A DNA stretch of 64,000 nt from positions 12,400,001 through 12,464,000 of the forward strand of contig CP075493.1 in assembly GCA_021613535.1 (NCBI GenBank), given 5' to 3'. The notes beneath the pieces were generated by a model. That model made no database searches. It was not told the origin of the DNA and worked only from the letters and a program-made list of their open reading frames with translations. Numbering within the stretch: position 1 is the stretch's first letter; each line of letters opens with the position of its first letter. Both the position numbers and the translations under genes were made by a program. This document shows, one piece after another, positions 1 through 64,000 of the stretch. The stretch comes from Adineta vaga. Its lineage: Eukaryota; Animalia; Rotifera.

Positions 1-3
1 ACA

Positions 4-2277
4 ATGCAATTTATACCATCAACGATAGTTACTATTTCTTTGCCGTTATTGACTGCATTGGTTGTTGCATTTGTCGTTGTTCTCTCACTAATTCCAACTT
101 ATCTTCAAAATAATGCCAGTTTTCCTACGTTCAATCAAAGTAATTTTATTTTTTATCATTTTATTTTACTCAATATGCTATATTATTGTATTGTATTAGA
201 TACCGTTATTTTATCAGTTACATACAAAACAAATTTATTAAATCAAAGTTCAATTAAAATAATAGATCGAATTACATTAAATGATCAGGTATATGTCATA
301 TTAGTTTTTTGCCATGCATCCGAAATATATACATTCTTATTCAATTTTTCAGTTGTCACAGTTATTTCGTTTACAACATCTCAATCTATCGATCATTTCT
401 TATGGTTTTACTTCAAAAGATATAACATCAAAAGCTTCTCTAAAGAAAAGGTAAATAAAACTAGACTGAATTCATCTTGATATAAGTTTTTATTTTTCCG
501 AAGTATTGATTCAATTCAATGTGCAGATGGCTCATCATCTTCAAATGTTCCACTTAATTTTCGATTTTCTCTCACACCTACTCGAAGGCAAATCACAAAT
601 TATCAATGGGAACAGTATTTAACTAAACTGCAAGAAAATATTCAAACTAATTACAAACAATTCGATATCACAATGTTATCTACTGATAACAAGACAGTAC
701 CTGTTCAATTGGAATTCTGTTCATTACAGAAACTTTCAGCCGATGCAACAACAACATTAATCACCGATAAAATCAGGTTTTTATATTTTGATTTTTACAA
801 ACATCACATTAATCATTCAATGTTTAGACTAGATTGTCCATTAGTTATATTAGGTGCTGGTGTAGGTGGATCACACAGTGCATATCGATTAGCTCCAACT
901 TATAAGAACAAATTATGTATATTTGAACGTGAAAGTTATATCGGTGGTCGACTTTATGATATTGATTATAATGGAAATCTTGTTGAAATCTATTCAACAA
1001 ATCCAATAATACCAATGGGTGGTATGAGATTCTATGAAAAACAACCTGTTGTTAAACAATTAGTCGATGAATTAAATATATCCTATTATCAATATGATTA
1101 TCAAACTACTATGATTAAAGCACGAGGAAAATTTTATACATCTTATAATGAAATGTGTTCAAAATCATATACAGATTTAGTTTGTACAGATGATACAAAT
1201 GGCTTCAATGTTCAAGATCAATTATGGAATAAATTATTAGAAGAATACGGAAAAAATTCTTTCAATTCATATCAATTTGCTGATGTCAATGCATTTTGTC
1301 GTTATCTTCTTGGTGATGAAGGAACAGATTATTTAAAAGATTCATTTCGCTTTCGAGCTGATTTTCTCAGTACAGATGTTAGTTCTTATATGGAATTTTT
1401 AAAGCAAGATTTCAATCTTAATCAACCAATTTATTATCCTCATCAAGGTTTATCAGAAATAGTTAAACGAATGATTTCTAATGCAACAAATCTAAATAAC
1501 GCTCAATTATATTTAAATGAACCTGTTATTGAAATCAATGAAAACATTGATCAAAGTTTTACTATTAAAACAACAAATTATCAAATCATAAGTCAACAAT
1601 TAATAATCGCAATACCTCCAATTGGTTGGAAAGATATTCAAGGTTCAATTGCTAATGAGATTAAATCTAGTAAATATTTTCAATCGATTTTACCTATAAG
1701 AACAATCATTATTGTGAATTTTTGGCCAAATAGATGGTGGGAAAATAGTTTAGTATTTGGTAAAGCTGTTGATCGTGCTTGGACAAGACAGAATTGTATA
1801 AGTTTCATTGAAATTATATCTCAACATCCAGCGAAAAAAGAACTTAATGCAACAAAAACAGTTTATGATGATGGATTATGTGTTGATATGTGGTTAACAT
1901 TAATTGCTCGATCATCACAAGATGATTTAGTTGAAGAATTATTAAGAGGATTGAGAGGATTATTTATTGATGTTGAAATACCAAGACCATTGAAAACGTT
2001 GACTAAATTATGGCCTGGTGCTTGGCATTTTCAAAAATCAAATAGTAATGTTACGAATAAAGAAATTAGAAGTTGGGCTTTAAAACCTATAACAAAATAT
2101 GATAAATATCGAATTAGTTTAGTTGGTGAAGCATTCGATATTGATCGATCTGGTTGGATTGATGGAGCTATCAAATCTTCATTATTATCACTTTATTCAC
2201 AATTTAATTTTCAAAATATTTGCTATCAAAACGATGCTGCTATTAATGGAAATTATTGTACAGAAAATTTTATTTAG
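4..2277 (+). CDS. Flavin-dependent amine/L-amino-acid oxidase-like protein with N-terminal transmembrane anchor (5 exons)
   Basis: GAGVGG FAD-binding motif, ERESYIGGR, MGGMRF and C-terminal GEAF..GWIDGAI. Predicted introns 140-199, 289-352, 451-503 and 777-827 join ORF 4-480 to ORF 673-2277. Confidence 0.8.
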
Positions 2278-2397
2278 TTCTTTTTTATATTTTTGTGAAA
2301 GACAAAACTTGAGGAGAAGTATCGTATTTTCACTTTAGCTGTAGCAATGAAAGAATTGAATCACGTGCATGTCCATTATCCTCACGAATCGTCTTAA

Positions 2398-2664
2398 CCC
2401 TTTCAATCCCGCATGACATCCAGTAGATGTCATATAGAACGCAAAAGATTTTGTTTCGTTCTTTCGTCGTCCTAGAAGACGAATACCATCTGATGTTCAA
2501 TCGAATTATCACACATGGTTCTTCTTATAACAGCGACTTCTTGTTTTTTCTAATAACTTAATAATTACACTAGATTTAAATACAGCTGATTGAACGCAAG
2601 ACAGAGATTTCTTTTTTTTTTTCGTGCTTGAGCAGAACGCAAGAAAATCTCGGTATTGAAAGGG
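2398..2664. mobile_element. Non-autonomous piggyBac-type MITE (267 bp)
   Basis: TTAA on both flanks; TIR CCCTTTCAATCCCG / CGGTATTGAAAGGG (13/14 match). Confidence 0.85.
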
Positions 2665-3455
2665 TTAAAAGTACAGATCAATGCTCGTCAACAAACATAA
2701 TTACACTAAGATCCATCAGAATAGGATTTCGTGTATATTGTTTGTACACTGTAGTCATCAGTGATCTATCTATATCGTTCTCAAGTCTTTTGAGAAAATG
2801 ATTCCAATCATCAACAGGAAATAAATTCTCCATTTGATAAGCTTCTTAAATATTGTATTGATTTTGTATTATTGTCCTATTATAGAAGTTCGATCGTTGC
2901 CGTCTTGAGCGTGAAGATATGGATGACAATGTATGAAGAGAATAACGACGACACCCACACCTTTTTTTTTATCTACGACCAAATTCAAAATATTTTAACA
3001 TTTTTTTTACCTTCTGTAATAGAAAAGATCAAAGGTTCAAGATCCTTTTCTATTAAGGTCAATGTACAAATCTACACGATGTCTAATAAATCTACATTCA
3101 AGTGTAAATTACTTAGATGATTTAATTAATATGCTTGAAAAACAAAATAGAATCCTTTTCGCCTCTTCAACACGGAATATTTTTTATTAATCGCTTTAAC
3201 ATAATTTCTTGACAGTTCTTCGAGTGAAGGACATTTCAGAAATAAATTACCTGTCAAATAAACTAAAAGAATATTATCTTTTCAATGTTAAAGCTTTGCT
3301 CGAAGTTTATTATTAATTATCAAACGAGTTTCTACTGCTACTAAGAAATCTATTTAATCTTCATAATCATAGAATCCATGTTAGAAGTTTTTGTGTGAGT
3401 TTTACTTCAACAAAAAAATCTGGCATTGCATTACTAGATATTTCCTCTTTTATCG

Positions 3456-4484
3456 ATGAATAATATCGCAATTGAACCATTGGTATTCAACGTTAAAAAT
3501 TTGACATGTACAAGACCTCTTTTATGGAGTCAAGCCGCGACAGAGAGTCGAGCAGCTCGACTTTATGTTTGCATAATTGCTGCTATCATACATTCAATAT
3601 TCTGGCTTCAACTCGCTTTTTGTTCTTCTATTCGACTAAGATCATTGCAATGGATTTATGCTTATCTTGTTACTGACCTCCTTCTTCTCTTTCGATTTTT
3701 CTTTCTCTACGTGATCGGCACCAGATCATTTGAATGTGAACCAAGTCAATTTTCGCTGTTATTTATCTGCATTATTCAAGCGACAATTGACAATTATCTC
3801 AATATAATTGAAATTTATATTATTTTGGCTTTAAATGTATGTCGTTATGTGCAAATAGCATACAATAAAGATGTTTATCGACTATATACCAAACAACTTA
3901 TTTTAGCCCACTTAATCGTTTATTTACTACCACTATTTATTTTGGCAATCCAATTTCCTCTTGGTTGGGCTATATTAGTAAAATCAGTTGATGAGTCTTG
4001 CGATGTTCGATATTCAAGTATTTATACACAAATGATGAATGTAATTTTTGCCTTTGTCCTTCCTATTATTCTGAACATCTTAGTGCTTTATATTAGTGCT
4101 CGTCGTGTTCGTTTAGCAACAACTTTGCAAAGAATACAGCATCATGTTTCTGCTCGTGAAAAATATAATCGTTCATTAGTTATCCAATTTCTTCTTTTTT
4201 ACACTTTTTGGCTTATGCTTTGGTCACCAAATGTGATTATTTATCAAGTAACAAGTACCATCACTGAGGGAACAAATATTGTTCGATTAATTAATTTTAC
4301 TGAAATAGCCTTAGATCCATTTATCATTGGAGCATTGGATGTTCGTTTTTGGCAAGCGTGGAAAAACGTTTGGGCACATGTAAAGCGTAGTAGACTTTGT
4401 AATCAACATAATCAACGACAAATTCAACCTACGGATGGACACGTTAATACGATCTCGCTTAGAACACCACGACAGCAAACTTAG
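3456..4484 (+). CDS. Rhodopsin-like 7TM orphan GPCR
   Basis: Intronless 342 aa ORF, seven hydrophobic helices, LNVCRY at the DRY position, LDPFI in TM7. Confidence 0.8.
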   Translation: MNNIAIEPLVFNVKNLTCTRPLLWSQAATESRAARLYVCIIAAIIHSIFWLQLAFCSSIRLRSLQWIYAYLVTDLLLLFRFFFLYVIGTRSFECEPSQFSLLFICIIQATIDNYLNIIEIYIILALNVCRYVQIAYNKDVYRLYTKQLILAHLIVYLLPLFILAIQFPLGWAILVKSVDESCDVRYSSIYTQMMNVIFAFVLPIILNILVLYISARRVRLATTLQRIQHHVSAREKYNRSLVIQFLLFYTFWLMLWSPNVIIYQVTSTITEGTNIVRLINFTEIALDPFIIGALDVRFWQAWKNVWAHVKRSRLCNQHNQRQIQPTDGHVNTISLRTPRQQT

Positions 4485-6873
4485 AGACAAAGCAACTATA
4501 AACTTTCATTTACTGTAACTAAACTTTTTCCACGTACATTTTTTTAATCACTAAATGTATTTTTTAGTCAGCTTGTTCCTCTGTAGTAATCCGTTTTATT
4601 TAAGTAAAGAATGCAAAATTTCCAAACATGCTCTTTACGTACTAACAAGGGAATGTATTCAACTGTCAAATCGCTTCACAAATAAACTTCAGTGGGCCAT
4701 AAGATTATAATTTTTGCTTACGTAAATCAGTTTCTGATGCGCCATACAACGATTCTCTTTATCTTGAAAAGCTTCTGCTGTTGCTATGCCTACTATTTTA
4801 CAGCTCGTATTCTACAAGAAAAGAAAAAGAAGAAAAAGTGTAATAATCTTTTTTTTAATATTTATACTGAATCTATGACGTTTACCATCATTTATTAATT
4901 CCCACACAAGTGGTATTTGAAAACAAACTTGAAGGAAATTCTTGAGGATATGGGTGATAGTAATATCTCATCCTCACACCCTTACCTATACTCCACACCA
5001 ATGTTTTCAAAGATCGTCATTTGTTATATGGACTCAAGATCTGCTCGGCTATTTTACTTTTTCGTCAAATATACAAAGTTAGTTAAGGACGTGTGAATTT
5101 TTGTCACGACCGTATGTCTAAAGTTTAGAACTTAATAAATGTAATTTGTGCTCGCTTAGTCTTCTATCATTGTGTGACAATACAAAATCGTCAAAATATA
5201 ATTTCAGCTTATCTTCTATATTAAAAGTCATGTTGCATTTGTGAAATCCACATGTTGAGTGTGCATGCATAGTTTCAAAGATGTGATGGTAGTTTATTCA
5301 TTTATGGCGCACACACCCTACGAAGTTAACTTGAATATATGATTAAGTTGCTCATATTATATCACCATGAAATTCATTGATTTCAGTTCTCTTATCTACT
5401 ATATAAATGTATGAACGAATTCTGCTATTTTTCGAGTGTAATGTATATGAGCTTTTTATTATGCAATAATCTTGCTGTATCTGTTCATATCATGAAGCTA
5501 TTTTGATTTCAACTCAATACTCGTTTCAACTAAAAATAAAAGACATTTTTCATTTCATTATCTACTATTGTATGTACAGGTAAGAACAGTGTTTGATATC
5601 TTGATTGTAAACTATACAAAACCGTTTTTTTGGTCTTTAATGAAATACGCATTATCTTAACTGTCACTCGTTCATAATTTATATCGTTAGATTCTTTTTC
5701 ATAGGATGATTCATTATTTAACAATTATCTGTTTTCTCAGTATGCAGATCGAAGTATTGTCGGGAGAAGATAATGTTCAACTAGTTCCAGCTGAATGTAT
5801 CTCATCATTATGCTATATACTCAAATATATATCAAGCTCATTGATAGCTGTTATATGTATATGGTACTTATCTCCAGTACTTGTTGTCTTTTTATTCTTT
5901 TGTGTTATGGACTTGTTACTACACTAACACCACCACAAATATCTCAGGAACGTTCAGAATGTAGAAATGAACAAAGAAAAACATGCATCTGTAGGATTTC
6001 GGTCTGTTCACACACGCAAATTTCAAGTATCAGACGTATTCGAATTAATCAAAGTAGAAGACAATGTCATTTGAGTTTATTTGTACAAGCAAATCATTGT
6101 ACAGGGGAAAAATACTAGCAAGTGAAACCGATAAGAACGGTATTTATGTTTTTAGTAATTTTTCTCTTGCAAGATATTCGATCATTATTATAAATATCTT
6201 CAGATGACAGAATATGCGAGTCCGCCTCTATATATGTCTAGAACAATAGACTTGTTCTCATTGTGGTATCTTTATTCTGTTCCGGGTTTGTGTATTTGAC
6301 TTATAAACTCAGCTGTGGTTATAAATCTACAGTAAAAAAGAAATCTGTTAATTTAAACGATATCTTTCAATCAGGACAGTAGTTCATTCGATATTTTCAG
6401 CATGATACATGTCACGCATCTCATTTATGTAGAATCACTTTCGATATGGATTAGAAGACTTTCCCAGGACATGGTATGGATGAGGCTGGAAAACTTCATT
6501 TAACTGGTCACATTACCATCATACCTTCAACGGCGAATTTAATAAAAATATATACAAAATAATAATCATAAAGAAGAAAACTTTGAATATGAATTTCACA
6601 TTAATTTAAAATGGAACAAAGAAAGACATGTATTTGTAGGAAAATGGTTAAGCGAGTTAAACGAATGCTAAGAAGATGGCTTGTATGAATTAATGAAAAT
6701 GCAACACCATCAATGGAATAGACATACAAAAAAAGATAAAAATACAGTTGTTTAGAAATAAATTACTCTATAAATAGTTCTGATATATAGGTAAACATAT
6801 TGAAAAAAAACTTTGAACGAAATCTTCACTCACACCACACAGTATAGTTCGTATTACTTTACGATGATTTATT

Positions 6874-8326
6874 CTACTTGTGATTCTTTTCTAAATCTTC
6901 AACCGGACAAATACCATTTCCTCCAATAAATTTCTTAGATCGAAAACATGATAATTGAGATAATTTCTGAGTAACCATGGATACGTAACAATGTGGATAG
7001 ATAGGAAAGAAACCATAATTATCATCCATAGTTTTTAATGGACCATTCATCGATGAAAACGTTTGAAATAGAGATAAAAATCCAAAGATCAACAATGATA
7101 TTAGCAAATATGTTTCATGATATTTGACAAATATATGTAGATAAGTATCGTACAAAACCCACCAACCACGCCAAACAAATAAACATGATGCAAAAGCTAA
7201 TGCATGAATAAAATTTCGATGAAATTGAGGAAAATTTGATAAAAACATCATCCAAAATTTATTTGTCCAATTGGATTGTTCAAAATAATATTGACAATAC
7301 ATTAGCAGGAAATAAAGTGGATAACCAATCACCAGACAAATCCAAACTGATTTATCCTGTGCATCTGGATATAGATATTGATCAAGAATAACATAAAAAC
7401 CATGCCATACAATAATCGTCATATTAGAAATAATAAGTTCATATAATATGAAATTCATCAAATTCACTTTCCATCGTTTCGTCTTTGAAAACGAAATTCT
7501 TCATCAATATCTATTTTATTTCATACAAGAACAAACTTACCTGTTCTGTTGCAAGTGGACATTCGAATTGAATGCAATATTCAATAGAATCATAGCAAAC
7601 AACAAATGGAGAACAAACTAAATCTGATAAAGTTCCAGTAAGCGCAATCAATGCAAAGGCAGATGCTAATGAGAAAACCAACATAAATCCCCAATCTTGA
7701 GAAGTATATTGATCTAAAATCGTCCACATCATTTCCCATTGAATAATATATAAAAATGCTAAGATGAAGATATGAATTTTCGTCAGAAGAATTCGAATAA
7801 TAGTCCTTTGTTTTTTGAGAAAATTATAAAAGATATCTTGACCAAGATACAAAATGAGAAATAAAATTGCATCGATCACATACGGAACAACTAATGATTC
7901 AGGAGAATAAGTACCATATCCAAGTTCACTATAATCTACTCCATCAAGATTATATGCCAATGCATAACCATTCAATGCATTTAGCATAGTAATAATAAGA
8001 TTCCATCCACAATCCCAAAAGAGAACCAACAATGGAAATAGAAGACAACCAGTAATAATCGGTTCAATTATGAATAGTATCAGATAAGCACCTTTTGGTT
8101 TAATACTCGCTTCATTAGTTTTATTATCAGTTATAGAAATGATGGGCATTAGACGACGTCGATTGGTACTACCATGAGCTGTAGGAAGAGCTTGTGATAG
8201 CTGAGTATCGATAACTTGAACGCACGGTTGATTTATCTCGTCATTATCGAAATGTTTCGAAATAATCGAAAATCGACGTGGAGCATTATTCGAAAGATTC
8301 AGCATAGGAGTTTTGCCATCAATCAT
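6874..8326 (-). CDS. Fuseless-like multi-pass membrane protein, copy 1 (2 exons, intron 7483-7540)
   Basis: Repeated W..W..LD.Y motifs (FWDCGW, WEMMWTILDQY, VWRGWWVLYDTYL); a phase-0 GT-AG intron joins the two ORFs. Confidence 0.75.
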
Positions 8327-8963
8327 TTTAGAAGAAATGATAAATTAAAGTTCTCGGCTAATCGAGTTCATCAACAAAAAAAGGACATGTTTAGATTGTT
8401 AAATAAATATACCAAAAACGGAGAAAGAAAACTTAATGAATCAAGGTTCACTTACAAATATGGGTACTGATAGTTTTGTTTAATATTCTTTGTGCATCAT
8501 CTATTTTTGATTGTATAGAATTGATGGAATGAATCGATTCGATACTAATGTGAAAACTTCGATGGTTTCAATTCGACCAGAATTCGATCCGGATCGGTGT
8601 ACGCAGGAGCAATCAAACTTTTACATCTTCATTTGTGTAGCTTATTGAAGGAAAATGCTTGCCGATTTTATCGTCCTGATTTTTATATTATGTTGATCAG
8701 AGACAAGTAAACATTATATTCATTAAAATTTATCGTTTCTCTCGTGTTTATATTTTGCCGTTGTTTTGATGCTATTTACTTGACAATATAAGAAAAAAGA
8801 AAGTTTTTTTTTATTTATTTATAATAAAAAATAAATGAAGAGAGAGTTTTCTTAGTTACTTGTAATTACCGTTAGTCTCCAGTATGTTAAACATGAATAA
8901 AAAATCAACAAGTGAAGATAAAAGTGACTAGCGAATGTTACTAGTAAACAAGTTTTGGTTGTA

Positions 8964-10241
8964 AGGTGCCGGCAAAGCGAAATTCAAGTGAAAGTTTTTT
9001 TTTGTCTCTTTTTACACCATCTTATAGAGTTTTGTCTCCTGATCACGAATATCTACTTTTTATCCTTTTTAGCAAAATCTTCCTTCCGGCCGAAAAAGGC
9101 GAAATACTTCTGGAAAGTCACTACCGAATAAAAGTACGTCTTTTCACGAAGTATGCCATCTTTTCTGTTTTGTCTTATATTTCCGATCTTACTGATTTTT
9201 TCTGATTCAGCAACATCAGCTGAGTCTAAAAACGGTTTTAGATCGACTCCAGAATCAAAACTGTGCATGTGATGACGCATCAAATGACGCCAATTTAACC
9301 TCCAGGAGGTCAATTTTGTAAAGCTATCTCGTTTTGATACCAGGCAAAAAGTCACCTATCGATTTTGTGTCATTTCCATTTCTTTTGTCCAAAAGCCTGG
9401 TTTTTCTGAAACCAACATGATTTTTGATAGTAACGAGGCTTTTTTAATTCAAAAAAGAATTTTATTTACAAACCAAATACAGATTCTGAATCAGCACTAA
9501 AAACCGCATGGAATGAATCATGTTTTGAACCATTTTAAACACTTTCATTTTTTCATGTTTTTGATGATATGACTAAATGACTAAAATTTTTGCATAAAGG
9601 TTAAAAAATGAAAGTGTTTAAAGTGGTTCAAAACATGATTCATTCGATGCAGTTTTTAGTTCTGATTCCGAATCTGTGTTTGGTTTGTAAATAAAATTCT
9701 TTTTTGAATTAAAAAAGCCTCGTTACTATCAAAAATCATGTTGGTTTCAGAAAAACCAAGCTTTTGGACAAAAGAAATGGAAATGACACAAAATCGATAC
9801 GTAACTATCTGCCTGGTATCAAAACGAGTCGAATTAGATAAAATATTCGACTCTATCACATACGTAGAAAAACTAGATAGCTTTACAAAATCGATCTCTA
9901 AGTGGTGAAATCAGTGCGATTTGAAGCACTCTCATCAACACAATTTTGATGCTAGCATCGATCTGAAATCGGTTATGGACTCAGCTTATGATGCCAAATC
10001 AGGATAAAGTAGTTTGAAAATGAAAAACATTAGAGAAAATATTTGTTTTTGTGAATTTCTTGAAAGAACGTACGTTTATTAAGTAGTGACTCTCCCGAAA
10101 TATTTCCCATTTTTCCACTGGAAGGAAGATTTTGCTTAGGCTAAAAAGTAGATATTCGTGATCAGCATGCAAAACTTTACCAGATGATGTAAAAAAGACG
10201 GCAAAAAAAAATTTCACTGGAAGTTTGAATTGCCTGCACCT
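8964..10241. mobile_element. Foldback (near-fully palindromic) non-autonomous DNA transposon with TA TSD
   Basis: Termini AGGTGCCGGCAA / TTGCCTGCACCT; arms ~8964-9555 and ~9603-10241; TA duplicated; empty site visible in the duplicate at ~16502. Confidence 0.9.
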
Positions 10242-10781
10242 TATAAAGAAAAACGATCATTTTCATATATATTTTCTTACTGGACCAACTTTATTTTTTT
10301 ACATAAATGACTATTTGACACTTAGCATCGTTGAAATTGTTTACACGATCTTTTCTTTCTCTTCATTTATTGATTATTCAACACTATAGGGACACCATTT
10401 AGATATGATCACTATATGCTTTCGATATAAAATTGTTTGCTTCGTATACTTATCGAACAAGATATGTCTATTGAAAAGAACATATAAATTCCATTCTAGC
10501 ATTGTTTTAAAAGTATTATCTGAATGAATATATTAAACTGTTATTGCAACACACACAAAATAGATCTGTTTTCTTTCAATTATTTTCTCTCACTTATTTT
10601 TTTTTGGCGATAAAACAGACGAAACAATAAATGTGTTCGATCTCTCTTATTTGCTTTCCTTCTTACTTGCGTTATCCCGGACGGACGACGATGGATGAAT
10701 GGCAGAAAAAGTTCATGCACATATGATATAAATTCAGTAACGATTGAATGTTGTTTCATTATCATTATTTGTAACGTAACA

Positions 10782-11486
10782 ATGTCCAGTGAATTGCTTG
10801 AACTTTATCGTGAAGGATCAATGGTCTATAAAGTTCTAACACCGAAACACCGAGATGCAACAGCGGCTGTTCTAGCTCGTGCATTTTGCACAGAACCCGT
10901 ATGTACAGCTATTGCTGATATACGTCCCGAACTGATGACTACTTTTTTGGATTGGTTTCAATTTGTTGATTTTTGGATGGATCATTGCAGTACAAATGGA
11001 CTCAGTGTTATTGCTATTGACGAAGAAAATCATTGTGTAGCAGGTGCCTTCATCGTTCGCGATTTATTCTATTTTCCACCTGGTTTTCTTGAAACTTATA
11101 GTGATGATAAAAATTCATTGACACCTTGGATGCATTTTCTCTTACACCTCGATCTTGAAGCACAAAAAGTTTATCCATCACTTTCCGGTGCTAAATTAGG
11201 TGATGTATGTGATTTATGGTTTCTTGGTGTACATCCTGATTATCGTGGACGTAAAATTGCGAATCACTTAATGCGTTTAGCAGTTCCACTAGTGAAAAGA
11301 GCTGGCTTCAAATTTGCGACGATTGAAGCAACAAGTTCATTTACATCGAAAGCTGCTCTATTCAACAATTTTAAACCTCTTGTTCATGTGAAAGCAAAAG
11401 ATTGGTTATGGAAAGAGAAACCACTCTATGTCAATGCACCATTACCACATGGTATTTGGACCTTTTGGATCAAAGATCTTCTATAA
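10782..11486 (+). CDS. GNAT-family N-acetyltransferase (arylalkylamine NAT-like)
   Basis: FLGVHPDYRGRKIA acetyl-CoA motif A, IEATSSFT, AFCTEP; intronless; likely start MSSELL. Confidence 0.85.
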   Translation: MSSELLELYREGSMVYKVLTPKHRDATAAVLARAFCTEPVCTAIADIRPELMTTFLDWFQFVDFWMDHCSTNGLSVIAIDEENHCVAGAFIVRDLFYFPPGFLETYSDDKNSLTPWMHFLLHLDLEAQKVYPSLSGAKLGDVCDLWFLGVHPDYRGRKIANHLMRLAVPLVKRAGFKFATIEATSSFTSKAALFNNFKPLVHVKAKDWLWKEKPLYVNAPLPHGIWTFWIKDLL

Positions 11487-12312
11487 TGGTATCTGATAAT
11501 AGTATATTCTTATGGTTTTGTTTCGTTGTAATATATGTACAGACAAATTTAAAATAAAAATTAGACTTGATCACGAAACAAGATCGTTTGGTCAGAATCT
11601 AGTATATTAGGCTATTACAAACGTTCTTCTTTTTACATGAAATGATCAGTTACAGTGCCCAGCGTTGTTCGAGAGATCTTCATTTTTAGAACGTAGACAT
11701 GAGTTTGTTCTATATTTGTACTGCAACTTTCACGCATAACTTCAAGATTTATTACTTCTTTTTCATTCTCTATTTGATCCAGAACTTAATTGACATGTTT
11801 TACTAAAAATACTCATAAACGAATAGATTTGTTTTTCAATGTATCTTCTTTTCATATTCCTATAGTTCTCATTAAATTTGATATCGAATAATATTTTCAA
11901 TTAAAACTAATTGTATTCAAGATACTCCATGTGTTTTATTATGATGATAATGCGACGTCGTTCTTTTCAATAACATGTGTTAGTACGAGCACAGTTACTC
12001 ATGACGACAATAAATATACAGTAGTTAGAAAATAATGAGATGTGTTTTATGTATGCATCGAACATGATTGATTTCATCTTAGTTAAAATAAACGATTTCA
12101 GAAATTCATTGGATAAAAGTGAATTTATTTAATTCAGAAAAAAACTATTGATGATAGTGTTAAACATCATGTTACAAGAAAAAAGTCTTTAAAGAATATG
12201 AAGTAGAACTATAGAAGGAGAAAAATAATGCGTAAAATAAGAGAACAAAATAAAAACATAGAAGAGGAAATGGTTAAATAATAAAAATAATCTATTTTTA
12301 CGTTAGTTTTCA

Positions 12313-12633
12313 TTAGTATGGCGATTTACATTTACCAAAACAAGCGATTGATGCAGGTGTATTAGGACATTTCCATGCACTACCCGCGTTGAATGACTGG
12401 CAGAACTTTTTTTGACAATCCATTTTACAATCATTATATTCTTTTATACGTTGTGCTCTACTTTTGGTTTTCCAGGGTGTGAAGAAACTCCAAAATCCTC
12501 TTTCCATCAAGTTTTCTAATGAATCATCATCACCATCAACGTCTGTGTCTTCTACTGGACTTGTTTCAATGCAAATGAGCATCATTGAAATGAATACCAA
12601 GCCACATAATACAAAACGATTTATCACCACCAT
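12313..12633 (-). CDS. Secreted Cys-rich prepropeptide
   Basis: Signal peptide, acidic propiece ending in ER, basic mature region with 6 Cys. Confidence 0.75.
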   Translation of the reverse strand: MVVINRFVLCGLVFISMMLICIETSPVEDTDVDGDDDSLENLMERGFWSFFTPWKTKSRAQRIKEYNDCKMDCQKKFCQSFNAGSAWKCPNTPASIACFGKCKSPY

Positions 12634-13932
12634 TGTAAACTTGAATACACAGAAGATAAAACGACAATATATGTGAAGTACTAATAGGATATCATTCTAG
12701 CGTATATATATGCGCACCGATTTTCGCATGCGAAAATGTGGCGAAACTGATTTGTTTTTTTCCTATCGAAAGCCGTAAACCGTGAATAGTTGTGCACATT
12801 AAAAAATGTATGGATGTATTGATAAAGGTAAATGTTAATGAAAACATTTTATTTTGACATATGTAGAAAGTTCGCACAGGATTTGCGATAACTCTTTTTA
12901 GTTGTTTATAACATGCCTGAAATTCAATTAATATAGTGTTTGATGTCATTTATCTTCAACTTTTTTTTTAAAGTGTGTGTATTTAGAATTATTGTGAGAA
13001 GGTTTGCCATCTTACTATCATTTCATCAAAGATTAAATACTAGCAACTAAACGCATCACATCATATGTTGCACTTTTGTTCTATTGTCCAAGATTAGATT
13101 ACAAGTTACACTTTTTGATTTCAAATCATTACTCGTTTCAACTAAAAATAAAAGACATTTTTCATTTCATTATCTACTAGTGTATGTACAGGTAAGAATA
13201 GCGTTTGATATCTTGATTGCAAACTATACAAAACCGTTTTTTGGTCTTTAATGAAATACGCATTATCTTAACTGTCACTCGTTCATAATTTATATCGTTA
13301 GATTCTTTTTCATAGGATGATTCATTATTTAACAATTATCTGTTTTCTCAGTATGCCGATCGAAGTACTGTCGGGAGAAGAAAATGTTCAACTAGTTCCA
13401 GCTGAATGTATCTCATCATTATGCTATATACTCAAATATATATCAAGCTCATTGATAGCTGTTATATGTATATGGTACTTATCTCCGGTACTTGTTGTCA
13501 TTTTATTCTTTTGTGTTATGGACTTGTTACTACACTAACACCACCACAAATATCTCAGGAACGTTCAGAATGTAGAAATGAACAAATGGAGGTTGACTTA
13601 ACTATTCCAACATCCTCAAGATGTTGATTCAAGAGAAAAGCAATGAAATGAATTTAAGATCGATTTAAAATGGAACGAAGAAAGACATGTATTTGTAGGA
13701 AAATGGTTAAGCGAGTTAAACGAATGCTAAGAAGATGGCTTGTATGAATTAATGAAAATGCAACACCATCAATGGAATAGACATACAAAAAAAGATAAAA
13801 ATACAGTTGTTTAGAAATAAATTACTCTATAAATAGTTCTGATATATAGGTAAACATATTGAAAAAAAACTTTGAACGAAATCTTCACTCACACCACACA
13901 GTATAGTTCGTATTACTTTACGATGATTTATT

Positions 13933-15385
13933 CTACTTGTGATTCTTTTCTAAATCTTCAACGGGACAAATACCATTTCCTCCAATAAATTTCTTAGATC
14001 GAAAACATGATAATTGAGATAATTTCTGAGTAACCATGGATACGTAACAATGTGGATAGATAGGAAAGAAACCGTAATTATCATCCATAGTTTTTAATGG
14101 ACCATTCATCGATGAAAACGTTTGAAATAGAGATAAAAATCCAAAGATCAACAATGATATTAGCAAATATGTTTCATGATATTTGACAAATATACGTAGA
14201 TAAGTATCGTACAAAACCCACCAACCACGCCAAACAAATAAACATGATGCAAAAGCTAATGCATGAATAAAATTTCGATGAAATTGAGGAAAATTTGATA
14301 AAAACATCATCCAAAATTTATTTGTCCAATTGGATTGTTCAAAATAATATTGACAATACATTAGCAGGAAATAAAGTGGATAACCAATCACCAGACAAAT
14401 CCAAACTGATTTATCCTGTGCATCTGGATATAGATATTGATCTAGAATAACATAAAAACCATGCCATACAATAATCGTCATATTAGAAATAATAAGTTCA
14501 TATAATATGAAATTCATCAAATTCACTTTCCATCGTTTCGTCTTTGAAAACGAAATTCTTCATCAATATCTATTTTATTTCATACAAGAACAAACTTACC
14601 TGTTCTGTTGCAAGTGGACATTCGAATTGAATGCAATATTCAATAGAATCATAGCAAACAACAAATGGAGAACAAACTAAATCTGATAAAGTTCCAGTAA
14701 GCGCAATCAATGCAAAGGCAGATGCTAATGAGAAAACCAACATAAATCCCCAATCTTGAGAAGTATATTGATCTAAAATCGTCCACATCATTTCCCATTG
14801 AATAATATATAAAAATGCTAAGATGAAGATATGAATTTTCGTCAGAAGAATTCGAATAATAGTCCTTTGTTTTTTGAGAAAATTATAAAAGATATCTTGA
14901 CCAAGATATAAAATGAGAAATAAAATTGCATCGATCACATACGGAACAACTAATGATTCAGGAGAATAAGTACCATATCCAAGTTCACTATAATCTACTC
15001 CATCAAGATTATATGCCAATGCATAACCATTCAATGCATTTAGCATAGTAGTAATAAGATTCCATCCACAATCCCAAAAGAGAACCAACAATGGAAATAG
15101 AAGACAACCAGTAATAATCGGTTCAATTATGAATAGTATCAGATAAGAACCTTTTGGTTTAATACTCGCTTCATTAGTTTTATTATCAGTTATAGAAATG
15201 ATGGGCATTAGACGACGTCGATTGGTACTACCATGAGCTGTAGGAAGAGCTTGTGATAGCTGAGTATCGATAACTTGAACGCACAGTTGATTTATCTCGT
15301 CATTATCGAAATGTTTCGAAATAATCGAAAATCGACGTGGAGCATTATTCGAAAGATTCAGCATAGGAGTTTTGCCATCAATCAT
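13933..15385 (-). CDS. Fuseless-like membrane protein, copy 2 (intron 14542-14599)
   Basis: Differs from copy 1 at 4 aa (P/L, A/S, I/T, H/R). Confidence 0.75.
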
Positions 15386-15539
15386 TTTAGAAGAAATGAT
15401 AAATTAAAGTTCTCGGCTAATCGAGTTCATCAACAAAAAAAGGACATGTTTAGATTGTTAAATAAATATACCAAAAAAGGAGAAAGAAAACTTAATAAAT
15501 CAAGGTTCACTTACAAATATGGGTACTGATAGTTTTGTT

Positions 15540-16194
15540 CCCTTTTCTAAAAGAAAGGTTTATAGGCTCTTTAAATAGGGTCGTTAAAATGTTTAAAGTT
15601 TCTTTGTTTGTTTTTTTCCAAGCCAATCAGAAAACAGCGTTCATTAAATTAATCATAACTTATTCCTTTTGGAAATGAATCAAAGGTAGGCCGACGAATG
15701 ACTAGACGTGATTTTAGAGAGTGATAGTTCAGAATATGGATTTGAATGACTTTCACGTGCTTTGCACGTTTGTTCGAAGGCACTTAATTGATCATCTACG
15801 AGAACGAATCCGACAAAGTTCTGTTTCCTGAAAACGAAACCTATACTGGAAACGACACGACCATGTGCGCTGGCGACTAGTAGCGAGTGACTGACGGGGG
15901 AGACGCCAACGAGCGATTAGACGTTTGTTCAAGAGCCTTATAGGAAGGAAAATAAGTATGGGTAACGCTTTTTTGGGAAGTATCAAGCTATCAGATCGTG
16001 AATATTTACAAACAGCACTTATTTTTGCTCTTCTCTTTAAATAAATGATTTAATGATACTTTGAAATGGTGAAAAGATGAAAAACACTTTTAAAAAGGTT
16101 TTATGTATAAAGTTTGCTTGGATCGAGATCTGGTCAAGTCCAGGTCCAGCTTGCGGGTGTTACTAAGCACTGTTATCATTCTTTCAGAAAAGGG
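15540..16194. mobile_element. MITE with CCC termini, present only in duplicate copy 2
   Basis: TIR CCCTTTTCTAAAAGAA / TTCTTTCAGAAAAGGG (15/16); absent from copy 1; no clear TSD. Confidence 0.7.
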
Positions 16195-16596
16195 TCAGCA
16201 AATTCAGAGGATGAGCGTTACTAGTTTAATATTCTCAGTGCATTATCTATTTTTAATTGTATAGAATTGATGGAATGAATCGATTCGATACTAATGTGAA
16301 AACTTCGATGGTTTCAATTCGACCAGAATTCGATCCGGATCGATGTACGCAGGAGCAATCAAACTTTTACATCTTCATTTGTGTAGCTTATTGAAGGAAA
16401 ATGCTTGCCGATTCTATCGTCCTGGTTTTTATATTATGTTAAAAGTCAACTACTGAAGATAGAAGTGACTCTCGATCGTTATTAGTAAAAATGTTTCGTT
16501 GTATAAAATAAAACGATCGTTTTTAACTATATTTTCTTACTGTACTAACTATATTTTTTTTTACATAAATGACTATTTGACACTAGTACTAGTATC

Positions 16597-17687
16597 CAGG
16601 TTAACCAATTCGATGTCGGAACCGATCGGACCAGATGATCCAACAGAATCCTATAGGAATCCGACTGTCGAAATCCAATACAGTTCCGATAATATCCGAC
16701 GAATTAAAAAAAGATTTCCAAATACCTAATTTCTATGAATTTTTCTCGGATTAAAAATCATTTACATACTCACTTCATATCTATCTCGTAGGATTTCTGT
16801 GGATTTCTTTTACATTTGAAATCCTTTATTTAGTCAATTCATATCTATCACGTAGGATTTCGATCGGTTCTTTTGGATTAAAAATCTTTTAGTGACTCAC
16901 TTCATATCTATTGCGTAGGATTTCAGTGGTTTCTTTTGGATTAAAAATCCTTTAGGTACTCACTTAATATCTATTACGTAGAATTTCTGTGGATTTCTTT
17001 TGGATTAAAAATCATTTACTTATATTTCGTATATGCTCGATTACAGTATGATTTGTTTGGGCTGGTTTAGGATGGAAAGCTCATTATGTAGATTATATAG
17101 TGGCTTAAGGAAGGGATGGAGGAAATGGATCGGTGGGGGAATGTGAATTATTTTTGGTGGATCTCAGAATCGTATGAGATTAAATATAGGAAGGAAAGTC
17201 AATGAGAAAGTTGTTGTGCTATGCGTAGCGTTTTTGAAGAACGCTGTCTGTTGCCGTTGCTTTGATTGTCAAAGTTGCGGATGCCGTAGATTTTTGCTTA
17301 TGATACTCTCTGATTGATTTATGAGGTATGAAATAAGAAAAATACAGTCTGCTTAAAATGTGAACAGTTCAAAAATATGAATTTCACCGAGAGTTAGGTA
17401 ATATATATTCATAAATAGCGTCAAATAGTTTGAATATCGTGTTTCACGTTCATCTAATGCGTCTTTTTAGTTGTTCATAATATTCATTTTAAGATTTATG
17501 TCGGAATTCCTTGAATTCTGTCGGAATATGGTGGAAATCATGGGTTCACGTTAATAGGATCAGTTGATCCGACGGATTCCAATACGATTCCGTCATCAGG
17601 AATCCGATAAAATCCTAAAGAAACCCACAGGATCCGGTAAAACCCTATGCTTTCCGATTGCATTCGACTATGAGATTGGTGGACCTG
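16597..17687. mobile_element. Non-autonomous TIR element with subterminal ATCCGA/TCGGAT repeats
   Basis: CAGGTTAACCAAT ... ATTGGTGGACCTG imperfect TIRs; repetitive subterminal motifs. Confidence 0.6.
16730..17022. repeat. ~60 bp tandem repeat, about 5 copies
   Basis: Unit approx. GGATTTCTGTGGATTTCTTTTGGATTAAAAATCNTTTANNTACTCACTTCATATCTATNNCGTA. Confidence 0.8.
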
Positions 17688-18109
17688 AGAATCAAAATTA
17701 CTATAATATTTCCGTACAATAGGTGAAGGTTTTATTTTCACCAATTAAATGCTTCGACATCGATTTCGTTGGTCTTTTGAAAAAATACAACGAAATGGAG
17801 AACAAAATGAATCTGTACTTAATCCAACATCACTTCTACTTCAAGATTAGGAAGAAGAGAAATGTACTATTCAAAATAGTACGTAGAAATAATTCTTTTG
17901 TCTTATGTAAGACAATGCTCAATCATCTCGAATATTTTCTTTTAGTAAACTTGATACAAACAAATACCTGTAGAGATACGAATATTGACAGTAGTCATGA
18001 GTGTTTGTATGTTAGAAATAGTGTAACTTCTGCAAAAGAATTAGATTGATCATCCGATGAACGAGATTCTTGTTTGCAAACAGAGCCTATGTAAAACATA
18101 ATATTAATA

Positions 18110-18457
18110 ATGACTTCCGTATATAAGATAAAAAATATTACTTGGGCGAATTCACGAGATGGTGATATTCCATCTTCTTCTGTTATTGGTGATCAAGATG
18201 ATCATCAAAATGTTTATGTTACACGGATTGAATTAGATGAGAATTTAATGCCAGGTAAACTTATTGCGGGTGAGAAATTAGCTAAAGCTGAATATTGGAG
18301 TCCTAAGTTATTATTCACAAAGCCAGATTCAAAAGTAAGATTCGAATGGGTTCCAACATGTGAATCTATAAAATACCAATATGTGCTTCACGAGCAGGTC
18401 GAGAAGAACAACAACTCAATTTATACTTTGGCGAAACTTTTCTGTTTTTTAATATGA
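18110..18457 (+). pseudogene. Degenerate DM9/DUF3421 (natterin-like) repeat gene
   Basis: W....DGDIP..SV.G.......YVTR.......PGKL fits a DM9 repeat; the second repeat loses frame. Confidence 0.55.
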
Positions 18458-18652
18458 TTTTTTTTGGCAAATATAATACACCGCATGGTTTTCTGTACTA
18501 GTGCATTATGTAGCTTGAAAAGTTATCGTTGTCTCCTATTCTACATTACGCATTTGCCAATTTCATGCATGTAGGTAGAGCATGTCATTTATACCGATAA
18601 AGCCCACAAAGATTAATGCCGATAGCGCGAATTCTTCTTAATCAATTTTAAT

Positions 18653-21234
18653 GGCTACAAATTAAATGATCAGTATTTTATTATGAATGATCAGTAAAAT
18701 TTGATCAGTATTAAATGCAAATGATCAGTATCTTATTCGTTTGATCAGTAATCTATTCACTTGATCAGTACTTTATTCACTTGATCAGTCTAATAATTAA
18801 AATATCAGTATAAAAGTTGGTTTGTTCAGTAAATAATGGTATTTTTACCAGTATTCGTCGTTCTGTAACATCCCTCGATTATCGTATATATATGTTGACC
18901 TACTTTTTGTCTTTGTTTGTTCTTGACCTAGTTTCTAGATATCACATCTATCCGATATCTTACACTTATATAATAGATGAACATATATCTTCGATTGTTT
19001 TTCAGTTTAACAAAGATCTATAGTTTCACAAGATGCACCCTTGATTATTGTTCTACTTAACCCTATAAATACTTTATTTTTAAATCAGATTAAACAGAAA
19101 TTTCTTTTATTACATACGATAATATATAATTGAATTTGAAATGGCAACAACAACGAAAATCATCGAAGTACCACTATATGTTTCTGACGAAGAAGATATG
19201 AATGACAGTACTCATGTTGAACATAAGAAAAGGGCAAGCAAGAGACACCGGGTTTGGACGAAAGAGAAGATATTTAGCAATGTTGCTGAAGCTGAACAAG
19301 CAATTATAGAAGAAGGTGGATGGAGTGAATATTATATCAATACAACAGCTGAAGGGAAAAAGAAAATTTTCAGATGCAACAAGGTTAAACTTCGTGGAAA
19401 ACAATGTGATGCCAGTATTTATCTGTTGTTTACTTCTACCAACGAAGAAGTTGTTTTATTCCGGGACACATCAGATCATACGCATTATTTGATGCAAGGA
19501 AAATGTACAAGAATACCAGATGATGTAAAAATGTTGATCAAAGAATTTTACGATTTGAAATTAAAACCAAAAGCTATAATTGAAGCATTATATGAACGAG
19601 GGATTACAGCACCAAGTATTGGTCAATTAAACAATTTCTTAAGAACATTAAAAACAGAAAGATTTGGTTCAACACACATAAATCTTGGTGACATTGAACA
19701 ATGGTGCATAGAATCGAGTAAATCAATTCCAGAATCAGATAATACAGGTTTTGTTGTCTCGTATGAAATTATTTATGATGGTGATGACAACAATATTGTC
19801 GATGATGACGATGACGATGAAGATAATGGAAATAAGTTTCGATTTTTTGTTTCAACAAAGAGACTTCTACGCACTGCTACTATGTCAAAGAAAATACATG
19901 CAGATGCAACTTATAAGCTCATTTGGCAGGGTTTTCCTGTTCTTATTATTGGTACTACGGATCTGAATCGACAATTTCATTCGTTTGGGATTGCTGTTTG
20001 CTCAAATGAGAAAACTCAAGATTTCACATTTGTTTTTCGTGCTCTTCAAGATGGTGTAAAAAAACTCGATCTACCTGAAATTAATCCAGATGTTCTCATT
20101 GCTGATGGTTCAGATGCTATTCGTAATGGATTTCAAGCAGTCTTTGGAGAAAAACATTCAGTTATGTGTTGGGCTCATATGCGACGCAAGGTGGTAAAGA
20201 AAATAGAATCTATGGTAGAGAAGATGGAACAAGGAGATTTAATTGAAGATATTGAAGCATTACAATTAGCACAAAGTGAACAAATGTTTATGAAAGCCTC
20301 CAATCTGTTTATTAAAAAATGGAAGAAGAAACAACCAAAATTTACGGAATATTTTCCAAACGAATGGCTCACTTCACATAATGGTTGGTATGAAGGTGTT
20401 CAACATTTAACTCCAAGCACAAACAATGCTTTGGAAGCAACTAATAAAGTTATCAAGGATGAAAATACATTTCGAGAACGCCTTCCATTATCTAGATTTA
20501 AAGTTTTAACATTTGAAATTGTTGAAAAATGGTCAAAATTATATGAACGAGGTTTGAAATAATTTTATGATAAACCAAATATTACATTAGATATATGGAC
20601 GAATAGTTATCAATGGGTTAAGTTAAACAAATCTATTGTATCAAACAAATTAGATAATGAAATCGAATTTTACGTACCTGCTGGAAAAGAACAGAATATT
20701 TCAAAGACTGAAATTGATATAATGAAGAAATTCAAATGGTATTCTTTTGATCAATATAAAGTGAAAGCATTTAATATTTGGCATGTTTTATTACCGATGG
20801 ATGAAGCAAAATGGTCAGATGGTCAATGCAATTGTCCAGCTTTTTTCAAAAAATTCATGTGTAAACATATTGTTGGATTGGCAATTAGATTGAATTATTG
20901 TAAACCACCACCTGCTGCAAAAAATGTTAAAATTGGAGAAAAAAGACGTCGAGGTCGACCTTCAAAGGCCAAAAAAGCTTTACTTATTCAATAATTTTTT
21001 GTTACTTGTTTTTGTAATATTTTTACTGGTATAAATTGAAAAATTACTGATCAAAAAATATATATCTACTGATCAGAATTAAACAATATACTTATCATAT
21101 TTTGATATATTTACTGGTATTTCGAATAAATTACTGATCAAAAAACATATTTTTACTGATCAAAAAATACTGATCATTTGATGAAAAAAATACTGATCAT
21201 TCACAATAAAATACTGATCATTTAATTACAAGCC
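18653..21234 (+). mobile_element. Mutator-like (MULE) DNA transposon, full length
   Basis: Perfect 9-bp TSD AATTTTAAT (18644-18652, 21235-21243); long TIRs GGC...GCC rich in TGATCAGT repeats. Confidence 0.95.
19141..20994 (+). pseudogene. MULE transposase with one in-frame stop (TAA 20560-20562)
   Basis: HADATYK, IADG, CWAH and TNNALE MULE motifs; the same frame continues to a SWIM finger (CNC..CKH) and AT-hook RRGRP. Confidence 0.9.
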
Positions 21235-21619
21235 AATTTTAATGTGTTTTTCGTTTTTCAGTTCATGAGAAATTGAAATAAGAGCATTAAATAAATATAG
21301 CTTATCACCTCCTGTTCGCAAACGTAGATACATTGTCTTCGCTTCAGCGCAATTCTACGTTTTGAAATTGTTTTCTCAGTTAGATTTGCAGCGTTCTTTA
21401 ATCGCTTTTAGAAAAGATTACATACCAAGTAACAAAACGATGATATTTATTCAACAAGTAGAGTGCTATTTTTAATCTTGATATTTCAAAAAGAGGAACC
21501 GAAACGATATTTGAACATAAACATTTCATGTTAGATGTCTATACAAATTGTTTTTAAAAAGAAAAGAAAAACAGTCAATAATCAGTGTAGTTCAATATTT
21601 TTTTCTATTGATTATATCT

Positions 21620-22528
21620 TCATATCATTGAAGGGAAACTTTGTTGAATTTGTTTTCGATATTGTACGATCGATTTGCGATATTCTTTTCGGTAAAAATC
21701 GGATGGTAAAACAAAGATGAGAAAAGTAACCATTGCAGGAATAAATGAAACAAAATATCCACAGAGAAATAGCCATGAATCTCTTGTTGAGTTCATACAT
21801 TTTGATACATAAGAAATAACTAATCGTGGTAGTGCAAGAATACATAAAATTACAGGTGCAATTAACAAATGTTGAAGTTCTCGGAATTGTTTACGTAATT
21901 CATCTTTGTCAAGTCGATTTCCTTGAAGTTGAGATTTTCGTTGAGTTTTTTTTGTTATCAAAATAATCGATGAAATGAAATTAATAAGAAATGGTACAAA
22001 AAAATGGCATGTATTTACAAATCGATTATAAAGCTGTAAATTTGATGAATAAGTGACAACACACCAGATTCTTTTCGTATCATCATTTTCATTTTCTTCT
22101 TCAAATAAACGTCGATAGATTGGATCGTGAATTGATGTTAAAACAGTTAGAATCGAAAGAATAATCAGAACTTTCTTTGACAATGCTTTACTTTTCTTTT
22201 TATCAAATCGAGTACCTTGAATAACTGTTAATGCTCTTTCTATTGCTACACATGCATTTAACCATTGATCCATATTTAGACAGATTCGTAAAAGAAAATC
22301 AAGTGAATAACATTGAACTCTAAAAAACAATTGATTTGATGTAAGTGTGATTTGTGTCGAAAGATAAATAAAATATTTCAGTCCAAACATGGTCATTGTT
22401 AATAATGTTGTTAGTGATGAACCGAACAAATAGATTCCACAACCGACTTCAAGTACACTTCGATTTTTGAATGTAACTAATGAAAGAATACCATTAGCCA
22501 TTCCAATTAAGAGAAAGAGGATTGTTAA
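21620..22528 (-). pseudogene. 7TM GPCR domain, 5'-truncated at the piggyBac insertion
   Basis: VAIERA at the DRY position, 7TM pattern; the frame runs up to the TTAA as LTILFLLIG within TM1. Confidence 0.75.
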
Positions 22529-24810
22529 CCCTTTCAGGACGGGAAGCCACTATAGTGGCTTTTGATTGTTTTTGAATAGAAAAACGGTATTCATTGACGA
22601 TCTAAATTAGCTATATATGTATCATAATATACTTATTATAATGACATATATCTTATGTAGTTTTCGTGGTCGGTCATGCTGATTCCTCTTTTTTTTTGTC
22701 TTACATCAGATCATCAGAGTGAGTTGTAGATGTGGTCATCATTTGTATGTCATCTTTTTCTGTCTATCATTTTCATATCATTAACACATATACATATATA
22801 TGTATGTATATATATATACTCTCTCTTACCCTCACTTTTTTTCGTTCTGCTACCGCACTTGAATTCGTATACATTCTTTTATTCTGGTATATTCCAATAC
22901 GCACTTCTTTCATTTATCTTCTGGATGTTTCTCTCTCTTTTTGGACCCTGATGTTTATATGTATACGTTCACTATTTGAAACTTTTTTATTCATTGACTA
23001 GTAACCAATAGTTCTCTCAAACGTTAAATTAGAAAAGTATTGAATATTCTCACTTATTTCATCTCATTTACTGTTTCTTATCGAAGAAAACATGGCTGCA
23101 TTCAAGCGTAAGCAAAATACAGAAGTGAATGAAAATCGTATGAACATCGAATCCGACAGTGACAGCGAGTTTTTCGATGATCTCAGCAGTGAAGAATCGG
23201 ATAATGACGATTATACATCTGTACCGAATAGATCTTGGAGAGATGGGCATTTTACACCTCGTCTATTTGACTTTACACAAAAAACTGGTCTCAATTCAGA
23301 TGTATTAGACTTGAAAAATGAATCTCCATTAGATTTTTTTGAACTATTATTCGATCGAACAATATTAGAACAAATAGTGAATGAAACAAATAAATATCAT
23401 TCACTTTCAAACACAAGTATTCCATATTCCTCCACATCTCATCAGACACAATGGAATGATACAAACGTTCCTGACTTGTATTCTTTTCTAGCCATCGTAA
23501 TGCTTATGGCTCATACGAAAAAGAATCGGATAAAAGACTACTGGTCTACCGATGAGCTGATTTCTACTCCAATCTTTACTCAAATATTCACCAGAGATCG
23601 CTTTTTGTTAATTCTGAAATTTTTACATTTCAACGATAATCAACGACAGCAAGATGGTGATAGATTACATAAGATAAAGCCAATTATTGATTATTTGCGA
23701 AAAAAGTTCAAACTTTGTTTCAAACCGTACAGAAACCTATGTATTGATGAAAGCTTGATGTTATGGAAAGGACGTTTGAGTTTCAAACAGTATATACCAA
23801 CAAAACGACATCGTTTTGGTGTGAAATTATTCATATTGTGCGATTGTCATTCCGGTTTCATTATGGATTTTATTGTTTATACGGGTCAACAGACAGAAAT
23901 TAAACTGGACAAAGAATTACGAATATCGGGTTCGATTGTTATGACTCTGATGGATAACTATTTGGACAAAGGTCATGTTATATTCATGGATAATTGGTAT
24001 ACAAGTCCCATTCTATTCGAAAAACTACACTACAGACGAACAGGTGCTTGTGGAACCGTCAAATCCAACAGAACTGGTCTGCCTATATTTCCTTCGAAAT
24101 TACAAAAAGATAAACAAGCATTTCAACATACAAATATATTACTTGCATTGAAATGGCGTGATAAGCGCGATGTTCACATGTTATCTACAATCCATGTACC
24201 AGATATGGTACTAACTAATAAAATTGATCATACAACGAATAAACCAGTAGCAAAACCTCTTTGTATCAAGGATTACAACGAGAATATGGGATTAGTGGAT
24301 AAATCTGATATGCAGATTAGCTTTTCAGAATGTATTCGTAAAACTATCAAATGGTACAAGAAGTTATTTTTTCATCTACTCGATTTATCGATGCTAAATG
24401 CTTACATACTTTATAAAGAAAAGAAGCACGTAATTCTTGAGTTCACTGATTTTCGTCTACAAGTAATTCGACAGATCTTCGAAAAATATGGTACTCAACG
24501 AAATACAAGAAGAGGTCGACCATCTGCTGACATATCATTGCGACTCACAGCTCGTCATTTTCCATCGCTAACTGGTGGAAGATCGCGAACATGCATTGTG
24601 TGCAGTACGACTAGCAAACGACCCAAAAAGCGTTCTCGTACAAAGTATGAATGTTCAGACTGTAATGTAGGTTTATGTATCGCAAATTGTTTTCGAGAAT
24701 ATCATACATTACACTCATATTAATAAACTTGAAGAAAGAAAAGAATAAATTGATGTTTAGTTATATTTTTCATATGATTTCCTATAAAAAATAATCCCGT
24801 CCTGAAAGGG
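22529..24810 (+). mobile_element. piggyBac transposon, apparently intact
   Basis: TTAA on both sides; perfect 16-bp TIR CCCTTTCAGGACGGGA. Confidence 0.95.
23092..24723 (+). CDS. piggyBac (PGBD4-like) transposase
   Basis: IDESL, DNWYTS and GLVDKSD catalytic D motifs; C-terminal Cys-rich domain; uninterrupted 543 aa. Confidence 0.95.
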   Translation: MAAFKRKQNTEVNENRMNIESDSDSEFFDDLSSEESDNDDYTSVPNRSWRDGHFTPRLFDFTQKTGLNSDVLDLKNESPLDFFELLFDRTILEQIVNETNKYHSLSNTSIPYSSTSHQTQWNDTNVPDLYSFLAIVMLMAHTKKNRIKDYWSTDELISTPIFTQIFTRDRFLLILKFLHFNDNQRQQDGDRLHKIKPIIDYLRKKFKLCFKPYRNLCIDESLMLWKGRLSFKQYIPTKRHRFGVKLFILCDCHSGFIMDFIVYTGQQTEIKLDKELRISGSIVMTLMDNYLDKGHVIFMDNWYTSPILFEKLHYRRTGACGTVKSNRTGLPIFPSKLQKDKQAFQHTNILLALKWRDKRDVHMLSTIHVPDMVLTNKIDHTTNKPVAKPLCIKDYNENMGLVDKSDMQISFSECIRKTIKWYKKLFFHLLDLSMLNAYILYKEKKHVILEFTDFRLQVIRQIFEKYGTQRNTRRGRPSADISLRLTARHFPSLTGGRSRTCIVCSTTSKRPKKRSRTKYECSDCNVGLCIANCFREYHTLHSY

Positions 24811-26407
24811 TTAAAAACAATCTATGGGGACGAATCCTTTTAGGGTTTTCATATACACTATGAACCCTCTCTATGAGCAAAATATGAGCTCAAACGGAGG
24901 ATATTAGTTGGTGAGGTTCCCTCGTTAGTTCTTTTCTGTGAAAAATAAACTCCATAGATCGGTGACGATGAGGATGAGTACTCTGAAAAAAGGGTGTGGG
25001 TGAGAGTGGGTGTGAGGGTGAGTCAGCTCCCATGACTATAGTTTCACGTCAGCTAAGACGATTAACGAATGGCTTATCTATTTGAATTTCATTGAAGAAT
25101 CCAAATAAAGATGAAATCTACACGTAGGATACCTTGGATTAGAATTCGAATATTTCCCAAAAAGATTCGCGGATTGATGAGACCAAGCGAGACCAAAATA
25201 GATCTCGACGAGCTCTATCCAATCGTCACTATGATTTTCTAAAAAGATCCTTTCTTCGGGTAGAAAACCCCTAAATACTCCAAAAGCCATCGGTAAAAAT
25301 CATAGGGATTCGTTTATAGGTGAGACCAAACGACGAAATTTTGTGAATAGGTAGATCTCAATGAGCTCTCCAGTGGTTAACTTATTTACTCATTTTGAAC
25401 GAGTTATAGTATAGAAAATGGTAAAATATTGATATTTTAACTAGTACAGTTTTCTATTACTACGGTAGTTGAGATCAAAATTTTAATCTGAACTACGACA
25501 TATATCTTATTTAATTCTAAACTTTTTGTTTAAATAATCTGTTTATAATTTTTCATATGATTCTAATCGTGGATTAATTGCAATGAAAGGTGAACGAATT
25601 ACGATACCAAATAGTCAAATATCACATTGGTGGATTATTGAAAGTATGATAGATGGTCAAACTTATACAACAGATCAAAATTCTCAAGCACTCCTGTGTG
25701 TCTGTTTTAATAAACAGTTTTTACTCACTCTTTATCAGTTTTCAAAAATTTCTAATGCAAAATGTTTTTGGGTGTGACAATTGCCTCGTGGTGCCTCGCC
25801 GCTGTATTGTGTAGATTGTAGAGGTTTTCACGCTTCATCTTGTGGTATATTTTGTTTTCTCAATAAGCCGTATGACGTAGTTGAAAAATAAAACACGCAA
25901 ACTACTCATGTACATGTATTATATACCGAGTATTATACTTTGTCTAAAAAGAAAATATCTAAAATCTTAGCCTATGTATCTTCCTTATAATAGGGGATAC
26001 AGACATAGAACTTTGGGATGATATTCGCCTCCTTACAGGGTATAAAATAATAATGTTTCGGCATTTTTGAGTTTCCTATAAGGAAGAACGACTAAGACTT
26101 TTGGCGCACCCCATTTAAAAAAAGTACTTATTTTCACTATTGATATTAAAAAAGTGCAAATAGTACACTTTTTGTAGTATGCAGAGTAGAAATTCCACAC
26201 TACTTTATACGTTTCAAAGTACTTTTTAGTAAACTATTTAGGTTAAAATTTTTACATGGAACCTATTTGTTGGTGGAGATTTAGTACAAATTTAAAATTG
26301 ACAAGGTATTCTTTTTTTTTCTTTATTTTAAATTCAATAAAAGGATACAAATTACATTACAATACAACATGTATTTAAAAGAATAAATATATATAATTCA
26401 ATTTTTC

Positions 26408-27418
26408 TTATAGATTTGTCTGATGTGTTCGATTTGTTGTTGTTATTATTGGTTCGATACGATGATTTTGACTCCAACAGAATGTAGAACGTAACATGCG
26501 CCATAGTTCTTTTCTGAACATACTTGATGTTAATGTATAAAGATAAAATGAAATTGCAGGAAATACATAACTAAATCCACCAGATATACCAGCTATAAAA
26601 TTTTCTATTGCTATTTGATCAGAACTTTTGTTTTGAATATAAGGAGAAACAATATTATTGGTACTATAAATCATATATGGTAATGTTACAATAACGAATG
26701 CAATTATTTGAGAAAATAACATTTTTAATACTTGTTGGTCACGTTTCAGTTGAATCTGCTTTGTTTGATCAATTCTTGCTGACGGATTAAGAACATCTTG
26801 ACGACGTTTTTGTTTTTCTGCTAAATTTTTCCGAATACCTACAGAAAATATAGTCATTAATGTCAATGGTAGAATAGATGTATTACACAAAGAATAGATG
26901 TTAGCAATAGTAATTCCAATTGTATCAAGAGAATTATAACAATTGTTCGATTTTATATTATAAAAGACCAACATATAAATATGTATAAGTGGGAGAATAA
27001 TAATAATTAAAGCAATAACTGGATATGCAAATTTGACATTTGACATTTGCCTTAAACGTGCATTTGAAGATGATAATGCAAAACGATCAAATGAAGCAGC
27101 ACATAATAAAAAACGAAATATAATAGACATAACATGTATAACATATGCACGACATTTACAAAAAGGAACATTATATGTTATTGGATTAGCATAAAAATAA
27201 CCATAAATTGCTGGAATTGAATACATTAAAAGATTGAATAACATTGCAATTGATGCAAAAAAGAAATATTTACAACATGATGTTGTTCGAAATTGTTTTT
27301 GAGAAAAAAGAAAAATATTAAGAATACATCCAGTCAAACCAAATGTAACAAAGAAACAAGATAAACCGAAAAGTGTAGGTTTTTGTATAAGTGATAATGT
27401 AATACTTAATGAAGACAT
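26408..27418 (-). CDS. Rhodopsin-like 7TM orphan GPCR
   Basis: GCILN, FCKCRAY, ASFDRF and FYLYTLTSSMFRKEL; intronless. Confidence 0.85.
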   Translation of the reverse strand: MSSLSITLSLIQKPTLFGLSCFFVTFGLTGCILNIFLFSQKQFRTTSCCKYFFFASIAMLFNLLMYSIPAIYGYFYANPITYNVPFCKCRAYVIHVMSIIFRFLLCAASFDRFALSSSNARLRQMSNVKFAYPVIALIIIILPLIHIYMLVFYNIKSNNCYNSLDTIGITIANIYSLCNTSILPLTLMTIFSVGIRKNLAEKQKRRQDVLNPSARIDQTKQIQLKRDQQVLKMLFSQIIAFVIVTLPYMIYSTNNIVSPYIQNKSSDQIAIENFIAGISGGFSYVFPAISFYLYTLTSSMFRKELWRMLRSTFCWSQNHRIEPIITTTNRTHQTNL

Positions 27419-29630
27419 TCTATATATGTTGATTTAATGTAGAAAATATGTTTGTTAAGAATCGTTGATTCAAGTAAGATTAGTTTTTTTTCAAATGAAA
27501 AAATGTTTGATGTTCAGAGAAAGTTCTTTGTTAAGAAAAGTAATCAATATAATGTATAGTCCTTGGCAGCTATAGCCTTCAACTAAACATAAGACTGATT
27601 ATCAGATTAACAAATCTACGTAGTTTGTTTTCAATATATGCAGTACGCCATAGTAAAATATGAGAATGTTATTAAAAATTCAATTTTAATCAAGAGTAAA
27701 GAATTAGTACTGTTAGTCATTTTGAAACGAGGTGTTTATTATGAGAAAAGTTATATTGACATAAGATTTTTTTTCTAAAATGAATTTTAACTTGATGAAT
27801 ATATTATATGTAATTTTTATAAATTCAATTTTAAAAGAAGAAGATTGTTGAAATTAAAGATAAGGAGAGAGGAAATTGATTTTCTTCATCGATTTAATTA
27901 TATAAAATGAGTAAATATTAAATTATCATTGCAATACGTGCATTAATGTCCTTTTAAAAATGTCACCGAGTTTCTGTCCTCAAAGAAAAAGGTCTTACAG
28001 GATTTTGTTCTTTGAAAGATGACAACGGATGAAATGTCGTTCATTTTGATATGAGTGCATAAAATAAAAGGGCATCAAGATATTCCTTTGAAATGAAGAA
28101 AAAAGATTTTTTTATCGAACAGTTTCGAGAATAGCTTGAAAAGAAAATGATGAATTTGAAGAAAATATTTTTATTAATGAAAATTTCTACAACGATTCTC
28201 TTCTCAGATTTCATGGAAAAGTGAAGATTTTCAAAATCAATGAGAAACAGAAGTGTGAAGTAAAATTCCGTCCAAGGAGAACCGCTCTATTAGAAAAACA
28301 AAATATACCAAAAGATATGATGGAGAAAAAAAAGAAGTGTAGTTGTGTTAAAAATGATGACACAGATGCAGTCGTAATATTGGAATAGTTATTTAAAAAA
28401 AACATATTTACTATTGTAAATGGATTATAAATAATTCATTGAAGTAAAGTGGAACACTCGTATCTATCTGTATTTCTATACTCACAAAACTAAGATTAAT
28501 AGAAATATCAAGACATGGTTTTGTGTTCTTCTTTGCGTTCAAGAAAGAAGTTAAAAGGTAATAAAGGAAACGAAACTAAGAACATTTATTCGTATTGTTG
28601 AAAAGTTTGGAATATAATAATTAACAATTTATATAACTCAATTATACTTTTTTTTTGTAAGAAAATGAAAGAATATTTATGTAAAACAAATCAATCTTGT
28701 TACATCCAAAGAGTTTTATTAGATTGAAAATTTTTACAATTTATGATTTCCATTAGTATATTAATAAGATTATAATATTAGTTATTGCATTAATTATACT
28801 CATCGATCAGTTATCCAAGTATCTTCCAAGACATTTTCAATTAGATTTCCTGAAAATAACTGTATTTAGGAAAGAACACCATCTTGAAGGTATGTGTGAG
28901 AGCAATATTCACATCCACACCCACACACTGGAAAAAGACGCAAATATCCACAAACCAGGACTCCGCGCGGGATGGAATCATCTCATCTTACCATAGGACA
29001 AGTATTTCTGTAAAAGTTCTCAATTTATCGAAAAAAATCATCGATATTTGTCTAAATTATTCAACAAAAACAATTTGAAAATATGCTTTTCAAAAGACTC
29101 TTTGAGTGATTATGAGGCATAACGATCAGATGATAATCTCGAGCAAAATAAAGATGTTCTAAATCTGAACTAATATAACCCATTCATCCTGCTTAGAAGG
29201 CCACTAGGAGGAAATTTTCAGAAAAAATGTGTGTATTTTGGCGGAAATTTAGCCAAGGTTTGAACCGAATGTGTCGCGACATAATATAAGGTCCAGGGCC
29301 TTTTATTCTTGAGGGAAGTGAGGAAGGGGTATTCATTTATGACTCTAATTTACCCGATTATTTATTTTTTGTATTTATATAAATGTTGATATGTATTCTT
29401 ACGGAAGGTAAAAAATGTGATGAATTTTATTATAATAAAGCTAAGTCCATTTCTTTATGGGCAATATTTTCAGAATAAATTTGATAATTATTACAGCAGC
29501 TTTAAATTTTCTCATTTAATATTTAATATTAAGTTTTAATTAAAAATAATAAATAATTATTTATTTTAATGATAATAATTTATTTAATAAATAATATTAA
29601 TTTGCAAAAGAGAAAAAAAATTGACAAAAT

Positions 29631-29671
29631 TAGTCGACGTTTCGACAGCTAACGCCTCGTTTTCAAGACCA
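29631..29671 (-). ncRNA. Type I hammerhead ribozyme variant (HHR1)
   Basis: UGGUC-UUGAAAA-C-GAGGC GUUA GCUGUC-GAAA-CG-UC^GACUA. Confidence 0.75.
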
Positions 29672-29806
29672 GTTCTTATATGTCACAGTAATTGACCAAT
29701 GAAAAATGATAAACAGAGAAAAGACTATCTTGCTGTATGAATATTCAGAAAAATTCAGATAGATATGCAACCAAGGGTGAAGTCCAAGCTATAAATTCTT
29801 ATAGGG

Positions 29807-32800
29807 TTAGACAACGACCAATGGTGATTGATCCAACGCTGGTTTTATCTTGACCTTAGGTTTATATGTCTGTAGACCTTCAGGAAAAATAATAAGTGGA
29901 ACTGAAGTAGTTGTTCTATTAAGTAATGGTTCGAAATTATTGATTAATAATGATTCTTTTATTAATAAATTATAGTTTTTGTTGTCTCTAGCTATGATCT
30001 TAAAGTTATTCAAATCAATTTTATGATTATTAGTATTTTCATGTTGCTTTACTGCTGAATGTGTTTGTTTGATTGGTTCAGGCTCAGTTATATCAGTTGT
30101 TGATTTATGAAAATATTGTATAGTTTTATTCTTATTTCTATCTGATCGTCTTAATGTTATAGAATTATCAATGACATCACTAGAGACAGTATTAGTTATA
30201 GTTGTTTTATCAAATTCTGCTCCGTGTTCTAGAAATCTTTTTTTAACATGTCTACAAGTTTTACCTATATAACTAGCATCACAATTAGAGCAATTTAATT
30301 TATATACAACATTAGATTTAAGTAAATTAGGTATTTGATCTTTGATTGGGAAATAACGGGCTAGTGTTATCGGTGGTCTTTCAATTGCTTGAAATGAAAT
30401 GTCTGGATCTATATCTTTAGTTATTTTAGATATCTGTTTTTTTAATACATTAGATGGTTCACCTATGAATGGTATATCTAGAATAATTCTTTTTTTCTTT
30501 GCTAAATTAGCTTTATTATTTATGGATTTATCATTAGATGTTTGTGTTTGTATTGAATTACTTTTTTCTATGTATCTAGTAAGTGTTTTTCGTATTTGAG
30601 CTTTTATAAAATTAATCGGATAACCATTTAAACTGCTAATAAATTCAATAAATTCAAATTCTTCATGCATCTGTTTATGTGAAGAACATATCCTTATCGC
30701 TCTGTAAACCATACTACTTATGGTACTGATTTTGTATGAGTGTGGTACGTAAGATTTCCATTTAGTTAATAATCCTGTATATGTTGGTTTTCGGTATATT
30801 GTTGTAGAGAATGAATTAGATATATGGTATGAATTATTATCAGTGGTAATGGTATTTGATGTTTTACTTTCAGATGAACAAATAGATGTATTTGATGTTT
30901 TAATTTCATATGAACAATTAGATGTATTTGACGTTTTAATTTCAGATAAACAGTTTGATGTATTAAATGTATTAATGTTATGGTTATTATTAAATTCAAT
31001 GAATGAATTACTCGATAAATTATTATTTGAGAAAGTGTTAGAATTATTCAATGATTTTGTTTCAATAAGAGTTGTTGATTCATTTTCATTTATGTTTATA
31101 TGATTTGTTGATAAATTAATATCAATTGTATTTGAATCTAGTGAATTATTTGATCGATCAACTATTGTATTTAATGGATTCATACTTAAACTATTCATGG
31201 ATATAATTGATGATTGATTTATATTATAGTTTGATTGAGCTTTATTAAAAATATTATTTTTTATTTGTGTTATATTTAAATGATTAAAAGGCTTATTATT
31301 TAGATTAAAAGTGACTGTCTTATATGATTTGGATTCATGATTGATAGTGTTAAATAACTTAGAATTTGTATTGGTTGAATTAATTCTCTTATCGTTATCT
31401 ACTAATGATTCATTTTCTATTCTATTGTTTATACAAGTTGTTCTATTAGTATTTGTCGGTATGATATCAATTCGATTGTTTGAATCAAATAATGTTGTAT
31501 AATACGAATTATTATTTACACTGATATCTACATGTGTTAATGGTTGATTTATATAAACGTTAGATGTCAAATTATGAACATTAATATCATTTGTATTCGA
31601 TGTATTACAAAAGTTAGTTGTTGTATTGTTACAATTATATGTAAAATTATCTTTTGATTTAGATTCAAGTATAATTACGTTGTCTGGAATATTATTAAGA
31701 TCATTCGAATTCATATCAATATTCTTGTCGAAGTTAGAAATCAATTTCTTATCTGAATCTTTTATTAAATTTGAAAACAGTTTTTTATACTTTTGTTTGA
31801 TAGATGGAATGATATTATTGTTATTAATCAAAATATTTGTTGCATTATTATTAGTTGTGTTTGTTTGATCAATATGTGTAATATTATTATCATTTTCATT
31901 AGATTTAGTATTTACACTCGTTTTTTATTTGTTTTTCATATCAATTAATGATTTAATAAATACATCGATCTTTTGATTATGATCTGTATTTGAAGATATA
32001 GAACTGTTTCTATTAGAATTTGAATTGTTATTTAATTTGTTATTTGTATTAGAATTTTGTCGTTGTTGATTAGTATTGTTGTTATTGTTTTTATTTCTTT
32101 TATTATTATTAGAATAAATAGAAGAAGATCTCGATGATTTATCTTTACGTTCTTTTGTTTCTTTGACTTTTGTTTTGTTGATTGGCTTGTCATTAAATCC
32201 GTTGTTGTTATTAATGGTTATAATATTATTAGGTATTCTAGTGATGTTTATGTCAAGGAATGGCAATGAATTGTTTTTTTCTTCTTCGAAAGTAAAAACT
32301 ATAGAATTATCGAAGCTATTTAATATATCAATTATCTTATCAGCATTAGCATCTTTCTTTATTATAGCATATGTGTCATCAACAAATCTTCTCCAATACA
32401 ACAAACCATTATTTTTCAAACGTGACATTAGTTTATCTTCTAAATAATTGACATATATATCTGCAAATAAAGGTCCAAGTGGAGACCCCATGGCTACACC
32501 ATTGATTTGTGAATAAATTTTATTATTAAAAATAAAATTAGTTTCTTTAGTTGATGTTTCAAGTAGATATTTCATTTCAAATCTATTTTTACATTTATTA
32601 CACCAATCATCGCGTTTCTTATCACTATAGGTACATGTGTGTTGCAATCCATACAATTTATCAAGTATAATTTCAATCGTTCGATCTAGTGGAACATTGG
32701 TAAACAAACTTGTTATATCAAATGACATCATTTTTATTTGAGAATTATCAAATTTCAATGTAAGCAACTCATCAACAAATGTGAAAGTATCTTTAATTAT

Positions 32801-34051
32801 TCTATCATTTCTTCTTAAATAATCAAGTTTAGTAGCTAATAACTTTGCCAACTTATAATTGAATGTTCCTGTAGCTGATACAATCGGTCTAAGAGGTGCT
32901 CCTTGTTTATGAATTTTAGGTAAACCATAAATTCTAGCTGGTTGAGAGCCTCTAGGCCGACAAAAGTAATATTCCTTTTCACTTATAAAACCTTCATTTT
33001 TCAACTGTATTAATTTACGTATCAATCTCTCTTCTTGTATTATAGTTTCATCACATTCAATGATTTTAAATGTATTACAATCTTTTAATAAATCAAGCAT
33101 CTTATTATTATATTCTTCTCTATCAATTAGTACAATTCCTTTGCCTTTATCTGGCTTTGTGATTAATATTGATTTGTCCTTAGAAAGATTTTTCAAAATG
33201 TTTTTAAATTGAATAGTTTCATGTTTATGTATATTTATTATCTTATTAGCATTCTTACGAAAATGATTACAAACTGATCTGATTTTACTAGCATATTGCA
33301 ATTGAATTGGTGTTAGATTATATTTTATTTCTTCATCCGCATCTTTTTCTTCATAATCCTTTTTATCAGTACAATGACCTAATACTTCAACGAAAAAAGT
33401 TTCAATATTACTTATGAATGACATTTCATCAAATTTGTTATCTGGTAAAACAAAATTTAAACCATTTTCTAATATATTTATTTCTTTATCTGTTAAAATT
33501 CTCTTTGATAAATTAGTTATTGGCGATAAAATAGATTTAACTGATTGTGTTTTTGGATTTTGTTTGTTACGTAAATTATTTAATTTTCTTACATGAGTTT
33601 TCCTGATTTTTGTTTCTTTTAATAGTACCAACTTATTAATAATTCTCTCTAATCTACATACATATAAATGATTCAGGTCAAGATTTAACAACGTCTTACA
33701 ATTTCTGTCTATACGATACAAACGAGATAACTCACTTTTCTTGTGTTTTAATTCGTTGAGCAAGATCTGTTCGTAACAATCATTAATAGCCCGTCGATGA
33801 TGTTGATGCGTCGATGGGATCTTAAATTGAACGAATTTTGGAATTAATTTTTCTCGTTTACATGTTCGTAAAAAATCCAAGTCCAGTTTAATCTTTGACA
33901 TCTTGAGCTGGTGCTTGCCATAGAAAAATACATTTTTTCCAATCACAGACCCATATTGCTGCCCTATTATTTGAATATAATTCCATTTCTTTATGGGCAA
34001 TATTTTGAGAATAAACTTAATCATTATTACAGCAGCTTTAAATTTTTTCAT
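29807..34051 (-). pseudogene. Penelope RT-GIY-YIG polyprotein (~1414 codons) with Asn-rich insert and one in-frame TAA at 31925-31927
   Basis: YGLPKIHK, FDITSLFTNV, GVAMGSPL, FVDD, LPFLD...IYRKPT, VVY..C..C..YIGKT; the two ORFs share a frame. Confidence 0.9.
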
Positions 34052-34164
34052 TTGATATTTAATTTTAAATTTTAATTAAAATTAATAAATAATTATTTAT
34101 TTCAATGATTATGATTTATTGAATAAATAATATTAATTTACAAAAGAAAAAAAATTGACAATAT

Positions 34165-34205
34165 TCGTCGACGTTTCGAGGATTAACACCTCATTTTCAA
34201 GACCA
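34165..34205 (-). ncRNA. Type I hammerhead ribozyme variant (HHR2)
   Basis: UGGUC-UUGAAAA-U-GAGG UGUUAAU CCUC-GAAA-CG-UC^GACGA. Confidence 0.75.
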
Positions 34206-34495
34206 GATGTTAAATGATTCATAAAGAAAGCAAGAGAAAGGACCAAAGAAAGAAAACAAAACAGCTGTTCTATATGCCAATCAGAATCTTTATAAACAAC
34301 CTTACAAGGCTTTAATTTATATTACCATGATAAGTTTAACTTCATTCGTTTAAGAGCTATTTATCGATTTTTTTATTCGAACCAGAAAAAATGAGTATTT
34401 TACCATTCTATCTTATGTCTTCATTTATCAATCATTCAAATTATTTCACATCAACACGATTATACTATACTAACAAAAGATCATCTTCTTATAAG

Positions 34496-37431
34496 GTCAA
34501 AGAAACAAAAGAACGTAAAGATAAATCATCGAAATCTTCTTCTATTTATTCTAATAATAATAATAAAAGAAATAAAAACAATAACAACAATAATATTGAA
34601 CAACGACAAAAGTCTAATAGAAATAGTTCTTCATCTTCAAATACAGATCATAATCAAAAGATCGATGCATTTATTAAATCATTAATTGAAACTAAAAACA
34701 AAACAATAACGAGTGTAAATAATAAATCTAATAATACACATATTGATCAAACAAATATAGTCAATAATAATGCAATAGATATCTCGACTAATAACGTTAA
34801 CACCAATCCATCTATCAGACAGAATAATAGAAAATTGTTTTCAAAGTTAATAAAAGATTCAGATAAGAAATTGATTTCTAATTTTGACAAGATGATTGAT
34901 ATTAATTCGAATGATCTCAACATTATTCCAGACAACGAAATTTTACGTGAATCTAAATCAAAAGATAATTGTACATATAATTGCAACTATACAACAACTA
35001 ACTCTTGTAACACATCGAATAGAAAGGACATTATTAGTCAAAATTCGACATCCAACGTGTATATAAATCAACCAACAACACATACAGATATCATTGAGAA
35101 TGATAGCTCAAATAATACAACATTAATTGATTCAAATAATCGAATTGATATCATACCAACAAATACTAATAGAATAACTAATCTAAAGAATAAAATAAAA
35201 AATAATTCAATAATAGATATTGATAAAAGTATTAATTTATCTCCAAATTCAAACGTTGATAATAATACCAATATGAATTCAATAGATCATAACATATGTT
35301 CAAATAATAGAATTTTGCATCAATCTAAATCAAATGTTATATACAGATATAATTCGAACAATAGAACTAATTTTTGTAATACATCAAATACAAGTGACAT
35401 GAATGTTCATAATTTGATCTCCATTGTATATATAAATCAACCAACAACACATGCAGATGTCATTGAGAATAACAGTTCAAATAATACAGCATTAAGTGAT
35501 CCAAATAATCAAATTGATATCATACCAACAAATATTAATATAACAAGTAATCTAAACAATAGATTAGAAAATGAATCATTATTAGATAATGATAAGAGAA
35601 TTAACTCAACCAATACAAATTCAAAGCTAGATAACACTATCAAACATAAGTTGAAATCATATAAGACAGTTACTTTTAATCTAAATAATATTCCATTGAA
35701 TAATTCAAATATAACACATATAAATAATGTTATTTTAAATAAAATTCAATCAAACTATAATATAAATCAATCTTCAATGGTATACATGAATAGTTTAAAT
35801 AATAATCCATTAAATACAACAGTTGATCGATCAAATAATTCATTAGATTTAAATACAATCAATACTAATTTATTAACACATTACATAAACTTAAATGAAA
35901 ATGAATCAACAACTCTTATTGAAACAAAATCATTGAATAATTCTAACACTTTCTCAAATAATAATCAATCGAGTAATTCACCTATTGAATTTAATAATAA
36001 CCATAACATTAATACATCTAATACACCTAACTGTTCATCTGAAATTAAAAGATCAAATACCATTACCACTGATAATAATTCATACCATATATCTAATTCA
36101 TTTTCTACAACAATATACCGAAAACCAACATATACAGGATTATTAACTAAATGGAAATCTTACGTACCACACTCATATAAAATTAGTACTATCAGTTGTA
36201 TGATTTACAGAGCGATAAGAATATGTTCTTCATATAAACAGATGCATGAAGAATTTAAATTTATTGAATTTATCAGCAGTCTAAATGGTTATCCTATTAA
36301 TTTTGTAAAAGCTCAAATACGAAAAACACTTACTAGATACATAGAAAAAAGTAATTCAATACAAACACAAACATCTAATGATAAATCTATAAATAATAAA
36401 GATAATTTAGCAAAGAAAAAAAGAATTATTTTAGACATACCATTTATAGGTGAACCATCTAATGTATTAAAAAAGCAGATATCTAAAATAACAAAAGTTA
36501 TAGATCCAGACATTTCATTTCAGGCAATTGAAAGACCACCGATAACACTAGCCCGTTATTTCCCAATCAAAGATCAAATACCTAATTTACTTAAATCTAA
36601 TGTTGTATATAAATTAAATTGCTCTAATTGTGATGCTAGTTATATAGGTAAAACTTGTAGACATGTTAAGAAAAGATTTTTAGAACATGGAGCAGAATTT
36701 GATAAAACAACTATAACTAATACTGTCTCTAGTGATGTAACTGTTAATTCTATTACATTAAGACGATCAGATAGAAATAAGAATAAAACTATACAATATT
36801 TTCATAAATCAACAACTGATATAACTATTCCTGAACCAATCAAACAAACACATTCAGCAGTAAAGCAACATGAAAATACTAATAATCATAAAATTGATTT
36901 GAATAACTTTAAGATCATAGCTAGAGACAACAAAAACTATAATTTATTAATAAAAGAATCATTATTAATCAATAATTTCGAACCATTACTTAATAGAACA
37001 ACTACTTCAGTTCCACTTATTATTTTTCCTGAAGGTCTACAGACATATAAACCTAAGGTCAAGATAAAACCAGCGTTGGATCAATCACCATTGGTCGTTG
37101 TCTAACCCTATAAAAATTTATAGCTTGGACTTCACCCTTGGTTGCATATCTATCTGAATTTTTCTGAATATTCATACAGCAAGATAGTCTTTTCTCGTTT
37201 TTTATCATTTTTCATTGGTCAATTAATGTGACATATAGAACTTGTCTTGAAAATGAGGCGTTAGCTGTCGAAACGTCGACGAATATTGTCAATTTTTTTT
37301 CTTTTGTAAATTAATATTATTTATTCAATAAATCATAATCATTGAAATAAATAATTATTTATTAATTTTAATTAAAATTTAAAATTAAATATCAAATGAA
37401 AAAATTTAAAGCTGCTGTAATAATGATTAAG
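34496..37431 (+). mobile_element. 5'-truncated inverted Penelope copy (Asn-rich insert, thumb, GIY-YIG, 3' pLTR)
   Basis: Inverted homologue of 29446-32167; open frame to 37105; ends with the ORF start MKKFKAAVIMIK. Confidence 0.92.
37242..37282 (+). ncRNA. Type I hammerhead ribozyme variant (HHR3)
   Basis: UUGUC-UUGAAAA-U-GAGGC GUUA GCUGUC-GAAA-CG-UC^GACGA; predicted cleavage after 37277. Confidence 0.75.
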
Positions 37432-37772
37432 ATATAAATTGAATTGTTAGAATTGATAAAAAGTCCACGGGGATAGCTACCAACTGTACTTGAACTAGCA
37501 AAAAGACTTGCATTTACGCTCCAAGTTGCATTCGGGTCTAATTTTGGTTGATTGTATGAAACATCTAAATAATTACACCTTTTTATCATTTGAAATATAT
37601 TAGAGCAAAAATATAACGAGAGAGCGAAAGGCATATAGAGGCAAGTTATGTTTCTGTAATCATCTGTGTACTCACGAAGATTTCGATATAAGTAATTATA
37701 CTTACTTGATGCTTGTCCAAATGTCAATAAAATCAACCATAAAAATGAACTATCAATTGATATCTTTGCCAT
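37432..37772 (-). pseudogene. 5' fragment of a secreted NHL-repeat gene, cut by the Penelope element
   Basis: Signal-peptide exon 37772-37706, then exon SYNQPKLDPNATW...PRGLFINSNNSIY ending at the element terminus. Confidence 0.7.
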
Positions 37773-38896
37773 CAATTGAAGTGTTTTTGCTTTGTATAAC
37801 GTTTATCTCAAGAATTTTCTTTGCCTATCTACTTATTTATAGGGAAAGAAATGAAGTGAAACTAATAATTTTCTCTTTCATATATATCTCTCCTTCTCTT
37901 TTCTGCTTACCTGTCCTTTTTCAAGTATAACATCAACAAACATAATTCAGACAAACAATTTTCTTAGAGTTATTTATTTAATCGTAAAAAATTCCGGACA
38001 ATAGCATCTCTCTATTACTATTCATTTGAAACTAAAATGTTAAAAAAATTGTATCAAACGATTTTCGAAGATATTAAATGAATACGAGTAATAGTTATTG
38101 TTATTATAAAACTATTTCATAAATATTTTCTTCAAAAATAAATAATTAAAAAAAACACAATATAAAATATCACGTATTTGTTTTTAATCGGAAAAGAACC
38201 GGTATGAAATTCTTTTCAAGGACAAGTAAGTCAGGAACGCTCCCCTTGCCAGTGATATCAATATTGACGTCTATTGGAATATTTAGAGAATAAGACAGGC
38301 ACGGCCGTTTTGAAACTCAAATTAGAATTGATTATTTTCGAGTACTATTTTCAACTTTATTTTGCAGAGAACGACATTGGTCGCTTTACCACCTAGCATA
38401 TACTCCCATATAGTAGTGAGTGAGACAGTAAATATTCCCATACATGTGATATATTAGAATTATTATTTTGCGGTTTTTTCCAAGTTGCACAATGTGTCTC
38501 GCCGTAAAAATCTTCTTATACTAACAAGTTTTTTTGCTCTGTATAATAGGCAATGACAGTCGGTAAGAAATGTAATTAATTGAAAGTAAACAAGAATTCT
38601 TTTGAGAAATTTATTTTCCTCTTTTCTAACGTAAACTATAGATGCGTTACTCCAGTGCTTATTGTTTCTTTCTATTTTAACAAACGAACACGTAGTAAAT
38701 ATATAAGAAAAGAAGAAAAAAATTGTAATTGGCCCTTTACGTGCTGTATGTACTACCGTCATCGTCGGCAGTTCTGTTACAAACAATTTTTGAAGTTTTT
38801 TTAAAGGTTTTATGTTAAGAAATATATGGTAAGAAAAAAAAACTGAATAAAAAACAAACGTACGTTTTACACACAGCTGAATATTTTCTAACAGAT

Positions 38897-41800
38897 ATGT
38901 TTGATTCTGGGAAAGTTTCCATCGCGATGAATAAAAAAAAGATGACTGGTCAATCGTTCCATATGATCGATCGACATACAAAACTGCACAAGATATACTT
39001 TTTCAGGTAAGGTAAAAAAAAGAAACAAATTAGATATCTGTTATTGTATATATTTAGGCAGCGCGTGAAAGTAATGAAGAAAAAGCGGAAGAAAAATGGG
39101 AAAAATTCTTAACTCACACTAAACATGAACGTTTATCACACGAACAGATCAAAGTTTTGATAGACAGTTTTGATAGTCGTAGACAGTGGACTCCACTTCA
39201 TTATGCTGTGGAAGCAAACAATATGTTTATTTTTTCTAAATTAACGAGTGGAGACAAATTTTATCGATGTGGTAAGCACTTATTCCTATCGATTGTAAAT
39301 GTATCATCTATCGTGTTTAGACATCAACATCAACGGTGGAAATGGAGAAAATGTCTTACATATAGCTGCTCAATCAAATAAGATCTGGGAAAGTGTAAGT
39401 TCAATATTGATAATCACTTTCAAGTTTTGAAAATATTTTCTATGAATTATTTTACATAGAAACCTGAATATAATTTACCTAAAATTGTACAAGAGATGCT
39501 CGATTATCGAGCTGATATTCATGATCGTGATAATGAAGGTCGAACACCATTGCATCTAGCTGTACAGAACAATCGTTATAATTATGCTATAAAACTGATC
39601 TCTTGTGGAGCTGATATAATGGTAAAGTATTTCAACATGCGATCCTATATAAATCATTTGTTCTATTTTAAAGGCAACATCAAAATTTCAAGAAAGCGTT
39701 TTACATTTTGCGTTAATACCCAATCGAGCAACTAGTGAAGAGTTGAAGAAGATGATCGCCCTAATTAAAACCAGTGCAGAAGACATAACGCAGAAAAAGA
39801 TGCTTATTCAAATGGCAACTTTGCACAATCATACACCACTTGCTTATGCTCTCTGTCATCCATCAGTGACAGAATCGATTATCAATGAATTATTCATTAA
39901 AGATGACCAGATCGATGATAAACAATTTCTTATTGCATTTGATGCATTAGCAAGCCATGTTCATCGTAAACCAGAAGAATTCAATTATCTCAATCCCATC
40001 CTTGATTGGTGTAATCATGGATATTCAATGACACTGAAACAATTGCCTCATATTTTTTGTCGACATAATAATGTATCACTATTGAAATGGTTCGATGAAA
40101 AATACAGTAAAGTAAGATATAAGATTCAATATCTTTGAAATATTGAAACATAATGTCGTCTTGAGATGATTATATCAATTAAATTTTATAGGTTAATACG
40201 TTGGATTATGAACAGATATCAATATATAATACTGTTGATTCAGCTGGTTATACTCCTTTACTCACTGCCGTCTTTTACAAAGCGACAGAATGTGTTAATC
40301 TGATACTCGATCGAATGGTAAGTCATTGATACAGATGAGAAAAGAGCAATCGTATTTTGATTGAGTTATTTTACTCTAGTTGAACATTAATGTAAAATTT
40401 TTATTACTAACAAATGATAATAATGAAAATATTCTGCATATTTGTGCCAAATGTTGTGTTGAAGAAAGCTTATTCCATCTTATCTGGAATAATTTATCTG
40501 ATACTTACGGTGTGAAAAAAGAATTAGTGTATATGACGGATATTGAAGAAAATACACCATTACAAGTAGCAGCCCGATTTTCTAATAAACATATGTGCAA
40601 AGAACTATTAAATTATATCCAGACAGATTGTTCGAAAAGCGAAGCAGCGCATGAGGCTAGTAAAGCGGGTTATTTGGATATTTTGAAACTTAGCTTTAAA
40701 TATGATTCGGATAAGAAGCAGTCACAAATGCCACTTAATCAAATACGAGAAATATTGAATATGAGAGATAAATATGGATATACATGTGTTCATGCAGCTG
40801 CAGAACAGGGTAATTTATAGATTGTATGAAACTATTGAAATCTTTTTTATTGTATAGGTTATAAAGAGATTGCCGAATTTTTAATCAAAGAAATGAGAAG
40901 TGAGGTTGATCCTATTGATGAACGTCGTCGAACTCCGCTGCATATAGCATGCGAAAAAGGACATATGGAAATTGTTCAATTTCTTCTTGAAACAAATGCT
41001 TCAACTACATTACGCAATGCTCAAGTATACAATTGTTTAGAAATTGCTATTATTCATCAACAAAAAGATATTGTACAAGAACTTTTCAAACATTCAACAT
41101 GGAAAGAAATGATGCGTAATGCTCAACCAATTGATAATACAGAAGCTTTTGATACTCCTATGAGAAAATTAATTCGTTACATGCCTGATATAGCTGTTTG
41201 GCTAATTGACAATAAATTAACACGAATCATCGGTGGACCAGGAGAGAAGATCTATAAAACTATCTATGATTATGAGTTTTATGAAGATATGTTCAAAGTT
41301 AAAGATTGGTATACTCAAAGTATGAAACTCATGAAAATGTGATTTAAGAATAAATTCTATTTGACTATATGATTTGTTTATCTAGATGCGAAATTAAACT
41401 TGGAACCACCAACATGTGCCAGTTTGTGGCGTACTCGAGGCGTTGAAGCCATTCATACATGTTGGTGTTGTTGTCATTCGAATAATCGTGGATGGTGTTC
41501 TTGTTACAGGACAATAAAGAAAACAGAGAACGAAGAATGGTATACAAACGATGCATATACACTTGTACGCAATCATCCACTATTTATTGTATCTCAACAA
41601 ACTCATTCTCCTGAAATTGTTCAGCATTTTTATCATACATATTTACGTCAAACAAAACTTCGTTCGTTTGGTCTTGCTTTCTTTATTCTGTCATATTTTA
41701 TGTACATGGCATATTTAGGGTTATATACAGCAGTTATATTGATGGGTAAACATCCGAAATATTTCTATGATCAAGCTCAAGTTAATTTAACAATGGATTT

Positions 41801-42832
41801 ATCGACCTGTGAATTTGTTAGCAATTATCTGATCAATAACGCAAATGTTGCCAATGAAGGATTAAAAAGTGATACATACAAAAGACTCAAATGGACACTC
41901 TATGCTATTTTAATTATGTTTATAACAAAGAATTTGATCACTATTGCAGCTTTATTTCCAAAAGTTCTTCGTATTGGAGGATCTTATGTTGAAATATTAG
42001 CATTACTTCTTTCATACCTTTACGTACTTGATTGGAAAGATTGGCAGAATGATGTTATACTACGATGTCCAGTTCAGTATCAAATAGGTGCAATGGGCCT
42101 TCTTCTGAGTTATATTAATTTACTTATGTATTTGCGAACAAGTCCGGTGTTTGATATGGGAATATATATTGTCATGTTACAAGTTATATCAGTGAAATTT
42201 TTACGATTCTTACCCGTTTTTCTTACACTCATTTGTGGATTTGGTTTTACATATTGGATGTTACTACAATATCAGGCTGTCTATGGTACACCTATCGAAG
42301 CTTTATTACGAACAAGTTTTATGCTCTTTGATTTGGGTTATGAAGATCGATTGTATGATGAAGAAAATGGAGGTGTAGGTTATTATAAATTAGTCTACGT
42401 TATGTTTGCACTTACAGCAATTGTTTGTTCAATTTTTGTGATCAATTTATTGATTGGTAAGAACAATCTCAATAAAATTTTGTAAATAATTTATTTAATC
42501 ATATTCTAGGACTAGCCGTTGGAGAAATCCCAACACTATTAACTCAAGGAACTTTATGGCGAATTCAAATACTTTTTAATCTTCTGTCAGACTATGAAAT
42601 GTTACGTGTTCGATTCGTTCTTATATTTGATTGTCTCACATGTAATGTATTTCGTCAAAGTCGAATTCCATGGTTTCGTCCTCGACCATGCTATATTTTA
42701 GAAAAAGATGAATTGAAAAGTCCAATGCTAGCACTTGGTGATGCATGGAATTACACACAAAAATATTTTTTTAACGAACAAATTCAAGATAATATCAAAC
42801 CACCAGTTGAATCCATTAACAAAAAATACTAG
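38897..42832 (+). CDS. TRPA-like ankyrin-repeat cation channel (multi-exon)
   Basis: Many ankyrin repeats (TPLH, TPLL, TPLQ), TPMRKLI..MP linker, TM region ending INLLIG|LAVG; 5' end uncertain (A-run frame problem at ~38933-38940). Confidence 0.85.
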
Positions 42833-43497
42833 AATTAATGCGAACATATGCACATATACTATCTAATTGTTTACATAGAGTGTGAGTGTAGATGATGATA
42901 TGAATAAAAATAAATAAATCTACACGTTGATTGTTGTATATTCGCTATTCTGTATGATAAACCAGACAGTATATGTACACCCAAATATAGTTTGTCGACA
43001 AATATGGCTGTGTTACCATTTTCTTTGTCGTATATTGATATTCATTATTAGTCTAGCTCTGATTGGACGCGTGTGGTATACAAAACAGCGTGTTAATCAA
43101 ATGTTTCAATGGAAAAATTATAGTAAACTATATCTTCTATCTTTTTTTCACCGATATTTTGATATCCTCCTTATTTGAGTGATTTATCGTTTAACGTCAC
43201 TGCTGATTATTATATTGTTAGCTTATTTATGACTTATATTACTTTAGTGCATTACTTTCACGATAAGAGAGCATCTAGAGAGTAAAGTTTACTTAATAAC
43301 AAATTTTTCAACCATAGTTTTGTCCTCTATTGATAAATATGACTCATGTGTACACGAAGAAAGAATGTATATTTTCGTCTGTTCTATCCTTCTTCACGTC
43401 GTATATATTTAAACGCTTCGATAAGTATTAATTTTATTTCTATTTTATACTCCATCGTTAAAAGTAACGTGGTACATTTGATATTTACTATTTGATC

Positions 43498-45826
43498 ATG
43501 ACGTCGAATGAAAAAAAGGACGAAAAGGACAAATCTCCATCTGATGAACTGGTAAAAACAATTGATCTCTGGCTTCAATGGGATCAATGTGAAGAAACAA
43601 GAAAACAAATTGAGCAACTTAAAGTAAAACTTCAACTCGATCTTTCTTTTTATTTTTCTTCCTCTCTTTTCTGTATAGTCAGAAGCAAAATGGGATGAAT
43701 TAGATGCTTGTATGACTCATCGAATTCATTTTGGTACAGCTGGTCTTCGTTCGAAAATGGGTGCTGGATTTGCTCTTATGAATGAATTAACAGTTATTCA
43801 AGCTACTCAAGGTCTGATTCGTCACATGCAAACAGCATTCAAAGATGAAAAACAACCACTTTCTATCGTCATTGGTTTTGATGCTCGTCATCAATCACAT
43901 CGATTTGCTCGTTTGGCAGCTGCATTGTGTGCTCATGAACAAATTCGTGTTTATCTATTCGATTCAATTCCTGTACCAACACCAATTATTTCATTTTCAG
44001 TTAAAAAATTGAAATGTCAAGCAGGTATTGTCATCACTGCTAGTCATAATCCAAAAGAAGATAATGGCTACAAAGTTTATTGGAATAATGGAGCTCAAAT
44101 TATATCACCCGTAGATGTTAAAATTGCTGAAGAAATTGAAAAAAATCTAGAACCATGGAAAGGTAAAGCTTGGCAATTGGATATACTCGATCAGAACAAA
44201 TCAAAACTTGTATCTGATCCAATTGATGAAGTACGTCATGAAAGTATTTTCGAACTGTATAGTTATATTTTTCTAATTAAAGATTTTCGATCTCTATATG
44301 TCTGAATTATCCAAATTGACTCATTTTACGGAAATGAACTCAACGATACCATTGAAATTCGTTTATACACCATTACATGGTGTTGGTCAACCATTTGCTG
44401 AACGTGCTTTTGCTACTTATAAATTTCCACCATTTATTTCTGTTCAAGAACAAAAAGAACCAGATGCTGAATTTCGAACAGTTAAATTTCCTAATCCAGA
44501 AGAAGGCAAAGAAACATTAGCATGTGCAATTCAAACAGCTGATAAACATCAAGCTGATTTTATTCTATCGACAGATCCGGATGCAGATCGATTTTCATTA
44601 TGTGAAAGAGATCCTCGCGAAGATAGTGAAACAGGTTGGCGAATTTTTACAGGAAATCAATTAGGTGCACTATTTGGTACGTTCTTCATTCTTTATTGTA
44701 TATGATCATTGCGTACAGTTCTGATCTAAATAGGTTGGTGGCAATGGTTTACTTGGCGTAATCGAAATCCAACAGTGGATGTGAAAGATGTTTACATGCT
44801 CTATTCAACTGTTTCATCTCATATCCTGAAATCAATTGGTCAAGTTGAAGGATTCAATACTATCGAAACGTTAACGGGATTCAAATGGATAGGAAATAAA
44901 GCTCATGAATTACTCAATGATAATAAACATGTTTTGTTTGCCTTCGAAGAATCTATGTAAGTTTGATCTATATCTTTGAAAATATGAATTATTTTGAATA
45001 CCTTATTCTTATAGTGGATTCATGTGTGATGCACATAATGTTTTAGACAAAGACGGTATTTCAGCAATGTGTGTTGGTGCAGAAATGTGTACATATTTGA
45101 AATCTATTGGAAGAACATTACATCAGCAATTACGTGAAGTTTCTGTCCTTTATGGTTATCATATTAATAATAATTCATATGTTACTTGTAATCATACAGA
45201 TGTGATGATGAAGATTTTTCATCGTCTTCGTCATTTTGATCAAGATGATTCTAAAGTAAATCTAATATTTGTTGTCGTCTTCATTCTTATGAAATTATTT
45301 TGTACAGGAAAAAGACAATGCTTGCAAGGAAACAGCTGCAGCTGAAAAGAATCTTGTTCAATATTCAAATAAACTCAAATCACATATTGGTGATAATGAA
45401 AATGAACCGGTCGATTCGAAAAAGAAAGACAGAACATATGTTTATCCAAAGAATTGCGGTCATTATAACATAGTAGGAATTCGTGATTTAACTGTTGGAA
45501 TTGAAGTTGATTTTCGTGATGGAGGTAAAGATAAAAAACCGGAATTACCGTGTTCATCTGCAAATGAAATGATTACATTTTATTTTGATAATGGATGTGA
45601 AATGACTATTCGAGCTAGTGGAACGGAACCGAAAATAAAATGGTATTCAGAAATTCGAAAAAAACAAAAAAATGTGGAACCAAGTAATGAAAATCCAATG
45701 ATTGATGATGAAAATTTTCGTCGAGAAACAAGAAAAGAACTTGATGATTTAGTTGATACTGTTGTTCATGAATTTTTACAACCAGAAAAAAATCAACTTG
45801 GCGAACGAAAAACATCTCGAAAATAA
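43498..45826 (+). CDS. PGM2: Phosphoglucomutase-2 / phosphopentomutase-like (multi-exon)
   Basis: FGTAGLR, TASHNP, DPDADR, FEES, DKDG and RASGTEPKIK motifs. Confidence 0.92.
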
Positions 45827-46689
45827 CTATGAACTACTTTTTTTTTAATAATTCTAATAAAATATTCAAGCACAACGTAATTTTTTGTAAATATAAGGTT
45901 TAGATGATAGATATGATTTCTTTTCTCTTTGGTTCTCTACAACGCGCGTATCGCGGACTATTTTTTTCTATCGTGTCAATCGAAGAAAGAAAGAGAAAAT
46001 GTAGATGGCGATAGTGCACTATAGATATACATACCCATCGTATTCAGTTCGTACGCAATAACCTGTTTTATATTTTATCATCGAAAGAACTTATCGGTCA
46101 TTGTCTATGTAAAGACGTTAAAGTCAAAATTGATATCGAGATAACTATTAACTGATAAATCAAATGAAATTATCCTAAACCATCGTTTAAATTGTCAATG
46201 TACTGATAGTAGATTATTATCATTAGATTTCATGCTACCAGATGAAAAAGTTACTTTTGTCGATGAGAAATGATTAATTACAAAATTTGATGATACAGAT
46301 ATAAAATCCAAAAGTGTAGTAAAACGTTATTTTCGAAGTGGATGTGATAGGCCCATCTATTGAAAAACTTCTGAAAATGAATCAAACATCACTGTTATTA
46401 AATTAAGTTTATTTATTGGTGAAGTAGATTAACTGTCATGTCCGAAGAAAAAAGTCGTTTTTATGTAATTTTTATTAATAAAATATATAATCTTGCTCAT
46501 GTTGCACAGGTGTCATAAAGATTGATCTATTTAAAGTATAAGTTAAGATATTGAGAAGATGCTTCCCGTATACGGTGAAGAGAAAAGAAGAACAATATTG
46601 AGTTATCGTCAATGAATAAGTCAAGAAGTATCAGTATAGTTTTACTTTCTACAATTTTACTATCACAACGGATTGAAGCAAAGTTATTG

Positions 46690-47200
46690 ATGATATTCAT
46701 CATTTCAATTCAGATAATATAGATTCTACCCAATGCCGTATTCGAGGGATTTTTTAACAATATCCTGCACATTATTATTCAATGCATGTGCACTACAAGC
46801 TTTCTATCGTTTTATACGTATCGTCCATACTATTAAAATCACATTTCAACGGCATAAAACACAGTACATATTGATTTGCACAGAAAACCTTGTGCAGTCA
46901 TCGTCCAGTTTCTAAATTTTTATTTGATGCCAGTATCTATTTTATGTATAAGTTGCTTTCGTGTTATTATTTACATGCGCCTCGTCATTGGACGACCACA
47001 TGCACTGACTTTTCGTTTAATATGGCTAGCAATTCACATCGGTATGTTTTTTCTTTCAATTTCTTTCCACATTATTACACCTCAAGTGAAAACTATTTTC
47101 GGCAATATATCATTACGAAGAAACGGAACAATACTGCCCATAAATAAATCATTTAATCTCGATCCTATTTTACATAGAAAGAGTAGAGTCCGATCAGAGT
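46690..47200 (+). pseudogene. Possible degraded 7TM GPCR fragment
   Basis: ACALQAFYRFIRIV and YLMPVSIL resemble TM3/TM5 of this family; frameshifted. Confidence 0.35.
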
Positions 47201-49544
47201 AATTCTTTCTTAAAAAAACAAAACTTAATTATTTTAAAGCACGTGTTTTATTTCTAAATGGATATAGAAATGATATACTAATATTATAAAGAATCAACAA
47301 GTTCTGTTACAAATCCATCAGCAGTATGAAAAGTTTATAGAAATTGTTCATTGAGTTGACCTGAAATGATCCAGAATGAGACGGTGAATCTTTCTATAAC
47401 AAACTCGACTCATTTCGCAAATCAAAAAATGATTTCCCACTCAAGACATTACCCTATGCTTTTGGACCTTAGATGATGTCGTTTTGATGTGATATCCATA
47501 TCAAAGCGTATGCTTTTTCGGTTTTAAATAGTCCCATCGGATAGAACTCGCGATTCTGCACAAAATCATATATGCTCCATCCGAAAAACGTTTTCGCCGG
47601 GTAAACGTCTAAGGGCCAAAGAAGCATCTTGCAACTATCAGAAATAATAAAAATAACAAGTTCAATCATTTTCACTTACTCATGAGCGTCAATCACAATC
47701 ACGAAAGAAAAACTTCAAGAATTTGAAGCATTGATAACCATTATATGAGACAAAGAAATCGAAGTTTTAGACTATCGCAACATATTTGTGAATGTCAACT
47801 AAAATGCACGACAACCAAGAAATAAAACCAATCATATCCTTAAGCTTTTGTAAATATAGTGCTAGAAACGAATGACTCCAAATATTGGGCTGTAATCTTC
47901 ATTGATACATATATTCTATCTGCTTCTAATGAAACAGCCTAATTCTTGTAAGATTTTCAAAACCATTGTCAAATTCTGCTATATTCAGGCGTGTGATGGT
48001 ACAATACCTCCAGATCCTTGATCTATGTTCATGTGCTGCATAATAATCTAGCGGAAATGATTACAAAGGATATTCGGATACTGCCGAGTTATAGTGTGAT
48101 TAAAGAATATAAATGTATAAAATCATGTATTCTAATAATTATTGATTCGTTGAAGACTATCAAAAATAATTTTCTGGATTTTAAGAGTGTTCCTAGGTGA
48201 CCATGTTACTAACCATAATAGAACTTCAAGAATTTGAAGCTCCAAAAAACAAATTTCCGTTTATATTCTCTAAGGAATCCTGTGAAAACTGAAACATCTA
48301 GATAATACATCAGAGTAAATTTTAGGAAATCTTTGATTTACAATGGTCATGTTGACATCCAGATGCAACCGTTTTCTCAAGTATCATTGAAAAAATGCTG
48401 ATTCGTTGTTTCTATTCGATATTCTAAATATGGTTGCTGACCATACATGATGACCAACAGTTTTCAAATTTGTATACTCTGATGTACACTGCACAATTGA
48501 TCGTGCTGTTTGCAAGGTAAAGATTCCAACAGTCACGGAATGAAATGATAGCTTAGTGTTCAATCAATTTTAACTGCATTAGTTAACTAACTTCATACAT
48601 GTCAAGCTTAAAAGTTGAGTTCACTTCAAACTTTAAGTTTCAGCTTTTGATTGAAATTCTTACTATATTCAAATTTCATTTCAATTGTCAATTGAGGTAT
48701 CTAGTATGCAATTATTAATTCAATTCTATTAGCACTGAGTGAGGATGTCACGGAATCTCGACCAAAAGACGTGCTGATGCATCATCAAGTACCCGCTTTG
48801 GCATGCTACCATCATCATCGCCTCCAATCACTGCAAAGAAAAAAAACAAATTCAAACAGGTACTGGTGTTCCACCTGCGCAAAATATTAACAACACAAAA
48901 TCAACAACCAGAAAAAGAAAAACAGAATTGAACCAATCGATACACCAGCATCACCTCGCGATGGTATACATGCATCTCAAGAATATTCATATCAAAATGC
49001 TTAGAACTTCGCACTTACTGAGAGCTATGAAGCCCTATTTATCTGATTCAAACAAAAAAAGTGAATACTGGTGTACGACCGATAGTGTACTTAAAACACT
49101 CATATTAGATAGTTCACTTTCAATAAATCAGAAAAAATCAGATCTGAAGAGCTCATGCGGATAGTGAAGACGTTGAATAATGTAACTCTGAAAAAAAACT
49201 GAACTTGTAGCTTGAATCACTCAATACTCTGAAATTGAAAATTTAAAAATGAAAATCAGCTAGTTGAATAAAAACTTGAATATAGCAGAAATTTCAATTG
49301 AATTAAAGTTCCAACTTTGATACTACTGATAACGGTGTGGGCCTACAGGGTTTGTACCTATTTGTTGACAGTTTTTTTTAAATAATATTGAAAATATAAA
49401 TTTTTTACAAGAATTCCGAGGCGTTCGGTGCCATCTGCTCCTATATTTTCGGTTTTGTTCTTTTATTCAAAATGATATGTAAAAACTTTGATGAAAGTCA
49501 TGATGTCATATTTTTACGATAAATTCGATGTTTGATTAAATGAT

Positions 49545-50485
49545 TTAACCATTGAATTCGATATCGAATTTTTGTACTCGATGATTTCCATGATCGACGA
49601 CATAGAGATTACCGTGTCGATCGAACGACAAACCTACAGGAGAATTCAATTGGTTTGATTCACTTCCTTCACCATTTCCACCAACAATCATGCTTCCTTC
49701 TGTGGCTCCTTTTGGCCAACGCATGATTCGAGTATTCCCTGCATCAGCCACATATACAGTGCCCAATTGATCGACAATGACTCCTTGAGGAAATGAGAAT
49801 TGTGTAAGGCCATATCCTTGTCCTTGACCACCAGCCACAACAATACCTTGTTTTGCATCTTCCACCCATTTCATCACACGATGATTTCCAACATCAGACA
49901 CGTAGACTGAATGATCTCGATCGACGAATATGTATCGTGGGTAAGAGAGTTGATCGAGACGATTTCCGTTCCCATTGCCACTTGCAACCACTCTTCCTTC
50001 AGATTCTCCTCTTTCATATCGTCTCACTTCGTGTTGTCCATAATCAACAATATAGAGAGATCCATTCTTGTCCATTGTCAAACCCACACAATCGATATTT
50101 GAGATGATGATTTCTTCACTTGTTCCATTTTGACAAGGCCATCGAATCACTCTTTTATTCATATAGTCGCAGATGATGAGACTATTTCTCTCTTTGTCGA
50201 TAATCACATCTTCTGGGTTGGACAATTGATGATCTCCACTTTCTTGTTGATTTCCACCGGCAACCACTTGGCCACTCTTTGCACCCGATTTCCATTTCAC
50301 AATACGGTTATTTGATGCATCAGTGACATAGACATTTTGATCATCATCAACATACAAACCCCATGGATCTGAGAGTTGATTGATTCCATTGCCTTGTCCA
50401 TTTCCTCCAACAACAGTAATACCATTTTGTTTCCATCGAGCATTTGGATGAATATCGGTTGAACTTGCGCGTAATGGAGTAAATT
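49545..50485 (-). CDS. NHL-repeat beta-propeller exon (upstream exon uncertain)
   Basis: Six NHL repeats (VAGGNG.G...QL..P.G...D); phase-1 acceptor at 50486-50487. Confidence 0.85.
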
Positions 50486-51517
50486 CTATAATAACAATAT
50501 AGAATAAAATTATTACTATTATCATCGAGTTTTATACTATATATATATATATATTATTTATTTATTTACTGTTTTTTTCTATCATCATATCTTCTTCAAT
50601 GAGTAAAAAATAAAATGGATTTATATATATATATGTATATATCAAACTTTTTTTATCAACTTTCTATTCTTTTCTCGCCTAGAATATTATAATTTTTTTA
50701 ATTTTTTCTAACATATATTACATGTTATTTAAAAATTCATTTTTTCATTATTAATTCTTCGAATTATTTTGTTTTCTGTTTTTGAGTATATTCTTACAGT
50801 AAGTCTATTTCAATAATAATCACTCTACTATATGTATATTTCTTATAAATAGATTCATTTCAGAGTTTTTTTTCTTTTCTCTAATTTTTTACTTTTGAGA
50901 TATGCATAACAAAATTTTTCGAACTATACTACAAATATAAATTCAATTACTTCATGAAAATTCAATTCAATTTTAATTGATTGAAAACTTAATCAAATCT
51001 CTTCTTACATTGAATATCTTTATAAAATATAGAAGAATTCGACAAACTACTTTTTTTTAGTCTAGTGTTGCTTAATGAATTTTCCTTCATGATATACTTA
51101 ACTTTCAATCGAAATCTATTGATGAATAAATATACTACACATATTATATTCGATTGGGATCTGTTGAATTCAGTGGGGAAATTTATTTTTCTCATTTAGA
51201 CTACACACTTGAAAATGAACTAATCGAAAATGTTATCTCTTACTGTATCGGGTTGCATGAGATTCATCCGTCAAGAAATAGTTGAACTATCGAAAATATT
51301 TTCATTATTGAGCAGATCATCCCTGAGCGGGGGAAGGATACAGGGATTTTTTACAAAAACCTTTTTCTTCTCAAAACTATTAAAAACATACATGAATCGA
51401 CTCAGTTTTTAAAGCTGATTTCAAATCTGATATCAATTTTGAAACAAACTGTAGTTCTCTACCGAAATTTTGCGCATTTATTCTCATTGAATTTTGAAAT
51501 GAAAAGGTTTGACTTAC

Positions 51518-52262
51518 TCGTTTGTTTTTCTTTTGTTTCTATTTGTAATTTGTCCATTGCAGATTCGACATGTGCTTCTTTATTTTCTTCTTCATCTTCT
51601 TCCTCATTAATTTCCACTAAATGAACATGAAATAAACCTTTTGGATCTTCTACAACATCACCTTGAACACGTAAATCAGTTCCAATTTTCAAAATCACTT
51701 CATCTTCTTCTTCACGATCACTATAACCTGAGATTTTCTTTCCGTTTGATATTTCAATGAGAAATATTGTTGAATTTATTTCATTTCCAAGAAAATGTTT
51801 GATAACATTAATCGATGATGAACAAGAATTCACACTCCACCATGTTATTTTCTGATTTTTAAAGAAATTCTTTCCAATATCATTTGAAACACCACGCCAA
51901 ACAATTCCTCGAACATTTGGTAATTTTTCTAAAGCTGTATCCAATAATTTTAAATAAGGAAACCAAATTTTCAATGCATTTCGATCTTCATTTCTCAATG
52001 CTTTGTTTAAAATTCGATATAAACTAGTTTCATCGCATTCCATTGTATAAATAGAAATTGAAGCAGATTCGTCCTTTGTTAAACCATGTTCAGATGGAAA
52101 ATGACATCGTCGTTTTGCTGTTTTGACATAAAACAGTAAACCACTAATTTGTGATTGAATTGCTTGTAAAGATTCTTCAAGTGAAACAAGTTTTGCACTT
52201 CGATAACCATAAACAGCTGGAAGACTTTTCAATGAATAATCAATATCACCAAAACGATTCAT
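51518..52262 (-). CDS. ADP-ribosyltransferase (ART, R-S-E type) domain exon
   Basis: IYTME, LNKALR, VWRG, WWSVNSCS and EEEDEVIL; phase-1 donor at 51517. Confidence 0.85.
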
Positions 52263-53742
52263 TATAAAAGATTTTTTTCTAAAATAAATAAATTAATGAT
52301 ATGATAGGAAAAAACAGAAGAAAATTCGTTTCAAATCATTTTCAATTATTCAATTAAATCTTTTTCTTATGCAATGAAATAGAAAAGAAATTCTTTTCAG
52401 ATGATCAATGTGTTCATTCATTTATTTACATCAGAATTCACAAAAGACAAATCGAATTTTTATCTAAAAGTTTCTTGAAATGAGCATTTCATAAAATATT
52501 TTCATTGGATTTGAAAATACATATTAACCGGTTGTTTTATTCTTCATTTACAAAAGAGATTTTCATTTCTTTTACGCATACAACGAAAAAAAGGAAAATT
52601 CATTTGTTTATTGAGAATTTATTGATATTTAACAAAAATTACAATTAACATGATGTTTAAATCATTCTAAACAAGGATGGAGTGGGTGTGGGTGGATAGA
52701 GACGCTGATTTGCACTCACCCCCACACCCATTTCTATAACACCAAATAAACTTACCTAAAACGAAACTTTGAAAAAAATTGAATTAATAAATTTCAAATA
52801 TTCGATAAAAATTATGAGAATATGTATGAACACGGCATTTTTTTCAACTTCAGTTTCATTTTATTCTGCAAATCGTTTTTCAAACTGTTTGATCAACAAA
52901 ATAATACTTGAGCTTTTATTTTCCTTTCTAACTTTGTATTTTGCTCGAAAGAATTCACCTTCTAACATTTAAAGTGAAAAAAAAGAGAAAAAAAATTGAC
53001 GTAGTCCTCATCAAATGGATTTTTAATGTTTCAGATGTAAAGAACGAAAAAAAGAATATTGATGAAAAAAATGCAAGGATAGTTTTAACTAAAAACAAAT
53101 CTTTGATATTTTTCTTTTTTGGATAAAATTTAATTAAAACATTCAATAATATCTGTTTTGTCTTTTTTTGAATTATAAATTTATAATTCTCAAGAAGAAA
53201 AAAGATAAAAATGATTGAAAATATAATATGAAAAAAGACTTGAGATAGTGTTTTTCACTATTCTTTCCTGGAAAACATACTGTTGTTCGTATGTATGAGA
53301 GAGCATTCCTAAAAACTCTAGATTCGACTGAACAACAAGATATTTTGTCTAAAGAATAGTGAAAAATGCCCTTAACATATCTCACATATACACTTTAACG
53401 TTGATTTTGTGACGGTTAAAGAATTAAGATCCCACTCACATCTTCAAGCCGTTAATCAAACTTTTTTGAGGGTGTCGGTTCTATACTCTCATCTACACTC
53501 TCATAAATGAAATAACTAACATCCTTGATAATCGTAATGTTGAGAGTGTGGGTGTGGGAGTGAAATACTACTATCACCCACACCCACTTTATTTCCCTGA
53601 ATCTCAGACTTCTTATTGAAAAACAATAATCATCTAAATTTTCATTTTGTTCTTCGAATGTTTTTCTTCCGAATAACATTCATTCATTCTCTTTCATAAG
53701 AAACATTTCGTTTCTTTGACAACTTCTCGACTCAAATTCAAT

Positions 53743-54916
53743 ATGGCTACAGCAAATCAAACAACACAACGTGTTTTAAATTCAAAAAATATAAAAAGAA
53801 TACATATCTTTGCAAAGGATGTTCAAATGAATATTGTCCAGAAGATTTAACTGAACATCAACAAATATTAAAGGAAGAATGAAATGTCATAGTTAAAGAT
53901 TGTAATCAATTTCAACGAACAATCAATGAACAAAAACGAAATTCACTAAATCATTCGTTAATTAAACAAATTGATGAATGGGAAACGAATTCAGTTGAAA
54001 TTATTCAACAAAAAACACAAGAATGCCGAAAAATCGTTGTTAAACATGCAGAAATTTTTCTTGATAATACTGAAAAGAAATTTCAAAATTTATCAATACA
54101 AATCAAAGAAATTTGTGAAGAAAATGAATTCAACGAAATTCATCTTGGTGATTTACGAGATGAACTGATAAGATTAACAAAACAATTAAATAAATCAATA
54201 AATATTTCTATTCAAGAAGATTTGTCATCATCATCAGGATTTATTCATGACATTTTAATTATTTCCTTAGCGAGTAAATTGATTTTTCCACCGAAAGAAA
54301 TTCTTTTTTGTTTGTGTTTTTAGAATCAAAATTCAACCAACATGGAACGATTGTAGCGGGTGGAAATGGACAAGGAAAAGAATTAAACCAACTCAATGCT
54401 CCTTGTGGAATTTTTATTGATGAAAACAAAATGATCTATATTACTGATCGAGAGAATCATCGTATTGTTCAATGGAAATGTGATGAAAACAAAGGAAAAG
54501 TGATTGCAGGCGGAAATCGAGGAAGAAACAGAATGAATGAACCAACAGATGTAATTGTTGACAAAAAAAACTCATGCACTGATCATTGCTGATCGAGGAA
54601 ATAAACGAGTCATTCAACGATTTGATGATAAGAACCAACAAATTCTTATTGAAAATATCAATTGTCATTTCCTAAAGGATTGTTTGTTGATCAATGGAAT
54701 CAAATGTATGTAGTAGATTCTAGGAATACTCGAGTAATACGATGGTGTGAAGGAGATGAAGAAAGTGAAATTATTCTTGATAGAAATGGAAGAGAAAATC
54801 AATTGAATAGTCCTGATGGTTTATCATTTGATATGGAAGGAAACCTTTATGTTTCTAATCGTGGGAATAATCGGATCATTCGATTTGATATGATTTGTGA
54901 TCGAACTTCTAATTAA
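53743..54916 (+). pseudogene. B-box-like/coiled-coil/NHL (TRIM-like) pseudogene
   Basis: CKGCSNEYC..DL.EHQ finger, coiled coil with internal TGA, NHL repeats with frameshifts and a deletion. Confidence 0.75.
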
Positions 54917-55056
54917 ATAATGCTTTTTTTGTTATTGAAAACTTTAAAAATAAATATTCTTGAAAAAAATTTCTTACAATTTTTCCAGTAAAACATAAAC
55001 AAGTAACATTCTTATAAAGATTCGCTCAGGTTCTTCTTTTATCTATTTATGAAGAA

Positions 55057-56176
55057 TTAGTCTTGTAAAATAATTGATTGCTCCGTTTGTTGAACAATAT
55101 TATTGATCATTTGAGTAAAAGGAGAAATATTCGATTTATATTCTAAAATCAAAAGAATATCTAAAAGACTTTTAATCATTGAAGAATAACGAATAACTGA
55201 TTCTTTAAAACCAAATTGATAATTTAAATAATTCCATAATAAAGAAACACAAATATCTTGAATAAACATGCAATTAGATAAATAAGCTAAATCTTTATCT
55301 AAAGGATTATAATTCACAATTGAATAATTACTTGAATATGTTATTATAAATAACATTAGTTTAATAGATAATCCATTGGAATCTAAATTTTCATTCATTA
55401 AAGTAATTTTCTTCAAAATATTTTCATCATATAAATCAATAAATGACATTTGAAAATCTTTATTATTCCAAATATTTGATTGATATGGCAGATAAAGTGC
55501 TTTTAATGAACTTATTGCATAAATATTTCTATGAATGAGATATTGTTGTGTTTTTAATGGAATTAACGAAGAAAACGAAGATTTTTGAAATAAAACTTCC
55601 ATGGATGAAAAACAATGATAAAAACAATTCAATGCAAATGAAGACTTGATTCTTAATTTGATTGGTAGTGATGAACCTACTTGAAGTGACGATTGAATTT
55701 GATCGATAATACATTTTTCATTGAATATATGATGAATATTTGATAAAAGATTCCATTGATCATTTGTTAAATTTGAACAATCGTTTTCAAGTAAATTCAG
55801 CAGTTTAGGCTTGAAAATTAAATTTACAATTTGATTAAAAACAAATCTTTGATTATCTTACTTTTGTTAATTGATATTGATTAAATGAACGAATTAATTC
55901 ACTTTTCATTCCAAGTAGAAGACATTTCTTTAATCGACATGAAGTACATTTCATACGTTTTTCCTTATTGATTTCACAAGTTGAAGATTTCGAACATTGA
56001 AAGGAATTCTAAAAGAAAAATCGTTTCGTTTTAGATTCAAATTCTAATTGACTTACAGCTGGTTTTAAAGCATTCCTTCGAAAAAAAGATTTAGAAGACA
56101 TACAAGTCATTACACCAAAATTCATTCCACGAGCTCTATCGCCACAGATACGACAGATCAATTGATTTGAAACCAT
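55057..56176 (-). pseudogene. Divergent nuclear receptor (C4 DBD plus LBD-like), probably disabled
   Basis: CRICGDRARGMNFGVMTCMSSKSFFRR and second finger CTSCRLKKC..GM; 3 exons; frameshift in the A-run near 55713-55717. Confidence 0.75.
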
Positions 56177-56653
56177 TTTCTATATTATTTTATTGAATGG
56201 GATACTTTCTTTTTCTTTCTGCATACATTCGAGAATATTCGAGAATATTAAAAATCAAGCACTAGAAAATATTAAAATGACGTTAGATTCATACGGATGA
56301 CTGAAAAGAAGAGGAGTTTCTTTATCCTATGGTATCTTCTGACATATTAATCGAAAAACGAGCCATGTAAAATCTTATAGTTTGAGAAACTTTGCTCTTC
56401 TTTTATATAAAAATATAGCTCATGATTTTTAATCGTATATAATGTTCTTCTTTTTTCTTGTGAATCTGAATGTAAATTTTTCTATCAATGAACACATCAT
56501 TCATACTTGAGAGATATTCATTTTTGACAAGTATACAATTGTATATTAATATCGAATTCTCTCCTCCAACATTTATTTATTTTCATAAAATTATATATCG
56601 ATCAAACCAGATATTCTTATACAAGCAATCGCTTTTGTTAGAAAACTTTAGTT

Positions 56654-58364
56654 TTAATGTTTATTACTCATATTCTTTTGGATTTTCTGTATTAATTCTT
56701 CTGGAGTATCGGTAATAACTAATCGATATTGCCAATCGTTGAGATTGAATAATGGTGCTTGATTTTGTAAATGATGTTTTAAACCGGCTTTGTCTTGAGT
56801 AAAAACAAGAATAGGAATATGATGTAAACCATAATTATTCAAAAATTGTAATAAATTTAATGGATTTTTATTTTCAGATTTATAATAACCACGACAAATA
56901 ATTTGAAATTTTGATGAGAGTTTCATTTCATTCATATGATCCCATAAATAATTTTCTGCTTTCGATAAAGTTTCACAAAAAAGCATTTCAGTTTTGTTAT
57001 TATTTGTTAATTGTTTTACTATACGAAGATTATCTTCATTTTGCTGATCAATCCAAAGAACAGAATACTTCGATACGATCTGAAGTTGTTTATTATCATT
57101 ATGCTCCGGACTTGATTGCTTCGGTGAAGAAGAAGAAGATGATAATATTCTATCTTTCCATATTGTACTAAACTGATCAAAAATATTATAAATCTTCCAA
57201 AAAAAAGTATAATGATATTCATCTTCCGGCATTTCCGATGAGCCAAAATATGCCTTACTCTTCAGAATTTTCGATTGATGTGAACTCGAAATAAGTTTAT
57301 TTCCTGGTTGGCGAGAATCATCTGCAACGATTTTTATGGCAGTTAAATCAAAACATAAGTCCGGATTTGTCATATAATCATACGGAATATAACAATAACC
57401 TTTATGACCCTAAAAAAGTTTGATGATGTGATTATATGGATAAACAGAAAAATTTCAGACAAAATTAAGTTTACCCAACGTTCACCCCATGAATTTCTAA
57501 CAATGAAACGTCGCATGTCATCGTCGTATCCAACTGCCAACATCGCATGACCGTCGTGACCTTTTGCTGTGGGTTCAGAACGTGGTCTAGGTATTGGTAC
57601 ATATCCTCCATTCTTTTTAGCTGTTAAAAATGATTGAAATAGTTTAATACCAAATACAAATGGAAATCCTTCAGCTAGACATGCTTTCATTTCATCCAAA
57701 TTTAAATTTACATTCATTGCTTTTCTGATACGATAATTTGCAGCTTCAACATAACAGTAATGTGGTGGTTTTTTGTCAATATTTGCTAAAACGTATGGAT
57801 ATGTTTTTTCTTTACAACATCCAAACTCTGCTAATGCATCGATACCACTTCGTATACCAGTACCATTGTCATCCATCAAGTATTCTTTAACTCCATCTTT
57901 ACATCGAGCATTGTAATAAATAAATAGACGGCTAACATCAATATGCTTTCCCGAACGTTTCTTTATTAAAAATTCATATGCACCTAAACGAAAATATGTA
58001 ACATCAATACATCAATATCATGAAATTCTACCTGCTAATGCGTTGGCGACACTAAAATATGGTATGGTTTCGATAAAAGTCTATTGAAAAAGAAATTGTA
58101 CAAATCTTACCATGATCTAGTATTGTCTTGATTTTCAACTGGTGTCATCAGTGGTCTTAGATCTACAGTTTGTGGTAAACTTTTACTTGAAAGATGTCGA
58201 GAGGCTCCAAATTTCGGTAAATTTAATGGTTCATCACTTCTTCTACATCCTCCAACTAGATGTTCTTCTCCAGTATCTGGATCGATTAACGATCCCTTTC
58301 GAGCTGTAAGATTGATTTTATTTGTAGTATTCTGAAGATCGTTTCGAAAGAAATATTTTTCCAT
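56654..58364 (-). CDS. C1A papain-family cysteine protease of bacterial/xylellain type with C-terminal extension (4 exons)
   Basis: Exons 58364-58111, 58051-58032, 57983-57475 and 57409-56654 give VDLR..Q..RSCVANA, SRLFIYYNAR, GHAMLAVGY, RNSWG and GYCYIPY. Confidence 0.88.
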
Positions 58365-58712
58365 TTATTTCACTGAAACATGAAAGAAAATCTACTGATC
58401 TTTATATAATCGACCTCCTCTAGATCATACAATAATCTAATGTAGAAATAATTAGATTATTGTACAATAATTTTCATTTGATCGATATGATCACAAGTCC
58501 CCAAAGAAAGTAATGTAAAATTAATCGAAGTTCGTGATTCATTCTCATATATTTTTCGAAGATGAATAAGACTTATGTGAACACACTCACATGCTCGCCC
58601 ATATTAAACAGACGAATGTTATTTTCCTAGCTCGATAATTTATTCTATTTCAATACATTTATATGCAATACGATATTATCATTCACATTCGTAGTTGTAA
58701 AAAACACATAAA

Positions 58713-61300
58713 TTATTCGATTCTATCGTCCAGTTCTTTCAACGATTCAATATTACACCTATGATGATAATTATTATCTTTAGACAAAATCTTCAAAGTC
58801 TTGAGTGTCTATGTGTAAAAAAAACGATCAATAGGAGTAAAGCGAAAAGGACAAGAGAATTACTTTGTTGTGCTTCAAAGCTTCAGCAAGATATTGTGCT
58901 CCGACATCATCGAAATAATTCCCTGCAAGGTTCAGTTTAGTGAGTGTCTGTTTGTTTGTTGAAAAGAAAATGAACTTATGAAAGAAATAATGTTAGAATA
59001 CGAATTATACTTTGTTATATTTTAAGGCATCGGCGAGATATTGTACACCAGTATTTCCCAATATATTATAATCCAAGTTTAGTGTAGTGAGTGTCTGCAT
59101 GTAGAGAAGAAGATAAAAATGTTGAAAAGATAAAAATGCGATGAATCTCGCACCTTGTTATATTTTAAGGCATCGGCGAGATATTGTGTGGCAGCATCTC
59201 CAAGCTTATTCTGTCGTAAGTCTAGAAAAATGAGTGTCTGTGCATAAAGAGGAGAATCAATGCAAAGAGAAGTGAGATAAGAAATATAATGAGGATTACT
59301 GTATTATTTTTTAACGCATCAGCGAGATGTCGTCCACCCTCAACTCCAATAAAGTTGTCACCATAATAGTTAGTGCTAATATGTAAGTTCATGAGTGTCT
59401 GTGTGTAGAGGAAAAGTTAAATGAGTATACAAAAGAAAAGAAATGAATAGAGAAAATGAATTACTTTATTATATTTTAAGGCATCAGCAAGGTATTGTAT
59501 GCCAATATCACCGATGTCGTTATCCCAGAGGTTCAATGTAATAAGTGTCTATGTGTAGAGAACAAGATGAGTATGTTTGAGAGATGAGAATAGAATGGCA
59601 ATCACTGTGTTATATTTTAGCACATCAGCAAGATGTTGAGCCCCAATATTATTCAATCTATTATGTTCAAAGCTAAGTGCAGTAAGTGTCTGTACATAGT
59701 GAACAAGATAAATGTGATAGAGTTTAGGATACGATGGGAAAATCACCGTATTATATTTTAAAGCTTCAGTAAGATATTGTATCTCACGATCTGAAAACCA
59801 GTAGAAGAAATATAATGAGGTGAGTGTCTGTCAGTAAAGAAGAAGATGAACATGAACATGAACAAGATGAAGATACGATGAAAATCACCATGTTATATTT
59901 TAACGCATTAACAAGATCTGGTACGACATTATCATTATTCGGATGGCACACAAAATCGATGGTGGTAAGTGTCTATACATAGGAAATAAGATGAACACAA
60001 GTGAAATAAAATTTGAATAAGAAGCACTTTATTGTTTCTTAAGCCATCAAGAATACGATGAACTCCTATAGGGCTGATAGAATTTCCACAAAGATTCAGT
60101 GTAGTGAGTGCCTACACATAGAAATAGAAATCATATAAAAGTGATGAAACTAATATAAGACTCACGTTGTTTTTATGCAAAGCATCAGCAAGAGCTTTTA
60201 TCCCATTATCATGGATTTTGTTGGCACATATGTTCAGCATAACGAGCGTCTATGTGCATAGAGAAGACACAGATGAAGAAGAAAACCCTACGAAAAAATT
60301 ACCGAGTTGTTTTTTAATGCATTCGCGAGATATTGTGCTCCAGCATCTTGGATTTTATTGTGCTCAAGGTTTAGATTGCTCAGTGTCTGCATGATGAGGT
60401 AAATATAAAGATGAATATATGAAGGAAATCACCTTATTATATTTTAAAGCATCAGCAAGATACTGCACTCCAATATCACTGATGCTCTCCATCGCACGGA
60501 GACTCAGTGTGGTGAGTGCCTATCAGTATAGGAGAAGATAAACATTCGGGAGAGACGAAAAGAGCATGGAAATTACTGTGTTCATTCTTAAGCCATCAGC
60601 AAGATATTGCATACCAGTATTGGTGATTAGATTTCGATCAAAAATCAGTGTGGCGAGTGTCTATAAATGGATAAAAACGTGTATATGAGAGAATTAAGAA
60701 ACGATAGAGAATCACTGTATTATTCTTTAGCATATTCCCAAAGTTTTGAAACCCAACATCTTGAAAGACACATCGATAATAATTGGCCCCGCTAAGATCG
60801 AGTACGGTGAGTGTCTATTCGTCGAGACGAAGAGGAATATATGAGACAAACCAAAATACGATGAGAAAAACCTTATTGTATTTTAAAGCATTAGTGAGAT
60901 GTTGTGCTCCAGCATCGGTCATTTGACTACCCGTTAGATCAAGGGTGGTGAGTGTCTATGTGTACAGAGAAAAACATGTATTTGAAAGGAACAAAAGTAG
61001 AAGATGAATAACCGTATTATTTCTCAATACACCCGCCAGTTGTGGTATATCATTGTCACGAATTTGTTTACAGAACGTGTTAAGTGTCTATATGTATAGA
61101 AGAGAATGAAATTAAGGACTATTTAAAAAAAAAGAAAATGAGTTTACCTGATAACGATGATAACTATCTACGATATTGTTAAGCCGTGTACAGACGTTTC
61201 GCATGGAAAATATGATATTGAAATCATCGAGACGATCGAGAATTTTGTAGACTAATTCCACCGGTAATGTGTATAGAGAAACAGTGCCGTTGTTTGACAT
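58713..61300 (-). CDS. F-box plus RI/NLRC3-type LRR protein, 18 exons, one LRR per exon
   Basis: F-box exon (LYTLPVELVYKILD), 16 phase-0 exons of 75-99 nt (mostly 84) encoding TLTTLxLxxNxIxDxGxQxLADALKxNx, and a terminal exon. Confidence 0.88.
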
Positions 61301-61469
61301 CACTGAAAATAGATTCTTCGATATTATATTCGAAAAGAAACAATCGTTAAAGATATAACGTTTTCTTTCTATTTTATCAAGTGTATAATGAAATGAGATA
61401 AGAAGATTTTTTTCTTAAAAAGATAAATCACACTGTAATAAAACTCTCTAAAATTAATAAAGACGAGAT

Positions 61470-63211
61470 CTATTGTAAAGTACATGATTGTAACGAGAAC
61501 CAGACCGACATTGATTCATTGTTAGATATCTAAAAAGAAAAACAAATTCGATAATTATCGATGAAGTTTCAATACATTTAAAAAACATACATTTTCATTG
61601 CTCATCCATAGATAGATGGTGTCGTTGAAAAATCTGAATGTAAAATTCTGGTTTGTTCTCAAACGTACAGAATTTTTCACTAGCCAATTATGATTTATTT
61701 TAAATGATCGTGATGACGGATGTCGGAATTCAAATTGTGCAATGGACAAATGTTTTAATTGATCGATTAATAGAAATAATTCATTGTAAGGTAATAATTT
61801 TGTCTTTAAACGCTCTAATCTAGGAAAAATAGTACATAATCGATTCGGAATATTTTCCAATTGGTCATATTCTTGTACGGATAAACTACGTATTTTTTCA
61901 AAGGTAATATTTCTTGGAAATTTCTTTAAAATGTAAAGATTTCGAAATGAAATCGAATGCAAATATTTCATTTGTTCAATAAGATGAATCAATGTATTTA
62001 TTTCTATATCATTTAGTATTCGATTTGTATCCATATTAAGTGATGTTATGTTCATAAATCGATGTGGTATCGAATTGAATACTGAACAATGAAGATATTT
62101 GATGTGCTGATCACATGAAAATTCAGGTAATGTAGAATCGAGTGGCCAGTTTGTATAAGGATACTTGACGATAGTCGATAGAAAACGTGGTATGGTGAAA
62201 ATCTCTCGTGTATCTGAATCGTCGTAGGCAACAAACCAACGTTTTTGCTCGAGCCAAAATATAGAACGAAATGATTGAAGAATCGTTTCTTCCGAAATAT
62301 GATGGAATGAATTGAAAAAACGAATTCGAAAATCGAATACAGATAGATTCAAAACAATGGGTTCCCATTGTTGACCATCAACCAGATCATCAGAGCCTTC
62401 AGTATTCAATTGGAAATGTTTTAAATTTGGAGTTTTCGACAACAATTCTTTCATTTGTCTCATCAATATTTTTTCGCCTTAATTGAAAAAAAAGGATTAA
62501 AATTCGATTGTATGTATTCGACTTACCATAAGTATTCAGTATCAATGTTTTTAGATGAGTCAGTAATGGAATATTATTCGACCAATTTGAGCCAATACCA
62601 CAAGTCAGTGTTATATCCAATGTTTGAAGATTCGGTATCATTGTAAATAGAGTTACTAACTGATGACAACTACAATATTTCAGATTCAAGTGATATAAAT
62701 CAGGCAATGAAATGTTTAAAAGATGATTGGTATTGTATGCCATCAATCGATTCAACCGAGGAAGTATATTTTTAATGATTATATAAATTTCTTGGTGATA
62801 CGGTTCGAATAGATGAGGTAGATCAAGTGATTTTAATTCTTTAAGTTGATGTAATTTGTTTAATTTCTTGAATGTATCACTGTTCATTAAACTCATATCG
62901 AATAAACGAAGACGAGTGAATTGATCGATTTTGAAATATGAAAAGAAAAGCTCAGATTGATCTGGTGTATCATCATCATCAGATAATACCAATGAAATAA
63001 TTTGATCTGGTCGTATAAAACGGCACGTAACATCAAAATGGCATTTAAGAACTGATCGAAAATTAACTAAATATCGATCATAACTAATTAGTATTTTATT
63101 AAAATAGTCCGTTACATTGGAAAATGCATAGATGATTTCATGTGCTGAAAGATAAATAAAAATCTCATGAACCAATTCGACAGGCAAACGATCTAGTAAG
63201 CATATTGACAT
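61470..63211 (-). CDS. F-box/LRR-like protein, 3 exons, C-terminal CaaX motif
   Basis: LDRLPVELVHEIF F-box, LRR-like body; introns ~62478-62526 and 61530-61590; last exon ends CTLQ*. Confidence 0.8.
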
Positions 63212-64000
63212 GATGTTTTATCTAAAATGAAAACGAAGTTGCCAGTAAAAATATGATATAGTAGATAATGAATCATACCGAATATATTTGCTCTTCTCTC
63301 TTGACGAATGATTCTACATATAGAACACAAAAAACAACGCGGTATGTTTGTCGTTCTGTTTAAACGTCACTGAAAACGTGTTTTTTATTTCTACTATGAT
63401 CAAAGTAATTCAATTCTTTTTCAAACCCAAAAATTTCATTCTGGTTATATAGTTCACGTTGAAAGATTAACCAGCATATATTATATTTACCCCTCTATCT
63501 GTTAATTAGAAACGATATATTATGTTACTTATAATTTAAAATTGCAAAATATTTTTCAATCACGCGGGTAAACAAAATCAACATGAGCAGAAAACTAAGC
63601 TTAATTTCTCTAAATCATATGTAAATACAGCTATTCAAAGTTAATCGATAATAAGTTAATTTGTAATTTCAATCTCACAATATAAGAACACAAACAATAC
63701 TATGCATACTCATCCGATCCGATAGAAAACTACTTGGTCTCTTTTCAAAATATCGATCAACTAAGATCCAGAGTTAACTGGACACGCCTTCGTCGCAACA
63801 CTACAGAGACCGAATTCGAGCAAAAAGATATTAATCGATAAAATTTTAAAAATAATCTCATTTCGTTTTGTAAAATGAGAATGATTTTTGATTGACTTTT
63901 CAATGATCATTTACAATAACATTTAAGTTTCGTATTTTTTCTTATTCTTATCATATAATCACATGCCATTTTCTATACTAATCATTGTACATGGATAATT

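Follow-up and report, generated by a model that had tools for sequence, protein, structure and literature searches.

The window, a 64,000-nucleotide stretch of the Adineta vaga genome, contains a copy of the Penelope-like element (PLE) Penelope3_Av (Pen3) with an inverted second arm (Table 1). Judged by sequence comparison, it is the copy already published from scaffold_607 (Arkhipova, Yushenova, Rodriguez 2013, PMC3846280). The published coordinates shifted by +258 give the ORF and the start of the inverted piece, and the published Pen3_Av alignment contains the window copy's stop-codon 18-mer together with its ORF ends. Both descriptions share the in-frame stop and an Asn-rich insert between the RT core and the thumb. 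The published account, which is older than the discovery of hammerhead ribozymes (HHR) in these elements, lists no more than the initial 292 bp of this inverted piece, whereas arm B here runs complete to its pLTR; unlike our analysis, it does not describe spliced antisense RNA. The ORF encodes, in order, an N-terminus, the RT core (PF00078, scoring above the cut-off), an insert of about 26% Asn, the thumb and a GIY-YIG-like endonuclease; the last scores under the Pfam cut-off (E=0.021), and a YIGKT motif is found there. A sibling copy (C1:14.66 Mb) has an intact 1,499-amino-acid ORF, versus the one stop of the window copy.

Table 1. Features of the Pen3 locus, in window coordinates
Feature	Position	Strand	Details
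3' pLTR and ~35-nt tail, arm A	29442..29671	-	Older subfamily; 90% identity downstream with both other pLTRs
HHR1, B-type (3' pLTR, full-length arm A)	29622..29685	-	Core 29666-29660; predicted cut 29636/29635
Pen3_Av ORF	29807..34051	-	1,414 codons, one in-frame TAA at codon 709 (31927-31925)
5' pLTR	34016..34205	-	Starts at the HHR2 stem I 5' strand; ATG 118 nt past the cut site
HHR2, A-type	34165..34205	-	U3-A8 core 34200-34194; 4-bp stem II; predicted cut 34170/34169
A-type leader upstream of HHR2	34206..34496	-	TGATTG(G) and TGAATCATT motifs conserved in 8 loci
Arm B	34497..37431	+	Inverted, 5'-truncated: Asn-rich insert, thumb, EN, 3' UTR, pLTR without tail
Seven GT-AG introns (50-69 nt)	34953..36989	-	Antisense to the ORF; putative RNA contigs
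HHR3, B-type	37228..37291	+	U3-A8 core 37247-37253; bulged stem II; predicted cut 37277/37278

The locus displays several traits of EN+ Penelope/Poseidon elements: the single ORF, pLTRs, a tail at a single end and an inverted 5'-truncated copy. Arm B is about 99% identical to the intact sibling, which led us to reject it as a fold-back copy of its own arm A; arm A, in its 3' part, departs from that sibling by about 3 to 14% plus indels. Later recombination may have occurred. We searched this mosaic locus for a target-site duplication (TSD) and found none; elsewhere in the genome, a 13-bp TSD flanks the sibling, and 12-bp TSDs flank two other loci, L014 and L019. The putative RNA contigs covering part of arm B were spliced and antisense, and their variants mostly matched the sibling. 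An antisense protein was rejected after an exon-by-exon check, as 7 of the 8 exons had stops in all three frames.

Inspection of the termini identified three minimal type-I hammerhead motifs by sequence, all of them in pLTRs. Each has UUGAAAA, GAAA and GUC, in agreement with the class pattern of YUGANRA at core positions 3 to 9 with a 3-8 pair, GAAA and a UH cleavage triplet; U3 lies at 29666(-), 34200(-) and 37247(+). In HHR1 (-), the stem I 5' strand UGGUC (29671-29667) is followed by UUGAAAA (29666-29660), an extra C, stem II (29658-29644), GAAA-CG-UC (29643-29636) and GACUA (29635-29631); the equivalent GACGA of HHR3 occupies 37278-37282. A G10.1-C11.1 pair in stem II and the extra nucleotide that separates position 9 from 10.1 are also present. 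pLTR homology starts with the 5' strand of stem I, and the HHRs occupy a fixed spot at the pLTR 5' edge. The initial annotation had assigned all three to the element's termini. The motifs are where it placed them, and HHR1 and HHR3 do lie at outer ends, but HHR2 belongs to the 5' pLTR, which lies at the centre of the head-to-head arrangement.

The helices bore out the earlier description in part. Stem I, which is open and 3 to 5 bp long in this class, has 5 bp in HHR1 and HHR3, between which a G-U pair becomes U-G, as claimed; in HHR2 (UGGUC/GACGA), a G-G mismatch leaves 3 contiguous pairs. Stem II was said to differ among the motifs yet still pair. This is true of HHR2, with its 4 bp, while in HHR1 and HHR3 pairing requires a bulged G, with 2 bp on one side of it and 3 bp on the other. 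The proposed UGACA/UGUCA extension of stem I exists in HHR1 and HHR3 (and is included in the HHR3 span), but it showed no covariation anywhere and was absent from a related metagenome copy.

As the motif is short and the Rfam covariance models returned no hammerhead match in the window at E<=10, the motifs could be chance look-alikes in AT-rich repeat ends. We regard this as extremely improbable. The HHR descriptor matched the window three times and none of 300 dinucleotide shuffles, and an anchored pattern gave 10 matches in the 100.8-Mb genome versus 0 for a reversed control; the covariation described below and the fixed position at the pLTR 5' edge also speak against chance. The same absence of Rfam matches means that the motif escapes stock models, as the initial annotation had anticipated for its core variant.

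To follow the core across copies, we used a pattern that permits all four 3-8 combinations (C-G, U-A, C-A and U-G); the motif alignment was hand-picked, and the unbiased counts are those obtained with the pattern. Among 45 well-formed genome motifs, the 3-8 pair was C-G in 28, U-A in 15, C-A in 1 and U-G in 1, that is, C-G or U-A in 43. On this sequence comparison, U3-A8 is a true compensatory swap for C3-G8, as had been proposed, although the U3-A8 counts probably represent only one or two evolutionary events. U3-A8 travels with the Pen3 branch, and C3-G8, together with AGCU, with other Penelope families. Position 7 varies between A and U while 3 and 8 remain U and A, which supports the core register. 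Stem III, ACGU in the window, was ACGU or AGCU in all 45 motifs; loop III was correspondingly palindromic in 45/45 (CG in 28, GC in 17), compared with 19/27 in the rest. This comparison agrees with the earlier suggestion that ACGU acts as a dimer-dependent palindrome. Paired cells amounted to 83.5%, versus 66.3% in shuffled and 27 to 55% in slid controls. In 12 of 13 distinct metagenome relatives, the unconstrained stem II paired over at least 3 bp, versus 2.4 expected, and many of these relatives adjoin Penelope RT/EN. Covariation across genome and metagenome copies thus upholds the hammerhead reading.

The implied novelty of the core did not survive comparison with the literature. There are published precedents (PMC4209133, PMC3088659) for U3-A8, for an additional nucleotide, for a palindromic helix III in rotifer PLEs, for a bulged helix II and for the need for dimers, so the unusual-looking features are described variants and the motifs an example of a known PLE class. 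The text of Cervera and de la Pena (2014, PMC4209133) on minimal type-I HHRs of metazoan PLEs describes the pLTR site, short helix I, an extra nucleotide separating 9 from 10.1, G10.1-C11.1, palindromic 15.2-16.2 and, in rotifers, a small palindromic helix III, all shared with the window. It also reports the U3-A8 core of Schistosoma Cercyon PLEs (about 1,300 matches), the bulged helix II of D. virilis, dimer dependence and low activity. Its main text does not name U3-A8 in rotifer Pen3 or describe two persistent 5' and 3' alleles in one element. U3-A8 also occurs in natural hammerheads generally, with the same core covariation and stated activity in vitro (Perreault et al. 2011, PMC3088659). 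A further parallel is the PAc Poseidon of Anolis (PMC11167929), in which an HHR lies near the ORF start, tailed ends match internal RT starts, both target strands are extended, and a protein-assisted HHR and unprocessed template have been described; it differs in its C3-G8 core, a cut site within the ORF (in Pen3, before the ATG) and a tandem rather than head-to-head arrangement.

The reading that we consider likely is that these are genuine HHRs of the PLE class with a role in dimer-dependent, protein-aided conditional processing. With U3-A8, positions 3 and 8 still form a Watson-Crick pair and position 8 keeps its 2'-OH, and ordinary hammerhead chemistry would therefore be expected, with cleavage after GUC as established for the family. 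A monomer cannot close stem III, and two copies would pair ACGU with ACGU, stem I forming in trans and each core cutting its partner's site. In energies computed from secondary structure alone, the monomeric hammerhead fold was predicted at -6.9 to -8.9 kcal/mol versus an MFE of -12.4 to -14.4, and active dimers at -15.5 to -19.5 versus -31.6 to -36.0 for inactive ones. Competing hairpins and a GUCGAC palindrome over the cut site would keep naked-RNA activity low, and the Pen3 protein probably chaperones the fold, by analogy with the Anolis PLE. Conditional processing of read-through transcripts is the most likely role: a cut at HHR-A would remove the inverted leader, and one at HHR-B would yield unit-length RNA. 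For insertion, the RNA would be left uncut at HHR-A or be bridged there. The two target nicks would prime cDNA just within the ORF start, giving tailed and untailed ends, and the two cDNAs would join in the inverted segment to create the head-to-head layout.

Against this reading stand the greater predicted stability of the competing folds, the detection over HHR3 of antisense transcripts, a strand without a hammerhead, and the stop codon and missing TSD of the window copy. The stable inactive folds and the weak stem I of HHR2 would also fit motifs kept as cis or structural elements (RT pause, protein binding, template-switch homology) or by gene conversion, with negligible cleavage in vivo. 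HHR catalysis was dispensable for insertion in vitro and Anolis RNA-seq showed no cleaved ends (PMC11167929), and Naiad PLEs proliferate without HHRs (PMC8557442). We nevertheless think this rather unlikely, because no catalytic nucleotide varies and changes in the 3-8 pair are compensated in different families and samples, which pure structure would not need.

Upstream sequence and stem II remain distinct between the 5' (A) and 3' (B) HHRs, whereas the downstream repeats are homogenised. The pLTRs of the sibling are 100% identical downstream and at background (about 62%) upstream, and a metagenome relative also retains the B-type bulged stem II. Across nine Pen3 termini, we observed a four-gamete pattern, with 16/16 A/B-diagnostic columns at -71 to -11 and 6/6 young/old columns at +3 to +162; this split places the crossover within a 13-nt interval holding the cut site. 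That the 5' and 3' HHRs make up two old lineages, with the sequence downstream exchanged at or close to the ribozyme, is the one new-looking addition to the known class.

We entertain, tentatively, that Pen3 keeps two specialised HHRs, A at the 5' side with an ancient leader of its own and B at the 3' side with a bulged stem II, and that an A x B dimer forms the junction where RT or ligation switches strands. In such a programmed exchange, both HHRs would be cleaved and RT, or a ligated circle, would cross from the 5' pLTR to the 3' UTR precisely where the scissile bond lies. Each 3' pLTR would thereby be renewed from its 5' counterpart, with the A and B stem IIs kept apart. The 13-nt crossover, the sibling pLTRs and the persistent B-type stem II favor this possibility; if true, PLE hammerheads would gain a defined role in pLTR formation. 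A single exchange event would nonetheless be enough for the Pen3 pattern. Moreover, in L014, L019 and the C3-G8 family locus L025, identity reaches through stem II and the core as far as the 5' strand of stem I. Pen3 has its homology switch within 13 nt that surround the scissile bond, and three other lineages have theirs at the HHR 5' edge, so the idea that the crossover always coincides with the cut was rejected. Somewhat less probably still, the crossover merely marks the end of homology under the structural or gene conversion alternative; a 4-nt mismatch block at -14 to -11 could halt conversion tracts.

Inheritance of the leader also weighs against programmed exchange. In the TSD-bounded loci L014 and L019, sequence that starts at the tail continues past HHR-A and into the leader. 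In the window, the distal part of the leader (about 34340-34496) is an inverted, decayed remnant of RT motifs D-E. Because leader sequence upstream of HHR-A has been inherited, templates were uncleaved at that site or bridged across it, and this inheritance argues that transposition templates are often uncut at the 5' HHR. A pure rolling-circle origin of both pLTRs was rejected, as the 5' HHR is preceded by a leader of its own instead of the 3' UTR.

As ribozyme variants, the Pen3 motifs carry little weight, since each feature is published, although Rfam and strict CUGANGA descriptors miss them. As an element, Pen3 offers a test case for what PLE hammerheads do: its A and B stem II alleles are naturally marked and a sibling ORF is intact, so that crossover position, dimer partner and cleaved or uncleaved template could be read from the products.

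The Penelope element in the window is the published Penelope3_Av (Pen3) copy of Adineta vaga scaffold_607 (PMC3846280). Adding 258 to the published coordinates reproduces both ends of the ORF as well as the point where the inverted piece starts, and the published alignment contains the sequence around the stop codon of arm A, the full-length copy. The arm A ORF encodes a reverse transcriptase domain (RT; PF00078), an insert with 26% Asn, a thumb and a GIY-YIG domain that scores weakly, and is interrupted by a single in-frame stop at codon 709. A sibling copy in the same genome (C1:14.65-14.66 Mb) is laid out alike, with its ORF of 1499 aa intact and a 13-bp target site duplication (TSD); no TSD was found at the window copy. 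Compared with the sibling, the window copy is a mosaic, with leader, 5' RT and arm B ~99% identical and the 3' part of arm A diverged by ~3-14%.

The Asn-rich insert expands through internal duplication (34899-35643, 30852-30959): arm B and the sibling share a ~370-nt tandem missing from arm A, which carries three 36-nt repeats. Arm B of the sibling also holds a 5.9-kb DNA transposon (L011:5186 to L012:2069; C1:14.653-14.659 Mb) whose ends read CCC...GGG, together with an apparent TSD of 2 bp and a Transposase_21 match (CACTA/CMC-like); it is inserted where the inverted piece ends in the 2013 annotation. Elsewhere in the window lie a direct duplication (5501-8694 and 13113-16440; 97-99% identical, offset about 7 kb; 6575-8480 vs 13634-15539 plus flanks), a 7tm_1 receptor ORF that has no introns and is located upstream of the element (26408-27418, minus strand), and ankyrin-like coding stretches starting at about 39700.

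Features of the Penelope element (window positions)
Feature	Position	Strand	Remarks
Arm A ORF	34051 to 29807	-	Penelope ORF
5' pseudo-LTR (pLTR) of arm A			carries HHR2; flanks ORF
3' pLTR of arm A, tailed			carries HHR1; flanks ORF
Arm B, inverted 5'-truncated copy	34497-37431	+	ends in untailed pLTR with HHR3
HHR1	core U3 at 29666	-	motif reading
HHR2	core U3 at 34200	-	motif reading
HHR3	core U3 at 37247	+	motif reading
Antisense non-coding seven-intron spliced transcript	34680-37362	-	putative RNA contigs

The three hammerhead (HHR) motifs lie where the initial annotation placed them and look as it described. In each, stem I is followed by UUGAAAA, an extra pyrimidine, a stem II of 15 nt, GAAA-CG-UC and the partner of stem I. 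In the window the descriptor had three matches, compared with none across 300 dinucleotide shuffles, and an anchored pattern gave 10 matches in the 100.8-Mb genome vs none for the reversed control. An Rfam search returned no hammerhead match. Some details needed correction. HHR2 is internal rather than terminal, and its stem I contains a G-G mismatch; stem II pairs in HHR1 and HHR3 only by way of a bulged G; and no covariation was seen in the UGACA/UGUCA extension, which a related metagenome copy lacks.

With positions 3 and 8 unconstrained, the genome pattern gave 72 matches vs 12 controls. Of the 45 motifs with sound stems, 28 had C-G at positions 3 and 8, 15 had U-A and 2 a mismatch, so that 43 of 45 bear out the proposed C3-G8 to U3-A8 compensation, and loop III was palindromic (CG or GC) in all 45. 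In an ungapped alignment of 21 hand-picked, related sequences, 83.5% of cells were paired, vs 66.3% when shuffled and 27-55% in slid controls. A metagenome scan added 28 U3-A8 motifs, many adjoining Penelope RT or EN; 12 of 13 distinct stem IIs paired vs 2.4 expected, although the pattern does not require pairing. The combination of U3-A8 and ACGU is characteristic of the Pen3 branch, and that of C3-G8 and AGCU of the remaining RT-bearing families examined, which argues that the swap probably took place once or twice. As judged from these comparisons, the structural assignment is solid, and a chance origin of the motifs is very improbable. A related Pen3-branch copy carries a probably dead hammerhead (L026:7172-7215; G5 to C, UUCAUAA) with a broken stem I and a B-like stem II. 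At other places in the genome (L033, L044, L057, L064, L066), C3-G8 hammerheads occur as inverted pairs with 150-300 nt between them and form mini pLTR-only elements.

Cervera and de la Pena (2014; PMC4209133) describe minimal HHRs in the pLTRs that Penelope-like elements (PLEs) carry, a U3-A8 core in Schistosoma PLEs, a nucleotide placed between 9 and 10.1, a helix II with a bulge in D. virilis, a palindromic helix III of small size in rotifer PLEs, and low cleavage of dimers only. Natural U3-A8 cores, with mention of earlier in vitro activity, were reported by Perreault (2011; PMC3088659), and a review (PMC6765202) cites PLE hammerheads cleaving as dimers. The Anolis PLE hammerhead cleaves only in the presence of the element's protein and is not needed for in vitro insertion, and the template is mainly RNA that has not been processed (PMC11167929). 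Since its features are already in these papers, the hammerhead reading is right on structure but not new; the motifs are a well-supported, real member of a described class within a published element. By nearest-neighbour folding, inactive structures (either a hairpin or a palindrome pairing between molecules across the predicted cut site) were predicted to be more stable, by 4-6 kcal/mol for monomers and 14-17 kcal/mol for dimers.

Putative RNA contigs from four runs in three studies, which the records do not label as RNA, cover arm B, one spanning the HHR3 site and none the leader; such contigs do not show RNA ends. Their seven CT..AC joints correspond to GT-AG introns that run antisense to the ORF. 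Most variants agree with the sibling (C1:14.66 Mb), and the exons, checked one by one, are non-coding. The introns look cryptic, because the genomic copies checked contain them and several of the sites lack conservation in the older arm A. The transcript, possibly a small-RNA precursor, is relevant to the antisense-template model in PMC3846280. In run X1, a high-depth contig folds back inside the pLTR (37355 / 34092), its arms separated by a 38-nt hairpin; it may be artefactual or come from another element.

Two HHR lineages can be told apart. The leader of the 5' type (HHR-A; HHR2) is conserved in eight loci from diverged subfamilies, its distal part being a decayed inverted RT relic, and the 3' type (HHR-B; HHR1 and HHR3) is preceded by the 3' UTR. 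A true tandem in a metagenome relative (L081:2-1984; EN, U3-A8 hammerhead, next ORF start) lacks the A-type leader. Identity between A and B is at background level upstream of the HHR; downstream it is 99-100% when the two are compared within a single locus or young lineage. The columns diagnostic for A vs B in nine Pen3 termini are all found 5' of -10, and those separating young from old are all 3' of +2, which places the exchange within 13 nt around the predicted scissile bond. The cleaved junction could be a programmed switch point, a possibility we regard as rather unlikely. In L014, L019 and the C3-G8 family locus L025, identity reaches the stem I 5' strand; by these alignments the boundary is always the HHR, but not always the cut site. 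Slightly less probable still is a near-inactive structural element, with exchange bounded by homology. Both are compatible with the reading that we favor as likely, in which ordinary hammerhead chemistry, weak and dependent on dimers and probably on protein, would trim read-through RNA. Insertion would use unprocessed RNA, with priming from both nicks in the target at a position just within the start of the ORF, as suggested by the Anolis data and by the ends with and without tails. L014 and L019 are insertions with 12-bp TSDs whose tailed end continues through HHR-A into the leader, so the template was intact or bridged there; this excludes a simple cut-and-circle origin of both pLTRs. The main value of the finding is that the marked A/B alleles make the role of PLE hammerheads testable.
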